The notes beneath the pieces were generated by a model. That model saw only the letters and a program-made list of their open reading frames with translations, searched no databases and had not been told where the DNA came from. A stretch of 64,000 bases of DNA, from positions 1 through 64,000 of the forward strand of contig JAYZQJ010000262.1 of NCBI GenBank assembly GCA_036149055.1, given 5' to 3'. Positions 1-64,000 of this stretch are shown in pieces; position 1 is the first letter of the stretch, and each line of letters starts with the position of its first letter. The stretch is from Myxococcota bacterium (GTDB taxonomy: Bacteria > Myxococcota_A > Polyangia > Polyangiales > Sandaracinaceae). A program made the translations under genes and the position numbers.

Positions 1-132
1 AGGGCCCCCAGCGCCCCGTCGCTGGGGTCGCGGCGCGAGCGCGAAGCGCGACGCGCCGGCGGAGTCGGGAGGGGGGCCCCATTGGCGCTTTGCCCAATGG
101 GGGGAGGGTTTGCACCAAACCCTCCAAAAAGC
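1..132. repeat. REP-like composite palindromic intergenic element, copy A (truncated by window edge)
   Basis: nt 11-80 align closely with 32834-32896 (gcgccccg-cgctggggtcgcg...gcgacgcg...cggagt...ggggggcccc); perfect hairpin GGAGGGTTTG-CAC-CAAACCCTCC at 103-125 abuts the stop codon at 133. Confidence 0.7.
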
Positions 133-828
133 TCAGCCCGCGGACTGACTATGCGGCGCGTGACGCGCGGGCGCGGCCGGATCGAGGCGCCGGTAGCTCT
201 CGTCGCGGTCGCGCAGGATCTCGTCCATGCGCGCCCGCACCGCGGCCACGCCGAGCCGGCACACCGCCTCGTGGTTGAGCTCGGCGATGCGCTCGTGCAG
301 CGGCCGCTTGGCCGGCGCGTCGAGGAGCGCGCCCAGATCCATCGCGTCGGGATCGAAGAAGGCGGTGCCGGTCGGGCTGCCGCGGCGGATGCGGTCGAGC
401 ACGTCGAGGCGCGTCAGCTGCAAGGTCGGGTCGGGCGTCCGGCGCACGAACGGCGTGAGCCGCTCCGGGCAGGAGAGATCGGCGTCGGCGTCGGGGTGGA
501 AGCCCTCGATCGCGAGCACCGGCGCGCCGCCCCGCGCCGCCGCGTGGGCCTTGCGCAGGTGCTCCACCCAGCGGCCGAGCTTGGGGCGGCTGAGGGTGAC
601 GCGCGGGAAGAGCACGAAGCCGACCTCGACCGTCGGGTCGTCGGCGAGCGCCTCGACCGCGCCGAGCACCTCCGCGTCGGTCGGGATGGGGGCGCCGATC
701 GGGACCTCGCGGGTGTGACCGTCGAGCCGGGCCCGGCTCGCGTAGGGGCAGAAGCCGAGCGCCTCCACGATCTCGACCGCGTAGCGCCGGTAGACCCGGA
801 CCGCCTCCTGCGCGAGCGGATCGGTCAC
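133..828 (-). CDS. DUF1415-family protein
   Basis: LGFCPYA, FHP and FVRRTPDPTLQL motifs resemble DUF1415 (LNLCPFA/FHP/NRSPYPMLHL); normal globular composition. Confidence 0.7.
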   Translation of the reverse strand: MTDPLAQEAVRVYRRYAVEIVEALGFCPYASRARLDGHTREVPIGAPIPTDAEVLGAVEALADDPTVEVGFVLFPRVTLSRPKLGRWVEHLRKAHAAARGGAPVLAIEGFHPDADADLSCPERLTPFVRRTPDPTLQLTRLDVLDRIRRGSPTGTAFFDPDAMDLGALLDAPAKRPLHERIAELNHEAVCRLGVAAVRARMDEILRDRDESYRRLDPAAPARHAPHSQSAG

Positions 829-1038
829 TCAGACCCCGTTCCCGGTCAGCCGCTGCAGGATCCGCTGGAGCTCGCCGACCGAGAGGTCCACGTGCTCGAC
901 GACGCGCCCGTAGAGGAGCGCGGTCGGCACGTGCCGCCCCGGGCGCTCCTTCTGCGCCTCGTGCAGCTGCCAGAGGACCACCCGCTCCACGCGGGTCAGC
1001 CCGTCCCGCGCGTCCGGGATCCGATCAGGGTCACTCAC
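829..1038 (-). CDS. 69-aa protein resembling the GyrA/ParC N-terminal winged-helix segment
   Basis: IPDARDGLTRVERVVLW resembles Gyr[18 protein letters not shown]; stop abuts the GTG of the downstream gene. Confidence 0.7.
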   Translation of the reverse strand: MSDPDRIPDARDGLTRVERVVLWQLHEAQKERPGRHVPTALLYGRVVEHVDLSVGELQRILQRLTGNGV

Positions 1039-1050
1039 GCCCGGAAGTAT

Positions 1051-1821
1051 TCACAGTCCGAGGTGACGCTGCACGGTGGACACGAAGTTGTGCACCATCT
1101 GCGGGTTCTCGCCGGCGAAGACGAGCGCGACCATGTCGACGCCGACCGCGCTGTTCTGGTCCGCCCACGCCTGGGCGCTCCCCGCCGGCAAGCCGATGCG
1201 AGGCCCGAACTCGAGCAGGTCGTGAGAGAAGGCGCGCGGGCCGCCGACCGCCACCTGCGCGACGTGAGCGCGGGCCGCCGGGCCCTGCGCCAGCGCCCAG
1301 GTCCAGGCGTCGAGCTGCACGAGGGTCGCGTCGCCGAGCGCGTGGATCGCGCGCCCGCCCGCGCCCGCCTCGGCCGCCGGCGCAGAGCCATGGCGCGCGG
1401 CCGCGATCTGGAGCGCCTGCGCGAAGTCACCGTCGGCGTAGCGGCCGCTGAAGAAGAGCACGCCGCCCTGCCCCGAGGCGAGGCCCGGATCCGGCAGGAA
1501 CGCGCCGACCGCCGCGTCGGTCCGGTCGAGGAGCGCGCGGAGCGTCGCCGACTCCGCGCTCAGGCCGAGCTCGGTGGCCAGCTCGGCGCTGATGCGCTGG
1601 TAGCGCGCCGGGTCCTGCCGCACGCGCGAGAGGTCGGCGTGCAGGGCCACCACCGCGGTGGGCGGCACCATCGCGACCAGGTCGACCGGGCCGCCGGGCC
1701 GCGGCGTCCCGGCCGCCGCCGTCGCCGCCTCCGAGCCCGAGCCCGCGCCCGAGCCGGTCGCCGCGCGACCTCCGCCGCAAGCCGTCGCCAGGATCGCCAA
1801 CCAGAGCACGGTCGTTCGCAT
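1051..1821 (-). CDS. Hypothetical lipoprotein
   Basis: MRTTVLWLAILATAC lipobox signal; ATG at 1821 (alternative 1833). Confidence 0.75.
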   Translation of the reverse strand: MRTTVLWLAILATACGGGRAATGSGAGSGSEAATAAAGTPRPGGPVDLVAMVPPTAVVALHADLSRVRQDPARYQRISAELATELGLSAESATLRALLDRTDAAVGAFLPDPGLASGQGGVLFFSGRYADGDFAQALQIAAARHGSAPAAEAGAGGRAIHALGDATLVQLDAWTWALAQGPAARAHVAQVAVGGPRAFSHDLLEFGPRIGLPAGSAQAWADQNSAVGVDMVALVFAGENPQMVHNFVSTVQRHLGL

Positions 1822-1860
1822 CGCGCGCACCATACCAGAGAAGGCGGGGCGATCTTCCCT

Positions 1861-3819
<1,959 letters not shown>

Positions 3820-3874
3820 CGAACGGAGAGTAGAGCACAGGACGGTCGGCGCTCGCTCGTGGTAGGACCGGACG

Positions 3875-5191
3875 GTGGGCCGACGTCCGCGCGCCGCGAT
3901 CGCCATCGCCCTCCTCCTCGCCTCCGCCTGCGGCGCGGAGCGCGCGGCGCTGGTCGAGCTGGTCCCGGAGTCCCGCGGCGACGGGATGTGCGTGTGGGCC
4001 TTCGGCGACGGCGAGCAGGTGTTCGCCGAGCGCTACCCGACCGAGCGCGGGGCGATGGCGCCGCCCGAGGGCTCGCTCACCTTCGTGGCCGGCCCGCGGG
4101 TCTCGCGCGAGGTCGTGGTGGGCGCCCGGGTGCTGCGCGGCGGCGCGGTGGTGGGCGAGGCGCGCGCCCGGATCCCCTTCACCGACGGCGTCACCGAGCG
4201 GACCCTGCGCGTCGCGCGCTGCGCGCCCTTCGATCCCGGCCCCGCCCTCCCCCTCGAGGCGGCCGGCGCGCTCGGCGCGGGCGACGTGACGGCGATGATC
4301 GCAGGCGACGTCGACGGGGACGGCCGGGACGAGCTGATCGGGGTCGCGGCCGACGGCGCGCTGCACGTGCTCCACCTCGACGCGCCGGGCGCGGTGAGCG
4401 AGGCGGCGTTCGCGGCGCCGGCCGGCGCCCGGCTCGGCGCGCTCGCCGATCTGGACGGAGACTGCGCGCTCGACGGCGTGCTGGTCGGGGACGAGACCCG
4501 CCTGATCGACGCGATCGGCGTGGCGCCGAGCAGCTCGGGCGCGCTCCCTTCCGCCCGGGACGCGGCGGTCGGCGCGCCGACCGGGCTGCCCGCGCTGGTG
4601 CGGGTGGACGCCGAGGCCCTCACCGTCGCGCCCACCGGCGCCGGCGCGCCGCGCTCGGTGGCCGGGGCGTTCGACCACGTCGCGGTGGACGACCTCGACG
4701 GGGACGGGCGGGACGACGTCGTGGCGAGCGGGGCCGCCGGGACCCGGCTCTTCCTCGGCGGCGACGGCGCGCTGACCGAGCGGGAGGACGCCCTGCCCGC
4801 GATCGTGCGCGGCGCGACGGGTCCCCTGGCGCTGGTCGACGCGGACGGCGACGGCGACGTGGACCTCGTCACCAGCCTCGGGCTCGAGGCGCGGCTCGCG
4901 GTGAACCGGGGCGACGGGCTGCTCGAGCTGCGCGGCGGCCCGATCGCGCTGGACGCCGACGTCACGCGCGCGGTGGCCGGCGACGTCGACGGGGACTGCG
5001 CCGACGAGCTGGTCCTGGTGGGCGCCGACGGGAGCGTGGTGGTGGCGAGCTTCCGGGACGGCGCGCTCACCGCGCGGGCGGAGACCTGGCCGACCACGCT
5101 CGACGCGGCGATCGGCGACCTCGACGGCGACGGGCTGCGAGAGCTCGCGCTCCTGACGCCCGAGGGCGACGTCTGGTGGTGGCGCCCGTGA
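3875..5191 (+). CDS. FG-GAP/VCBS repeat lipoprotein
   Basis: LLLASAC lipobox; repeated GDVDGDGRDE / DLDGDG Ca-binding repeats. Confidence 0.85.
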   Translation: MGRRPRAAIAIALLLASACGAERAALVELVPESRGDGMCVWAFGDGEQVFAERYPTERGAMAPPEGSLTFVAGPRVSREVVVGARVLRGGAVVGEARARIPFTDGVTERTLRVARCAPFDPGPALPLEAAGALGAGDVTAMIAGDVDGDGRDELIGVAADGALHVLHLDAPGAVSEAAFAAPAGARLGALADLDGDCALDGVLVGDETRLIDAIGVAPSSSGALPSARDAAVGAPTGLPALVRVDAEALTVAPTGAGAPRSVAGAFDHVAVDDLDGDGRDDVVASGAAGTRLFLGGDGALTEREDALPAIVRGATGPLALVDADGDGDVDLVTSLGLEARLAVNRGDGLLELRGGPIALDADVTRAVAGDVDGDCADELVLVGADGSVVVASFRDGALTARAETWPTTLDAAIGDLDGDGLRELALLTPEGDVWWWRP

Positions 5192-6033
5192 CGCGCGCGC
5201 TTCAGGCGCTGACGCTCGCGGCGGCGGTGCTCCTCGGCGCCGCGAGCGCGGCGGCGCAGGACGCGGAGGTCGCGCACCTCGTCGAGGAGGGGCGCGCGCA
5301 CTACCGCGAGCTCGAGTACCTCGACGCGATCGACGTGCTCCGGCGCGCGCTCGCCTCGGAGACCGCCACCGACGCGCAGCGGGCCGAGGCGCTCGAGGTG
5401 CTCGGCGCGACCTACGTCATCCTCGACCGCGACCGCGAGGCCCGCGAGACGTTCGAGGAGCTGTTCGCCATCGACCCGTACCACCCGGTGCGCGAGCCGA
5501 CCGGCTCCCCGAAGATCGCGCGCTTCGTGGCCCGGGTGCGGGCCGAGCTCGTGCCGGACGCGGCGCTCGACCCGGAGGTGACGCTGCGCGCCGAGCTGCC
5601 GCGGGCGGGCCGGGTCGGCGAAGACCTACGGGTGCGGCTGCGGGTGTCGAGCCCGGGCGCGATCGCGCGGGTCCGGCTGTTCGTGCGCGGAGCGGACGCG
5701 CCCGCCTTCGTCGGGCTCGACGCCGCGCCCGAGGGCGACGCGCTGTTCCTCGCCGTGATCCCCGCCCGGCCGCGGAGCGACGAGCTGGAGCTCTACGCGA
5801 TGGGCCGGGACGACGCGGAGCGGGTCGTGGCGCGCGCGGGCTCGCCGCTCTCGCCGCTCGTCCTCCCGGTCAGCCTCCCGGAGGACGCGCCGCTCGTGGA
5901 GCAGTGGTGGCTGTGGACCGCGGTCGGCGGGGGGATCGCCCTCGCGGTCGTGCTCGGCGTGGCGCTCGGCGTCTCGTCGGGGCAGGCGGCGCCGAGCGGC
6001 ACCCTGCCTCCGGGTCGTGTCGAGTTGCCTTGA
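5188..6033 (+). CDS. Secreted TPR protein with C-terminal membrane anchor
   Basis: GTG overlaps upstream TGA (GTGA); signal peptide ending AAAQ; TPR helices; EQWWLWT-TM tail typical of myxobacterial TPR/PEGA proteins. This is the real C-terminal part of track ORF 82..6033. Confidence 0.82.
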   Translation: MTRALQALTLAAAVLLGAASAAAQDAEVAHLVEEGRAHYRELEYLDAIDVLRRALASETATDAQRAEALEVLGATYVILDRDREARETFEELFAIDPYHPVREPTGSPKIARFVARVRAELVPDAALDPEVTLRAELPRAGRVGEDLRVRLRVSSPGAIARVRLFVRGADAPAFVGLDAAPEGDALFLAVIPARPRSDELELYAMGRDDAERVVARAGSPLSPLVLPVSLPEDAPLVEQWWLWTAVGGGIALAVVLGVALGVSSGQAAPSGTLPPGRVELP

Positions 6034-6038
6034 GGCGC

Positions 6039-6245
6039 TCAGCGGAGCAGGTGCACGTACTTCTGCATCTGCCGCTGCGGGATCTCGAAGACGTCGTCCT
6101 CCTGCACGTCCGCCTCCTCCTCGGGCGTGAGCCGCAGCCGCAGCACCTCGAGGGCGTCCTCGGCGCTCTTGCCCCAGCTCAGCTTGCGGCCGCCGGAGCG
6201 CAGCGCGAACAGGTACAGGCGATGTCGATGTCGAAAGCTGCTCAT
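6039..6245 (-). CDS. Small hypothetical protein (68 aa)
   Basis: GAGGGGG RBS upstream of ATG; 13 nt downstream of the radical SAM gene; non-shadow composition. Confidence 0.75.
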   Translation of the reverse strand: MSSFRHRHRLYLFALRSGGRKLSWGKSAEDALEVLRLRLTPEEEADVQEDDVFEIPQRQMQKYVHLLR

Positions 6246-6258
6246 GGTTCCCCCCTCG

Positions 6259-7923
6259 TCAGGCTTTCTGGACCAGGTCGGCGAGCGTGCCGCCCCAGTT
6301 GAGCCGGATCGGGCGCGCGCGGTCCTCGGCCGAGAGCCCCTCCGCGATCCACGCGTCGTGCTCGCCGCGCAGCAGCTCGCGGTAGAAGCCGTAGTCGACG
6401 CCCGCGACCTTCTCGTCGTGTGGGTTCCGCTCGTGATCGCCCTGGATCAGGTTCTTGTTCTCGGCGATGAGCTGGTGGCCGAGCGCCGACCCCGGGTACG
6501 GCGCGTAGAAGGCGATGGACGGCGTGCCCCGCTTCATCGTCTTGACCATGCGCACCGTCTTGATGGCGTCGACGGGCCGCTCGCCCGGGATGGCCAGCAT
6601 CACGTTCGACCAGAGCGTCACCGGCTCCTCGCCCGCGCGCTCCTGCTCGTCGCCGATGCGGTTGATGAGCTCGATGGTGAAGGCGTTCTCCGCCTCGGTG
6701 ACCTGCTTGTTGAGCATGCGCAGCACCGGATCGCTGCCGGACTCGAAGCCGATCGAGACGGTGCTCCAGTTCGTCTCGCGCACGAGGCGCTCGAACAGGT
6801 CCGGCCACTCGCACACGGTGTCGGCGCGGCCGGCCGCCCAGTAGGGCCACGGGCGGTGCGCGCGCTTCGGGTAGAGCTCGAGCCACTGCTTCAGCCAGCT
6901 CGGGTGCTGGAAGAACATCGAGTCGTGGATGACGACGCTGTTGATGCCGTACTCGTCGTCGAGCGCGTTGAGCTCGTCGATGACCTGCTCGACGGGGCGT
7001 CGCCCCATGTTCGGGATGTAGGAGCTCTCGTTGCAGAAGCTGCACTGCCAGGGGCAGACCCGGCTCGTGAGCACCGTCGCGACCGGCCGCGGGCCCCAGC
7101 CGAGACCGGGCTCGAGCGGCCACTGCGACTTGTACTGGAGCCGGAGCGACGCCGGCTTGGGCCAGAGGGTCCGGTCGATGTTCGGCCACTCCGCCATCGA
7201 CGCCGCGCCCTGCCCCTCGAAGACCCGCGGGAACGACTCCGGGCGGGTCACCAGGTCGACGATGATCTTCTCGCCGGGCCCCGTGCACACGTGATCGAAG
7301 ACGTCGGTCGCGATCATCTCGTCCGGCGAGACCGCCGCGTGCATGCCCCCGGTGACCACCCGGCCGTTCGGGTTCAGCTCCTTGAAGATGGCCGCCGCCC
7401 GCGCCGCCTGGGAGTACGTGTAGCTGCGCACGTTCATGATCAGCATGTCGTAGCCGCGCAGCTGCCGGCGCACGCCCTCCCACGTCCGCACGGTGCGGGT
7501 GGAGGCGAGGTCGGTGGAGACGCCGGCCTGCTTCAGGATCGTGCGCAGGAGCCCGAGGCCGTGGTCCTGGAAGGTGCCCGCGTCGTCGAAGTCGATGAGG
7601 TCCCCGAAGTCGCCGAGGTCGAGCCACACCCTCGGGCTCCGGGGCGCGGGCCGCGACACCGACCGGGCGATGGCGCGGAGCGGCTTGGTCACCCCCTCGA
7701 GGCCGTGCCGCTGCACCTCCCGCCCCAGGTCGCGGGCCATGTGGCGATGCTCCCGCACCGTCTTCCACAAGTTCGGGACCCGCTGCCGGACCGCGTCCTT
7801 CAGCGACCGCACCCGCCCGTCCGGCGCCGGCGCCGTGAACGAGCGAGGCAGCCCGGTCCCCCACCGCGGCGCGTCGGACGGAGACCCGCCCTCGCGGCCG
7901 ATCACCCTCAGCCGTCTCTTCAT
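6259..7923 (-). CDS. B12-binding domain radical SAM protein
   Basis: SRVCPWQCSFC (CxxxCxxC); GGMHA B12-domain motif; IGFESG; ATG at 7923 with GAAGGGGG RBS. Confidence 0.9.
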   Translation of the reverse strand: MKRRLRVIGREGGSPSDAPRWGTGLPRSFTAPAPDGRVRSLKDAVRQRVPNLWKTVREHRHMARDLGREVQRHGLEGVTKPLRAIARSVSRPAPRSPRVWLDLGDFGDLIDFDDAGTFQDHGLGLLRTILKQAGVSTDLASTRTVRTWEGVRRQLRGYDMLIMNVRSYTYSQAARAAAIFKELNPNGRVVTGGMHAAVSPDEMIATDVFDHVCTGPGEKIIVDLVTRPESFPRVFEGQGAASMAEWPNIDRTLWPKPASLRLQYKSQWPLEPGLGWGPRPVATVLTSRVCPWQCSFCNESSYIPNMGRRPVEQVIDELNALDDEYGINSVVIHDSMFFQHPSWLKQWLELYPKRAHRPWPYWAAGRADTVCEWPDLFERLVRETNWSTVSIGFESGSDPVLRMLNKQVTEAENAFTIELINRIGDEQERAGEEPVTLWSNVMLAIPGERPVDAIKTVRMVKTMKRGTPSIAFYAPYPGSALGHQLIAENKNLIQGDHERNPHDEKVAGVDYGFYRELLRGEHDAWIAEGLSAEDRARPIRLNWGGTLADLVQKA

Positions 7924-7998
7924 ACACCCCCCTTCCGCTGAACCTACGTCCCGCGCGGAGGTGTCAATCCCCACCGCTGGGGGACCCGCGAACGGGCG

Positions 7999-9243
7999 TC
8001 AGCGAAGGTTGTGCTTCTTGGCGAGGCGCGCGAGGTGGTTGCGGTCCACGCCCGCCTCCTGCGCGGCCCGGGAGACGTTGCCGTCGTGGCGCTCGAGGAG
8101 GGTCATCACGTAGCGCTTCTCGAACGCGTCGAGGAGCTTCTCCTTGGCGCGCTTGAAGGGCAGCTGCACGAGGTCCTCGGTCACCGCCACCTGGTGCGGG
8201 GCCGGCGGCGGCACGCTCGCCCGGTCGCTGGTGAGCAGGGTCTCCTCGATCATGCGCCGCAGCTCCCGCACGTTGCCGGGGAAGTCGTGGGCGCGGAGCA
8301 GCCCGAGCTCGGACGGGGTGAGCCCGACGTCCGGGTAGCCGATGTCGCGGATGAGGTCGTGCACCAGGCGCGGCAGATCCTCGAGCCGGTCCCGGAGCGG
8401 GGGCACCTCGACCCGCACCGCCGCGAGCGAGAACCAGAGATCGCGCCGCAGCGATCCGGCCTCGACCTGGGCGCGGAGGTCGCCGCGGGCGAGCGCGATC
8501 GGGCGCGCGTCGATCGCGTGGCGCTCCCGGCGGTCGAGCGCCACCGCGAGCGCGTCCTGCACGGGCTTGGGCGCCTCGTCGACCCGGTCGAGCGCGAGGG
8601 TGCCGCCGCGGGCCCGCTCGAGCTCCTCGAGCACCGCCTCCGGCGAGAGCCCGGCCCGCAGATCCAGCTCGACGAAGGCGCCGCCGCGGCGGGCCGAGAG
8701 CTCGTGGACCGCGCGGGCCGCCTCGTTCTTGCCGACCCCCGGCTCGCCGAAGATCAGCACCGGCGCGTCGGTGGCCGCGACCCGCTCCAGCATCCCGTAG
8801 AGGCGGCGCATCGGCGCGCTCGCCCCGACCAGGCGCCCGAACCGCACCCGCTCCGACGGCGCCTCGGGGATCGGCACGTCGGCGGGCAACAGCTCCACCC
8901 GGGTGCGGCCGAGGCGGATCTCGGAGCCGGGCGAGACCACCACCGACTCGACCCGCGAGTCGCCGACGAAGGTGCCGTTGGTCGACTTCAGGTCCCGCAC
9001 CCGGACGCCCTCGGGGAGCAGCGCGAGCTCGGCGTGGTAGCGCGAGACGGTCGAGTCGCGGATCACGAGATCGGCGTCGGGGTGACTGCCGACCAGGATC
9101 GTGCCCGCCTCGAGCACGCGCTCGACCCCGCGGTCGTTGCCCGAGACCACCCGCACCAGCACCCGGCGCAGCACCAGGGCCCCGCCGGGATCGGTGCCGA
9201 GCATGCCGGTGTCGGGGCCGAGGCGCTGGGTTCCGGAGCTCAT
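7999..9243 (-). CDS. FHA + sigma54-activator-like AAA + Fis-HTH regulator (degenerate AAA)
   Basis: FHA (GS..VSRYH..STNGT); GEPGVGK; FPGNVREL; HTH NVSRAAQEAGVDR; lacks GAFTGA. Confidence 0.88.
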   Translation of the reverse strand: MSSGTQRLGPDTGMLGTDPGGALVLRRVLVRVVSGNDRGVERVLEAGTILVGSHPDADLVIRDSTVSRYHAELALLPEGVRVRDLKSTNGTFVGDSRVESVVVSPGSEIRLGRTRVELLPADVPIPEAPSERVRFGRLVGASAPMRRLYGMLERVAATDAPVLIFGEPGVGKNEAARAVHELSARRGGAFVELDLRAGLSPEAVLEELERARGGTLALDRVDEAPKPVQDALAVALDRRERHAIDARPIALARGDLRAQVEAGSLRRDLWFSLAAVRVEVPPLRDRLEDLPRLVHDLIRDIGYPDVGLTPSELGLLRAHDFPGNVRELRRMIEETLLTSDRASVPPPAPHQVAVTEDLVQLPFKRAKEKLLDAFEKRYVMTLLERHDGNVSRAAQEAGVDRNHLARLAKKHNLR

Positions 9244-9268
9244 GGGCGGACGCTTGGTAGCACGCGGC

Positions 9269-10498
9269 TCAGCGGCGGCGCAGCCCGAAGAGCGCGAGCA
9301 GCAGCCAGGCCACGCTCGCTGCGCCCCCCGCGGTCTCGCCCCGGCCGACCGCGCAGCCGCCGGATCCGGGCGGCGCCACCGACCCATCGACGGGCACGCC
9401 TCCGTCGCCCACCGGCCACGGGCCGGCGTCGCGCCCGAGGGGCGGCGGCGCGCAGGTCTCGCTCCCCTCGCCGGGCACCATGAACTGGCTGCACCAGGTC
9501 TCGCCGCCCGCCTCGACCGAGCACACCCGGCAGCTCGAGCGGAAGCCGTCGACCGACGCCCGCACCACGTAGTCCCGGGCCGGCAGGGTGAACGACCAGT
9601 AGGCCCGGTCGGTCAGGGTGCCGCCCTCGGCCGCGACGGTGCCGTCGCTCGTCTCGATCACGATGCGCGCGCCGACCAGGGGCCGGTTGTCGTCCATGCG
9701 CTCGACCACGCCGACGAGCTGCCCGGTCACGCCCGCGCTCAGATCGACCAGCGCCAGGAACGCGGCGCTCGCGCGGGAGGCGCCGTCGCTCGAGGCCACG
9801 ATCAGCCCGTCCTCGCGCGCCCACATCGCGCTCGTCGCGCCCTCCGCGACCCGCACCCCGTCGTGGGCGCCCGCGCCGGCGAGCAGCGCGCCGAGCCGCT
9901 GGTCCGACACGCCCTCGGCGTCGGCGGCCCAGCCGGCCGCGGTCACGATCACCAGGGTGCGGCCGTCCTCGCTGAGCCCGACGCCGGTGCGCGGGGCGCG
10001 CGCGCAGCCGTCTCCCCCGCAGGCGGCGGGCACGCCGTCGCGGAGGACCGGCACGCCCGACAGCACGTCGTGCATCCAGGGCTCGAGCGGCACCACCTGC
10101 TCGCCCGGCGCCAGCACCCCGGCCTGCCGCTCGTCGAGCGCGAGCACGCCGAGCCGCGGGTCGTCGGCGGTGGTGCCCCAGTGCTCTCCGGCGCCCACCG
10201 TGAGCCCGCGCGGCTCGAAGTCGGCGAAGCGGAAGGGGCCGGCCGGGACCGCGATCACCGCCCCCGAGACCACCGATCCGGCCCACGTCTCGACCACCGC
10301 GCCGCGCTCCATCGGGCGCGAGACCCGGGTGCCCACGTCGGCGGAGGCGAGATCGGCGGCGACCTCGATCCAGCGCGCCCCGTCCTCCGCGCAGCGGCGG
10401 AGCACCACCCCGACCGAGGGTGACTCGTCCGCTCCGCACTGCGCCTGGGCGGGAGCGGCCGCCGCCAGCCCGAGCGCGAGCGTGAAGAGGGCCCTCAT
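9269..10498 (-). CDS. Phosphodiester glycosidase (NAGPA/DUF2233-like) protein with carboxypeptidase-regulatory-like domain and MYXO-CTERM tail
   Basis: Signal peptide; RAPRTGVGLSEDGRTL motif; C-terminus GGCAVG...WLLLALFGLRRR. Confidence 0.75.
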   Translation of the reverse strand: MRALFTLALGLAAAAPAQAQCGADESPSVGVVLRRCAEDGARWIEVAADLASADVGTRVSRPMERGAVVETWAGSVVSGAVIAVPAGPFRFADFEPRGLTVGAGEHWGTTADDPRLGVLALDERQAGVLAPGEQVVPLEPWMHDVLSGVPVLRDGVPAACGGDGCARAPRTGVGLSEDGRTLVIVTAAGWAADAEGVSDQRLGALLAGAGAHDGVRVAEGATSAMWAREDGLIVASSDGASRASAAFLALVDLSAGVTGQLVGVVERMDDNRPLVGARIVIETSDGTVAAEGGTLTDRAYWSFTLPARDYVVRASVDGFRSSCRVCSVEAGGETWCSQFMVPGEGSETCAPPPLGRDAGPWPVGDGGVPVDGSVAPPGSGGCAVGRGETAGGAASVAWLLLALFGLRRR

Positions 10499-10540
10499 GA
10501 AGCGGTCAATGTCGCGCAAGATGGGGCTCGCGCCAAGGCG

Positions 10541-10909
10541 TCACCAGCCGAGGCGCTCGTAGCAGAAGAGGCCGAAGGCGAAGCTCGCGCCGTTGGCGAA
10601 GAGCGACCACAGCGCGGCGCGCGCGGGCGCGACGCCGAACACGCTCAACCAGAGGGCCTCGGCCCCGACCGCGAACGCCTCGCTGATCGCGACGTGGATC
10701 CACCAGTCGGTCGCCTGGTCTCCGGTGGGCGCGAGCGGCATCACGATCGCGGGGATCACGAACCACACCATCGGGTGCGTCATCGCGCTCGCCGCGAACC
10801 CCACCGCGAGGCGCCGACGCCAGCTGAGCGCGAGCCCGGGCGCCTGCGCGTGGATCGGCACCTCGACGATCTGCGTGAGCAGGAACGCCCGGATCCAGGC
10901 CTCGATCAC
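10541..10909 (-). CDS. Small integral membrane protein
   Basis: GTG overlaps upstream TGA; about 4 hydrophobic helices with TQIVEVP, THP, EA..VGAEA motifs. Confidence 0.75.
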   Translation of the reverse strand: MIEAWIRAFLLTQIVEVPIHAQAPGLALSWRRRLAVGFAASAMTHPMVWFVIPAIVMPLAPTGDQATDWWIHVAISEAFAVGAEALWLSVFGVAPARAALWSLFANGASFAFGLFCYERLGW

Positions 10910-11967
10910 GCGGGCGCGCGCTCCGTCGCGCGGCGCGGGCCGAGCCCCTCGACGAAGAGGAGCGCGGCCGCCGCCAGCTCGAGGTGACCGTGGAACAGCA
11001 CCGCGCGGAGATAGCCCGTGCGGGCCGCGAAGACGTCCCACGCCGCCCACACGCCCAGCCCGAGCGCGGCCGCGAAGCAGAGCGCGAGGGCCGGCCCGCC
11101 GAAGTCGGCCCGCAGCGCGCGGAGGCTGGCCGCGAAGGTGCGCGGGGTCTCGCGCTGGCGGTCCTCCTCGGGCACGAGCCGGACCCAGACCGCGTAGTGC
11201 ACCGACTGGGCGAAGCAGAAGAGCAGCACCAGCCGCACCGCCATCATGCCGGACACCCCCGGCGCGAGGGTGCCGAGGTGATAGTAGACGTCGAGCCCGC
11301 CCGGGCGCGGCTGGAGGGCCCCGGTCCAGCCGACCAGGGGATCGAGCGCGCCGCTCAGGATGAGCGCGCCCCCGCCCACGAACGCCAGCAGCGGCAGCCA
11401 GTGCAGCCGCCCCGCGCGCTCGCGCCAGCTCCACCAGAGGGCCACGCCGATGAAGTTGTGGGCGTGGGCGAAGGCGATCGCGGTCCACAGCTCGTGCCGC
11501 CACGCCACCCACGTCAGGGCCGCGGCCGCGCCGCCGGCCAGCGCCTTCTTCCAGACGGGGCCCCGCGCGAGGAGCGCGGCGAGGCCGGCGGCGAGGAAGC
11601 CCCAGCCGGCGTGCGAGGTGAACGAGAGCACCAGCAGCGGCGCCGCCACCGCCAGCGTCAGCCCCACGCGGCGGTGCAGGCCGGGCCGCACCCAGAGATA
11701 GCGCACGTCGCCGAGCACGTGCGGCACCCCCCAGACGATCGGCGCGAGCGCGAGCACCCACATCGGGAGCAGCGCGGCGCCGAGCAGCGCGAGGCCCACC
11801 AGCGAGGTGCCGGCGACCGCGACCCGCAGCTCCCGCCGCCGGACGAGGGGCCGGGCGAGCGGCCCGAGCGCCCGGAGCCAGAGCCACCGCAGCCGATCGA
11901 GCCCCCGCACCGGACCCGCGGCGAGGCGGCGGAGGCGTGGCGTGCGTGGGATCGGCGCGGCGGTCAC
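10906..11967 (-). CDS. Polytopic membrane protein with His motifs (possible metal-dependent enzyme)
   Basis: Multiple TM helices; GVPHVLGD, HAHNF, QSVHY, FHGHLE. Confidence 0.75.
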   Translation of the reverse strand: MTAAPIPRTPRLRRLAAGPVRGLDRLRWLWLRALGPLARPLVRRRELRVAVAGTSLVGLALLGAALLPMWVLALAPIVWGVPHVLGDVRYLWVRPGLHRRVGLTLAVAAPLLVLSFTSHAGWGFLAAGLAALLARGPVWKKALAGGAAAALTWVAWRHELWTAIAFAHAHNFIGVALWWSWRERAGRLHWLPLLAFVGGGALILSGALDPLVGWTGALQPRPGGLDVYYHLGTLAPGVSGMMAVRLVLLFCFAQSVHYAVWVRLVPEEDRQRETPRTFAASLRALRADFGGPALALCFAAALGLGVWAAWDVFAARTGYLRAVLFHGHLELAAAALLFVEGLGPRRATERAPA

Positions 11968-12081
11968 GGGGCCTCAGTACAAGCGTGCGGGGCGGGGTCC
12001 GTCAATGTCCGCCGTCATCCCCCATGACACCTGCTCCCCCATGACACCTGCGGACGGGGCCTTAGATTGGGCGGCGACGCC

Positions 12082-12798
12082 ATGTTCTTCATCGATCCTC
12101 TCTACATCGTCCTCGCCCTCCCCGGCATCGCGCTCGGGCTCTGGGCGCAGTGGCGCGTCAAGAGCACCTTCCGGGAGCACGCCCAGCACACCACGCGACG
12201 GCAGCTCAGCGGGGCCGAGATCGCGGCCGAGATCCTCCGCACCGAGGGCATCCGCGACGTGCGCATCGAGCCGAGCGACGGCTTCCTCAGCGACCACTAC
12301 AGCCCGGGCGAGAAGGCCCTGCGCCTCTCGCCGGACGTCTACCACGGCCGCTCGATCAGCGCGGCGGGGGTGGCGGCGCACGAGGTCGGGCACGCGATCC
12401 AGCACGCCCGGAGCTACCCGTTCCTGGGCATGCGCTCGACCCTGGTGCCGGCGGTGCAGTTCGCCTCGCCCTTCGCGGTCCCGATCATCATCGGCGGCTT
12501 CTTCCTGAGCGGCTTCGTCGGGACCACGATCGGCCAGCTGGTGACCATCCTCGGCCTGGCCCTGTTCTCGATCGTCGTGCTCTTCCAGCTGGTCACGCTG
12601 CCGGTCGAGTTCGACGCGAGCCGGCGCGCGCTGGCCGCGATCGAAGCCGGCGGGCTGCTCACCCCGCAGGAGCACCGGGGCGCGGCGGAGGTGCTCCGGG
12701 CGGCGGCCTGGACCTACGTCGCCGCCGCGGTGAGCTCACTGCTCACCCTGCTCTACTTCCTGCTCCGCAGCGGGCTCCTCGGCGGTCGCCGCGACTGA
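12082..12798 (+). CDS. Membrane zinc metallopeptidase (YugP/Zn_peptidase_2 family)
   Basis: SDHY, AAHEVGHAIQH (HExxH), TLPVEFDASRRA, AAWTYVAAA. Confidence 0.93.
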   Translation: MFFIDPLYIVLALPGIALGLWAQWRVKSTFREHAQHTTRRQLSGAEIAAEILRTEGIRDVRIEPSDGFLSDHYSPGEKALRLSPDVYHGRSISAAGVAAHEVGHAIQHARSYPFLGMRSTLVPAVQFASPFAVPIIIGGFFLSGFVGTTIGQLVTILGLALFSIVVLFQLVTLPVEFDASRRALAAIEAGGLLTPQEHRGAAEVLRAAAWTYVAAAVSSLLTLLYFLLRSGLLGGRRD

Positions 12799-13233
12799 TC
12801 GCTCGCTCACCCGGCGCAGGCGCGTCCCGGAGATGGTGCGAGCCGTCAGGAGCTGACGGATTCGCGCCACGAGGGCGCGCCGCCCGCCCGTCCGCGCCAG
12901 CGAGCCCCGCACGAGCTCGTCGAAGGCGTCCTCGTGGGGCACGAAGGCGTTCTCCCCGACGAGCAGCACGAGGCGGGAGCCCCGGCCGTCGCTCATCATC
13001 CGGAAGACCGAGGCGAAGCGCCCCGCCGCCTCGACCTCGCCCGGCCCGGCGGCGATGACGACGAGCTGGGGCGCGCGGCGGAGCAGGCTGTCGAGCGCCG
13101 CGTTGGGATCCGCGAAGCCCTGCGCCGAGAAGCCGAGGTCCTCCAGCAGGTCGAGCAGGAGGTGCACCCACTCCGACTTCCGCGCGACCACGATCGCGCG
13201 GAGCACCTCGGGGCTGGGGGCCACGTCGTCCAT
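12736..13233 (-). CDS. Atypical receiver-like domain protein
   Basis: Receiver-like pattern (IVVA..LLLDLLEDLGF..ALDSL..PQLVVI) without the acidic pocket or phospho-Asp; overlaps the convergent peptidase gene by 63 nt. Confidence 0.55.
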   Translation of the reverse strand: MDDVAPSPEVLRAIVVARKSEWVHLLLDLLEDLGFSAQGFADPNAALDSLLRRAPQLVVIAAGPGEVEAAGRFASVFRMMSDGRGSRLVLLVGENAFVPHEDAFDELVRGSLARTGGRRALVARIRQLLTARTISGTRLRRVSERSVAATAEEPAAEQEVEQGEQ

Positions 13234-13301
13234 CCAGCACCGCACCTTGCGCGAAATCTCACCAAAACGGAAGTCCGCGAAGAGGGGACGAGGCCCGGAT
13301 C

Positions 13302-13335
13302 TCTCAAAATGAGATCGGGGGGCTCAAAATGAGAC
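13302..13335. promoter_or_regulatory. Tandem palindromic operator (CTCAAAATGAG x2)
   Basis: CTCAAAATGAGA at 13303-13314 and 13323-13334, 20-bp period; AT-rich in a very GC-rich background; lies between divergent genes. Confidence 0.7.
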
Positions 13336-13361
13336 GGGCTCGCCGTTAGGGCGCGTCGACG

Positions 13362-15413
13362 ATGCAGCACCTCCCCGATCACGTACGCAAGCGCCCTTCC
13401 CATCATCCTTCGACGCCGCCCTCCCCTACGGTCCCCACCGCGCTCCCCTCGCGCGAGATCCGGGTGAGCCTGGAGACGCGCGCCGGCCGCTGCGAAGGGC
13501 CCCTGCGGAGCTGGAGCCTCCAGGGGCTCTCGTTCACCCCCGACGCGCCGCTGCCCCTGCCGGTCGGCGCGAGGGCCGAGGTCGTGGTGACCAGCCGCCA
13601 CGGGGAGACGCCCCGGCTCGCGGCGATCGTGGGCGGGAGCGACGCGGGCGCGCTCGCCGTCGTGCTCCCGTCGCTCGACGAGGCGCAGGCCCGGTCGCTG
13701 CTCCGGATCGCGCGGGTGGACTCGGAGCCGCACCGCGACACCCGCCCGGCGCCGTCCGAGGTCCGGGAGCCGATCACCGAGCCGACGCGGATCCGCGCGC
13801 TCCTCCACAACCTCGTCACCGAGCGTCGCGTCGGCCGGATCCACCCGCTCGACGGGACGCCGATCGAGGTGACCGCCGAGGCGCTCGAGACGGAAGGCGG
13901 CGAGCACGTCCGCTTCCGCATGTCGCGCTCGGTGTTGCCCCGCCCGCCCTACTTCATCGAGCTCGCCGGCTACGCGTCCGTCTACTGGATCCCGGTGCTC
14001 GAGGCGGTCTGCGATCCCGACGCGCGGACCCTGAAGGTCTGGACGCCCGCCGCGGTGGTGCGGGTGCGGCATCGCAAGAACCCGCGCGCGGCCGCGCCGA
14101 ACACCGCGCGGGTGCGCTTCCGCCACCCCGTCTTCGGCCGCTTCCTCGAGCGCCCGGTGCGCGACGTCGGGCGCCAGGGGCTGAGCTTCGTGACGGTGCT
14201 CGAGGAGGACCTGTTGCACGAGGGGCTGCCCCTCGAGGTGGAGCTGCTCGGGCACGGCGCGCCGCTCCCGCTGCGAGCCGAGATCCGCGCGGTCACCGCC
14301 CTCCGCCCCGGCCAGCACGCGTGCGGGCTGAGCGTCGAGCCGGTCGGCCCGGAGGCCGCCCAGCGCTGGACCACGCTCGTCGGCACCATCCTCCACCCGC
14401 ACACCGAGCTGGCCGCCGACTTCGGCGAGGCGCTCTGGTCGCTCTACGTGGACTCGGGCTACCTGAACCTCTCGGACGGGCGCCCGGAGGCGTTCGAGCC
14501 GCTGCGCGCGCCCTTCGTCGAGGGGGTGCGCAAGCTGGCCGACGCGCCGGAGCTCGGCGGGCACGTGGTGTGGAAGTCGGGCGACCGCATCTGCGCCTCG
14601 GCGGCGGTGCTCCGGCCCTACACCGGCAGCTGGCTGGGCTTCCAGATGGCGAAGGTCCCGGGCGAGGAGATCGACGGCGTGCCGCGGCGGCGCATCCTGC
14701 GGGATCTCCTCCTGCACGCCTTCGAGCACATCGGACAGAGCCGCTCGCCGGCGTGGTTCGCGGCCCACTACCAGGTCGACGCCACCATCGGGCGCCTCAC
14801 CCAGCACCGCTTCGCCGAGCGCCACCAGGGCTCGGGCGAGTCGTGCATCCTCCGCTTCCGCGCGGTCGAGATCGACAGCGACACCGAGCTCCCGGCCGAG
14901 GGCTTCGAGGTCGGTCTCGCGACCGAGGGGGAGCGCCGCGCGCTCGTCGAGGGCGTCGCGGAGCAGCGCCCGGCCGCCTACGTCGACGCGCTCGATCTCG
15001 ACGAGGCGCGCCTCGACCTGCGCGAGGTGACCGAGGCGTGGGGGCGCGTGGGCCTGCGGCGCGAGCGCGTCGTCCTCGCGGCCCGGCGCCACGGAGTGCT
15101 CCGCGCGGCCGCCGTCGTCGAGGCCGCCGAGCCGGGGCTGCACCTGTTCGGACTGCTCGACGTCGTGCGGATCTTTCCGCTCGGGCCGGGCGGCGACAGC
15201 GCCATCGCGCCGCTCCTCTCGGCGGCCGCGCGGTGGTTCCGCGAGCGCGGTCACGCGAAGCTCATCTGGCTCGCGGAGGGCGACCAGTCCGCGCTACCGG
15301 TGCCGCCGCCGCTCCGCGACCTGGGCCTCGCCGACATGACGCTCGTCAGCGGCCGTCTCCTGCCCGATCTGCTCGAGCACATCGACGAGGTCACCGCCCC
15401 GAGGAGCGTCTGA
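13362..15413 (+). CDS. PilZ-domain protein with C-terminal GNAT/N-acyltransferase-like region
   Basis: RHRKNPR...DVGRQGLSF (PilZ RxxxR / DxSxxG-like); N-terminal degenerate PilZ (SWSLQGLSF); C-terminal LWSLYVDSGY and alternating beta/alpha pattern. Confidence 0.72.
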   Translation: MQHLPDHVRKRPSHHPSTPPSPTVPTALPSREIRVSLETRAGRCEGPLRSWSLQGLSFTPDAPLPLPVGARAEVVVTSRHGETPRLAAIVGGSDAGALAVVLPSLDEAQARSLLRIARVDSEPHRDTRPAPSEVREPITEPTRIRALLHNLVTERRVGRIHPLDGTPIEVTAEALETEGGEHVRFRMSRSVLPRPPYFIELAGYASVYWIPVLEAVCDPDARTLKVWTPAAVVRVRHRKNPRAAAPNTARVRFRHPVFGRFLERPVRDVGRQGLSFVTVLEEDLLHEGLPLEVELLGHGAPLPLRAEIRAVTALRPGQHACGLSVEPVGPEAAQRWTTLVGTILHPHTELAADFGEALWSLYVDSGYLNLSDGRPEAFEPLRAPFVEGVRKLADAPELGGHVVWKSGDRICASAAVLRPYTGSWLGFQMAKVPGEEIDGVPRRRILRDLLLHAFEHIGQSRSPAWFAAHYQVDATIGRLTQHRFAERHQGSGESCILRFRAVEIDSDTELPAEGFEVGLATEGERRALVEGVAEQRPAAYVDALDLDEARLDLREVTEAWGRVGLRRERVVLAARRHGVLRAAAVVEAAEPGLHLFGLLDVVRIFPLGPGGDSAIAPLLSAAARWFRERGHAKLIWLAEGDQSALPVPPPLRDLGLADMTLVSGRLLPDLLEHIDEVTAPRSV

Positions 15414-17551
15414 TGGAGCGCCCCCTGATCTTCGACCTGTCGCGGCCCGAGGACCGCGATCGGCTCGCGCAGATCGAGGAGGCGGGCCGCGTGCACCGCC
15501 GCCACGACGCGATCCGCCTGCAGCTCGACGAGCTCGTCCGCACCCGGGCCCGCGGGCGGGCGCTCGAGCCGGCCGCGCTCGAGGCGCGGGCCCTCGCGAT
15601 CCTCGAGGGGCGGCCGCTCGACGCGTACGGCCGCTGGGTGCTCTACCCGTGGAGCGGCGCGCTCGTGCACGTGCTCCCGGAGGACGCCTTCCGCGAGCTC
15701 CGCAGCGACCGCAACCGCCACAAGATCACCGACGCCGAGCAGGCGCGCCTGTCGGCGGCCCGGATCGGGGTGGTCGGCCTCTCGGTCGGGAGCACCAGCG
15801 CGGTGACCCTGGTCCTCGAGAGCATCGGGACGCGCTTCCGGCTCGCCGACTTCGACGCGCTCGAGCTGTCGAACATGAACCGCCTGCGCGCGAGCGTGGC
15901 CGACCTGGGGGTGCCGAAGGTCGAGCTGGCGGCGCGCGCGATGTACGAGATCGATCCCTACCTCGACATCGAGCTCTTCGACCGCGGCATCACCGAGGAG
16001 AACGCCGAGCGCTTCGTGGTCGGCGACGGCGACGCGCCGCTCTCGCTCCTGGTGGAGGAGTGCGACGACCTCGCGGTGAAGGTGCTGCTCCGCGAGCGGG
16101 CGCGGGCCCACGGGGTGCCCGTGCTCATGGAGACCAGCGACGGCGGCCTGCTCGACGTCGAGCGCTTCGACCTCGAGCCCGATCGGCCGGTGCTGCACGG
16201 GCTGCTCCACGGTCACGACGCCGCGGGGCTCCGCGACCTCTCGAAGGAGGCGAAGATCCCGCTCGTCATGCGCGTGCTCGACCCGGCGCACGTGTCGCCG
16301 CGCGCGGCCGCGTCGATGGTCGAGATCCAGGAGAGCGTGTCGACGTGGCCGCAGCTCGCCTCCGACATCGCGCTCGGCGGCGCGCTCGTCGGCAGCACCG
16401 CCCGCCGCGTGCTCCTCGGCGAGCTCGAGGTCAGCGGCCGCTTCCGGGTGGACCTGCACGAGACCATCCGGCCCGAGACCGCGACCCTGCGCGCCCCGGC
16501 CCCGCCGCCCGAGCCGCCGCTGTCGGCGCCGCGCGCGCCCGAGGCGTCCGCCGCGATGGAGGAGATCGCGCGGCTCGCCTGCCTCGCGCCGTCCGCGGGC
16601 AACGTCCAGCCCTGGCGGCTCGAGGTGGCCGGCGATCGGATCACCTGCGCGCTCGCCACCGAGCGCCGCTCGACCTACCTGGGCGACGACGACGGGGACC
16701 GGCTGGCCCTCGGCGCCGCCCTCGAGAACGCGGCGCTCGCGAGCGGCGCCCTCGGGCTCGAGGTGGACGTCTCGTCCTCCGCCGACGGCTGGACCCTGGT
16801 CACGCGCCCGGCCCGGGCCACCGCGCACCCGTGGGCCGCGCACATCGAGGCCCGGCACACCAACCGCGCCCGCGGCGACGGCCGCCCGCTGAGCGTCGCC
16901 CACGGCTACGCCCTGACGCAGGCGGCGGGCGAGGCGGCCGCGCTCTCGATCCTGACCGATCGCGAGGCGCTGCTCGCGCTGGGTGGGGCCATCGGCGCGC
17001 TCGAGCGAGCGCAGATCACCAGCCCGACGCTGAGCCCGCGGCTCCTGAAGGAGATGCGCTGGACGCCGGCGGAGGCGCTCGAGACCCGCACCGGGCTCGA
17101 CGTGGACACCCTGCAGCTCGCGCCGCTCGAGCGCGCGGGGCTCACGCTGCTGCGCGACGCCGACGCCCGGGAGGCGCTGCGCCGGGTGGACGGCGGCGCC
17201 AAGCTCGAGCGAGGCAACGCGGAGACGATCGCGGCGGCCGCCGGGGTCGCGCTCCTGTCGAGCCGCGGCGACGCGCTCCAGGCCGGCCGCGCCCTCCAGC
17301 GGGTGTGGCTGTGCGCGACCGCGCTCGGGATCGGCGTGCACCCCTACGGCACCCCCGCCGATCTCTGGGCCCGCGCCCGCGCCGGTCGCCTCGACGGCCT
17401 CGACGGCGTCGCCCGAGAGCGAGTGGACGAGGCGCTCGAGACGCTCGCCGCGCTCTGGCCGATGGACGACGGCGCGCGCCCGCTGCTCGTGCTGCGCTTC
17501 GCCTACGCGCCCCCCGCGCCCCTGCGCTCGCTCCGCCTGAAGGCCTGGTAG
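15413..17551 (+). CDS. Rv1355c/MoeY-like ThiF adenylyltransferase-nitroreductase fusion
   Basis: ATG overlaps upstream TGA; WVLYPWSG, RNRHKIT, VVGLSVG, DFDALELSNMNR (ThiF); APSAGNVQPW and GRALQRVWL (nitroreductase). Confidence 0.9.
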   Translation: MERPLIFDLSRPEDRDRLAQIEEAGRVHRRHDAIRLQLDELVRTRARGRALEPAALEARALAILEGRPLDAYGRWVLYPWSGALVHVLPEDAFRELRSDRNRHKITDAEQARLSAARIGVVGLSVGSTSAVTLVLESIGTRFRLADFDALELSNMNRLRASVADLGVPKVELAARAMYEIDPYLDIELFDRGITEENAERFVVGDGDAPLSLLVEECDDLAVKVLLRERARAHGVPVLMETSDGGLLDVERFDLEPDRPVLHGLLHGHDAAGLRDLSKEAKIPLVMRVLDPAHVSPRAAASMVEIQESVSTWPQLASDIALGGALVGSTARRVLLGELEVSGRFRVDLHETIRPETATLRAPAPPPEPPLSAPRAPEASAAMEEIARLACLAPSAGNVQPWRLEVAGDRITCALATERRSTYLGDDDGDRLALGAALENAALASGALGLEVDVSSSADGWTLVTRPARATAHPWAAHIEARHTNRARGDGRPLSVAHGYALTQAAGEAAALSILTDREALLALGGAIGALERAQITSPTLSPRLLKEMRWTPAEALETRTGLDVDTLQLAPLERAGLTLLRDADAREALRRVDGGAKLERGNAETIAAAAGVALLSSRGDALQAGRALQRVWLCATALGIGVHPYGTPADLWARARAGRLDGLDGVARERVDEALETLAALWPMDDGARPLLVLRFAYAPPAPLRSLRLKAW

Positions 17552-17552
17552 G

Positions 17553-18068
17553 TCAGGTCCCGAAGCTCAGGCCGCTCGGCGGCTCCCGGTAGCGGAGCAT
17601 GTCGAGCGCGTCGAGCGCGCCCGCGATCGGGAAGTCCAGGCGGGGGTCGAGCTGGCCGGCGTCCCGCAGGAACATGAGCCCGGACTCCGCCCGGTCGAAC
17701 ACCCGATGAGGGTAAGGCATCTTGCGAACGAGCGAGATGCCCGAGACGACGCTCCGGACCGCGGCGGCGCGGAACCCCGTGCCCTCGAACACCAGCGCCG
17801 ACGAGACGACGTCGCCCTCGAACGAGGCCATCGCGCGCGCCAGCTGGTCCCGCACCTCGCCGGGCGGCATCGGGGCCTGATCGGTCACGACCGTCATCGC
17901 GAGCAGCCCGCCGTCCGCGCGCGCGCCGCGCACCGCCTCCTGCATGCCGCGGATGCCGCGGGTGGTGGTCTCGCGGCGCCAGATGGTGAACACGATGCGG
18001 CGCCAGGTGCCGATCACGTGGTGATCGGACTCGTCGATGACGCGGGGCGGGACGTCCAACACGAGCAT
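17553..18068 (-). CDS. STAS/SEC14-like (SpoIIAA-like) hypothetical protein
   Basis: ALVFEGTGFRAAAVRSVV...RVF pattern typical of myxobacterial STAS/SEC14-like proteins. Confidence 0.6.
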   Translation of the reverse strand: MLVLDVPPRVIDESDHHVIGTWRRIVFTIWRRETTTRGIRGMQEAVRGARADGGLLAMTVVTDQAPMPPGEVRDQLARAMASFEGDVVSSALVFEGTGFRAAAVRSVVSGISLVRKMPYPHRVFDRAESGLMFLRDAGQLDPRLDFPIAGALDALDMLRYREPPSGLSFGT

Positions 18069-18194
18069 GAGGGCTAACACGCGGCGGAGCGCGCGCTACG
18101 TGAGTACGGCGGACCCGCGCCCCCCTTGAGACGCGCTCGAGAGGTGGCACACGATGGCGCCGAGGCACCCCCCGCCCGCTTCCACCACACTGAC

Positions 18195-18312
18195 CCGAGA
18201 CGACGGCAGGCGACGAGCGCAGCGAGGCGGAGCAGCCGGAGTGGTGACCGTTGTGCCGGCGCAGCGGGGGGGCGGGGGCGGACCCGGGCGGACCCGCCCC
18301 TGCCCAGCAAAC
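18195..18312. repeat. REP-like composite palindromic element, copy B
   Basis: cgacgagcgcagcga motif and terminal ggcgcag-G-run...ggacccg.ccc.gcccagcaa block shared with 32960-33006; abuts stop codon at 18313. Confidence 0.6.
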
Positions 18313-19167
18313 TCAGCCCTTCACGCCGCCCGACGTGAGCCCACCCACGAGGTGCCGCTGGAGCGCATAGAAGAGCAGCATCACCGGCACGCTGACGAGG
18401 ATCGCGCCGGCCGCGAACGCCGGCCACTGCGCGTCGTACTCGCCGATGTAACGCTGGAGCACCACCGGCAGCGTGTACATCTCCTCGCTGGTGAGGAAGG
18501 TCGCGGCGAGGATGAACTCGTTCCACGCGGTCATGAACGCGAAGAGCGCGGTGATCGCCAGCGCCGGCCGCGCGGCGGGGAGGACCACCCGGACGAAGGC
18601 GCCGAAGCGGGTCGCGCCGTCGACCATCGCCGCCTCCTCGAGGTCCTTCGGGATGCCCTCGAAGGCGCCGCGGAGCTGGAAGATGGCGAAGGGCACCGCG
18701 GTCGTGGCGTAGACGAGCACCAGCCCGCTCCGGGTGTCGAGCAGGTGCACGAAGTTGAGCAACAGGTAGAGCGGGATCGCGGCGGCGACCCCCGGAAACA
18801 TCTGGGTGGCGAGGAGCGCGCGCGTGCTGCCCCGCTTCCCCACGAAGTCGAAGCGGGCCATCGCGTAGGCGGCCGGGGTGGCGATCGCGATGGCGGTCAG
18901 CGCGGTCGCGGCGGCGATGACCACCGAGTTGAAGAGCTGCCAGCCGAACAGCCAGCGCCCCTCGGCGTCGCTCGTGCCGACCACGGCGGCGAAGTGCCGC
19001 AGCGACGGGTCGCGGGGGAACGGGAAGGCCGACACCTCGGGCGCGTCGGTCGGCGACAGCGCGGCCGAGACGACCCAGAGCACCGGGTAGAGCGCGAAGG
19101 CCACCGCCAGGAGCAGCGCCACGTGCACCAGCACCTCGATCCACATCGGGTCGCGCCGCTCGGTCAC
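18313..19167 (-). CDS. Carbohydrate ABC transporter permease (MalG-like)
   Basis: EEAAMVDGA EAA loop; AWNEFI; GLTSGGVKG C-terminus; GTG overlaps upstream stop. Confidence 0.93.
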   Translation of the reverse strand: MTERRDPMWIEVLVHVALLLAVAFALYPVLWVVSAALSPTDAPEVSAFPFPRDPSLRHFAAVVGTSDAEGRWLFGWQLFNSVVIAAATALTAIAIATPAAYAMARFDFVGKRGSTRALLATQMFPGVAAAIPLYLLLNFVHLLDTRSGLVLVYATTAVPFAIFQLRGAFEGIPKDLEEAAMVDGATRFGAFVRVVLPAARPALAITALFAFMTAWNEFILAATFLTSEEMYTLPVVLQRYIGEYDAQWPAFAAGAILVSVPVMLLFYALQRHLVGGLTSGGVKG

Positions 19168-21362
19168 GCGTCCGCCTCCGCCGCCTTCGAGGCGACCCGG
19201 GTCGACACCAGGAGGATCAGGAAGATCAGCACCGCGTAGGCCGCGGCGTAGCCGTACTGGTTGCCGCGGGTGAAGGCCCAGCGATAGGCCTCGCTGACCA
19301 GGATCTCGGTGCTCCCGTCCGGCTCGCCGCCGCTCACCAGGAAGACGACGTTGAACATGTTGAACGTCCACACCGAGCCCATCGCGACCGCGGGGGCGAG
19401 GAAGGGGACGAGCATCGGCGCGGTGATGAGGCGGAAGCGCTGCCAGGCGTTCGCGCCGTCGACCGCCGCCGCCTCGTAGACATCCTTCGGGATCGAGGTG
19501 AGCGCGCCGAGGGTGACGACCATCATGAACGGGAAGCCGAGCCAGACGTTGGTGGCGACGTTGGCCGAGAACGCGGTGGTCCAGTGCGAGAACCAGCTCA
19601 CCGGCTCCGCGCCCAGCGAGGTCAACAGCGCGTTCACCGCCCCGAACTGCCGATGGAACATGCCCTTCCAGGCGAGCGCGGTGACGTAGTTCGGGACCGC
19701 CCACGGCAGGATGAGCAGCACCCGGTAGAGCGCCTTCATGCGCAGGTACGGCCGGTGGAGCAGGAGCGCGAGGAAGACCCCGATCACGAGGTGGAGCGCC
19801 ACGTTGAGCACCGTCCACAGCACCGTCACCGCGAGCACCAGCCAGAAGGAGCCGTGGCCGAGCAGGTCGCCGCCGCGGGCCACGAGGATGTCCACGTAGT
19901 TCGCGACACCGACGAAGTACATCTCCTCGAGGCCGCGCCCGGCGAAGAAGCTCGTGAGCCCGCCGACCACCAGCGGGAGGATCACGAGCAGCCCCACCGC
20001 GACGGCGGCGTGGGCCACGTAGCGATAGGCGGGCATCGACTTGCGGAGCGCGCCCCGGAAGGCCGGCTCCCGCAGCCGGCGCACCATCGCGAGCGCGCCG
20101 AGCAGGGTGAGCAGCCCGAGCGCGGCCAGCCCCCACGCGGGCGAGCGCGGCGCCGGGAGCGGGCGGGTCACGTCGTCGAAGCGGTGCCGCCCCTCCTCGA
20201 GCGCGTCCTCGGGGGTGGCCGTGCCCCGCAGCACCTTGCGGATCGCGCGGTCGGCCGGCCCGAAGATCATGCGCATGTGCGGGTGGGTCGGCATGACCGC
20301 GGCGTCGTCGGCCGCCTCGCGGAAGCGCTGGAGGAAGGCGTCGCCCTCGAGCGCGGGCCAGGCCTCGCGGTCGGTCACGATCTGCCGCGCCACCCGCGCC
20401 CGGAGGAGCGCGCCCTCTCCGAAGGTGAGGAAGGCGGCGAAGCGGTTGGCGGCGGCGGGCTGCGCGGAGCGGGCCGCGAGGTAGGCGCCCTCCACGGTGG
20501 CGTAGGGGCGCATGCGCGCGCCGGTGGACGCCACGACCGGCAGGGGCTGCACGCGCCAGTCGAGCGCCTCGGGCAGGTCGGGCGCGAGCCAGGGCCCGCT
20601 GATCGCCGCCGCCGCCTGCCCCTCGGAGAAGAGGCGCTTCACCAGATCGCCGCTGCTCTCTTCGGGGACCACGCGGGACTCGACCCAGCGCGAGAGCCGC
20701 CGGAGCGCGGTCAGCGCGCCCTCCCCCTCCAGGCCCCAGCCGTGCTCGTCGTTCAGGAGCGACGCGCCGTGCGCGGCGAAGAAGCCGGCCGTCCAGTAGG
20801 CGCTCTCCGCCTCCATCGCGAGCGGGAAGACGCCGTCGGGGAGCGCGAGCGCCTCGAGGTCCTCGAAGCTCTCGATCGGGTCGGGCGCGAGCGACGCGTT
20901 CACGTAGAGCGCGGCGGTCTTCACCGAGAGCGGGTAGCCGTGGAGCGCGCCCAGGGCGGTGAACGCCGCCTGATGCCGCCCGTCGAGCCGCCGCGCGAAC
21001 GCCTCGGCGTCGGGCGGCGTGATCGGCTGGAGCAGCCCGCGGGAGGCGAAGCTCTCGATGCGGTCGTGCGCGTCGATGAAGAGGTCCGGGCCGTTGCCGG
21101 TGGGGATGGCGCTCTCGAGCTTCGACGCGTAGGCGCCGAACGGCTGCGCGACGAGCCGCACCCGCACGTCGGGGTTCTCGGCCTCGAACGCGCGGGCGAC
21201 CTGACGCAGCGCCGCCTCCTCCTGGCCTCGATAGGCGTGCCAGACGACCACGTCGACCGGCGCCTGGCCGACCGCCGGGCCCGCCTGGGCGGCCGACTCG
21301 CTGCACACGAGCGCGCAGGCGAGCAGCGCGATCGTCGCGAGCCTCTGTCGTCCCTTCCCCAT
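19164..21362 (-). CDS. Fused sugar-binding protein (MalE-like) and permease (MalF-like)
   Basis: Signal peptide; VVVWH, GPDLFIDAHD, ISGPW (SBP); then LILPWAVP, YEAAAVDGA (permease) in one frame. Confidence 0.9.
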   Translation of the reverse strand: MGKGRQRLATIALLACALVCSESAAQAGPAVGQAPVDVVVWHAYRGQEEAALRQVARAFEAENPDVRVRLVAQPFGAYASKLESAIPTGNGPDLFIDAHDRIESFASRGLLQPITPPDAEAFARRLDGRHQAAFTALGALHGYPLSVKTAALYVNASLAPDPIESFEDLEALALPDGVFPLAMEAESAYWTAGFFAAHGASLLNDEHGWGLEGEGALTALRRLSRWVESRVVPEESSGDLVKRLFSEGQAAAAISGPWLAPDLPEALDWRVQPLPVVASTGARMRPYATVEGAYLAARSAQPAAANRFAAFLTFGEGALLRARVARQIVTDREAWPALEGDAFLQRFREAADDAAVMPTHPHMRMIFGPADRAIRKVLRGTATPEDALEEGRHRFDDVTRPLPAPRSPAWGLAALGLLTLLGALAMVRRLREPAFRGALRKSMPAYRYVAHAAVAVGLLVILPLVVGGLTSFFAGRGLEEMYFVGVANYVDILVARGGDLLGHGSFWLVLAVTVLWTVLNVALHLVIGVFLALLLHRPYLRMKALYRVLLILPWAVPNYVTALAWKGMFHRQFGAVNALLTSLGAEPVSWFSHWTTAFSANVATNVWLGFPFMMVVTLGALTSIPKDVYEAAAVDGANAWQRFRLITAPMLVPFLAPAVAMGSVWTFNMFNVVFLVSGGEPDGSTEILVSEAYRWAFTRGNQYGYAAAYAVLIFLILLVSTRVASKAAEADA

Positions 21363-21373
21363 CCCCCCGGGCC

Positions 21374-22423
<1,050 letters not shown>

Positions 22424-22504
22424 GGCGCGCTACCATGACCCAAAACCGTCACCCTGACCAGAGACACGGTTGTCGTCCACCCGACGCGTGGTCAGCTTGG
22501 CGCG

Positions 22505-22681
22505 GTGATCACCCGGATCCGCCGCTGGATCGCGCGCGCCCTCGCGACCGCGCTCACCGTCCTCACCCTGGGCCGGCTCGCGGTGCGCGCCGACGGAGCG
22601 CTGCCGGCCGCCGAGGACACGCGCGAGCGGCCGACGGTCTCGAGCCCGCTCGATCAGCCGAGCGAGGGGCGCACGCCGTAG
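22505..22681 (+). CDS. Putative 58-aa small protein (not in ORF track)
   Basis: GTG..TAG frame (M)ITRIRRWIARALATALTVLTLGRLAVRADG...; third codon positions almost all G/C; fills the gap between divergent and convergent genes. Confidence 0.45.
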   Translation: MITRIRRWIARALATALTVLTLGRLAVRADGALPAAEDTRERPTVSSPLDQPSEGRTP

Positions 22682-23646
22682 GAGTGCAGCTCGGCGCCCT
22701 TCTCGGAGAGCCGGAGCTGCGCGACCGCGCCGTGCCGCATCGGCGCGAGGCCGCCCTCCCCGAGGCCGGCGAGGCGCTCCACCACCCGGCGGGCCGCGTC
22801 CGGCCGCGCGACCAGCCCGAAGCTCGCGTCCACGTGGTCCTCGCGGAGGCGATCGAGCGCCGCCTCGGAGCCGTCGATGGGCTCGGACAGGAGGGACACC
22901 GCGAGCGGCTCCTCGGCCACGTCCTCGACGGCGAACCAGATCGGGATGCCGAGGCCGGCGAGGATCGCGTCGGTGAGCGCGCGGTCGTCGGGCTCCCCCT
23001 CCGCGCTGGCCACCACCGCCACCCGGGTGGCGGGGACCGGCATCGAGATCAGCCCCGAGCCCTGGTCGCCGGGGTCGAGGTGGCTCGCGTCGTTGTAGAC
23101 CTCGATCGCCATCGGGCCGGTCGCGCGCACGACGGTCAGCGAGGTGTTGGACACGCCGACGAGCGAGCTGCGCCGCCCCCGGAGGCCGAGCACCCGGGTG
23201 GCGAGCGCCCGGATCACGCCGCCGTGGGTGACCAGGACCACCCGGCCCTCCCCGCCGCGCAGCGCCTCGATCCCCGCGTCGACCCGCGCCTCGAACTCGG
23301 GCATGGACTCGCCGCCGCCGATCCGGACCGGCTCGCCGGCCCGCAGCGCCCGCACCTGCTCGGGGAAGCGCACCCCCACCTCGGTGCGCAGGAGCCCGGC
23401 CCACTCGCCGACGTCGATCTCGCGGAAGCGCGGATCGAGCTCCGGCTCGCCGAGCGCCATCGCCGTCTCCTGGGCCCGCCGCAGGTCGGAGGCGATCAGG
23501 CGATCGGCCTCCAGCTCCCAGAGCCGGCCGGCGAGCGCGCGCACCTGGAGCTGGCCGCGCGGCGAGAGGGGGACGTCGCTCTGCCCCTGCCAGCGGCCCG
23601 AGGCGTTCCACGTCGACTCTGCGTGGCGGATCAGGACGAGGCGCAC
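22654..23646 (-). CDS. Histidine phosphatase family protein with degenerate second domain
   Basis: LIRHAESTWN, SDLRRA.ET, REIDVGEWAG, VTHGG. Confidence 0.9.
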   Translation of the reverse strand: MRLVLIRHAESTWNASGRWQGQSDVPLSPRGQLQVRALAGRLWELEADRLIASDLRRAQETAMALGEPELDPRFREIDVGEWAGLLRTEVGVRFPEQVRALRAGEPVRIGGGESMPEFEARVDAGIEALRGGEGRVVLVTHGGVIRALATRVLGLRGRRSSLVGVSNTSLTVVRATGPMAIEVYNDASHLDPGDQGSGLISMPVPATRVAVVASAEGEPDDRALTDAILAGLGIPIWFAVEDVAEEPLAVSLLSEPIDGSEAALDRLREDHVDASFGLVARPDAARRVVERLAGLGEGGLAPMRHGAVAQLRLSEKGAELHSYGVRPSLG

Positions 23647-23659
23647 GGGTGCGAGCTTA

Positions 23660-24592
23660 TCAGGTGCCGGTCTCGGAGAGCGGGGACGGCGCCGCGAGCA
23701 CCGTCCGGTCCCGGCCGGCTCGCTTGGCCTCGTAGAGGGCGCGATCGGCGCGGTCGATCAGGTCGGCGAGCGCCTCGGAGCCGACCGGCGCCGCCGCCGC
23801 GCCGATGCTCGCGCTGACCGGGATGGCCTCGCCCCCGTGGGGGACCGCCGCGCGGGTGATCTCGCGCCGCACGCGCTCGGCGGCGACCCAGGCGCCGCGG
23901 GCGTTGCACTCCGCGAGGAGCACCACGAACTCCTCGCCGCCGAAGCGGGCGAGCTGATCTCCGTCGCGCAGCACGCTCTGGATGCGGCGCGCCGCCTCCG
24001 CGAGCACCGCGTCACCGGCCGGGTGCCCGTGGGTGTCGTTGATGCGCTTGAAGTGATCGAGATCGATCATCAGCAGCCCGGCGGGTCGCTGGCTGCGGCG
24101 GGCCCGGCTGAGCTCCTTGGACGCCACGTCCATGAAGGCCCGGCGGTTCCAGACCTGGGTCAGCGGGTCGACCATCGCCTGGGTGCGGAGCGCCTCGCGC
24201 GCGGTGATCAGCTCCTCGTGCAGCTGCACCAGGCGCTTGCCGTTCCGGAGCCGGATGCGCAGCTCCGGCGCGCTGACCGGCTTGGTGAGGTAGTCGTCCG
24301 CGCCCGCGTCGAGCCCCTGCAGCACGTCGTCGTTCCCCGTCTTGGCGGTGAGCAGGTAGACGAAGGTGTACCGGTCGGTGATCTCGGCGCGCAGCTTCCG
24401 GCACACGTCGATGCCGTCCATGCCGGGCATGACCCAGTCGAGGATGGCGAGCCGCGGCGCGTCGGGTCGCTGCAGCGCGGCCCACGCCTCGTTGCCGTCG
24501 GCGTAGGCTTCCACTTCGTAACCCCACGCCACGAGCATGCGCTCGAGCACGGTCCGAGAGACGGCGGAGTCGTCGGCGATCAGTACACGCAT
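23660..24592 (-). CDS. Response regulator-diguanylate cyclase (REC-GGDEF)
   Basis: IADD, LDWVMPG, K-P receiver; DLDHFK.IND.HGH; RDGD I-site; GGEEF active site. Confidence 0.96.
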   Translation of the reverse strand: MRVLIADDSAVSRTVLERMLVAWGYEVEAYADGNEAWAALQRPDAPRLAILDWVMPGMDGIDVCRKLRAEITDRYTFVYLLTAKTGNDDVLQGLDAGADDYLTKPVSAPELRIRLRNGKRLVQLHEELITAREALRTQAMVDPLTQVWNRRAFMDVASKELSRARRSQRPAGLLMIDLDHFKRINDTHGHPAGDAVLAEAARRIQSVLRDGDQLARFGGEEFVVLLAECNARGAWVAAERVRREITRAAVPHGGEAIPVSASIGAAAAPVGSEALADLIDRADRALYEAKRAGRDRTVLAAPSPLSETGT

Positions 24593-24669
24593 GCCCCACC
24601 GCCCGAAACGACCGGCGCGGCCAAACCTTGAGGGGAAGGGCCCCGCCCTCGTTCTGATACGCTGATGTC

Positions 24670-26205
24670 ATGCGACGCTCACCGTGGGTGCTGGCCCTCC
24701 TGCTCGGGGTCTTCGGCTGCGACGACGGCTCCGCGCGTCCCGACGCGGACGTCGGCTTCGACGCGGGCGTGGAGCGTCGCGACACCGGCGTGAGGCGCGA
24801 CACCGGCGCCGACGACTGCGGCGGCGTGGGCCAGATGTGCTGCGACACCGGCCTGCGCTGCGCGGACGGCTCGTTCTGCGAGGAGGGCAGCTGCTGCGCG
24901 GTCCCGGGCGGGGCGACCTGCGAGGAGCCCACCGACTGCTGCGGGGACACCGACTGCGTCGGCGGTAAGTGCTGCGCGCTGCAAGGGAGCTCGTGCCGGA
25001 CCGCGGCCGACTGCTGCACCGACCTGCTCTGCGCGGACGGGCTCTGCCTGCGCCCGTTCGACGAGGGCTGCGGCCGCGAGGGCGAGCCGTGCTGCGGCGC
25101 GGGCATGTGCCGGAGCGGCTTCGCCTGCGCGGGCGACGCGTGCGTGGTCTGCGGCGGCGAAGGCGAGGCGTGCTGCGAGCCGCCGAGCGAGTGCCGCGGC
25201 GGCCGGACCTGCAACGCGGGCGTCTGCGGGGAGCCCGACCCGACCTGCGGAGACGACGGCCAGCCCTGCTGCGCCGGCGATCGCTGCGACGGCGAGCTCG
25301 CCTGCAGCGACGGCACCTGCGCCGCCCCGGCCGAGCGCTGCGGCTACCTGGACTGCGACGAGTGCACCCTGCACTGGCCCTGCGGCTGGTGCGCCGACAG
25401 CGGCACCTGCCAGGCGGGCTCGTCGAGCGGCCCGGACGGCGGCTCCTGCGGCGACTGGGACTGGGCGCCCTCGGCCTGCGACGGCGGATCGTTCGACACC
25501 TGCTTCCTCGAGGGCGACTGCGGCACCTGCGCGGCGCGCTCCGACTGCGGCTGGTGCGGAGACACGGGGAGTTGCGAGGCCGGCGACTCGCTCGGCCCGA
25601 GCACGGGCACCTGCGCGAACTGGGACTTCTTCAGCTTCGAGTGCGGGCCGAGCTGCTCGCTCTACGGCGACTGCGGCGGCTGCGCCGACGCGGCCGGCTG
25701 CGGCTGGTGCGGAGACACGGGCACCTGCCGGGCCGGCGACGCCTTCGGGCCGACGAGCGGCTTCTGCACCGAGTGGCGCACGACCCGCTCGAGCTGCCCC
25801 GCCCCGGATCCCTGCGTCGGCCAGACGAGCTGCGCCGCCTGCACGGCGACCGGCGGCTGCGGCTGGTGCGCGTCGAGCGGGACCTGCCAGCGCGGCGGCG
25901 CGGGCGGCCCGAGCGCGGGGAGCTGCGGCGACTGGGACTTCGGGCCGTCGTCGTGTGCCTGCGGCGCCTCGATGGCGATGTGCTCGGTCGACGCCGACTG
26001 CTGCGCCGACCTCAGCTGCCGCCGCGGCGCGTCCTTCGGCGTGCGCTGCTGCGTCGAGGCGGGCGCGAGCTGCAGCGCCGGCGGCGACTGCTGCGGCTAC
26101 ATGGACTGCGTGGGCGGCACCTGCGCCTGCCGCGCGAGCGGCCGAGGCTGCCTCGAGGACGGCGACTGCTGCTCCGGCACCTGCAGCAGCGGTCGGTGTG
26201 CCTGA
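24670..26205 (+). CDS. Cys-rich lipoprotein with four PSI-like repeats
   Basis: LLLGVFGC lipobox; four C..C....CGWC....C...G...GP..G.C..W repeats flanked by CC-containing modules. Confidence 0.82.
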   Translation: MRRSPWVLALLLGVFGCDDGSARPDADVGFDAGVERRDTGVRRDTGADDCGGVGQMCCDTGLRCADGSFCEEGSCCAVPGGATCEEPTDCCGDTDCVGGKCCALQGSSCRTAADCCTDLLCADGLCLRPFDEGCGREGEPCCGAGMCRSGFACAGDACVVCGGEGEACCEPPSECRGGRTCNAGVCGEPDPTCGDDGQPCCAGDRCDGELACSDGTCAAPAERCGYLDCDECTLHWPCGWCADSGTCQAGSSSGPDGGSCGDWDWAPSACDGGSFDTCFLEGDCGTCAARSDCGWCGDTGSCEAGDSLGPSTGTCANWDFFSFECGPSCSLYGDCGGCADAAGCGWCGDTGTCRAGDAFGPTSGFCTEWRTTRSSCPAPDPCVGQTSCAACTATGGCGWCASSGTCQRGGAGGPSAGSCGDWDFGPSSCACGASMAMCSVDADCCADLSCRRGASFGVRCCVEAGASCSAGGDCCGYMDCVGGTCACRASGRGCLEDGDCCSGTCSSGRCA

Positions 26206-26219
26206 CGGCTCCGCGACCC

Positions 26220-26256
26220 GCCCCCTGCCCGTGCCCCTTCCCGCGCCCGTGCCCGC
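26220..26256. repeat. Degenerate (CCCGTG)n hexamer tract
   Basis: ccctgcccgtgccccttcccgcgcccgtgcccg; same unit as 61764-61850. Confidence 0.5.
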
Positions 26257-26369
26257 CCGTCGGCTGGCAGCTCATCTCTCGCGAGACGCAGAGATGGCAC
26301 CGCGATGGCGGCCGGCCGCCTGGTGCTGAACCGACCGGTCGCGACAGCTGACGGCGGCGTCTCAATTAC

Positions 26370-26527
26370 TCGCGCAAAGACGCAAAGACGCGAAGGGACC
26401 GAGCGGGCCGCGCGCTGGTAGCTCGCCAGGTCGCGGCGACCGGCCCAGGCCACGGCCATGGCAGCCCCGACATCCCTGGCCTCACGCCACCCCGTCGCCC
26501 TCTCTGCGCCTTTGCGTCTTTGCGCGA
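26370..26527. repeat. Inverted-repeat element with perfect 18-bp arms
   Basis: TCGCGCAAAGACGCAAAG (26370-26387) and its reverse complement (26510-26527), with AT-rich outer flanks. Confidence 0.8.
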
Positions 26528-26627
26528 AATTATTTGTCACCGAAGCCGCGCGCGGATCGGCGACGAAACGAAACGAGCGAGCCAGGGCGCCTGCCCCAGC
26601 TCGCTCGACTCGCGACGAACGCGCGGC

Positions 26628-27770
26628 CTACTCGGCGGCGGGCGCGGTCTCGGACTCGGCGCCGGTCTCGGCGTCGGTCTCGGCGTCGGTCTCGGCGTCG
26701 GTCTCGGTCTCGGCGTCGGTCTCGGCGTCGGTCTCGGCCGAAGCCGAGGCGTCGGCCTCGACGGAGGTCTCCACCGGAGCGTCGGCCCCGACCGCCGGGC
26801 ACGGCTCGGGCTCCGGGCAGTTGCAGACCGGGCACTCCTCTTCTTCCTCCTCCTCCGCTTCCTCTTCCGGCGTGCCGTCGAGGTCGAAGTTGCCGACGAG
26901 GTTGAGCGTCACGAGGAGGTCCAGCATCTGGGTCGGCTGGTTGGCCTGCTCGTTCCAGGGATCGACCTGGCCGGGCGGCTGGCTGTCGAGGCGGGCCGTC
27001 ACGTCGAGCGCGATCTGGAGCCACTCCTCGAGCTTGCTGCGGAGCTGGTTCTGCCACTCGAAGCGGAGGTGGGCGAGCTCGGTGCTGCCGGGTGCGCGGT
27101 AGAGCTCCCAGAGGATCTCGAGCCCGGTCTGGTAGGTCAGGAGCGCGTTGAGCTGGTTGTTGTAGCCGACGAAGCCGCGGGCCGAGAAGATGAAGCGGTC
27201 CTGGCTCATCACGCCGCCGCCGATGTCGAACGGCTCACCGAAGTTGTCGTAGGTGCCGTCCACGCCGAGCTCCACCCAGAACCGATGGTTCTCCTCCTTG
27301 AAGAGGTTGCGGAGGTAGCCGGCCTGGCCGCCGAAGCGCGGCTGCAGGTTCGCGAAGGTGTCGTGGCGGAAGACCGCGGCCACGAAGATCGCGTCCATCG
27401 GGGTGAGGAAGTAGTCGTAGCGGAGCAGCCCGGTGAGGTTGTTGGCGTTCTCGTCCCACTCCCCGAACTCGTACATGTCCATGTCCGGGTCGATGCGCGT
27501 CGCCGCGAGCCCGTAGACGTAGCCGAGGCGGAGCCGGAAGCCGTGCTCCGCGCGACGGAGCTGGAAGTCCGCGCCCGCGTTCAGCGTGACCGTGCGCGCG
27601 TTGCCGTAGGTCAGCGAGGTGCCGGCGGTCAGGTTGAGGGTGATGTCGTCGTCCGGCCGCTCGAGCGAGGCGCGCTCGGTGTTCTGGTCGGCCTCGGCCG
27701 GCTGAGCGGCGGCGAGGCCCGGGGCGAGAGCGAGCGCGCCGAGGGCGCACGTGATGAACCAGCGATTCAC
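26628..27770 (-). CDS. DUF481-like outer-membrane beta-barrel protein with acidic C-terminal tail
   Basis: GGAGG RBS; GTG start; signal peptide; TYGNA, LRYDYFL, GGQAGY amphipathic strands; tail EEEEEEECPVCNC...(ETDA)n. Confidence 0.8.
   Translation of the reverse strand: MNRWFITCALGALALAPGLAAAQPAEADQNTERASLERPDDDITLNLTAGTSLTYGNARTVTLNAGADFQLRRAEHGFRLRLGYVYGLAATRIDPDMDMYEFGEWDENANNLTGLLRYDYFLTPMDAIFVAAVFRHDTFANLQPRFGGQAGYLRNLFKEENHRFWVELGVDGTYDNFGEPFDIGGGVMSQDRFIFSARGFVGYNNQLNALLTYQTGLEILWELYRAPGSTELAHLRFEWQNQLRSKLEEWLQIALDVTARLDSQPPGQVDPWNEQANQPTQMLDLLVTLNLVGNFDLDGTPEEEAEEEEEEECPVCNCPEPEPCPAVGADAPVETSVEADASASAETDAETDAETETDAETDAETDAETGAESETAPAAE
26664..26737. repeat. 12-bp coding tandem repeat (GGTCTCGGCGTC)n encoding ETDA repeats
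   Basis: Five full units plus half units seen directly. Confidence 0.85.
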
Positions 27771-27807
27771 GAATCCTCCAAAGGGAAAGGGACGTCGCCC
27801 CGCGCTC

Positions 27808-27823
27808 AGCAGCCGCCGTGCCA
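27808..27823 (-). promoter_or_regulatory. sigma54 (-24/-12) promoter for the beta-barrel gene
   Basis: Minus strand TGGCACGGCGGCTGCT with exact GG-N10-GC spacing, about 40 nt upstream of the start codon. Confidence 0.7.
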
Positions 27824-27908
27824 GCCCCACGTGCGGGGTCGAGCTCGGCCTAGCGCGCAGCCAGCGTGGGGCGCAGCCCACGCGTCGTCGGGTGCACCCG
27901 TAGGTCCG

Positions 27909-28628
27909 TCAAGTGGGTGCGAAAGCGTCGTTCAGGAGCGCCTGGGCGCGCTCGAGCACGCCGCCCGGGATCTCGTGCTGCCCGGGGAACGCGACGAACT
28001 CCACGTCGAGGCCGGCGCCGGTCATGCGATCGCGCAGGCGCTCGGCCATCGAGAACGGCAAGAGAGGATCGCGCCGCCCGTGCGACTGGAGCACCTTCAG
28101 GCCGGCCCGCTGCGGCATGCGCGGCGCCCACTCGGCCTCGTTGATCAGCGTGCCGCTCATCAGCACCAGGCCGTCCAGCGCCCGCTCGGTGTGGAGCGCC
28201 ACGTCGAGGGCGATCATCGCCCCCTGCGAGAAGCCGCCGAGCACGAGCTTGCTGGGAGACAGCTCCGTCTCGAGCGCGTCGAGCATCTCGAGCACCTTCC
28301 CGCGCGCCTCGAGCATGCCGTCGGGGCGCTCGCCGGACATGTCCCGCTCCTGCCCGGTCGCGATCGCCCGCTCGAGCGCGACCATGTCGATCATCCACCA
28401 CGCGCGAGACTCCATGCCGAAGCCCATCGCCGGGAGGCTGAGCGGGGCGGCGGGGAAGACCCAGCGGACCTCCTGGGGCGCGTCGATGACTCGCCAGAGG
28501 GGGACCAGATCGGTCCCGGGCGCCCCGAAGCCGTGCATGAGCACCACGACCGGACCGTCGCCGCCGCCCTCTCGATCGGGGCCGCCCGCGATCACCACGT
28601 CGAGGGGGCCGAGCTTCGTCGTTCGCAT
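27909..28628 (-). CDS. Phospholipase/carboxylesterase (alpha/beta hydrolase)
   Basis: MHGFGA, FPAAP, AWW, GFSQG nucleophile, HGRRDP, GQHEI. Confidence 0.92.
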   Translation of the reverse strand: MRTTKLGPLDVVIAGGPDREGGGDGPVVVLMHGFGAPGTDLVPLWRVIDAPQEVRWVFPAAPLSLPAMGFGMESRAWWMIDMVALERAIATGQERDMSGERPDGMLEARGKVLEMLDALETELSPSKLVLGGFSQGAMIALDVALHTERALDGLVLMSGTLINEAEWAPRMPQRAGLKVLQSHGRRDPLLPFSMAERLRDRMTGAGLDVEFVAFPGQHEIPGGVLERAQALLNDAFAPT

Positions 28629-28706
28629 GCGCGCGAGCATGCACCGGAGGCGGCAGCTCCGCCACGAGCGTTGGCGCCAGGCGCCCAGATGTACTACGGA
28701 ACCGGG

Positions 28707-29264
28707 GTGACGGATCGCGAGACGCCTCCGCCCAAGAAGGACGTCGCGCGAGCCCTTCTGCTTCGGGGGAGCGTGCTCGTGCACCTCGATCCGCGCACGC
28801 GCGGGGTCGTCGTCCCTCCGTGGCTCGCCAAGCAGCCGCAGCTCGTGCTCCAGGTGGGGCTCGACCTGCCGGTGCCGATCCCCGATCTGCGGGTCGACGA
28901 CGAGGGGGTGTTCGGCACGCTCTCGTTCAACCGCTCGCCCTTCACCTGCTCGGTGCCCTGGGACGCCGTCTTCGCGCTCTTCGGCGAGGACGGCATGGGC
29001 ATGGTGTGGCCCGAGGATCTGCCGACCGAGATCGCCGACGAGGTGCAGCAGGCGATCGACAAGTCCGCCGGCCCGAAGCTCCGCTCGATCGAGGGGGGCG
29101 CCGGAGACGAGCCGCCCAAGAGCCGCCCGGCCCGCCCCCACCTCCGCTCGGTGCCGCCGCCCGAGCCGGAGGAGAAGAGCGAGACCCCCTCGGACGAGCC
29201 CCCGGAGCCCGACGGCGACGACGACGGATCGGGTCTGCCTCCCTATCTGCGGGTCATCAAATAG
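28707..29264 (+). CDS. sspB: ClpXP specificity-enhancing factor SspB family
   Basis: GVVVP, TLSFN..F.C.VPW.AV.A core; acidic linker; C-terminal YLRVIK resembles the ClpX-binding LRVVK tail. Confidence 0.8.
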   Translation: MTDRETPPPKKDVARALLLRGSVLVHLDPRTRGVVVPPWLAKQPQLVLQVGLDLPVPIPDLRVDDEGVFGTLSFNRSPFTCSVPWDAVFALFGEDGMGMVWPEDLPTEIADEVQQAIDKSAGPKLRSIEGGAGDEPPKSRPARPHLRSVPPPEPEEKSETPSDEPPEPDGDDDGSGLPPYLRVIK

Positions 29265-29340
29265 CAGACGCGAAACGCCGGTCTTTCACCTGCGAAAGAC
29301 GGCCAGGGTCCCCGGCCGGGGATTACACCGACGCGAGGCT

Positions 29341-29356
29341 TGGCACGCTCGTCGCA
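29341..29356 (+). promoter_or_regulatory. sigma54 (-24/-12) promoter
   Basis: TGGCACGCTCGTCGCA with GG(29342-43)-N10-GC(29354-55). Confidence 0.65.
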
Positions 29357-29366
29357 GAGGGTGTCG

Positions 29367-29424
29367 GAGACGGCGGCTCTGCCTTGGCGTTCCCCCCCGC
29401 GCCTGCGAGCCGCCGTTCTTGTTT
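29367..29424 (+). ncRNA. Candidate small RNA: single hairpin with UCCCCCCC loop and U-rich tail (Pxr-like)
   Basis: Perfect 10-bp stem 29370-29379/29407-29416; inner stem 29386-89/29400-03; loop T-C7; TTCTTGTTT tail; begins at the expected +1 of the sigma54 promoter. Confidence 0.5.
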
Positions 29425-29432
29425 AACCCGCG

Positions 29433-31082
29433 TCACCGGCGCGAGGAGCCGGGCGGCGGCTTCAGGCCGTACTTCTCCATCTTGTAGATGAGCGCGCGGC
29501 GCGAGATCCCGAGGCGGCGGGCGGCGTGGGTCTGGTTGTGGTTCGCGTCGGCGAGCGCCTTGACGATCGCGTCGCGCTCGATCGAGTCGACGTGCTCGCG
29601 GAGCCGCCCCTCCCCCGACTGGACCGGCAGGTTGTCGCTCGGGAGGTGCTCGGCCATGATCTCGCCGTCGCCCGACAGCCGCACGGCGCGCTCCATCGCG
29701 TTGCGGAGCTCCAGCACGTTGCCCGGCCACGGGTGGGAGCGGAGCCGCGCGAGCGCGCCCGGGCTCAGCCGCACCTCGGAGGCGCCCGCCTGCTTCGCGA
29801 AGAGCTCGGCGAGGGGCACGATGTCGTCGGGGCGCTCGCGGAGCGCCGGGATCTCCACCGTCTCGCCCTTCAGCGCCTCCACCAGCGCCTCGGAGAAGGC
29901 GCCGCGCTCGGCCAGCGCGACGAGGTCGAGGTGGGTGGTCGCCACGATCCGGACGTCGCCCTCGAGCGTGTCGAGCACGTCGAGCAGGCGCTCCTGCGGA
30001 TCGGGGGGGAGCTCGCTGACCTCGTCGAGCAGGAGCGTCCCGCCGCGCGCCTCGTAGAGCCGACAGGTCTCGCCCGCGGGGACGCCGCCGCGCGGCCCGA
30101 GCCACTCGTCGATGCGCGACTGATCCACCAGGCCGGCGCAGCGCAGCACGACGAGCGGGCCGTCGGCGCGCGGGCTCTCGTCGTGGAGGATGCGGGCGAA
30201 GACGCCCTTGCCGCTGCTGGCCTCGCCGGTGAGCAGGACCGGGGCGTCCGAGCCCGCGAGCGCGCCCAGACGCTCCACCACCGCCTGGCTCGCCTCGTCG
30301 ATCGCGCACGGCTTCGCGGTGGCGATCCCGTCGCCGCGCGTCGGCGGGCCGGCGATCATCGCGCCCTTCTCTTCCCGGGCCCGCGCGAGCGCGAGGCGGG
30401 CGCTCCGGATGAGCCGCTCGGCGGTGTCCGCGTCGTGCGGCGCCACCGCGAGGCCCGCCCACACCCCGGCCAGCCCGGCGGCCGACAGCACGCGGGTGAC
30501 GACCGCGCGGGTCTGGTCGCCCGAGGTGTCGGGGAAGAGGAGCTCCAGCTCGTCGTGCGCGTAGGTCGCGACCACGTCACCGGCGCGGAACGAGGCGAGC
30601 GCGGTCTCGAGCACCTTGCCTCCGTCGCCGCTCTTGGCCTGCACCATCACCAGCGAGGTGGGCCGGCCGCGCCGGGCCGCGCGGGCGAGCTCCTCGCCGA
30701 GCCGCTCCCGGAACTCGTGGTGGGTGAGGGCGCGCCGGCCGCTCGCGTCGCGGTGGCTGGCCACGCCGACGACCATGCGCGCGTCGCCCACGCTCAGCTC
30801 GTCGCCGGGCTTGAGGATCGCGCGCGCCTGGAGGCGCTTGCCGTTGACGTAGATCGGGGGGCTCTTCGCCGTGCGCTCCAGGCTCAGGTTCTCCCCGTCC
30901 CAGCGCACCAGCCCCTGCGCACGCGCGAAACCCTCGATGCGCACGACCGAGTCGTCGGCCGGCCCCACGAACGGCGCCTCGCCCTGCGGCAGGTCGACGA
31001 CCCACGATCGTTCGTCGTGCCGCACGGCGACGAAGGCTTGATTCGAGCTCGCGCCGTTCTCCGGCTCCGGTTGAGAACCCAT
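29433..31082 (-). CDS. FHA-like + degenerate GGDEF + sigma54-activator-like AAA + Fis-HTH regulator
   Basis: IYVNGKRL..LKPGDEL (FHA-like); EELARAARR...YAHDEL (dead GGDEF); GEASSGKG, LLDEV, WPGNVLEL; NQTHAARRLGISRRAL; no GAFTGA. Confidence 0.88.
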   Translation of the reverse strand: MGSQPEPENGASSNQAFVAVRHDERSWVVDLPQGEAPFVGPADDSVVRIEGFARAQGLVRWDGENLSLERTAKSPPIYVNGKRLQARAILKPGDELSVGDARMVVGVASHRDASGRRALTHHEFRERLGEELARAARRGRPTSLVMVQAKSGDGGKVLETALASFRAGDVVATYAHDELELLFPDTSGDQTRAVVTRVLSAAGLAGVWAGLAVAPHDADTAERLIRSARLALARAREEKGAMIAGPPTRGDGIATAKPCAIDEASQAVVERLGALAGSDAPVLLTGEASSGKGVFARILHDESPRADGPLVVLRCAGLVDQSRIDEWLGPRGGVPAGETCRLYEARGGTLLLDEVSELPPDPQERLLDVLDTLEGDVRIVATTHLDLVALAERGAFSEALVEALKGETVEIPALRERPDDIVPLAELFAKQAGASEVRLSPGALARLRSHPWPGNVLELRNAMERAVRLSGDGEIMAEHLPSDNLPVQSGEGRLREHVDSIERDAIVKALADANHNQTHAARRLGISRRALIYKMEKYGLKPPPGSSRR

Positions 31083-31187
31083 GGTCGGCCAGTATGCAAC
31101 AGCGCGTCGCGCGCCGGGAAGCGGCACGGCCCCCCGCGCACGGAGAAACGTCACGGCCCCCACCCTCGCGTGTTATGCTCCCTGGCG

Positions 31188-31901
31188 ATGGCGATCGCCC
31201 CGCGAACGGCGGACGAGCTTCTGCGCGACGTGCCGATCATCCAGGATCTGCCGCCGCAGGACATTCACGCGCTGGCCGAAGGCTCCGAGATCAGGAAGGC
31301 CGCCAAGGGCGCCCCCCTGTTCAGCGAAGGACACCCCGCGGAGGGGTTCTTCGTGGTGCGCACCGGCGAGGTGAAGCTCACCAAGAGCGGTCGCGACGGC
31401 CGCGAGCAGATCATCTACCTGGCGCGCCCGGGCCGGCCGATCATCGAGGGGATCCGCTTCGACGGGGGCAACTACCCCGCGACCGCGGTGGCGATGCGCG
31501 CCGCGAGCGCGGTCCTGCTCTCGAACGAGCTCCTCTCGTCCCTCGGCGAGCGCCGCCCGGGCATCTACCGCGCGATGATCAACCTGATGGCGAAGCGCGA
31601 GTCCAAGACGCTCAAGCTCGTCAGCGATCTGTCCCTGCGGACGGTGCCCTCGCGCCTCGCCTCCTTCCTCTGCTCGCTGGTCGCGGCCCGCGAGAGCCGC
31701 AACGAGGACGCCCGCAACCTGGTGCGCGATCTGACCACCGAGACGGTCGCCGGCCGCCTCGGCACCGTGCGCGAGGAGATCTCCCGCGGCCTCGCCTACC
31801 TCGAGCGCGAGGGCGCGCTGAAGGTCACCCCCGATCTGATCGAGGTCGTCGACATCCAGCGCCTCGAGCAGATCGCCTACGGCCGGAAGAAGGGCAGCTG
31901 A
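31188..31901 (+). CDS. Crp/Fnr family transcriptional regulator
   Basis: LFSEG..FFVV..GEVKL..GREQI cNMP domain; RLASFL; LTTETVAGRLGTVREEISR HTH. Confidence 0.93.
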   Translation: MAIAPRTADELLRDVPIIQDLPPQDIHALAEGSEIRKAAKGAPLFSEGHPAEGFFVVRTGEVKLTKSGRDGREQIIYLARPGRPIIEGIRFDGGNYPATAVAMRAASAVLLSNELLSSLGERRPGIYRAMINLMAKRESKTLKLVSDLSLRTVPSRLASFLCSLVAARESRNEDARNLVRDLTTETVAGRLGTVREEISRGLAYLEREGALKVTPDLIEVVDIQRLEQIAYGRKKGS

Positions 31902-32695
31902 CCGGGGCCCGGCTCCGCTGGGCGGCCGCGCTGACCCTCCCCGCGGTCGCGCTGGCCGCGGTCGCCGCGATCGCCCCGCTGTTCCCCGCGCCGTCGGGCC
32001 TCTGGGGCGCGGCCGTCGGCGTGCTCGCCTTCGCCTGCGTCTCCGCCGAGGTCCTCACCGCGAGCGCGCTCACCCCCCGCCTCCCGCCGCGCGCCCTCCT
32101 GCTCGCCGGCGCCGCGATGGGCGCGCTGGCCCTGCTCGCCGTCGTCGCCGCCACCCTCCCGCCGACCCTCACCGCCGCCCTGGTCACGGTCACCCTGCTC
32201 ACCCTCGGCACCAGCGCCGGCGGCGTGGTCGGCAACGCGATCGAGAAGCCCGGCCACCTCCTCGTCGTCGCCGCCGTCTCGGCCGCCGTCGACGCCCTGA
32301 GCGTGCTCCACCCGCGCGGCCCCACCGCCCAGATCATCCAGAGCGACGCCGCGGTCGGCGTCCTCATCCTCCCCTGGCCCATCCTCGGCACGACCCACAT
32401 CGACCCCGTCCTCGGCGTCGGCGACGTCGCCTTCGCCGCGATCTATCTGGTCGCCGCGAGACGCCACGGCCTCTCCATCAGGCGCAGCGTCCTCGCCCTC
32501 TCCCTCGCCCTCGCCGCCACCCTCGTCGCCGTCCTCGTCACCGCCCGAGGCATCCCCGCCCTCCCCTTCTTCGGCGCCGCCATGGTCCTCGCCCACCCCG
32601 AAGCGAGGCGCCTCGACCCGCCCGACCGCAAACGCGCCCTCATCGGCCTCGCCGCCCTGGCCGCGGTGGTAGCCGCGCTCCTCCTCCTCAACTGA
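31898..32695 (+). CDS. Presenilin/signal-peptide-peptidase-like (GxGD) intramembrane aspartic protease candidate
   Basis: About 8-9 TM helices; VDALSV, LGVGD and IPALP motifs in canonical order; start uncertain (CTG overlapping the upstream TGA assumed). Confidence 0.65.
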   Translation: MTGARLRWAAALTLPAVALAAVAAIAPLFPAPSGLWGAAVGVLAFACVSAEVLTASALTPRLPPRALLLAGAAMGALALLAVVAATLPPTLTAALVTVTLLTLGTSAGGVVGNAIEKPGHLLVVAAVSAAVDALSVLHPRGPTAQIIQSDAAVGVLILPWPILGTTHIDPVLGVGDVAFAAIYLVAARRHGLSIRRSVLALSLALAATLVAVLVTARGIPALPFFGAAMVLAHPEARRLDPPDRKRALIGLAALAAVVAALLLLN

Positions 32696-33006
32696 CGCTG
32701 CCCGCCTCCGCCAGCCGTCACTCGAACGCGACGAGCGAAGCGAAGTCGCCGCACGCTCCGTCTCCCGTCTTCGATCCCGCGGCAGCGGGCGGCCAGCTCG
32801 CGCGCAGCGCGAGCGCGAGCCGCAGGGGACCCCGCGCCCCGCGCTGGGGTCGCGCGCGAGCGGAGCGACGCGCGCGGAGTGGGTTGGGGGGGCCCCGCGG
32901 AGCCGGCTGACCCGTCACTGCGGAGGGTGCGGAGCACCCGCAGCGGGGACGGGTCTGACGGCGCAGTGGGGGGGAGGGGTCGGACCCGACCCCGCCCAGC
33001 AATAAC
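32696..33006. repeat. REP-like composite palindromic element, copy C (longest)
   Basis: Series of GC hairpins (gcgaagc, gcgcagc, gcggagc cores); blocks shared with 1-132 and 18195-18312. Confidence 0.7.
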
Positions 33007-33561
33007 TCAGCACCCGCCCCCGCAGAGCTGATCCACGTTGGGGCAGGACGGGGTCATGCCCATGTAGCGCTCGTTGTACCCGGACGTGGGCACGATCAGG
33101 ATGTCGGCCTGGGCGCCGATGCTTCGGTCGTCGTAGCAGCCGAGCCCGATGACCGCGCGGTCGGCGTCGCGGATCACCACCAGGTAGGCGGCGCGGCCGG
33201 TCTCGGTCTCGAGCGGCTCCCGGAAGGGATCCCAGGGACGGGACGTGGCCGCGTGGCTCACCCCGGGGTCGTGGTCGAGGTCGAAGAGGGTCGCGCGGCG
33301 GATGTCGCAGATCGGCATCTCGCCGGTCGACGCCAGCGGCGGCCCGACCAGCTCCTCCAGGGTGCCGCGGCGGAAGCGCATCTCGACGCCCTCGCACGCG
33401 TTCATCTCGGGCAGGTTCACGCCCTCGTAGGCGATGACCTCCGCGGTCTCCGCGAACAGGAAGACGCCCTCGTCGCCCGCGGCGAGCGCGAGGTTGGCGG
33501 AGGGCGGCCCGCAGCCGATGGCGGCGAGCGCGAGGAGGGTGAGGGGGAGGGCGCAGCGCAT
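33007..33561 (-). CDS. Hypothetical lipoprotein
   Basis: LALAAIGC lipobox; Cys-containing C-terminus. Confidence 0.72.
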   Translation of the reverse strand: MRCALPLTLLALAAIGCGPPSANLALAAGDEGVFLFAETAEVIAYEGVNLPEMNACEGVEMRFRRGTLEELVGPPLASTGEMPICDIRRATLFDLDHDPGVSHAATSRPWDPFREPLETETGRAAYLVVIRDADRAVIGLGCYDDRSIGAQADILIVPTSGYNERYMGMTPSCPNVDQLCGGGC

Positions 33562-33618
33562 GAGCGGGAAGCTACTCCGCCGGACGGCCCGTGGCCATGC
33601 GGGGACACGTGCGCTGCG

Positions 33619-36072
33619 TCAGAGCGCCTGGATCAGGACCTCGCGGCGACCGCCGGCCTTGCTGCTCGCCGGGCCGACGACGCCCTCCTCTTCCATGCGG
33701 TCGACCAGCTTGGCCGCCTTGTTGTAGCCGACGCTGAGCTGCCGCTGGATGTGGCTGATCGAGCAGTAGCCGGCCTGGGCGACGCAGGCGACCGCCTTGT
33801 CGTAGAGCGGGTCGTCGCTCTGGGGCATGTTCGAGCCGCCGTCGTCGTCGCGGGGCTCGAGGATCTTCTCGTCGTAGACCGGCTTGCCCTGCTCACGCAG
33901 ATGATCGCACACCGCCTTGACCTCGTCCTCGCCGACGTAGGCGCTGTGCACGCGCTGGAGATCGCTCTGCCCCGGCGGGAGCATCAGCATGTCGCCCATG
34001 CCGAGGAGGTGCTCGGCGCCGTTGCGCCCGAGGATCGTCGCCGAGTCCTGGCGCTGGCTCACCTTGAAGGCGATGCGGGCCGGGAAGTTCGCCTTGATCA
34101 TGCCGGTGATGACGTCGACCGACGGACGCTGGGTCGCGAGGATGACGTGGATGCCGGCGGCGCGGGCCTTCTGGGCGAGGCGGGCGATCGCGGCCTCGAC
34201 GTCCTTCGCGGCGACCATCATCAGGTCGGCGAACTCGTCGACCACCACGACCACGTAGGGCAGCCGCTCGGGGTCCGGCATCGGGTCCGGGCTCTCGCCG
34301 TTGGCCGGGTCGAGCAGGACCTCCTCCCCGTTCAAGCCCTGCGCGGCGACCTTGCCCTTGCGGCTCTTGAAGAGCTTCTCGGCCGGCATCTCGCCGGCGC
34401 GGACCTTGTCGACGCGCTGGTTGTAGGTGGTGATGTTGCGGGCGCCCGCGTCGGCGAAGAGCTGGTAGCGCCGCTCCATCTCGTCGACCGCCCAGCGCAG
34501 GGCGAGCGACGCCTTGTTCATGTCGGTGACGACCGGCAGCAGCATGTGCGGGATGCCGTCGAAGACCGCGAGCTCGACCACCTTCGGGTCGATCATGAGC
34601 ATGCGGACCTCCTCGGGGCTGCGGCGCGCGAGGAGCGAGCAGAGCATCACGTTGAGGCCGACGCTCTTGCCGCTGCCGGTGGCGCCGGCGACCAGGAGGT
34701 GCGGCATCTTCGCGAGGTCGCCGTAGACCGGCTGGCCCGCGATGTCCTTGCCGAAGGCGACCGGGAGCGCCGCCTTCATCTTGTCCCAGCGATCGTCCTC
34801 GAGGAGCTCGCGCAGGAACACGGTCTGCCGATCCTTGTTCGGCAGCTCGAAGCCGACCCGCGCCTTGCCCGGGATCGGCGCGACGATGCGCACCTTCTTG
34901 GCGGCGAGCGCCATCGCGAGGTCGTCCGAGAGGCCGGCGATCTTCGAGATCTTCGTGCCGCTCTCCGGCTCGAACTCGTACATCGTCACCACCGGGCCGG
35001 GGTGGATCTCGTCGACCCGCCCCTTCACCCGGTAGGCCTCGAGGGTCTCGGTGAGCTGCTGGGCGTTCTCCCGCAGCGTCGCCTCGTCGATCTGGATCGC
35101 CTGCGGCGGCGGCGCGTCGAGCAGGGTGGTGGGCGGCAGCTCGAACTCACCGTCGAGCTTGGGCTCCGGCATCTTGACCGTGCGCGGCTTGGCCGCGGTC
35201 TCGGTCGGCGCGACGATCGTCGGCCCGGTCTTGCCCTTCTTCTTGGCCGCCGGCGCCTTCTTCTTGGGGAGCGGGGGCGGCTCGGCCTCCTCCTCCTCCT
35301 CCTGGACGTCGTCGTCCTCGGGCTCGACGCTGATCGCCTCGTCGGACTCGGAGAAGACCACCGCCTCCTCTTCCTCCTCCTCGATCGGCTCGTCGTCGTC
35401 GCCGTCGAGGGTGTCGCTGACGATCTTCGGCTGCGCGGCGCGCTCCGCCTCCTCGCGCTCCAGGCGCTCGATCTCGCGGGCCTCGCGCCACGCGTCGAGC
35501 GCGGCCTGGCCCCAGTCGCGGCCACGCTTCAGCCCCTCGAGGGAGGCGTCGGCCATCTTGCGCGCGCTCTGGATCACGGAGAACGGGGTCCGCAGGACGA
35601 CGGTGATCAGCAGCACCGAGATGCCGATGACGAACGAGCCCGCCAGCCCGAGGAGCGAGCGGAGGACCTCACCGAGGACCTCGCCGAGCACGCCGCCGGG
35701 CATGTGACCGCCGAACACCTCCTCGCCGGGGAGCGCGAGGTGCACCATCGCGCAGCCGACGAGCACGATGACCATGGTGGAGGCCACGCGGCCGACGCCG
35801 AGGGGCGTGTTGCTGCGGGCGAAGAGCCGGAGGGTGCCGAGGCCGAGCTCGAGCGGGACGAGCCACGCCGCGACGCCGAAGGCGGTGGCGAGCACGCCCG
35901 CCAACCCGGCGCCGACCGGCCCGATCCAGTTGCGACCGCCGTGCGCGTCGTACGACCACAGCGACAGCGTCACCAGGATGGTGGCCGCGGCGCACAGGAT
36001 CCCCAGCACCTCGTGGCGCCGCCCGAGCTCGGACGGGGCTTCACCGGCAGATGTGGTATGGGGTGCTCCCAA
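33619..36072 (-). CDS. ftsK: DNA translocase FtsK
   Basis: N-terminal 4TM (NWIGPVGA); GPVVTMYE, PHLLVAGATGSGKS, IDPK, VDEFADLMM, LATQRPSVDV; gamma domain SISHIQRQLSVGYNKAA. Confidence 0.98.
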   Translation of the reverse strand: MGAPHTTSAGEAPSELGRRHEVLGILCAAATILVTLSLWSYDAHGGRNWIGPVGAGLAGVLATAFGVAAWLVPLELGLGTLRLFARSNTPLGVGRVASTMVIVLVGCAMVHLALPGEEVFGGHMPGGVLGEVLGEVLRSLLGLAGSFVIGISVLLITVVLRTPFSVIQSARKMADASLEGLKRGRDWGQAALDAWREAREIERLEREEAERAAQPKIVSDTLDGDDDEPIEEEEEEAVVFSESDEAISVEPEDDDVQEEEEEAEPPPLPKKKAPAAKKKGKTGPTIVAPTETAAKPRTVKMPEPKLDGEFELPPTTLLDAPPPQAIQIDEATLRENAQQLTETLEAYRVKGRVDEIHPGPVVTMYEFEPESGTKISKIAGLSDDLAMALAAKKVRIVAPIPGKARVGFELPNKDRQTVFLRELLEDDRWDKMKAALPVAFGKDIAGQPVYGDLAKMPHLLVAGATGSGKSVGLNVMLCSLLARRSPEEVRMLMIDPKVVELAVFDGIPHMLLPVVTDMNKASLALRWAVDEMERRYQLFADAGARNITTYNQRVDKVRAGEMPAEKLFKSRKGKVAAQGLNGEEVLLDPANGESPDPMPDPERLPYVVVVVDEFADLMMVAAKDVEAAIARLAQKARAAGIHVILATQRPSVDVITGMIKANFPARIAFKVSQRQDSATILGRNGAEHLLGMGDMLMLPPGQSDLQRVHSAYVGEDEVKAVCDHLREQGKPVYDEKILEPRDDDGGSNMPQSDDPLYDKAVACVAQAGYCSISHIQRQLSVGYNKAAKLVDRMEEEGVVGPASSKAGGRREVLIQAL

Positions 36073-36194
36073 GTAGACTACCTCCCTACACGGGAGGGTC
36101 GCGGATCCAGGGGCAGCTCGTCAAGTTTCACACGAGCCGGCGGCCCCACAAAAAAACCGTGGAGGCTCTTGGGGTTGGCCGTCTCGGAGGGATC

Positions 36195-36222
36195 TTGATT
36201 GAGAGACGGATTCCTCTACTAT
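36195..36222 (+). promoter_or_regulatory. Putative sigma70 promoter
   Basis: TTGATT-16 nt-TACTAT about 70 nt upstream of ATG 36295. Confidence 0.45.
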
Positions 36223-36294
36223 CGGGAGCCACTTCGACGGGAGGGTGCGCCCGAGGTGCGCGCTCCGGTCGACCCTGCTCTCCCTAGAGGAAGA

Positions 36295-37839
36295 ATGCGA
36301 CGACCGCTCGGATTCGTGCTGACCGCCCTCCTGTGTCTCGGCCTCGGTGGCTGCAAGGTCACCTCGGAGGACATCGACTACTGGACGGGCACCATGAAGG
36401 GGCCCGGCAAGATCGTCGCGGTCCTCATGGCCGACAAGTACGAGGACGACCTCCGCGTCTACGCCGGGACCGCGCTGGTCCGCATGGAGCCCCGCGAAGA
36501 CGTCGACGGCGTCTCCGAGCTCCAGGCCGCCGTGCGGCAGCTCCCCGAGGAGTCCCGCACCCGGCTCGTCGACCAGATGGCGCCTCAGCTCATCGAGATC
36601 ATGCGCGGCGCGGACACCCCGCAGGCCGGCGGCGAGGAGGGCGGCGTGCCCCCCCTGCAGGTCCGGGCCAAGGACGCCGCGTTCCTGCTGATCCCCTACG
36701 CCTCGGGCGAGCAGCGCGGCGCGCTGACCGACGCGGTGGTGGACTGGTTCGTGGTCGACTTCAACGGCCGCAACCTCGCCGGCAACTACAGCGCCGAGCA
36801 GGTGGTGCGGCAGCTCGGCGCCCCGGCGGCGTCGCGGCTGGTGAACGCGCTCAACGCGCGGCTCCCGCAGCAGGCCCTCGTGAAGCTCGCCGAGCTCATC
36901 GCCGGCCTCGGCAACGACGCGACCAAGCAGCGCGCGGCCGAGCGCATGGTCGAGATCGAGCGCGAGATGGAGGGCGAGGAGTTCGGCAACTGGCTCAAGG
37001 AGCGCCTCCGCGAGCAGCTCCGCGAGCGTCAGCCCGACACCGAGATCGACGAGAACCGCATCACCGCGGCCGCGTCGCTCAACCGCGAGAACTTCATCAC
37101 GCTCGGCGCGCTGCCGGCGATGAAGCACCTCAACTCCGAGACCGTGGTGCAGGACCGGCTGCTCGAGATCGCCCAGCTCACCAGCGCCGAGGGCGTGACC
37201 GGCGAGCAGATCGAGGCGCGCCGGGTCAAGGCGCTCCAGGCGATGGAGGGCGGCGTCCGCCGCGAGCAGGTCTCGGCGCTGCTCGACCTCGCGCTGAACG
37301 GCGAGCAGCCGATGGGCGTGCGCGACTACGCGTTCGACCGCATCGCCGACGCGCGCGACGCCAGCGCGATCACCCGCCTCTGGCCGGTGTTCACCGACAC
37401 CGAGGACTGGCGCGTCCGCTGGCGCGTCGGCTCGCTCATCCTGACCCTCGGCGGCGCCGACGTGGTCCAGGAGTTCTTCACTCGCCTGAACGACGAGTCC
37501 TACGCCCGCGAGGAGCTCTACGGCTACGGCGAGCGCCTCAGCCAGATGCGCCCCCCGCCCACCGAGTTCATCAACGGCCAGCTCCGATCGAGCGACTGGT
37601 TCGACCGCATCATCGCCCTGTACTTCTGGGAGAAGCGGGCCGAGGCCGGAGACATCCCGCGGGTCGAGGCGCTCGCGAGCGACGCCGCCGAGACCGAGGG
37701 TGAGCACTGGGAAGAGCAGGACACGGTCGGCAAGGTCGCCACGGCGGTCGCGGGGGCCATCCGCGAGCGCCTCGGGATCGAGACCGAAGACGACGACTCC
37801 GAGGAATCCGAGGAGTCCAACGGCGGCGATTCGGAGTAG
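36295..37839 (+). CDS. All-helical (HEAT-repeat-like) lipoprotein
   Basis: GAGG RBS; LCLGLGGC lipobox; VRDYAFDRIA / WRVRW HEAT-like motifs; acidic tail. Confidence 0.8.
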   Translation: MRRPLGFVLTALLCLGLGGCKVTSEDIDYWTGTMKGPGKIVAVLMADKYEDDLRVYAGTALVRMEPREDVDGVSELQAAVRQLPEESRTRLVDQMAPQLIEIMRGADTPQAGGEEGGVPPLQVRAKDAAFLLIPYASGEQRGALTDAVVDWFVVDFNGRNLAGNYSAEQVVRQLGAPAASRLVNALNARLPQQALVKLAELIAGLGNDATKQRAAERMVEIEREMEGEEFGNWLKERLREQLRERQPDTEIDENRITAAASLNRENFITLGALPAMKHLNSETVVQDRLLEIAQLTSAEGVTGEQIEARRVKALQAMEGGVRREQVSALLDLALNGEQPMGVRDYAFDRIADARDASAITRLWPVFTDTEDWRVRWRVGSLILTLGGADVVQEFFTRLNDESYAREELYGYGERLSQMRPPPTEFINGQLRSSDWFDRIIALYFWEKRAEAGDIPRVEALASDAAETEGEHWEEQDTVGKVATAVAGAIRERLGIETEDDDSEESEESNGGDSE

Positions 37840-37860
37840 AATCGAGGCGCCTGGACCGAG

Positions 37861-38709
37861 ATGAACCACGACCAAAACAAGAAGACGCTCCGCCAGTTCC
37901 AGTGCCGGGACTACCTGTGGGAGATCTTCGAGCAGATGAGCGCCGAGCTCGAGTGCTCGGTGGACTACCTCATCAACGAGGCGATGCGTCAGTACGCGCG
38001 CTCCCGGAACTACGGCGTGCGCACGCCCGGTCCGGGCATGGGTCCCGGACCCACGCCCGGCGCCATCCCCAGCCGGTCGGGCGGGCAGCAGCCGTCGATT
38101 CCGTCCGCGCCCCCGCCCCCGCCGCCCACCGGCGGAGGGTACGGAGGCGGCTACGGCGGAGGCGGTGGATACCCGGCGCCGCCCTCGAGCCAGCCCGCGT
38201 ACGGCGCCGGTCAGCCCGCCTACCCGCCGCCCCAGCAGCAGCGGCCGAGCAGCTACCCGCCGCCCCCGACCCAGCGGCCTCCGGCCTATCCGAGCGCGCC
38301 GCAGCCCCAGGCGATGCCGGCGCCCCCGAGCTACCCGCAGGGCGGCTTCGGCGGCCCGCCGCCTCCCTCCTCGCATCCGGGACACGCCCCGCCCCCGCTC
38401 CCCGGCGCCGGCGCGGCCCCCGGCGGGATGAGCCCGCTCTACGTGATCTTCAACGGGCAGAAGTTCCCCGTGCAGAAGGAAGAGTTCATCATCGGGCGCG
38501 GCACCAAGACCGCCGACCTGCCCATCAAGGACGGCAACATCTCGCGCCGCCACGCGGCGGTCATCTGGCAGAACGGCGGCTGGTACGTGAAGGATCTCGG
38601 CTCGACCAACGGCGTCGAGTTCCACGGTCGCAAGATCGACAGCAAGCGGATCGAAGAGGGCGACGTCTACCAGCTCTGCGACTACGAGATCCGCTTCACC
38701 TACCGCTGA
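37861..38709 (+). CDS. Ribbon-helix-helix + Pro/Gly/Tyr-rich linker + FHA domain protein
   Basis: LRQFQC..LWE.FEQMS.ELECSVDYLINEAMRQY (RHH-like); IIGR..ISRRHA..DLGSTNG (FHA). Confidence 0.88.
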   Translation: MNHDQNKKTLRQFQCRDYLWEIFEQMSAELECSVDYLINEAMRQYARSRNYGVRTPGPGMGPGPTPGAIPSRSGGQQPSIPSAPPPPPPTGGGYGGGYGGGGGYPAPPSSQPAYGAGQPAYPPPQQQRPSSYPPPPTQRPPAYPSAPQPQAMPAPPSYPQGGFGGPPPPSSHPGHAPPPLPGAGAAPGGMSPLYVIFNGQKFPVQKEEFIIGRGTKTADLPIKDGNISRRHAAVIWQNGGWYVKDLGSTNGVEFHGRKIDSKRIEEGDVYQLCDYEIRFTYR

Positions 38710-39596
38710 TGGAGGAGCGCTTCAGCACCCTCCCGAGCGGCGTCGAGATCTGCTGGGAGGAGCGCGGCGAGGGCTCGCCGATCGTGCTCGTGATGGGCAT
38801 CGGCGCCCAGCTCATCCTGTGGCCCGACGGGCTCTGCGACGCGCTCGCCGCCCGCGGCCACCGGGTCATCCGCTTCGACAACCGCGACGTCGGCCGGTCC
38901 AGTCACCTGCACCACCTCGGCGTGCCGCCGATGGGGCGCACCCTGCTCAAGGGCCTGCTCGGGCAGCGGGTCGCCGCGCCCTACGCGCTCGAGGACATGG
39001 CCCACGACCTCGCCCACCTGATGGACGCGCTCGGGCTCCCGGACGCGCACGTGGTCGGGGCGTCGATGGGCGGCATGATCGCCCAGACCTTCGCCTTCCT
39101 GCACCCCGACCGGGTGCGCTCCCTCGTCTCGATGATGAGCACCACCGGCAAGCCCGGGCTGCTCAGCGAGCCGAAGGCGCTCGGGGCGCTCTTCCAGGCG
39201 GCGCCGCGCACCAAGGACGAGGCGGTCGAGCGCAACGTGAAGCTCTTCCGCGTGATCCGCAGCACCGGGTACGACTTCGACGAGGCGTGGGTGCGCGACA
39301 CCGCGGCGGCGAGCTGGGACCGCGGCTTCAACCCGCGCGGCTTCCTGCGTCACCTCGGGGCGATCGGCGCGACCGGCGACCGCACCGCGCGGCTCCGCTT
39401 CGTGCACGCGCCGACCCTGGTCGTGCACGGGACCGTCGACCCGCTGATCCGACCGTGGGGCGGCCGGGCCACCGCCGAGGCGATCCCGGGCGCCGAGCTC
39501 TGGATGGTCGACGGCATGGGCCACGACTTCCCGCCGGGCCTCTGGGAGCCCCTCGCCGATCGCATCTCGGCGCACGCGCGCCGCGCCGAGGGTTGA
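38709..39596 (+). CDS. Alpha/beta fold hydrolase (esterase)
   Basis: RFDNRDVGRS, GASMGG, HGTVDP, GMGHD; ATG overlaps upstream TGA. Confidence 0.93.
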   Translation: MEERFSTLPSGVEICWEERGEGSPIVLVMGIGAQLILWPDGLCDALAARGHRVIRFDNRDVGRSSHLHHLGVPPMGRTLLKGLLGQRVAAPYALEDMAHDLAHLMDALGLPDAHVVGASMGGMIAQTFAFLHPDRVRSLVSMMSTTGKPGLLSEPKALGALFQAAPRTKDEAVERNVKLFRVIRSTGYDFDEAWVRDTAAASWDRGFNPRGFLRHLGAIGATGDRTARLRFVHAPTLVVHGTVDPLIRPWGGRATAEAIPGAELWMVDGMGHDFPPGLWEPLADRISAHARRAEG

Positions 39597-39642
39597 ACGC
39601 CAATTCGCGAGGGGCCAGACGCGGCGGTGATAGCGTGACCGC

Positions 39643-41325
39643 ATGACGCGTTCCCTCTGTATCGCGCTCCTGCTCGTGGCCTGCGACGGCGCGCCTCCGA
39701 CGGATCGAACCGACGCAGAGACCTCGGACCCCGACGCGAGCCCGCCGCCCGCGCGAGACGCCGGCCCGGACGCCAGCGTCGACGGAGGCCCGACGCCCGG
39801 AGAGACCGGGGTGAACGCGCGCCTGCCCGATGGGAGGCTCGGTGACGCCGAGACCACCTTCGTGCTCCCGGCGACCGACGGAGAGGGCATCTACGTGCCC
39901 GACCTCCAGGACCGCTACCCCGAGGTCGACTGGGCCAACCTGGACCGCCTCTACATCCCCGCCGGGCACTATCCCTTCATCCGCCTCGGCAACCTCCCCG
40001 ACCGCGGCTGCGGCGAGCGCCCGCTCGTGATCACCAACCAGGGCGGGCAGGTGCGGGTCGGAGGGCTCGGCCACCACTACCTCTTCGTGATCGGCGGCGG
40101 CTCCGGCTGGGTGCTCAGCGGGCGCTACGATCCGGTGTCGCAGACCGGAGACGCGGCCTTCCCGGGTCACCGCGACGACGCCTACGCCGGCAGCGCCGAC
40201 ACCTACGGCATCCTCATCGACGACGCCCACGCGGAGTCCGGCCGGAGCGGGCTCGGCGTCGGTGGGGGCGCGACCTGCTTCGAGCTGGAGTTCCTGGAGA
40301 TCCGCGGCGTCGGCTTCGCGGGCATGCTGGTCAAGACCGACGACGACGCCTCCGCGACGATGCGCGACGTCTGGATCCATGACAACTACATTCACGACGT
40401 GGTGAGCGAGGGCATGTACCTCGGCAGCACCCAGAGCCAGCCGCAGCACACCCTCGAGGGCTTCGAGGTCAGCTACAACCGCGTGCTCCGCGCCGGCACC
40501 GAGTCGATCCAGCTCGGGCAGCTCGCCGGCGACAACGAGGTGCACCACAACGTCTTCGGGCCCTCGGCCATCGACTGGCGGGACGCGTTCCAGCGCTTCC
40601 AGGACGGCAACCTCCAGATCTCGATCCGCGGCGGGGTCACCCGCGTGCACCACAACGTCTTCCTCGGCGCGGCCGGCTCGGTGGTGGGGCTCTTCGGCAA
40701 CGACGTCGCGGGCGACGCGCACGCCGAGGGCGACGGCGTGGTCTTCGAGCACAACGTCGTGAGCCACTTCCGGAACCTGGGGATCTACGGTCACTCCCGG
40801 GACGTCGCGCCGCTGACCTTCACCATCCGCGACAACCAGCTCCGCGCGCACCACTTCGACCGCGACGAGGTCTACGACGACGCCACCCCGCCCGGGCACG
40901 TGATCCGGCAGGGCACCGGCGCGACCGCCTTCGACGTCCGGGGCAACCGGTTCGACGGAGAGCGGCTCTGCAGCCCCGTGCCCGCGGCCTGCAACGGGGA
41001 GGCGACCGGCTTCGTCGGCGCCGACAACACGATGACCTCTCTCGACCCCGTCGCCTTCCGGGACAGCGGCCTGCCCGACGACTTCGACTGGCTCTCCCTC
41101 GAGCTCTGGACCGACGTCGCCTCCCTCGGCGGCGGCGCCCCGGTCACCTACCCCGCCGGCGACGTGGTCATGTACGAAGGCGCGCCTTACCTCTGCGTCG
41201 CCGATCCCTGCCCCGCCGGCGCGGTGCCCCCCGAGAGCCCGGCCGCGTGGGAGCCCCTGCCCCCCTTCCCCGACGACGTCCGCACCACCGGCGCCTTCGA
41301 GCCCTACGGCCTCGGCCCCGGCTGA
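39643..41325 (+). CDS. Lipoprotein with right-handed beta-helix and C-terminal carbohydrate-binding-like module
   Basis: ALLLVAC lipobox; IHDNYIHD, VSYNRV, VHHNVF beta-helix repeats; YPAGDVVMYEGAPYLC..W (CBM5/12-like). Confidence 0.78.
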   Translation: MTRSLCIALLLVACDGAPPTDRTDAETSDPDASPPPARDAGPDASVDGGPTPGETGVNARLPDGRLGDAETTFVLPATDGEGIYVPDLQDRYPEVDWANLDRLYIPAGHYPFIRLGNLPDRGCGERPLVITNQGGQVRVGGLGHHYLFVIGGGSGWVLSGRYDPVSQTGDAAFPGHRDDAYAGSADTYGILIDDAHAESGRSGLGVGGGATCFELEFLEIRGVGFAGMLVKTDDDASATMRDVWIHDNYIHDVVSEGMYLGSTQSQPQHTLEGFEVSYNRVLRAGTESIQLGQLAGDNEVHHNVFGPSAIDWRDAFQRFQDGNLQISIRGGVTRVHHNVFLGAAGSVVGLFGNDVAGDAHAEGDGVVFEHNVVSHFRNLGIYGHSRDVAPLTFTIRDNQLRAHHFDRDEVYDDATPPGHVIRQGTGATAFDVRGNRFDGERLCSPVPAACNGEATGFVGADNTMTSLDPVAFRDSGLPDDFDWLSLELWTDVASLGGGAPVTYPAGDVVMYEGAPYLCVADPCPAGAVPPESPAAWEPLPPFPDDVRTTGAFEPYGLGPG

Positions 41326-41344
41326 CCTCCACGAACCGAGACAT

Positions 41345-41517
41345 GGGGACGGAGTTTCCTTGTTTCCGAACGGGCTCCAAGCCCCCCGATCGTGCTGGAA
41401 TCGGGTAGTTCGCGGCCTCTCGAGCGCCCCGAGAGCCCGAGTTCGTCGAGCCGCAGCGGAAACGAGCCGTGCGATTGGGAGGCGAAGGACCTTGGGCAAC
41501 AAGGAAACTCCGTCCCC
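41345..41517. repeat. MITE/REPIN-like element with perfect 20-bp terminal inverted repeats
   Basis: GGGGACGGAGTTTCCTTGTT (41345-64) and AACAAGGAAACTCCGTCCCC (41498-517); 173 bp; intergenic. Confidence 0.8.
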
Positions 41518-41548
41518 GGGGGGCGGCGGAGCGGAGTAGGCTCGGGGC

Positions 41549-42757
41549 ATGCGGGGATGGGCGCTCGGGGCGCTGCTGCTGATCGGCTGCGGTGGAGGTG
41601 GAGACGCGGTTCGAGCCGAGGCGGCGCCGGATCGGGAGGCGGCGTGCGAGGGCGGGGACGCGGCGGCGTGCCTGGAGCTCGGGCGCGCGTACGAGACCGG
41701 CGACGGGGTGGAGACCGACGTGGCGCGGGCCCTCGCGCTCTACGAGCAAGCCTGCGAGGGCGGCGAGGGGCGCGGCTGTACGGCCGCGGGGACGCGCTAC
41801 CACACCGGCGAGGGGACCACGCGCAACCCGGCCCGAGCCCGGTCGCTCTTCGAGCGCGGCTGCGAGGCCCACGACGCGCTCGCCTGCTACGACCTCGCCG
41901 TGCTCATCGGAGGGCCCCGCGCCTCGAGCCCCGACCACGCGCGCGCCCGGACGCTCTTCGGCGAGGCCTGCGAAGGCGGCGTGCTCCCGGCGTGCAACAA
42001 CCTCGGGCTGATGCACCGCCAGGGGGTCGGCGGCGAGGCGAGCGAGACGGCCGCGGCGGCCCTCTTCGAGCGCGGCTGCGAAGGCGGCGACGCGCGCGCG
42101 TGTCACAACCTCGCCCTCGGCGTCGAGCGCGGTGGCGACCCGGGCGCGGCCGCGGCGCTGTTCGAGCGGGCCTGTGAGGCCGGGCTGGGCGCGGCGTGCG
42201 CGCGCTGGGGCGCCCTCCACGAGGAGGGCCGCGGGGTCGAGGCCGATCTCGAGCGCGCCGTCTCGATCTACACCGACGCGTGCCAGGCGGATCACGTCGA
42301 GGCCTGCGTGAACCTGGGCGCGCTGCACGCGGAGGGGCGCGGCGTCGACGCCGACCTCGAGCGCGCCCGGGCCCTCTTCGAGCGCGGCTGCGGCGACGGT
42401 CAGGTCGTCGGCTGCCGCTCCCTCGGCGAGCTCTACGAGGAGGGCCGCGGCGTGACGCGGGACTACGAGCGAGCCCGCGCGCTCTACGAGCGAGGCTGCG
42501 AGTCCGGCGACGCGAGCGCGTGCGTCGGGCTCGGCAGCCTCTACGGCACCGCCCGCGGGGTGCCGCGCGACCACGCCCGGGCCGGCGAGCTCTACCAGCG
42601 GGCGTGCACGGCCGGCTCCTCGCTCGGCTGCTTCAACCTCGCGGCCGCCTTCGCCAGCGGCACCGGCGTCGAGCGCGATCGGGCCCAGGCGAGGGCCCTG
42701 TTCGAGCGCGCCTGTCAGCTCGGCGAGGCCCGCGCCTGCCGCGTCGTCCGGCGCTGA
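41549..42757 (+). CDS. Sel1-like repeat (Cys-bridged, Hcp-type) lipoprotein
   Basis: LLLIGC lipobox; about 10 repeats of AC..LG..Y..G.GV..D..RA..LFE.AC. Confidence 0.92.
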   Translation: MRGWALGALLLIGCGGGGDAVRAEAAPDREAACEGGDAAACLELGRAYETGDGVETDVARALALYEQACEGGEGRGCTAAGTRYHTGEGTTRNPARARSLFERGCEAHDALACYDLAVLIGGPRASSPDHARARTLFGEACEGGVLPACNNLGLMHRQGVGGEASETAAAALFERGCEGGDARACHNLALGVERGGDPGAAAALFERACEAGLGAACARWGALHEEGRGVEADLERAVSIYTDACQADHVEACVNLGALHAEGRGVDADLERARALFERGCGDGQVVGCRSLGELYEEGRGVTRDYERARALYERGCESGDASACVGLGSLYGTARGVPRDHARAGELYQRACTAGSSLGCFNLAAAFASGTGVERDRAQARALFERACQLGEARACRVVRR

Positions 42758-42771
42758 GCGCGGCTCGATCC

Positions 42772-45684
42772 CTACCGCCCGCGGAGCTGCGCGTCGACGG
42801 CGCGGCGGAGGCCGCGGACCTCGAAGGGCTTCTCGATGCAGACGTTCTCGTGGCGGGCGAGGAACTCCCGCGCCGACGCGGTGAAGGCGCCGCCGGTGAG
42901 CACGATCATCGAGCGCGCCAGATCGGGCGCGAGCCGCGTGAGCTCCGCGTGGAACTCCGGGCCGCCGAGCTTCGGCATCATCAGGTCGCAGAGCACGAGA
43001 TCGAAGCGCTCCTCGCGCAGCCGGGCGAGCGCCACCTCGGGGTCCGTCTCGATCTCGACCGCGTGATCTCGCGACAGCACCCGCCGGACGGCGACGCCGA
43101 TGGAGGGCTCGTCGTCGACGACCAGGATGCGGCTGCGCGGAGGCGACGGCTCGCTCGCCGTGCGGGGGAGCGCCTCATCGCCCTCGAGCCGCGCGACGCG
43201 GAGCGCGACCGCGAACTCGGTGCCCTCCCCGCGCCGGCTCCGGACCCGGATGTCTCCCCCGACCTCGGAGACGATGCGATGGCAGATCGCGAGCCCGAGC
43301 CCGGTGCCGCCGCGGCGCTCCTTGGTCGTGTAGAACGGGGTGAAGAGCTTTCGCTGCGTCTCCTCGTCCATGCCCTCGCCGGTGTCGGAGACGCGCACGG
43401 TCACGCGCTCGCCCTCCACCGTGGCCGTGACCCGGATCACGTTCTCGTGCGCCGCGCCCTCGGCGATGGCCTGCGCGCCGTTCATCAGCAGGTTGAGGAA
43501 CACCTGCCCGAGCCGCGAGCTGGTCCCGTGCACCGCGGGGAGCGGCGGCAGCTCCATCTCCAGGCGCGCCCGGTGCCGGATCTCGTTGTGCGCCATGCGC
43601 GCGCTCGACTCGAGGACCCGCGCCAGGTCCGCGGTGGCCCCCGCGCCGGTCCCCGGGCGAGGCCGCGAGAAGGTCTTGAGGTCGCGCACGATGGCCTGGA
43701 CGCGGCGCGCCCCCTCCTGCGCGTCGGCCAGCATCTCCCCCAGCTCGCCGATGTCCTGCCCGGTCGCGATGAGGTCGTCCTCGATGAGCTCGAGGTTGGC
43801 CATCACCGCGGCGAGGGGGTTGTTGATCTCGTGCGCGACGCCGGCCGCGAGCAGCCCGAGCGACGCCATCCGGTCGGCGACGATCAGCTGCTCCTGCGCG
43901 CGGCGCTCGGCGGTGACGTCCCGGAACACCGCGACGCCCCCGATCCCGAGGCCGCTCGGCAGCTCGAGCGGCCGCGCGCTGACGCTCCACCAGGAGCCCT
44001 CGGGCGGCGTGCGCGGGTTGCGGACGTGCACCGTCTCGCGCTCCACCTGCTCGCCGCGGAGGGCGCGCGCCAGCGGGAGCTGGTCGGTGGGGAACGGCGT
44101 GACGGTGTCCTCGAGGTACAGGCCGACGACCTCGCTCCAGCGGTCGTGCCGGAGGTGCCCCTCCGAGTGATCGCCGAAGATCGCCTGGGCCGCGTGGTTG
44201 GAGTGCGTGATCGTGCCGCTGGCGTCGGCCACCACCACCGCGTCGGCGATGTTGGCGAGGATCGCCTCGAGCACCGCCGCCTGCTCCTCCGCCTGTCGAC
44301 GGGACGCGACGCTCTCGGAGAACGCCCCCGCGACCGCGAGGGCCTGGTTGATCTGCCCGGCGACCGCCTGGGCGAACTGCTGGCGATCGGCCAGCGTCAG
44401 CTGGGTGCCGTGCGAGACGGTGAGCAGCGCCCCGAGCGGCTTCTCGAGCGACCCGAGCGGCGTGAGCAGCACCTCGGAGACGCCCGCGCGCTCGAGCACC
44501 GCGCGCCCGCGCTCGGCGGACACCTCGCTGGACGGGATGACGAGCGGCTTCTGCTCGAAGACGGTCCGGTCGAGCAGCTCCGGATCGCCGAAGAAGCGCT
44601 CCAGCTCGGGCTCGTCCCACCGGGGCGACATGCCGACCCGAAGGATGCGTTTCTGGCCGTGGTCGCAGAGATAGAGCGCGCCGACCGAGATGCCCGCCGC
44701 GTCGAAGCAGGCGGCCAGCACGTGCCGCAGCGTCTCCTCGACGTCGCTGTGCTCGGTCAGGGCCTGCGCGATCCCGGTGAGCACCGAGAGCTCGGCCGAG
44801 AGCAGCGTGGCCCGCTGGGTGACCCGGGCGTTGATCGCGACCTGCCGCTCGAGCTGCGACAGCACGCGCTGGAGGTGCGCCCGGTCCAGCTCGGCCGGCT
44901 CGCGCGCGGCGGCGCTCCGGCTCTTGCCCTCCTCGAGCGCGGCCCGGAGGCGCTGCGTGACCTCGGCGAGATCGGGGGTGCGGAGCACCAGGTCCACCGC
45001 GCCGACGCCGTGCGCCAGGTCGCGATCGGCCTGCTCCACGTAGCTGTTGGTCACCAGCAGGACCGGCACCTCGCGGAGCGACGGGTCCCCGGCGACCGCG
45101 CGGCAGAGGGCGAAGCCGTCCATGCCCGGCATCAGCACGTCCGAGACGATCGCGTTCGGCGGCGCGCGCCGGGCGGCCTCGAGCGCCTCCTTGCCGTCGG
45201 TCGCGAGCTCCACGTCGAAGCCGAGCCGGCGCAGCCGGAAGCTGGCGAGCTTGCGCTGCCCCGGGTCGTCGTCGGCGAGCAGGATCCGCCGGCCGGCCCC
45301 GAACGCCTCGCGGTCGTTGCCCGCGACCGGCAGATGCGCCCGCACCGTCTGCACCAGCCGGGACGGCTCGATGGGCTTGGTCACGACGTCGTCGAAGCCG
45401 ACCGCCGAGATGCGCGCCTCGTCGGAGGCGGAGACGAGCCCGGTGAAGGCGAGCAGCGGGATCGCGGACGCCCGGGCCCGGATCTCGCGCGCCAGCGAGA
45501 AGCCGTCGCCGTCGGGGAGCACGAGGTCCAGGAGCACCAGGTCGGCGCCGCCGTCCTCCAGCGCCTCGCGCGCCGAGGCGGCGTCCCCGGCGATGCGGAC
45601 GCTCAGGCTGGCCTTCTCGAGCGTGTAGCGCACGAGCTTCTGCGTGATCGGGTTGTCCTCGACGAGGAGGACCCGGCGGCTCAT
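42772..45684 (-). CDS. Hybrid histidine kinase (REC-REC-GAF-PAS-HisKA-HATPase-REC)
   Basis: Three receiver motifs; AHEINNPL; QVFLNL; DTGEG; PFYTTK; GTGLGL. Confidence 0.95.
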   Translation of the reverse strand: MSRRVLLVEDNPITQKLVRYTLEKASLSVRIAGDAASAREALEDGGADLVLLDLVLPDGDGFSLAREIRARASAIPLLAFTGLVSASDEARISAVGFDDVVTKPIEPSRLVQTVRAHLPVAGNDREAFGAGRRILLADDDPGQRKLASFRLRRLGFDVELATDGKEALEAARRAPPNAIVSDVLMPGMDGFALCRAVAGDPSLREVPVLLVTNSYVEQADRDLAHGVGAVDLVLRTPDLAEVTQRLRAALEEGKSRSAAAREPAELDRAHLQRVLSQLERQVAINARVTQRATLLSAELSVLTGIAQALTEHSDVEETLRHVLAACFDAAGISVGALYLCDHGQKRILRVGMSPRWDEPELERFFGDPELLDRTVFEQKPLVIPSSEVSAERGRAVLERAGVSEVLLTPLGSLEKPLGALLTVSHGTQLTLADRQQFAQAVAGQINQALAVAGAFSESVASRRQAEEQAAVLEAILANIADAVVVADASGTITHSNHAAQAIFGDHSEGHLRHDRWSEVVGLYLEDTVTPFPTDQLPLARALRGEQVERETVHVRNPRTPPEGSWWSVSARPLELPSGLGIGGVAVFRDVTAERRAQEQLIVADRMASLGLLAAGVAHEINNPLAAVMANLELIEDDLIATGQDIGELGEMLADAQEGARRVQAIVRDLKTFSRPRPGTGAGATADLARVLESSARMAHNEIRHRARLEMELPPLPAVHGTSSRLGQVFLNLLMNGAQAIAEGAAHENVIRVTATVEGERVTVRVSDTGEGMDEETQRKLFTPFYTTKERRGGTGLGLAICHRIVSEVGGDIRVRSRRGEGTEFAVALRVARLEGDEALPRTASEPSPPRSRILVVDDEPSIGVAVRRVLSRDHAVEIETDPEVALARLREERFDLVLCDLMMPKLGGPEFHAELTRLAPDLARSMIVLTGGAFTASAREFLARHENVCIEKPFEVRGLRRAVDAQLRGR

Positions 45685-46061
45685 CGCGCCGCCTCCGCGA
45701 TCCGCGCCAGGTCGTCGGCGAAGGTGCGGGTGTCGATGGGCTTGGTGATGTAGCCGTCGCAGCCGGCCGCGAGCGCGCGCTCGGCGTCGCCCTTCATCGC
45801 GTAGGCGGTCACCGCGACGATGACCACCTGGCGCGTCTCCTCGTCGGCGCGGAGGGCCCGGGTGAACGCCAGTCCGTCCTCCTCCGGCATCTGGAGATCC
45901 ATCACGACGACGTGGGGATCGAAGCGCGCCAGGACCTCCCGGGCCGCCGCCGCGCTCTCCGCCGCCTCGACCTCGCAGCCGCGCGAGGTGAGCACGTAGG
46001 TCACCAGCTTGGCGTTGACGACGCTGTCGTCGACCACGAGCACGCGGGTCCCCGCCTTCAA
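45681..46061 (-). CDS. Single-domain response regulator (DivK-like)
   Basis: VLVVDD, MDLQMP, VTAYAMKGD, YITKPID; TTG start overlaps upstream TGA. Confidence 0.9.
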   Translation of the reverse strand: MKAGTRVLVVDDSVVNAKLVTYVLTSRGCEVEAAESAAAAREVLARFDPHVVVMDLQMPEEDGLAFTRALRADEETRQVVIVAVTAYAMKGDAERALAAGCDGYITKPIDTRTFADDLARIAEAAR

Positions 46062-48394
46062 GCCGCGCCTCCCCCGGGCGGAGGTATCAGCTTCGCGAGC
46101 GCGTCCACCACGCTCTGGCCGAGGTCGGCGCCCTTCGAGACGACGGCCTGCGCCGCGTCGGCGAGCCGGGCTCGCTCTTCGGCCGAGAGATCTTTCGCCG
46201 TCCAGACGAGCACCGGCAGCGCCTGGGTCTCGGGGCGCGAGCGCAGCCGCTCCAGGAACGCGAAGCCGTCCAGGTCGGGCATGACCAGGTCGAGCACCAG
46301 CGCGGAGGGCGCCCGCGCCTCCACCTCCTGGAGCGCGGCGCGCGGATCGGAGAACGTCCGGTGCGCGTAGCCCAGGCCGTCGAGGGTCAGACCGAGCTGG
46401 GTCAGCGCGGCCGGATCGTCGTCGACCACCATCACCTCGTCGCTGCCGGCGAGCACCCCGGCCCGCTCGAGCGCCCCGACGAGCCGCCCGCCGTCCACCG
46501 GCTTGGGCAAGACGTCCTGCACCGCGAAGCCGCTGATCACGCCCCGCTCGGTCACCACGGTGATCACGATCACCGGCACGTCGCGGTTCGGCCCTCCAGC
46601 GCGGATGGCGTGCAGCACCTCGAGCCCGGTGCGGTCGGGGAGCAGCAGGTCGAGCGTGATCGCGTCGAAGACCCGCTCGCTGCAACGCGCGAGGGCCTGC
46701 GCCGCGGTCGCCACCGTCTCCACCCCGTAGCCCGCCTCGGCGAGCGCCGACGCGATGCGCCGCTGATCGCGCTCGTCGTCCTCGATGACCAGGACCCTGG
46801 GCGCGCCGGGCGCGGGCTCGAAGACCTTCGGCTCGGGCAGCGCGGCGCCGGCCCGGGACACCCGCGGCAGCACCGCGAAGAAGGTGCTGCCCCGCCCGAG
46901 GGTGCTCTCGACCCCCACCGAGCCGCCCTGGGCCTCCACCAGCCGGCGGGTGAGCGCGAGGCCGAGGCCGGTCCCTTGCTCCCGCTTGGCCGCGCTCCCG
47001 TCGAGCTGCTGGAACTCCACGAAGAGCCGCCCGAGATCCTCCTCGGCGATGCCGACGCCCTCGTCCTCGACCTCGAGACGGAAGACCTCGTCGGTCTGCG
47101 CGTGGGCGCGCACCTGGACGCGGCCCCCCACCCGGCTGAACTTCAGCGCGTTGGAGAGGTAGTTGTAGAGCACCTGCTTGAGGCGAGACGGGTCGAGCAC
47201 GACCTCGTCGAGCGTCGGGTCGATCTCGACCTCGATCTGGACCTCGCGCGTGGCCGCGGTGGCGCGCAGGATGGAGACCACCTCGCCCACCAGCGCCTCG
47301 AGCGCGACCGGCTCGGGGTAGAGCTCGAGCTTGCCCGCCTCGACCTTGCTCAGGTCGAGCACGTCGTTGATGAGCGCGAGCAGGTGCCGCCCGCTGGTGA
47401 GGATGTCGCCCAGGAACTCCTGGTGCTCGGGCGCGTCGTGAGGCACCGCGCCGTCGTGCAGCAGCTCGGCGAAGCCGATGATCGCGTTCAGCGGGGTGCG
47501 CAGCTCGTGCGACATGTTCGCGAGGAACTCGCTCTTGAGCTGGCTCGCCTCCTGGACCCGCCGGTTCTCGAGCTCGAGCCGCCGCGCGCGCTCCCGCACC
47601 GCCTCGAGCTGACGACGCTGCGTCACGTCGAGCACCAGGCAGATGCAGTCCGGCGCCTCGAGGGTGGCGATGCAGAGCAGGATCGGCAGCCGCGTGCCGT
47701 CCTTGCGCACGTACTCTTTCTCGAACGGGCTCGCGAAGCCGTGCTCGGTCAGCTGCGCGATCGCCGACGCGTCCGCCGCGGCGTACTCGGGCGGCGTCAT
47801 CTCGAGCCAGCGCACGTCCCCCGCCTCCAGCTCGGCGCGCGTGTAGCCGATCATCTCGAGGAAGGTGTCGTTCGCCTCTTTGATGTCGCCGTGGAAGTCC
47901 GAGACCATCACCCCGAAGAGCCCCGACTCGGCGAGGCGCCGGAAGCGCATGTCGCTGAGCCGGAGCGCCGCCTCGCTGCGGACCAGATAGGACTCGTGCA
48001 GCACGCCGATCGCGCGGCCGAAGAAGCCCTGCATGGCGTCGAGCGCGCCCGCGAGCCGCGTGGGCTCGGCGGCGTAGGCCTCGACCAGGCGCGCGGTCAG
48101 CTCGCGCTCCGCCGCCCGGATCATGCGGTACCAGGACTCGAAGCCGACCCCGACGGCGGCGTAGGTCTCCCCCTGCTCCCGGAGCGCGGCCTCGTAGGGC
48201 TCCCACTCCCCCTCCTCGAAGGCGCGGCGGAGGCGCTCCTTGCCAGCCACCGAGCTGCGGACGAGCTCCTCGGGCGGCAGCCCGGCGACGATCGGCCCGA
48301 ACCCCGGGTCGGTGCGCGCCACCTCCAGAGAGGCCGCCTCCACCGCCGCGTGATGCCGGTCGTAGACGCCCCAGAAGTCGGCTTGCGCCTGCAT
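46058..48394 (-). CDS. Hybrid histidine kinase (globin-like sensor-PAS-HisKA-HATPase-REC-REC)
   Basis: N-terminal helical sensor; EANDTFLEMIGY..EKEYVRKDG PAS; MSHELRTPL; GTGLGL; two receivers; alternative start 48421. Confidence 0.93.
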   Translation of the reverse strand: MQAQADFWGVYDRHHAAVEAASLEVARTDPGFGPIVAGLPPEELVRSSVAGKERLRRAFEEGEWEPYEAALREQGETYAAVGVGFESWYRMIRAAERELTARLVEAYAAEPTRLAGALDAMQGFFGRAIGVLHESYLVRSEAALRLSDMRFRRLAESGLFGVMVSDFHGDIKEANDTFLEMIGYTRAELEAGDVRWLEMTPPEYAAADASAIAQLTEHGFASPFEKEYVRKDGTRLPILLCIATLEAPDCICLVLDVTQRRQLEAVRERARRLELENRRVQEASQLKSEFLANMSHELRTPLNAIIGFAELLHDGAVPHDAPEHQEFLGDILTSGRHLLALINDVLDLSKVEAGKLELYPEPVALEALVGEVVSILRATAATREVQIEVEIDPTLDEVVLDPSRLKQVLYNYLSNALKFSRVGGRVQVRAHAQTDEVFRLEVEDEGVGIAEEDLGRLFVEFQQLDGSAAKREQGTGLGLALTRRLVEAQGGSVGVESTLGRGSTFFAVLPRVSRAGAALPEPKVFEPAPGAPRVLVIEDDERDQRRIASALAEAGYGVETVATAAQALARCSERVFDAITLDLLLPDRTGLEVLHAIRAGGPNRDVPVIVITVVTERGVISGFAVQDVLPKPVDGGRLVGALERAGVLAGSDEVMVVDDDPAALTQLGLTLDGLGYAHRTFSDPRAALQEVEARAPSALVLDLVMPDLDGFAFLERLRSRPETQALPVLVWTAKDLSAEERARLADAAQAVVSKGADLGQSVVDALAKLIPPPGGGAA

Positions 48395-48513
48395 CGTCCG
48401 CCTCTCGGTGATCCAGAACACGGATCACGCGTGCAGCCTACCCGCGGCCGACAGTGCGCTCAACGAAAATTGCGTATGGAAAAGCCATGGTCGTCATTCG
48501 CTATGATCCGAGC

Positions 48514-49856
48514 GTGACTCTTCGCCACGCATGGATCGCGATCGCGCTGCTCGGCTCCGGCTGCGGCCTCCTGTTCGACCTCGACGCGCCCGAGGACGCC
48601 GCCGCGCGCGACGCCACCGTGCGCGACGCCACGACGCTCGCGGACCGCGCGTGCCTCGCCACCGCGGAGACCTGCAACGGCCTGGACGACGACTGCGACG
48701 AGCGCGTCGACGAAGACGCCGATGTCTGCGACCCCGGGCAGGCCTGCGTCGAGGGCGCGTGCGTCTGCGACGGCGCGCTCTGCGACGGCGAGTGCGTGGA
48801 TCTCGACAGCGACCCGCGTCACTGCGGCGGCTGCGGAGCGGCCTGCGACGGCGTCTGCTCGGAGGGCGCGTGCTGGTCCCCCAGTCGCCGCCGATCGACG
48901 TGCTGCTGGTGATCGACACCTCCAACTCGATGGTCGAGGAGCAGGGCGCGTTCGGCAGCCTCCTCCGGTCGTTCCTCGAGCGCTGGGACGCGCCGCTGGG
49001 AACGTTGCCCGCGCTCGACTCGGTGCACGTCGGCGTCATCACTCCCGACCTCGGCTCGGCCTTCACCCTCCCGGGCTGCACCGCCGAGGGCGAGAACGGC
49101 GAGATGCAGACCCGCTCCCGCGGCGGCGCGTGCGCGGGCGACGTCTTCCCCCGCTTCCTCTCGTTCACGCCGGACCGCGGCGAGCGGGACCGGGCCGAGG
49201 AGTTCCTCCGCTGCGTGATGCAGGTGGGCACCGGGGGCTGCGGCTTCGAGCAGCCGCTGGAGGCGTCGCTCAAGGCCCTCACCCCGTCGGCGAGCGGGAG
49301 GCGCTTCTTCCAGAACACGCCGGGCCTGGGCGACACCACCCACGACGGCTTCCTGCGCCCCGACTCCATCCTCGTGATCGCCGTCGTCACCGACGAGGAC
49401 GACTGCTCGATCGAGGATCCCGAGCTGATGAACTCGTCGAGCACGACCTACTCGGGCTCCCTCAACCTCCGCTGCCACGAGCACCCGGAGGCGCTGCATC
49501 GGCTCCTCCGGTACCGGGAGGGCCTCGCCGAGATCCACCCGCCCGAGGACACGATCCTGCTGGTGATCGGGGGCGTGCCGCCTCGCCTGGTGGAGGCCGA
49601 CGCCGGGACGATCCTGGACGCCCCGGAGATGCAGGAGACCGTCGACGCTTCGATGAATCGGCTGGTGGCGAGCTGCACGAGCGGGAGCGGCGACGCGTAC
49701 CCGCCGAGGCGCCTGGTGGAGCTCGCCGGCGAGATCCAGGGCGACGGCGGGGCCGCGATCTTCGGGTCGGTCTGCGCGCCGGGGCTGGGCGCGCCGCTCG
49801 AGCGCACCCTGGAGGCGATCGCGGACCGCTACGAGCTCGCCTGCGCGAGCCCGTGA
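48514..49856 (+). pseudogene. Frameshifted lipoprotein: MopE-like and Cys-rich repeats + vWA domain
   Basis: First frame: LGSGC lipobox, ETCNGLDDDCD, DPRHCGGCG. The vWA domain (IDVLLVIDTSNSM, GFEQPLEA, VTDEDDCS) continues in another frame from about 48874; one missing base would fuse them. Confidence 0.75.
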
Positions 49857-52800
49857 TCACCGCTGCAGGCGGATCTCCGCCGACTCGGCCTCGTCCGCGC
49901 TCCGGGCGAAGCGCGCGAAGCCCGGGTAGGCGTCGGGCTCGACCCGCATGCGCGGCACCCGATAGCGCCGCTGGATGCGCAGCCCGTCGTCGGTCCGGGC
50001 CGCCTCGATCTCGACCCGGGCGTCGCCCGGCCCCTCGAGCGTGATCGGCCCCGGCGCGTCGGCCACCCGCGCTCCGTCGGGGAGCTCCACGCGCACGTCG
50101 ACGTCGAGGGCGAGCCCGGTGGCGATGAGCTGCGGGATGTCTCGCCGCGCCACCCGCGCGTACTGCGGCCCGAGCTGCGCCCGGTAGATCGGCGGGAGCA
50201 CGAGGCCCCCGTTGCTGCGCCGCGCGAGCGAGGGGAGCTCCACGTCGTAGCGGAGGATCATCGGGCCGTCGGGGTCCTCGCGGCCGGCGACGACGAGCCG
50301 GGTGAGCTGCCCGCCCGGGAGCAGGTTGGCGACGTAGGCGCTCTCGAACTGCTGCTCGAGGTCGGCCTCCGGGATCTCCTCGAGCTGGTTGCGCCAGAGC
50401 ACCGCGCCGCTGCCGCGGAAGGTCTCCACGACCCCGACCCGCGCGCCTCCGTCGGCGCGGAGCTCGACGTCGACCTCGACCGTGCGGAGGTCCGCCTCGA
50501 GCGCCCGGTCCGCGATCGTCGCGCGCTCCGCCGCCTCGTTGAGCATCAGGGCGTCCATGCCGGCGAGGACGGGCGGGATGTAGTCGAAGGGCGCGCCGCG
50601 CGCGCCGGCGTGGATCCAGACCGGGCCCTCGCTGCCCTGCATGCGGAGCACGAGGTTCTGGAAGGTGTCGTCGTCGGGCAGGCGGCCCTCGGTGGCGTCC
50701 CCGGCGAAGCTCCGCGCGAGGCCCATCTCGACCTCGACGCCGGCGAGCGCCATCAGGTAGCCGAGCACCCGGGTGCGGTTCCCGGTGCGCGCCGCGAGCA
50801 TCGCCGGGGCGAGCCCGAAGACGTCTTGGGAGTCCTCGATGTTCTGGAGCACCCAGCGGTGGAGGCGCGCCGCCCGCTGCTCGGGCGTGCTCCGGGTCTC
50901 CCCGACGATCTCCCGCGCGAGCCGCGCCGCCGCCGGATCGCGCACGTCCCGGTCGGCGAGCACGTCGCGGAGCGTCTCGACGTACTGCTCCCACGTCGCG
51001 CCGTGCCCCCACGCCACCGACGGGAAGAACTCGCGCGCCGCGATCGACGCCGGCTCCTGCTCGAACGGGCGGCTCTCGCGCACCGTCCAGCGATGCACGC
51101 GCACTCCGTCCCGGGTCTCCACCTCGGCCTCGGGCGCCTCGCCGCGCGGGTCCACCACGAGCTCGACGTCCTCGGGGGTGACCACCGTGAGCTGGCTGAG
51201 GTCGAAGGGGGTCTCGTAGTTGCGGAAGTAGAACCGGCCGCCGAGGAAGCCGCGCGGGTAGCCGGCGGGCGAGGGCTCGCCGCGCACGTACTCGAACTCG
51301 ATGTAGTCGCCCGGCGAGAGGTTCGGGAAGCTGATGGTCTCCTTGCCCGCGATCTCGTCGGGCTCGAGGCGCGTCCCGTCGGCCTTCACCGTCTGGAGCG
51401 TGAGCATCTGGGCGCCGTCCGGCACCGCGAACTCACCCATCGCGTCGACCGCCTCCTGGCTCTGCAGCCGGAAGATGTTGTGGGTCAGCTCGAGCATCGA
51501 GCCGTCCTCGAAGACGCGGTAGACGGTGTAGTCGTAGACCAGCACCATCGGCTCCTCGTAGGTGCGGCCGCTCTCCTCGAGCTCGCGGATCACCGCCGCG
51601 CCGTCGCGTCGGAAGGGCTCGATCGAGCTCTCGCCGCCCACCGCCCGCAGCGCGCGCCGGAGCTCCATCATCGCCTCGGGCTCGGCCTCGAGCGCCTCCC
51701 GGATCCGGGTGCGCGCCGCCTGGGCGTCGCCCGCCGCGAGCTGTCGATCCGCCTCCATCAGGACCACGCCGGCCGAGAGCGGGATCTTCTCCTGCACGCG
51801 GGTGATCAGCTGCGCGATCGCCTCGTCGTCGCCGCGCCCCTGCGCCAGCTCGAGACGCGCGCGGAGCTCCCCGAGGGTGCTCTCCTCCGGCTCGAGGCGC
51901 GCCAGGCGGGTGAGCTCCGCCGCCGCCTCGTCCCACTCGCGGCGCCGCGCGTGGGCGCTCATCAGCGCGTCCGAGCGGGCGTCGCATTCGACGAGCGCGC
52001 GCGCGTGCTCCAGCTCGTCCGCGCTCCGGCTCCGGCGACGGGCCTCGTTCAGCGCCGCGCGGCGGGGCCGGCAGGCGTCGGGCACGACCTCGCGCGCCGC
52101 GGCGATGACCTCGCTGGCCTGCGCGCGCCAGCCCTTGGTCTCGAGGTAGTCGACGAGCTGCAGCGGGAGGATCACCAGCTCCGGCCAGCGCTCCATCGCC
52201 TCGCGCAGCGCGCCGATCGCGACCAGGTCACGGCCCTCGTTGGCCTCGAGCTGGGCGAGGGTCATGCGCGGCCACCACGCGCTCGGGTCGCGGTCGGCGG
52301 CGTAGGTGAGCAGCCGGCGCGCCTCGTCGTGGCGGACCTCCGACGAGCGGAGGGGATCGTTGAGCGCCGACGCCGCGCCGCTGATCAGGAACACCGGCGA
52401 GCCGTCCTCGTGCAGCCGGTCCCGGACCTCCTCGCGGGCCGCGACCACGTCGCCGCGGCTGATCGCGCGCTGGATGCGCGCGTACTCGTGCACGAGCCGC
52501 TGCCCCTCGATCGCGCCGCCGCCAGGCTCCCCCGCCGTCCGGGAGAGGCTGACCGCGAGCACCGGGTTCGGGTGGCGGCTGGTGACCTTCACCCGGATGA
52601 CGTGCTCGCCCGCCGACAGCTCGAGCGGGTGGTAGCTGACCCGCGGCATCACCTCGACGCGCCGGTCGAGCCGGGCCACGCGCTCGCCGTCCACGTGCAG
52701 CTCGGCCGCGTTCGGGGTCTCGAAGCGGAGCACCCAGCGGCCCGCCTCGGGCACGCTCACCGTCGCCTCGGCGTAGGTGGTGCCCGCGCCGCCGACCGGG

Positions 52801-53546
52801 CCGCCGCCGAGGTGCGCGTTGCAGCCGCGCGCCTGCACGTCGCGGGTCTCCCGTACGCCGCGCGACGGACCGAGGTCGTAGCGGTCGGCGAGCCGGGCGT
52901 CCTCCTCCGGCGGCAGCGCGCGATCGAAGCCGAGCAGGTGCCGCGGGCCGATCGGGCCGGCGACGCGCCACGCGGTGACGCAGCGCTGCGCCTCCTGGAG
53001 GGCCGCGACCCGCTCGAGATCCGCGCGCCGGTAGGCGAGGTCGATGAGCAGATCGCCGATCGCCGCCCGCGCGCCGTCCCCGAGGTCGCCCGGGGACGCC
53101 ATCAGGGGATCGAGCGCCTCGGTGACGCGCTCGGGGTAACGCGCCACCGCGTCGTCGAGCGCCTCGACCTCGGCCGCCGCCACCTCCGCGAAGGCGTGCG
53201 CCGCCGGATCGTCCGAGCGCGCGGCCCGCGCGAGCACGTCGAGGTAGGCGTCGAGCGCCTCCGACGGGTGGCCGTGGAGCTCCCGCTCGACCGCGACGAG
53301 GAAGCGGAGCCCGAGGTCCTCCTCCATCGACAGGGCGTGCGCGAGGTGCTCGGCCGCGCTCGACGGATCGCCGCCGCGCATGAGCAGCTCCGCCTCGGCG
53401 CGGGCGCGCTGAGCGGCGGGGTCGTTCGGGCGCTCCATCGCGCGGCGACGGACGTCCTCGATGGTCGGCTCGGCCGCGTGGCGCGCGCCGCCGCAGCCGA
53501 CGGCGAGCGCGAGCAGGACGGTCAGGGCGATCTGGGCGCGCTTCAT
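49857..53546 (-). CDS. TPR + DUF3857 + degenerate transglutaminase-like lipoprotein
   Basis: LALAVGC lipobox; WRVAGP domain; TPR helices; FPNLSPGDYIEFEY (DUF3857); catalytic Cys/His positions not conserved. Confidence 0.85.
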   Translation of the reverse strand: MKRAQIALTVLLALAVGCGGARHAAEPTIEDVRRRAMERPNDPAAQRARAEAELLMRGGDPSSAAEHLAHALSMEEDLGLRFLVAVERELHGHPSEALDAYLDVLARAARSDDPAAHAFAEVAAAEVEALDDAVARYPERVTEALDPLMASPGDLGDGARAAIGDLLIDLAYRRADLERVAALQEAQRCVTAWRVAGPIGPRHLLGFDRALPPEEDARLADRYDLGPSRGVRETRDVQARGCNAHLGGGPVGGAGTTYAEATVSVPEAGRWVLRFETPNAAELHVDGERVARLDRRVEVMPRVSYHPLELSAGEHVIRVKVTSRHPNPVLAVSLSRTAGEPGGGAIEGQRLVHEYARIQRAISRGDVVAAREEVRDRLHEDGSPVFLISGAASALNDPLRSSEVRHDEARRLLTYAADRDPSAWWPRMTLAQLEANEGRDLVAIGALREAMERWPELVILPLQLVDYLETKGWRAQASEVIAAAREVVPDACRPRRAALNEARRRSRSADELEHARALVECDARSDALMSAHARRREWDEAAAELTRLARLEPEESTLGELRARLELAQGRGDDEAIAQLITRVQEKIPLSAGVVLMEADRQLAAGDAQAARTRIREALEAEPEAMMELRRALRAVGGESSIEPFRRDGAAVIRELEESGRTYEEPMVLVYDYTVYRVFEDGSMLELTHNIFRLQSQEAVDAMGEFAVPDGAQMLTLQTVKADGTRLEPDEIAGKETISFPNLSPGDYIEFEYVRGEPSPAGYPRGFLGGRFYFRNYETPFDLSQLTVVTPEDVELVVDPRGEAPEAEVETRDGVRVHRWTVRESRPFEQEPASIAAREFFPSVAWGHGATWEQYVETLRDVLADRDVRDPAAARLAREIVGETRSTPEQRAARLHRWVLQNIEDSQDVFGLAPAMLAARTGNRTRVLGYLMALAGVEVEMGLARSFAGDATEGRLPDDDTFQNLVLRMQGSEGPVWIHAGARGAPFDYIPPVLAGMDALMLNEAAERATIADRALEADLRTVEVDVELRADGGARVGVVETFRGSGAVLWRNQLEEIPEADLEQQFESAYVANLLPGGQLTRLVVAGREDPDGPMILRYDVELPSLARRSNGGLVLPPIYRAQLGPQYARVARRDIPQLIATGLALDVDVRVELPDGARVADAPGPITLEGPGDARVEIEAARTDDGLRIQRRYRVPRMRVEPDAYPGFARFARSADEAESAEIRLQR

Positions 53547-56500
53547 CGCTCACCTCCCGGAGACAGCGTGATCCGCTGGCGTAGCAACCGATCGGCCTGC
53601 TCGACCCAGGCGCGGAACGCGGGGTACTGCGCGGGCGAGACCCGGTCGACGTTCAGGGCGAACTCGGTCGTGGCCCGCACCTCGCGGCCGTCCCGCTCGA
53701 CGCGGATCGCGAGCCGGCCGAACTCCGACTCCGCGGCGCCGTCCTCCGGCAGCTCCGAGGCGGTGTAGCCGCGGGGCAGCACGACCCGGCGCGTCTCCTG
53801 GTAGGCGGAGCGCAGCCCGAGGTCGAGCGGGAGCCGCCGGGTGGAGGCGGGCGCGAGGTTGCGCGAGAGATCGTGCAGCACGGTCGGCGAGACCCGCAGG
53901 TTGCGCCCGTCGCGCACGGCGAGCTGCGGCGCCCGCCCCTCGAACGAGAGCGAGGCCGGCCGGTCGAAGTCGTCGAGGTTCTCGAACGCGTGCTCGCTCA
54001 GCTCGAGCCCCGGGAAGAGCCCGCGCATCGCCCGCCCGAGCCGCTCCTCGCGCAGGCCCTCGGCCTGGTAGCGGTTGCGGTAGCCGGGCGCCTCGACGCC
54101 GCGGATCGTCTCGGTGACGTCGACCTCGCCGCCGCCGTCCGCGTCGAGCCGGAGGGTCACCTCGCGGCTGCGCAGGTTGGCGCTCGCCTCGAGCACCGGC
54201 GTGCGGGTGAGGGTCACGTCGTCCGGTCCGACCCGGAGCACGGTCACGCCCTGATCCATCTGCGGCAGCTCGTCGATGCCGGTGAACTCGGCGGTGCCGT
54301 CGAGGTAGAGGTCGAGCTCGGGCACGTAGGCGATGGCGTGGTCGAAGACGGCCAGCGACGCCGGCAGGTCCTCGATGCGACCGTTGGGCCGGGTGCGGGT
54401 GAGCACGATGCGCGCGTCGATGCCCGCCTCGCGGAGCATGGTGTAGATGAGCGACGCCTTGTCCTTGCAGTCGCCGAAGCCGCGATTGACGATGTCGGGC
54501 ACGCGGTAGGGCAGGAAGCCGTGGATCCCGAACTCCAGCGCGACGTAGCGCGTGTTCCGGATCACCCAGTCGTAGATGCGGCGCACCTTCTCGCGGGTGT
54601 CCTCGGCGCCGGCCACCACCTCGCGCACCGTGCGGCGGAGGCTCTCGTCGGCGTAGAGCTGGTCCTGGATGAGCCCCCAGTACCAGCGGCCGACGTCCTC
54701 CCAGGTGCGGTAGGTCGAGACGTGAAGGTAGGGCGCGACCTCGGTCATGCCCGGCATCGAGGGCTCCTGATGGAGCGCCGGCACGTTCTCCACGGTGTAG
54801 CGGTCGACCCGCTTGCCGTCGGCGACCTCCTGCTGATGCTCGAGCCCCGGCATCTCCGGCTCGTTGAAGTGGAAGGCGCGGCTCTCGGGCGTGATCAGCA
54901 CCCACTCCATGCGCCGCACCGGGACGCTGCGCTGCAGGTAGGTGAGCGCGCCGTAGTAGTCGTCGAAGAGGTTGCGCGGCGCGACGTCGTCGACCCGGTA
55001 CTGCAGCTCCACCACGTCGCCCGGCTCGAGGTCGGGGAAGACCACCACCAGCGCGCGCGTGTCGTAGTAGATCCGGTACCAGGGCTGGCCGAGCTGCTGC
55101 TCGAAGGTGCGGGCCGCGGAGAGCGTCTGTCCGCCGCGGAAGACCCGCGCCTGCCGGATGTCGACCCGCTGCACGTCGGGATCGAACTGGATGGCGTAGG
55201 TGCGCCACTGGCGCGCGCCCTCCTCGTCGTGCACGTGGACCGCGACCTGGTGGAACGACGAGCCGAGGCCGCTCTCGAAGACGGTGTTGACGGTGGTGTC
55301 GGAGAGCACCGAGAGCGGGTAGCCGCCGGCCTCGCCGCGGAGCGCGAGCAGCGCGTCCCGGTCGAGCGCGAAGCTCTCGTCCATGCGCTCCTCGGGGGCG
55401 AGCTGCTCGAGCAGCTCCCGGGTCGCGCGGTCCTGGGGCCGGAAGGCGAGCGCCTCGCGGAAGGCCGCCGCCGCCGCGTCCCGCTGCCCCGCCCGGAGCA
55501 GCGCCCGGCCGTGGGCCACGTAGAGCGAGGCGTCCTCGGGTGCGATCTCGAGGCCCTGGCGGTACATCGCGAACGCCTGGTCCATCTGCTCGAGCGCCTC
55601 GTAGATGCTCGCCGCCATGCGGTAGGTGCGGCTCGAGGCCGGCGAGAGCGCGCGGTAGGCGTCGAGCTGGGCGAGCACCTCGCGCTCCTCGCCGCGGGTC
55701 AGCGCGTCGTCGATCAGGACGCGCCGGGAGCCGAGGTCGTCGTAGCGCGCCTCGAGCACCTCGCGCCGGAGCGCGATCAGGGCGTCGCGTCGCTCGCTGG
55801 CCGCGGCCGCGCTCGCGCGCTGGGCGATCCAGTTGGACGCGCCGGGGGCGAGCGCCGCCACCTCCTCGATCCGCGCGCGCGCCGTCTCCGGCAGGCCGAG
55901 CATCCGGAGGATGTCCGCGGCCAGCACGGTCCCTTGCATGTGCTGGGTGGTGCCGCGCGGGAGCCGCTCGAGGATCGGCAGCGCCGCCTCGGGGCTCGGG
56001 CCGCCGGCCGCCATGCGCGCCTCCAGCAGGATCGCGTCCGGGTGGTCGGCCGACAGCTCCCTCGCGCGGGCCGCGAAGCGCATCGACTCCCCGCGCTGGT
56101 TCGCCAGGGCCGCCGCCAGGGCCAGCCGCTCCAGCGTCGGCTCCCGGTCGGCGGCGCGCGCCGCGAGCTGACGGGCGCGCTCCTCGGCCGGGTCGTCCGA
56201 GCGGGTGCGCACCAGGAAGCGCGCGAGATCTTCGAGGGCCTGGGCCGACGCGTCCTCACCGTCCGCCGCCTCGGTCAGCGCGGCGAAGGGCGCGACCGGC
56301 GCGCGCGGCAGGCGCGAGACCCCGTGACCGGCCTGGATCGACGCCACCGCCTCGGGGTCCGGCGTCGCGCGCACGGTCACCCCGTTCGGCGCGCCCCCCT
56401 GCGCGTCACCCACGCGCAGATAGAAGCCCCAGGTGCGATCGGTGGCGCAGGCCTTCACCAGCACCCGGTTGAGCCCGCGGTGCGCGCCGACCATCGCCAC

Positions 56501-57202
56501 CGCGCGATCGGGGTGCGGCACCCGGTAGGCCTCGTCCTCGTGCACCACCTCGCCGTTCCACCACACCCGCACCGCGCCGCCCGCGCCGACCCAGAGCGAG
56601 AGCGGCTGCGCGCGCTCGGACTCGACGAAGGTCTCGGCGTAGCCGCAGACGTTGGCGTTCGGCCGGTAGACGGCGTCGAAGGACACGTAGCCATAGCGCG
56701 TGACCTCCGGGTACATGCGCCACGCCACCGGCCGCTCGCGCCCCTCGTAGCGCGCGTCCATGTCGACCGGGCCCATGCGGGCGGCCTCCGGCGGGTACTC
56801 GCGGTCGAAGCCGGTCTTGCCCTCGTTGTCGAACGGGCCGATCACCCGCCAGTGCCGCACGTAGCCGAGCTCCTCCACCTCGGCGCGGCTCGCCTCGAGC
56901 TCGCCCATGCGCACCCGGGCCCGAGCCCGGAGGTTGCGCGCGTAGGCCCGCACCGGCGCGCTCACCCGACGGTCGCCGATGATCCGGTCGAGGTGCCCCA
57001 TCGCGACCTCGGGGCGGACGTCGCCCCAGCGGCGCCACATCTCGAGCAGCGGGAGCATCGCCCGCGGCGAGCGGCCCTGGCGCCGGACCTCGGACTCGAG
57101 CCGCCGATGCTCGGCCTCGAAGGGGTTGTCCTGGGCGGCGGCCGGGATCGAGAGGAGCGACAGCAGGGCCGCGAGGAGGAAACGAACCGGGCTTCGGCTC
57201 AC
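53543..57202 (-). CDS. TPR + DUF3857 + transglutaminase-like domain protein
   Basis: Signal peptide; WRVIGPFDN; TPR; FPDLEPGDVVELQY; RYVALEFG, GDCKDKA, FDHAI, YLDGT triad. Confidence 0.9.
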   Translation of the reverse strand: MSRSPVRFLLAALLSLLSIPAAAQDNPFEAEHRRLESEVRRQGRSPRAMLPLLEMWRRWGDVRPEVAMGHLDRIIGDRRVSAPVRAYARNLRARARVRMGELEASRAEVEELGYVRHWRVIGPFDNEGKTGFDREYPPEAARMGPVDMDARYEGRERPVAWRMYPEVTRYGYVSFDAVYRPNANVCGYAETFVESERAQPLSLWVGAGGAVRVWWNGEVVHEDEAYRVPHPDRAVAMVGAHRGLNRVLVKACATDRTWGFYLRVGDAQGGAPNGVTVRATPDPEAVASIQAGHGVSRLPRAPVAPFAALTEAADGEDASAQALEDLARFLVRTRSDDPAEERARQLAARAADREPTLERLALAAALANQRGESMRFAARARELSADHPDAILLEARMAAGGPSPEAALPILERLPRGTTQHMQGTVLAADILRMLGLPETARARIEEVAALAPGASNWIAQRASAAAASERRDALIALRREVLEARYDDLGSRRVLIDDALTRGEEREVLAQLDAYRALSPASSRTYRMAASIYEALEQMDQAFAMYRQGLEIAPEDASLYVAHGRALLRAGQRDAAAAAFREALAFRPQDRATRELLEQLAPEERMDESFALDRDALLALRGEAGGYPLSVLSDTTVNTVFESGLGSSFHQVAVHVHDEEGARQWRTYAIQFDPDVQRVDIRQARVFRGGQTLSAARTFEQQLGQPWYRIYYDTRALVVVFPDLEPGDVVELQYRVDDVAPRNLFDDYYGALTYLQRSVPVRRMEWVLITPESRAFHFNEPEMPGLEHQQEVADGKRVDRYTVENVPALHQEPSMPGMTEVAPYLHVSTYRTWEDVGRWYWGLIQDQLYADESLRRTVREVVAGAEDTREKVRRIYDWVIRNTRYVALEFGIHGFLPYRVPDIVNRGFGDCKDKASLIYTMLREAGIDARIVLTRTRPNGRIEDLPASLAVFDHAIAYVPELDLYLDGTAEFTGIDELPQMDQGVTVLRVGPDDVTLTRTPVLEASANLRSREVTLRLDADGGGEVDVTETIRGVEAPGYRNRYQAEGLREERLGRAMRGLFPGLELSEHAFENLDDFDRPASLSFEGRAPQLAVRDGRNLRVSPTVLHDLSRNLAPASTRRLPLDLGLRSAYQETRRVVLPRGYTASELPEDGAAESEFGRLAIRVERDGREVRATTEFALNVDRVSPAQYPAFRAWVEQADRLLRQRITLSPGGER

Positions 57203-57323
57203 GGAGGGCTCCGGGAAAGAGGGAGGCGGGACCGTACCCACGCCGGTCCGGGTGGACAAGCAACCCACCACGGATGTTCCCAGGGGGTGGCCATCCCATT
57301 CCGGGGGTGCACCTGGGTTCGCG

Positions 57324-58151
57324 GTGCGACAGCGACGAACCCTCCTCCAGCGCGCCCTCGGGCGTGATCTCGAGGCGCGCGCCGACGCGCTCGCCGGCCA
57401 GATGGGCGACGGCTACGACTGCTTCGGCGCGAGCGCCGACGGCACCGCGCGCGCCCTGGCGCTCACCCGCGGCCTCTACGAGCGCTGGTTCCGCGTCGAC
57501 AGCGCGGGCGCGCACCACGTGCCCTCGACCGGGCCGGTCATCGTCGCCGCCAACCACAGCGGCACCCTCCCCTTCGACGCGGCGATGCTGCACGCGGATC
57601 TGCTCCGCCGCACCGACCCGCCGCGGCTGCCTCGCTCGGTCGTCGATCGCTTCGTGCCGCGGCTCCCCTGGTTCAGCGCCCTCGTGGCTCGCGCCGGCGC
57701 GATCAACGGCACCCGCCGCAACGTCGAGCACGTGCTCGCCACCGGGCAGCTCCTCGTGGTCTTCCCGGAGGGCACGGTGGGCATCGGCAAGCCCTTCGCC
57801 GAGCGATATCGCCTGCAGACCTGGCGGCCGGGGCACGCGGAGCTCGCCCTGCGGCACCGCGCCCCCGTCGTCCCCACCGCGATCGTCGGCGCCGAGGAGC
57901 AGATGCCGATCCTCGCCCGCCTCGAGCGCTTCCACGCGTTCGGCGCGCCCTACCTGCCGATCCCCCTGGTGCCCTTCCCGCTGCCGGTGCGCTACCGGGT
58001 CCGCTACGGGCCGCCGCTCGCGCTCCACCGCGTGTTCCCGGGCGACCCTCGCGACCCCGCCCTCATCCGCGCCGCGGCGGCCGAGGTCGAGGGCGCGGTC
58101 CAGGCGCTGATCGACGAGACGCTCGCCGCGCGCGAGGGCGTCTTCCGATGA
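57324..58151 (+). CDS. Lysophospholipid acyltransferase family protein
   Basis: NHSGTLPFD, VFPEG, PVVP.AIVGAEE motifs; start approximate. Confidence 0.9.
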   Translation: MRQRRTLLQRALGRDLEARADALAGQMGDGYDCFGASADGTARALALTRGLYERWFRVDSAGAHHVPSTGPVIVAANHSGTLPFDAAMLHADLLRRTDPPRLPRSVVDRFVPRLPWFSALVARAGAINGTRRNVEHVLATGQLLVVFPEGTVGIGKPFAERYRLQTWRPGHAELALRHRAPVVPTAIVGAEEQMPILARLERFHAFGAPYLPIPLVPFPLPVRYRVRYGPPLALHRVFPGDPRDPALIRAAAAEVEGAVQALIDETLAAREGVFR

Positions 58152-59095
58152 GCCGCTACCTCCTCACCGGCGCGACGACGCCGATCGGCGCGAGCGTGAT
58201 CCGTCACCTCCTCGCGGCCCCCGACACGGAGCGCATCCTCGCGGTGGGCAACGAGCCCATCCGACCGACCACCGTCGAGATCGACGGCCGCGTCCGCTAC
58301 CGACGGCTCGACCTCACCCGGGAGCGCAACCTCCGGGAGCTCCTCTACGGCCCGTGCCGCGAGGAGGGGGTCGAGGTGATCGTGGACATGGCCGCGCACC
58401 GCCGCTTCGGGGCCACCGGGCCGAGGGCGCGCGCCCTCAACGTGCTGGCCACCCGAAGGCTCCTCGACCTGTCGGCGGATCACCCCTCGATCCGGCGCTT
58501 CGTCTACCGGAGCTGGGGCGAGGTGCACGACGTCGGCGAGGCGCTCCCCTCGCTGGTCGACGAGCTGCACCCGCTCGACCTGAGCCCCGACGCGCCGCAG
58601 TGGGTCCGCGACCGGGTCGAGGCGGACCTGACGGTCTGCGCGCGCATGGCGATGAGCCGCCTCTCGATCGCCGTCCTTCGCGCCGCGGAGTGCCTGGCGC
58701 CCCGGACCGGCAGCCAGCTCCACGACTACCTCGGCGCCGAGGTGTGCTTCCGGCCGATGGGCTACGACCCGATCTTCAACCTGATCAGCGAGCACGACCT
58801 CGGCCGCGCGCTGGCGCTCGCCGCCCGGAGCGACGCCGAGGGCGTCTTCACCATCCCCGGCGCGACGACCCTGCCGCTCAAGGAGATCATCCGCCGCTCC
58901 GCCCGGATCGACGTGCCGGTGCCGGGCCCGCTGATGACACCGCTCTATGGGCTGCGCCGCGCGGTCCGAGGCACGAGCTTCGACTACCGCCTCAACCGCG
59001 GCCGCCTCCACTTCGGCGTCGTGCTCGACGGCCAGCGCGCGAAGCGCCTCCTCGGCTACGCGCCCGAGGTCACCGTCACGTTCCCGAAGGACTGA
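58148..59095 (+). CDS. NAD-dependent epimerase/dehydratase-like (atypical SDR)
   Basis: LLTGATTPIG Rossmann motif; NVLAT; GYDP.FNLISEHD; no YxxxK; ATGA overlap. Confidence 0.85.
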   Translation: MSRYLLTGATTPIGASVIRHLLAAPDTERILAVGNEPIRPTTVEIDGRVRYRRLDLTRERNLRELLYGPCREEGVEVIVDMAAHRRFGATGPRARALNVLATRRLLDLSADHPSIRRFVYRSWGEVHDVGEALPSLVDELHPLDLSPDAPQWVRDRVEADLTVCARMAMSRLSIAVLRAAECLAPRTGSQLHDYLGAEVCFRPMGYDPIFNLISEHDLGRALALAARSDAEGVFTIPGATTLPLKEIIRRSARIDVPVPGPLMTPLYGLRRAVRGTSFDYRLNRGRLHFGVVLDGQRAKRLLGYAPEVTVTFPKD

Positions 59096-59100
59096 AAGGC

Positions 59101-59253
59101 GGCGCCCTCCAGCCGGTGACCCGACCATTCGGGCCCGTCGACCTCGAAAGAGTCCGGCGGAGGGCGCCTCGGGGGTTCTACGTGCGAGCGCGCCGTTCGG
59201 TTTGGGCGGGCACGAGAAACGGTCACCGTTCGGCTGCGCCGGAGGGCGCCTCG
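59101..59253 (+). promoter_or_regulatory. Candidate structured leader with two alternative pairings
   Basis: GGCGCCCTCC (59101-10) is complementary to GGAGGGCGCC at both 59159-68 and 59241-50; internal hairpins include a GAAA tetraloop. Confidence 0.4.
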
Positions 59254-59257
59254 TACT

Positions 59258-60148
59258 ATGGTCGCGCGCGCCATGGTGAAGGGTCTCCTCCGCACGATGC
59301 GACCACACCAGTGGGTGAAGAACCTCTTCGTCCTCGCCCCGGTGGTGTTCGCGCAGGAGCTCTTCGACACCGAGAAGGTCCTCGGCGCGGGGGCCGGCTT
59401 CGTCTGCTTCTCGCTCCTCGCGAGCGCCGTCTACGTGCTGAACGACCTCGTGGACGTCGAGGCGGACCGCGCCCACCCGGTCAAGAAGAACCGCCCGATC
59501 GCGAGCGGGGCGGTCAGCGAGGGCGCGGCCCGGGTCGCGATGGTGGCGCTGGCCGCGGTGGCCCTCGGCGGCGCCTGGTTCCTCGGCGTGTGGTTCCTGG
59601 CCAGCCTCGCCGGCTACCTCACCAACAACATCGCCTACAGCTTCGGCATGAAGCGCGTCGCCTACCTCGACGTGCTCTCGATCGCGCTCGGCTTCGAGCT
59701 CCGGGTGCTCGCCGGCTCCTTCGCCGCCGACGTGCCGCCCTCGGCCTACCTCCTGGTCGTCACCTTCCTGCTCGCCCTCTTCCTCGGGCTCGGCAAGCGC
59801 ATGCACGAGCTCGTGCAGCAGGAGAAGTCCGGCTCGGCCCACAGCCGCAAGGTGCTCGAGCGCTACAGCAAGGGCGTCGTGACCGGCATGCTCTGGGTCA
59901 CCGGCATCGCCACCGTCGCGACCTACGTCGTCTACACGCTCGACCCGGCGACCCGCGACCAGTTCGGCACCGATCTGCTGCCGATCACCTCGGCCTTCAC
60001 CCTCTTCGGGGTGCTGCGCTTCGTGCACCTGGTCCGCAGCCGCCCCGACGCCGAGAGCCCCACCGAGGAGATGCTGAAGGACGTCCCCTTCATCGCGAAC
60101 CTCGTCCTCTGGGGCGCCGCGATCGTCGCGATCATCTACTACGGGTGA
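59258..60148 (+). CDS. Decaprenyl-phosphate phosphoribosyltransferase-like (UbiA family)
   Basis: MRPHQWVKN, YVLNDLVDVEADRAHPVK..RPIASG, AYSF..K, KR..E, ESPTE; alternative start 59273. Confidence 0.93.
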   Translation: MVARAMVKGLLRTMRPHQWVKNLFVLAPVVFAQELFDTEKVLGAGAGFVCFSLLASAVYVLNDLVDVEADRAHPVKKNRPIASGAVSEGAARVAMVALAAVALGGAWFLGVWFLASLAGYLTNNIAYSFGMKRVAYLDVLSIALGFELRVLAGSFAADVPPSAYLLVVTFLLALFLGLGKRMHELVQQEKSGSAHSRKVLERYSKGVVTGMLWVTGIATVATYVVYTLDPATRDQFGTDLLPITSAFTLFGVLRFVHLVRSRPDAESPTEEMLKDVPFIANLVLWGAAIVAIIYYG

Positions 60149-60155
60149 GCGAGCG

Positions 60156-61682
60156 CTACGCCTCGCGGAGGCGGGCGGCCGCCTGCCGGAGGATGTCGTG
60201 GACCTCGGAGCGGTTCGCGGGCTTGACCAGGTGGTGGTCGAAGCCGGCGGAGCGGGTCTTGTCGCGGTCGGCGCGCTGACCCCAGCCGGTGAGCGCGACC
60301 AGGGTCATGCCCGCGGACCAGGGCTCGGCCCGGATGAGCTTGGCGGCGGAGAGGCCGTCGAGGCGCGGCATGCCGAGGTCCATCAGGACGACGTGCGGCA
60401 GGAAGCGCTCGGCGCGCTCGACCGCCTCCTCGCCGTCGGCCGCGGTCTCGACCTCGTGCCCGGCCCGCACCAGCCCGAGCGCGAGCAGCTCCATCGCGTC
60501 CGGGTTGTCGTCGACGACCAGCACCCGGAGGCGCGGGATCTCGCCCTCGCGGATCGGCGGCTCGGAGTCGGCCTTGGCCCGCGCCGACTCGACGACGCGG
60601 GGCAGGCGCACCGTGAACTCGCTGCCCTGATGGGCCCCGGCGCTGCTCGCGCTGATCGCGCCGTCGTGCATGTCGACGAGCGAGCGGGCGAGCGAGAGGC
60701 CCACGCCGAGCCCGGTCTGGCCCTGCAGCGGCCCGTCGCCGCCCTGACCGAAGAGGCGGAAGATGCCGTCGAGCATGTCCGCGTCGATGCCGACGCCGTC
60801 GTCCGCGATCGACACCACGACGTCGTCTCCGTCCCGGCCCATCGAGATGGAGATGCGGCCGCCGGGCGGCGTGTACTTCACCGCGTTCGCGAGCAGGTTG
60901 GTGAAGACCTGCGCCAGCCGGGTCACGTCGGCGTCGACCACCAGCGGCTCGTCGGGCGCGTGCAGCTCCAGCCGGTGCCCGGCCCGCTCGATCTGCGACC
61001 GGGTGGCCTCGAGCGCGCTCCGGATCGCGTCGGCCACGTCCACGTGGTGGCGCCGGAGGGTCAGCTGACCCTGGCGGATGCGAGAGACGTCCACCAGGTC
61101 GTCCACCAGGTGGGTCAGGTGCGCGACCTGCCGGGCCATGATGCCCAGGCTGAGGGCCATCGCGTCGGGGTCCGCGTCGTCGTCGAAGAGCAGCTCGATG
61201 CCCGAGCGGATGGGCGCCAGCGGGTTGCGCAGCTCGTGGGCGAGCGTGGCCAGGAGCGCGTCCTGCCGGCGCTCCGCCTCCGCGTAGGCCTGCTCGGCGC
61301 CGAGATCCCGGAAGACGATCGCGACCCCGGTCGTCCGGCCCTCCGGCCCCACGATGACCTTGGTCACCGCCTTTCGGGGCTCGCCGCTCCGGTCGGTCAG
61401 CTTCCGCTCCCGCGGGCCGCCGTCGCGCAGCGTCTCCTCGACGTCGTCGGTCAGCCCCGGCACCCCCAGCTCGAGGGCCAGCTCGGCCACCGAGCGCCGG
61501 CGCCGCGGCTCGCGGAGGCCGAAGAGCGCCTCCGCCCGGGCGGTGATCCGCACCGTCCGGAGATCGGCGTCCAGCTCCACGAGGGCCACGTCGGCCGCCC
61601 GCAGGAGCGCCTCGACCGCGTCCAGCGGCGGCTCCGGATCCCGTCCCTCTCGCTCGCGCTGGCTCACGTCTTCTTCCTTCAC
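60156..61682 (-). CDS. Hybrid histidine kinase (PAS-HisKA-HATPase-REC)
   Basis: AHELRNPLAP, NLLANAVKY, GLGVGL, VVDDN..MDLGMP..LVKP; start approximate. Confidence 0.93.
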   Translation of the reverse strand: MKEEDVSQREREGRDPEPPLDAVEALLRAADVALVELDADLRTVRITARAEALFGLREPRRRRSVAELALELGVPGLTDDVEETLRDGGPRERKLTDRSGEPRKAVTKVIVGPEGRTTGVAIVFRDLGAEQAYAEAERRQDALLATLAHELRNPLAPIRSGIELLFDDDADPDAMALSLGIMARQVAHLTHLVDDLVDVSRIRQGQLTLRRHHVDVADAIRSALEATRSQIERAGHRLELHAPDEPLVVDADVTRLAQVFTNLLANAVKYTPPGGRISISMGRDGDDVVVSIADDGVGIDADMLDGIFRLFGQGGDGPLQGQTGLGVGLSLARSLVDMHDGAISASSAGAHQGSEFTVRLPRVVESARAKADSEPPIREGEIPRLRVLVVDDNPDAMELLALGLVRAGHEVETAADGEEAVERAERFLPHVVLMDLGMPRLDGLSAAKLIRAEPWSAGMTLVALTGWGQRADRDKTRSAGFDHHLVKPANRSEVHDILRQAAARLREA

Positions 61683-61763
61683 GCGCACGTTGCGGCAGCG
61701 ACGTAGCCCCGCGCCCTGGAGAGCCAAGCCGTCGCGGCAGCGACGGCGCGGCCATCCAGGGCA

Positions 61764-61850
61764 CGTGCCCGTGCCCGAGAAGACTCGAATCCTAGGCCTC
61801 GGTCGTCTCGATCGACGCGGGCACGGGCACGGGCACGGGCATGGGCACGG
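61764..61850. repeat. Inverted (GGGCAC)n hexamer-repeat element
   Basis: cgtgcccgtgcccg (61764-77) faces cgggcacgggcacgggcacgggcatgggcacgg (61818-50). Confidence 0.75.
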
Positions 61851-61875
61851 GGCAGGCCGCGCTGCGCGCGACCTG

Positions 61876-62301
61876 CTAACGCACGTCGACGTCGCGGCCG
61901 AACAGGTCGGCCTCGAAGCGGTCGGCGAAGACCGCCACCTCTCGGACGCGCTTGCTCAGGCGCTCGGGCTCGAGATCGTCGGTCTCGATCGCGCTGGCCA
62001 CCCGCAGGGACTCGGCGCCGTCCGGGCCCTTGGCGAGGTGGAGCGAGCAGTGGAGCGCGCCGACCATGCCGCGGAGGAGGTCGGCGAGGGCCATGCCCTC
62101 CTCGTAGGGCCCGATCGTGCTGCTCAGGTAGAGCAGGTCGCCGGACTCGCCGCCGAAGAGCTGCACGATCTGTCGGCGCGGCTGCGCGCTCTCGTCGTGC
62201 GGGTCGAGGAAGACCCACACGTCGATGAACCAGCTGTCGCCTTCCTTCTGGACGGGCGCGTCGAGGAGCTGCGCGGCCGAGCGGATGATCTCGTCGAGCA
62301 C
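61876..62301 (-). CDS. Hypothetical protein, possible YbjN/type III chaperone-like fold
   Basis: RRQIVQL..LLYLSSTIGP..V.EVAVFADRFEA.LFG.D pattern; GGAG RBS before GTG. Confidence 0.6.
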   Translation of the reverse strand: MLDEIIRSAAQLLDAPVQKEGDSWFIDVWVFLDPHDESAQPRRQIVQLFGGESGDLLYLSSTIGPYEEGMALADLLRGMVGALHCSLHLAKGPDGAESLRVASAIETDDLEPERLSKRVREVAVFADRFEADLFGRDVDVR

Positions 62302-62313
62302 GCTCCGTGTCTC

Positions 62314-64000
62314 TCACGCCTCCTTCGGGCGGGCAAGCCTCGGCGACGATCGCTCCAGCAGGGTGCGCGCCAGGTCGAGCAGCTCGGGGGCCGAGAAGGG
62401 CTTCGCGAGGAAGGCGTCGGCGTAGCGATCGACGCCCTCTCGGCCGGTCTCGTCGGCGTAGCCGGACATCGCGAGGATGCGCGCCGCGGGCTGCGCCTCG
62501 TGCAGGCGGCGGAAGAGCGCCTCCCCGTGCGTGCCGGGCACCACCACGTCGCAGACCACGAGGTCGATGCGCTCGGCCTCGCCCGCCGCGGCGATCGCGT
62601 CGGTCCCGCTCGCCACCGCCGTGACCACGTGGCCCTCGTGCTCGAGGATGCGCACGAGGCGGTCGCGGATGAGCCGCTCGTCCTCGACCACCAGGACACG
62701 CGCGGTCGCGGGCGCCGGGGCCGACTCGGGCGGCGCCTTCGGGCGGAGCGCCGGCTCCTCGTCGGCCACCACCGGCAGGGTCACCTCGAACTCGGTGCCC
62801 TCCGGGCCCGACCGTACGCTCATGTCACCGCCGGCCTGGCGCGCGACGCCGTAGCAGATCGAGAGCCCGAGCCCCGTCCCCTCGCCCTCCGCCTTGGTGG
62901 TGAAGAAGGGCTCGAACACGTGCGGCAGCGCCTCCTCGTCGATGCCCACGCCGGTGTCCGCCACCCGCAGCCGCGCGACGCCCCGCCCGAGGTCGCCGCC
63001 GGGCGCGTCCGGGTCGTGCTGGAGGGAGAGGCTCAGGGTGCCGCCGGAGGGCATGGCGTCGCGCGCGTTGACCGCGAGGTTCACCAGGATCTGGCCGAAG
63101 GCGCTCTCGTCGACCGGGACCCAGAGCGGGTCGTCGGGCACGTCGCACCGCACCTCGATGTGCTCGCCGACCAGGCGCTCGAGCATGCTCACGGTGCTCC
63201 GGAGCAGCTCGGTCGCGTTGGACCGCCTCCCCGCCGACGGCTGCTTGCGGGCGAAGGCGAGGAGCTTGGTGGTGAGCTTGCGCGCCACCTCCGCCGCCTC
63301 GAGGATCTCCTCGCCGTTGCGCGTCACCTCGGCCGGCTCGTCGGGCACCAGCTCGAGCTCGCTCGCCGCGCACACGATCACCGTGAGCAGGTTGTTGAAG
63401 TCGTGCGCGATGCCGCCGGCCAGCCTCCCGAGGCCCTCCAGCCGCTGGGCCTGCTGCAGGCTCTGCTCGAGCGTCACGCGCTCGGTCACGTCGGCCACCG
63501 TGCCGCGCATCCGGGTGCGGCCGCCCTCGCTGACCACGCTGCCGCGGCCCTCGAGCCAGCGCACCGTGCCATCCGGCAGCACCACGCGGTGCTGGACGCG
63601 GTAGCCCTCGACGCCGGCGATCGCGGCCCGGATCGAATTCTCCACGCCCTCGCGGTCGGCCGGGTGGAGCGCCTCGAGGTATCCCTCGAACGTGGGCACC
63701 CAGCCGGGGCGGCCGAACAGGAACGAGACCTCCTCCGACCAGTCGAGGGCGCCGGTCTCGACGTCCCAGCTCCAGGTGCCCATGCGCGCGGCCTCGAGCG
63801 CCGCCCGGAGCTCCTCTTCTCGCTCCCGGAGCGCGGCCTCGGCCCGGCGCCTTCGGTAGGTCTCGAGCGCGAGCGCGGTGATGTCGGCCGCGGAGCCCGC
63901 GAACATGCGCTCGGTCGGGGTCCACCTCCGCGGCGGTCCCACGTGCTCGTGACACACGACGCCGACGCAGACCCCGTCGACCCGCACCGGCGCGTCGAGC
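62314..64000 (-). CDS. Hybrid histidine kinase (GAF-PAS-HisKA-HATPase-REC), 5' end outside window
   Basis: GTWSWD..HPADR..WLEGRG PAS; AHDFNNLL; NLAVNARDAM; EPFFTTK; receiver; frame open to the window edge. Confidence 0.94.
   Translation of the reverse strand, partial: LDAPVRVDGVCVGVVCHEHVGPPRRWTPTERMFAGSAADITALALETYRRRRAEAALREREEELRAALEAARMGTWSWDVETGALDWSEEVSFLFGRPGWVPTFEGYLEALHPADREGVENSIRAAIAGVEGYRVQHRVVLPDGTVRWLEGRGSVVSEGGRTRMRGTVADVTERVTLEQSLQQAQRLEGLGRLAGGIAHDFNNLLTVIVCAASELELVPDEPAEVTRNGEEILEAAEVARKLTTKLLAFARKQPSAGRRSNATELLRSTVSMLERLVGEHIEVRCDVPDDPLWVPVDESAFGQILVNLAVNARDAMPSGGTLSLSLQHDPDAPGGDLGRGVARLRVADTGVGIDEEALPHVFEPFFTTKAEGEGTGLGLSICYGVARQAGGDMSVRSGPEGTEFEVTLPVVADEEPALRPKAPPESAPAPATARVLVVEDERLIRDRLVRILEHEGHVVTAVASGTDAIAAAGEAERIDLVVCDVVVPGTHGEALFRRLHEAQPAARILAMSGYADETGREGVDRYADAFLAKPFSAPELLDLARTLLERSSPRLARPKEA

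Follow-up and report, generated by a model that had tools for sequence, protein, structure and literature searches.

The myxobacterial DNA examined here, a 64,000-nt stretch of contig JAYZQJ010000262.1 (the window), contains two overlapping genes, A and B, in which a predicted PilZ-capped double GNAT protein likely takes the acyltransferase slot of a TrzS operon. This arrangement is likely new, while the chemistry of TrzS is already known. The full reading, namely that gene A encodes a c-di-GMP-binding double-GNAT acyltransferase feeding oxazolone synthesis by the product of gene B, with the output set by c-di-GMP, is one to which we give an even chance. The sequence-only reading of this DNA, which proposed a c-di-GMP-gated acyltransferase coupled to a ThiF-nitroreductase oxazolone pathway, is thus partly supported. 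Our literature search, which mostly covered papers outside subscription, revealed no report of a ThiF-nitroreductase gene next to one for a PilZ/double-GNAT protein.

Gene pair and flanking DNA

Gene A (13362..15413, plus strand) encodes a 683-aa protein, P0001, in which a PilZ-like barrel, a YcgR-N-like domain and a PilZ domain are predicted to precede a double GNAT. Gene B (15413..17551, plus strand) encodes a 712-aa ThiF-flavin oxidase of the TrzS/Rv1355c family. The TGATG junction of the two genes, pointed out in the sequence-only reading, was found at 15411..15415 (plus strand), where the stop of gene A and the start of gene B have one base in common; the same overlap is present in genome G001.

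A small convergent gene of 175 aa (17553..18080, minus strand) follows the pair and adjoins gene A loci that have no kinase between A and B: it was found at seven of the 10 directly adjacent A+B loci and in none of 13 kinase-type genomes. It has about 10 paralogues in genome G000, no Pfam or PDB match, and lies outside all library families. Upstream of gene A, two tandem copies of CTCAAAATGAG (at 13303 and 13323, within 13302..13333, no strand assigned) form a candidate operator. The first copy sits inside a TCTCA-N3-TGAGA palindrome, on which the start chosen for the sequence-only reading (13302, 60 bp 5' of the ATG of gene A) also falls. No further exact copy exists in the whole 9.9-Mb genome. 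Two similar copies occur upstream of the gene A orthologue in G001, and none were found upstream of nine more distant homologues. A search of positions 13100-13500 found neither a sigma-70 promoter nor a terminator, the sigma-54 consensus was not found upstream of gene A, and the window contains no tRNA. Contigs from four RNA runs (two studies) cover parts of both genes, with DNA carry-over being possible; the A-B junction was spanned by none of the RNA-run contig pieces among the matches listed. A REC-GGDEF gene is located 6 kb away (23660-24592); as G000 has 31 GGDEF matches in total, this gene was not counted in support of the pathway.

The product of gene B matched the NCBIfam Rv1355c family (NF005901) with 662.4 bits against a cut-off of 476, over residues 3-710. 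Pfam ThiF (E 2.5e-17) and Nitroreductase (E 4.3e-6) matches back the motifs recognized in the sequence-only reading, that is, GLSVG (122-126), DFD..ELSNMNR (146-157) and APSAGNVQPW (392-401). The residues D218, R481, R485, A392-P393, N397, Q399, W401 and R708 were invariant in all 31 aligned homologues; the PSxxNxQxW motif and the FMN-binding arginines are thus included. D218, in EECD, is the counterpart of the catalytic Asp D217 of M. smegmatis as matched by position and spacing. On these alignments, gene B is a member of the TrzS/Rv1355c family with intact ThiF residues and mostly conserved FMN-binding residues.

Two TrzS positions vary. That of Q651 is His643 in gene B (His in 16 and Gln in 13 of 31 sequences). 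The likely position of R540 is Gln534; Arg occurs there in 23 of 31 sequences, namely in all 17 TrzS proteins not linked to gene A homologues and in 6 of the 14 A-linked ones, the other eight being non-Arg. In TrzS, the R540A exchange reduced FMN and led to the build-up of an intermediate short of the final product (PMC12856293, accessible text), so desaturation or the substrate may differ in gene B.

The chemistry of the family is known from homologues. According to the accessible text of the TrzAS report (PMC12856293), these enzymes cyclise and then desaturate N-acyl amino acids to oxazolones, and depend on an acyltransferase encoded next to them for this substrate. Since Rv1355c itself has been characterised there as TrzS, the oxazolone reading of the pair is stronger than first put.

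Predicted architecture of the gene A product

The folds of gene A were predicted with AlphaFold2 at a mean pLDDT of 92.4. Its C-terminal part (14394..15401, plus strand) is a tandem GNAT of residues ~345-508 and 512-680 (pLDDT 96.7). The GNAT fold proposed for the region starting at LWSLYVDSGY (358-367) was therefore found on the model, with Foldseek E-values of 4e-11 to 1e-8 against tandem GNATs; the motif and the fold stand, but there are two GNATs rather than one. The best structural matches included the histidine acetyltransferase 9emd (VIA Z 15.0, rmsd 4.2, 266 aligned residues), tied with 3ddd and 3tt2. The 9emd enzyme N-acylates a free amino acid (PMC12219266, accessible part). No FeeM or AHL-synthase structure appeared among the 50 matches listed by the fold searches. 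The canonical acyl-CoA motif of the beta4-alpha3 loop, Q/RxxGxG/A, is absent from P0001 and occurs in 13 (first GNAT) and 5 (second GNAT) of 152 family members. The GNAT fold does not name the substrate of gene A.

Sequence comparison placed gene A in a large family of its own. In a set of representatives clustered at 50% identity, full HMMER search detected 666 relatives (E<=0.001), as compared with three homologues by word-index search. Neither P0001 nor any of the 40 family members scanned had a GNAT or FeeM Pfam match, and single-sequence searches of PDB and NCBIfam with P0001 gave nothing useful. Homology of gene A to TrzA was not detected: hhalign gave a probability of <0.5% against the TrzA-like profile, whereas TrzA-like and FeeM profiles matched each other at 82% (E 1e-5). 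FeeM ancestry of the second GNAT was rejected, as the E-value of 3.8e-4 over 138 columns obtained with a four-sequence profile weakened to 0.045 with a 24-match profile, weaker than that against a generic GNAT control (E 0.005). Sequence profiles revealed no detectable relationship between gene A and either TrzA or FeeM (PF21926). Gene A is a single-copy gene in G000, and this genome contains no FeeM or TrzA-like gene.

The N-terminal part is a PilZ-type cap. The degenerate N-terminal PilZ postulated earlier appeared in the model as a PilZ-like barrel (residues ~34-119; 13461..13718, plus strand), with strands at residues 34-101; as a repeat, it matched the second PilZ weakly. A motif scan of residues 1-110 found no RxxxR, which is present before this barrel in 22 of 87 relatives having the domain. 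Residues ~135-344 (13764..14393, plus strand) comprise a YcgR-N-like domain (~135-228), overlooked in the earlier domain list, and a canonical PilZ. The PilZ signature of that list was well placed: RHRKNPR lies at 236-242 and DVGRQG at 268-273, giving R238xxxR242 and D268xGxxG273, and the Pfam PilZ match spans residues 238-330 (E 2.9e-6). The family profile matched YcgR 5y6f with E 1.3e-6, and in Foldseek the model resembled c-di-GMP-bound MrkH 5kgo (rmsd 3.3, target TM 0.77) more closely than the apo structure 5kec (rmsd 12.2). RxxxR was conserved in 134 and both PilZ motifs in 124 of 142 homologues. Gene A thus has the YcgR/MrkH-type layout, RxxxR plus D/NxSxxG on the barrel after YcgR-N, except that the Ser position is Gly (Ser in 130 and Gly in 6 of 152 aligned proteins). 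From model and motifs together, gene A likely encodes a c-di-GMP-binding protein.

Pairing with TrzS and comparison with known systems

The pairing of A and B was observed in many other genomes, the outcome that the sequence-only reading called for. A close homologue of gene A (E<1e-100) was detected in 19 of 401 genomes of the phylum, and 16 of these, spanning 10 families, also carry TrzS over the cut-off, with about one expected; TrzS over the cut-off occurs in 22 of the 401 genomes. The two genes are adjacent in three of the 16, separated by a hybrid kinase in 11, and split by contig ends in two; in 14 they share contig and strand. TrzS also lies directly downstream of A in five of seven independent metagenome contigs. 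The remaining three of the 19 genomes have no TrzS; several loci end at contig edges. Related genomes within these counts are not independent and, as judged from a quick version of the TrzS tree, the pairing may have a single origin. One 99%-identical entry (L128) was left out as non-independent. The window's own A-B locus has no hybrid kinase.

Among nine myxobacterial TrzS loci without A, six adjoin a TrzA-like or FeeM-type acyltransferase gene, FeeM genes being searched in all frames; the other three show no acyltransferase within the DNA examined. Such a gene also adjoins TrzS at 7 of 8 full-length actinobacterial loci, but at none of 23 A-linked loci. Therefore, judging from gene neighbourhoods, gene A likely fills the acyltransferase slot beside TrzS. 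In genome G332 this slot holds a fusion of FeeM with a cyclic-nucleotide-binding (cNMP-binding) domain.

The closest known system is TrzAS (Rv1356c-Rv1355c; M. tuberculosis, M. smegmatis and R. jostii), the N-acyl tryptazolone pathway. As far as the accessible text shows (PMC12856293), TrzS shares the ThiF-oxidase fusion and catalytic Asp with gene B; an acyltransferase-fold gene lies directly 5' of TrzS in both systems; and c-di-GMP turnover genes adjoin trzAS, for which a signalling role was suggested. The host here, however, is a myxobacterium, the likely R540 position differs, and the upstream gene encodes a 683-aa PilZ-capped double GNAT instead of a single-domain TrzA-like protein of ~250 aa. 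OxzAB of Pseudoalteromonas rubra (bioRxiv 10.1101/2020.06.11.147165), also a two-gene operon, and TyzACB (PMC10404671) follow the same logic of N-acyltransferase, ThiF and flavin oxidase. In the accessible texts, the ThiF domains of both systems are placed in a different subcluster from that of TrzS (PMC12856293), the acyltransferases resemble FeeM and AHL synthases, and 'PilZ' is absent from the accessible OxzAB text.

PilZ domains have been described with acyltransferases before. In the accessible text on Nas343/Nas354 (PMC4897644), one C-terminal PilZ follows a single N-terminal FeeM-type synthase domain, outside a biosynthetic operon and without an oxazolone step; the same text cites NasP as a cAMP-activated synthase. 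PixB of Myxococcus xanthus (MXAN_2604; PMC8316039) has PilZ domains N-terminal to GNAT, as in gene A, with similar spacing (R121, R331 and GNAT from ~451, vs R238 and GNAT from ~345), a likeness drawn from the accessible description of PixB. PixB has RxxxR in both PilZ domains and its GNAT was found by domain search, while gene A has the motif in one domain only and its GNAT was not so found. None of five PixB primer matches in the 401 genomes lay inside an ORF matching the profiles used, and there was no named PixB match either. Double-GNAT enzymes, including human HisAT/NAT16 (9emd), GlmA-type 5kf1, clavulanic acid Orf14 (2wpw), mycothiol synthase and NMT, carry two GNATs per chain but no PilZ cap; double-GNAT acyltransferases match gene A with Z 12-15 over 245-280 residues at 6-16% identity. 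HisAT keeps the canonical acetyl-CoA motif (PMC12219266, accessible part), which most of the gene A family lacks.

Proposed pathway and alternatives

By analogy with these systems, the product of gene A would supply an N-acyl amino acid. The gene B enzyme would then use ATP to close the ring and likely carry out an oxidation, which would give an N-acyl oxazolone. Gene A would then be a non-orthologous replacement of TrzA. Binding of c-di-GMP may close the YcgR-N/PilZ pair and change GNAT activity; the analogy to NasP and PixB makes activation likelier than inhibition. The oxazolone may be sensed; where a hybrid kinase lies between A and B, this kinase, which has a V4R-like input domain, may be the sensor. 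The amino acid used need not be Trp.

It is unlikely, in our view, that gene A acylates for B while c-di-GMP leaves catalysis ungated, the PilZ cap serving only localisation, partner binding or a developmental state. In accessible texts, the GNAT of PixB alone suffices during growth, when PilZ motif mutants still work (PMC8316039), and neither a PilZ role nor c-di-GMP control was demonstrated for Nas343/Nas354 (PMC4897644); also, the motif Ser is Gly in gene A, and stand-alone clusters of ~372 aa are similar to the GNAT module (Atlas score 0.94). However, RxxxR persists in homologues of roughly 30-40% identity, PixB binds c-di-GMP although it too lacks the Ser (PMC8316039, accessible text), and the short homologues in the top 150 start inside the PilZ domain and resemble contig fragments. 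We hold it rather unlikely that gene A has a regulatory role, as a protein acyltransferase or as a catalytically dead double GNAT that binds a ligand, and acts on the neighbouring kinases or on B while another enzyme supplies the substrate of B. The missing acyl-CoA motif, the tie of A to hybrid kinases with or without TrzS, fold neighbours that include the protein acyltransferases NMT and VipF, and 27 other GNAT matches in G000 agree with such a role. It is opposed by the distribution of TrzA/FeeM genes at TrzS loci and by the A-B overlap, which persists after kinase loss. The swappable neighbours of other A homologues are small-molecule tailoring enzymes (diiron oxidase, FAD oxidase, methyltransferase, B12 radical SAM, halogenase plus P450), and conservation reaches at least 80% at 20 polar positions of the GNAT module, with R569 in 152 of 152 sequences; both speak against a regulator.

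Quite improbable is a pathway with a product other than a TrzS-type unsaturated aromatic oxazolone, made from a different amino acid or amine, with acyl-ACP or another donor, or left as a saturated ring. Gln534, set beside the R540A phenotype, and the non-canonical donor loop of gene A point that way, as does its unrelatedness to TrzA, TyzA and OxzA, described in the accessible texts as Trp/Tyr/Phe-specific. Against this, the flavin-site motifs of gene B are invariant, Arg is kept in some A-linked TrzS, and every characterised family member makes aromatic oxazolones (PMC12856293, accessible text).

The accessible literature leaves open the role and trigger of N-acyl oxazolones (PMC12856293; bioRxiv 10.1101/2020.06.11.147165), as well as what PixB and other PilZ-GNAT proteins act on (PMC8316039). 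Through this operon, a PilZ/double-GNAT family that is large (666 clusters at 50% identity) and unannotated gains a partner with an established substrate class, so that an N-acyl amino acid is the predicted product of gene A. Published work already covers the chemistry of gene B and the concept of a messenger-gated synthase, which limits the surprise. If the proposed pathway holds, it would place the formation of a diffusible lipid under direct c-di-GMP control and define a new class of acyltransferases. The retention of the A-B pair across many myxobacteria suggests that c-di-GMP likely controls the synthesis of a small lipid in these bacteria, and this lipid may be a signal.

Gene pair in the window

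Gene A (positions 13362–15413; 683 aa) and gene B (15413–17551; 712 aa) are open reading frames joined by a TGATG overlap. This junction had been claimed in the sequence-only reading, and the motifs quoted there were all found in the two products. Each gene occurs in one copy in the genome of origin, G000 (9.9 Mb, 96% complete). The closest named homologue of gene A (73%) is from Sandaracinaceae according to its source label, which places the host among the myxobacteria.

Gene B scored 662 bits on NCBIfam NF005901, the Rv1355c family (cut-off 476), and its ThiF and nitroreductase domains, read earlier from the sequence, were both matched in Pfam. Rv1355c is TrzS, an enzyme that uses ATP to cyclise N-acyl-tryptophan and O2 for the desaturation that follows; its substrate is the product of the upstream N-acyltransferase TrzA (PMC12856293). 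All 31 aligned gene-B homologues share D218, R481, R485, R708, and the PSxxNxQxW motif. TrzS R540 was placed by spacing; in 7 of 8 actinobacterial sequences it coincides with the latter Arg of DRxR. At this likely position, gene B carries Gln534; the residue is non-Arg in 8 of 14 gene-A-linked TrzS proteins, versus Arg in 17/17 others. Based on the score and the invariant residues, gene B is assigned to the TrzS family; given Gln534, its oxidase pocket may differ.

Several features surround the pair. Tandem copies of CTCAAAATGAG, 20 bp apart (13302–13333), are unique in the genome, partly kept in the compared genome G001, and represent a candidate operator between divergent genes. The 169-aa divergent gene (12736–13245, minus strand) is receiver-like by eye, has no match in Pfam or NCBIfam, and outside the window was seen next to gene A in G001 alone. 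A REC-GGDEF gene (23660–24592), a B12 radical SAM gene (6259–7974), and an FHA-sigma-54 activator gene (7999–9387), all on the minus strand, lie nearby. RNA contigs of high depth and with loose ends accumulate in the intergenic region at ~18136–18307. ARAGORN predicted no tRNA there, and the stretch may hold a small RNA or the remnant of a tRNA-like element.

Conservation of the pairing and associated kinases

Among 401 genomes of the phylum, a gene-A homologue (E<1e-100) was present in 19 and TrzS above the cut-off in 22. Both occurred in 16 genomes from 10 families, versus ~1 expected. The E-value line was our choice and places 40 genomes with weaker matches outside the count; two candidates were scored per genome, so misses are possible. 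The two genes are adjacent in three of the 16 (G000, G001, and G255) and separated by a hybrid kinase of ~1,000–1,100 aa in 11, most with receiver-kinase genes upstream; two clusters (G309, G247) run into contig ends and have kinase fragments on either side. The expected synteny was thus borne out, as 16 of the 19 genomes carry both genes, adjacent or kinase-spaced in 14. Adjacent genes were also found in G026 and the more distant G106. Seven independent metagenome contigs displayed TrzS directly downstream of gene A (five), the kinase cassette (one), or were too short (one). Gene-A-linked TrzS proteins form long branches in a quick tree and are therefore not near-copies of each other; the pairing may have a single origin. 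Its distribution is patchy: of 40 genomes closely related to G000, only G001 and G026 carry it. The gene-A reading frame is split in two in G393, as is that of trzS in G106 and G309 (L081:10806–13009; L097:2–2322; L104:2283–4809), owing to either a frameshift or an assembly error.

The 250-aa N-terminal domain of the cassette kinase has no Pfam match. Among named Atlas clusters, V4R/XylR-N small-molecule sensors come closest to it (score 0.86); a V4R-like sensor as candidate receptor is a lead only. The hybrid kinase is absent from the window locus. On G000 contig C178 (L117), two neighbouring sensor-kinase-like frames have an input domain of the V4R-like type; they are distant from the cassette kinases and are possible unlinked receptors.

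The 175-aa gene next to gene B (17553–18080, minus strand) belongs to an unnamed family with ~10 paralogues in G000. No library family matched its product, which may be STAS/SpoIIAA-like by its pattern. Similar genes were present in 7/10 kinase-less loci (the three misses are on cut contigs) versus 0/13 kinase-type genomes; such genes also lie close to the TrzS-less gene-A homologues of G013 and G025.

Gene A as the putative acyltransferase

The acyltransferase role is assigned to gene A mainly because of a complementary pattern at TrzS loci. A TrzA-like gene is present in 7 of 8 full-length actinobacterial loci, and 6 of the 9 myxobacterial TrzS loci that lack gene A have another acyltransferase alongside: TrzA-like in G005, G266, and G368; FeeM, another type of N-acyl amino acid synthase, in G287 and at the second TrzS locus of G424; and a FeeM-cNMP-binding fusion directly upstream of a partial TrzS in G332 (L103:4118–5113, minus strand). 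This last, NasP-like design is a cyclic-nucleotide counterpart of the gene A-TrzS pair. No acyltransferase was detected within the TrzS-locus DNA examined from G217, G187, and G237. TrzA-like or FeeM genes were found in none of 23 gene-A-linked TrzS loci (several end at contig edges) and nowhere in the G000 genome; FeeM occurs in one of the 16 pair-bearing genomes, G424, beside its second trzS. Where gene A occurs without TrzS, its neighbour is often another tailoring enzyme: a diiron oxidase (G013, G403), an FAD oxidase (G360), a halogenase and P450 (G365), a methyltransferase (G032, G025, G205, G028), or a B12 radical SAM enzyme (G251, G043); none was seen in G131.

Two further loci were recorded. 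In G276, a flavin oxidase of the TrzS-like type is also encoded by a stand-alone second gene, convergent to trzS (L080:4301–5539, plus strand). Apart from its gene-A/diiron-oxidase pair, G013 has three consecutive genes on contig C116 (L012), for FeeM, a distant ThiF-oxidase fusion, and a glycosyltransferase; they may form a glycosylated oxazolone-type cluster.

A full HMMER search counted 666 gene-A relatives at E<=0.001 (258 at 1e-30), of which the best 150 were collected. AlphaFold2 models are confident, with a pLDDT of 92.4 for the whole protein and 96.7 for residues 341–683. Residues 135–344 match YcgR/MrkH by profile (E 1.3e-6) and fold, and the model fits c-di-GMP-bound forms better than apo forms (rmsd 3.3 for 5kgo versus 12.2 for 5kec; 5.6 for 3kyf versus 14.2 for 2gjg). 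Of 142 aligned relatives that cover the motifs, 134 keep RxxxR and 124 have both PilZ motifs; a motif scan revealed no RxxxR in the N-terminal barrel.

The GNAT part of the proposed GNAT/FeeM relationship held for the C-terminal region: residues 345–680 are modelled as two GNAT folds in tandem (Foldseek E to 4e-11). TrzA-like or FeeM ancestry was not detectable once a control profile was applied. This double GNAT module aligns with human histidine acetyltransferase, HisAT (9emd; VIA Z 15.0, rmsd 4.2, 266 aligned); 3ddd, 3tt2, and some single GNATs tie with this match, scoring within 1 Z of it. HisAT is an N-acyltransferase of free histidine that takes chains up to myristoyl and palmitoyl (PMC12219266); the gene-A fold is accordingly compatible with amino-acid N-acylation, without showing it. 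Against enzyme status stand the absence of a GNAT match in a Pfam scan of 40 relatives (0/40) and of the canonical acyl-CoA motif in gene A; in its favour are 20 polar GNAT-module positions at least 80% conserved and R569, present in 152/152 family members.

A second family of ~1,050–1,120 aa has the same PilZ/YcgR-N/PilZ cap, a middle region without assignment, and a C-terminal SAM methyltransferase in 5/5 proteins scanned (L136:3759–7130, L137:3628–6888, L138:3389–6583, L139:2876–6166, L140:2879–6256).

Proposed pathway and relation to known systems

In the proposed scheme, c-di-GMP would bind the YcgR-N/PilZ pair of gene A and alter the activity of its double GNAT, which would N-acylate an amino acid; gene B would adenylate and cyclise the N-acyl amino acid and likely desaturate it. 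We consider it quite probable that gene A supplies the substrate of gene B, and binding of c-di-GMP by gene A is rated equally high. Given binding, regulation of catalysis is moderately favoured. The scheme as a whole has about even chances, and signalling of the product through a cognate kinase appears rather unlikely.

Oxazolone chemistry is already established for TrzAS, OxzAB, and TyzACB. Nas343 and Nas354 are FeeM-PilZ fusions for which c-di-GMP control was proposed in 2016, and NasP is cAMP-activated (PMC4897644). PixB is described as a c-di-GMP-binding PilZ-PilZ-GNAT protein (PMC8316039). Our literature searches found no description of a PilZ/double-GNAT gene paired with a ThiF-flavin oxidase. 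TrzS-type chemistry and messenger-linked synthases are thus known, and the novelty is the pairing of gene A with TrzS. This pairing is real, and it is of value because it is directly testable.
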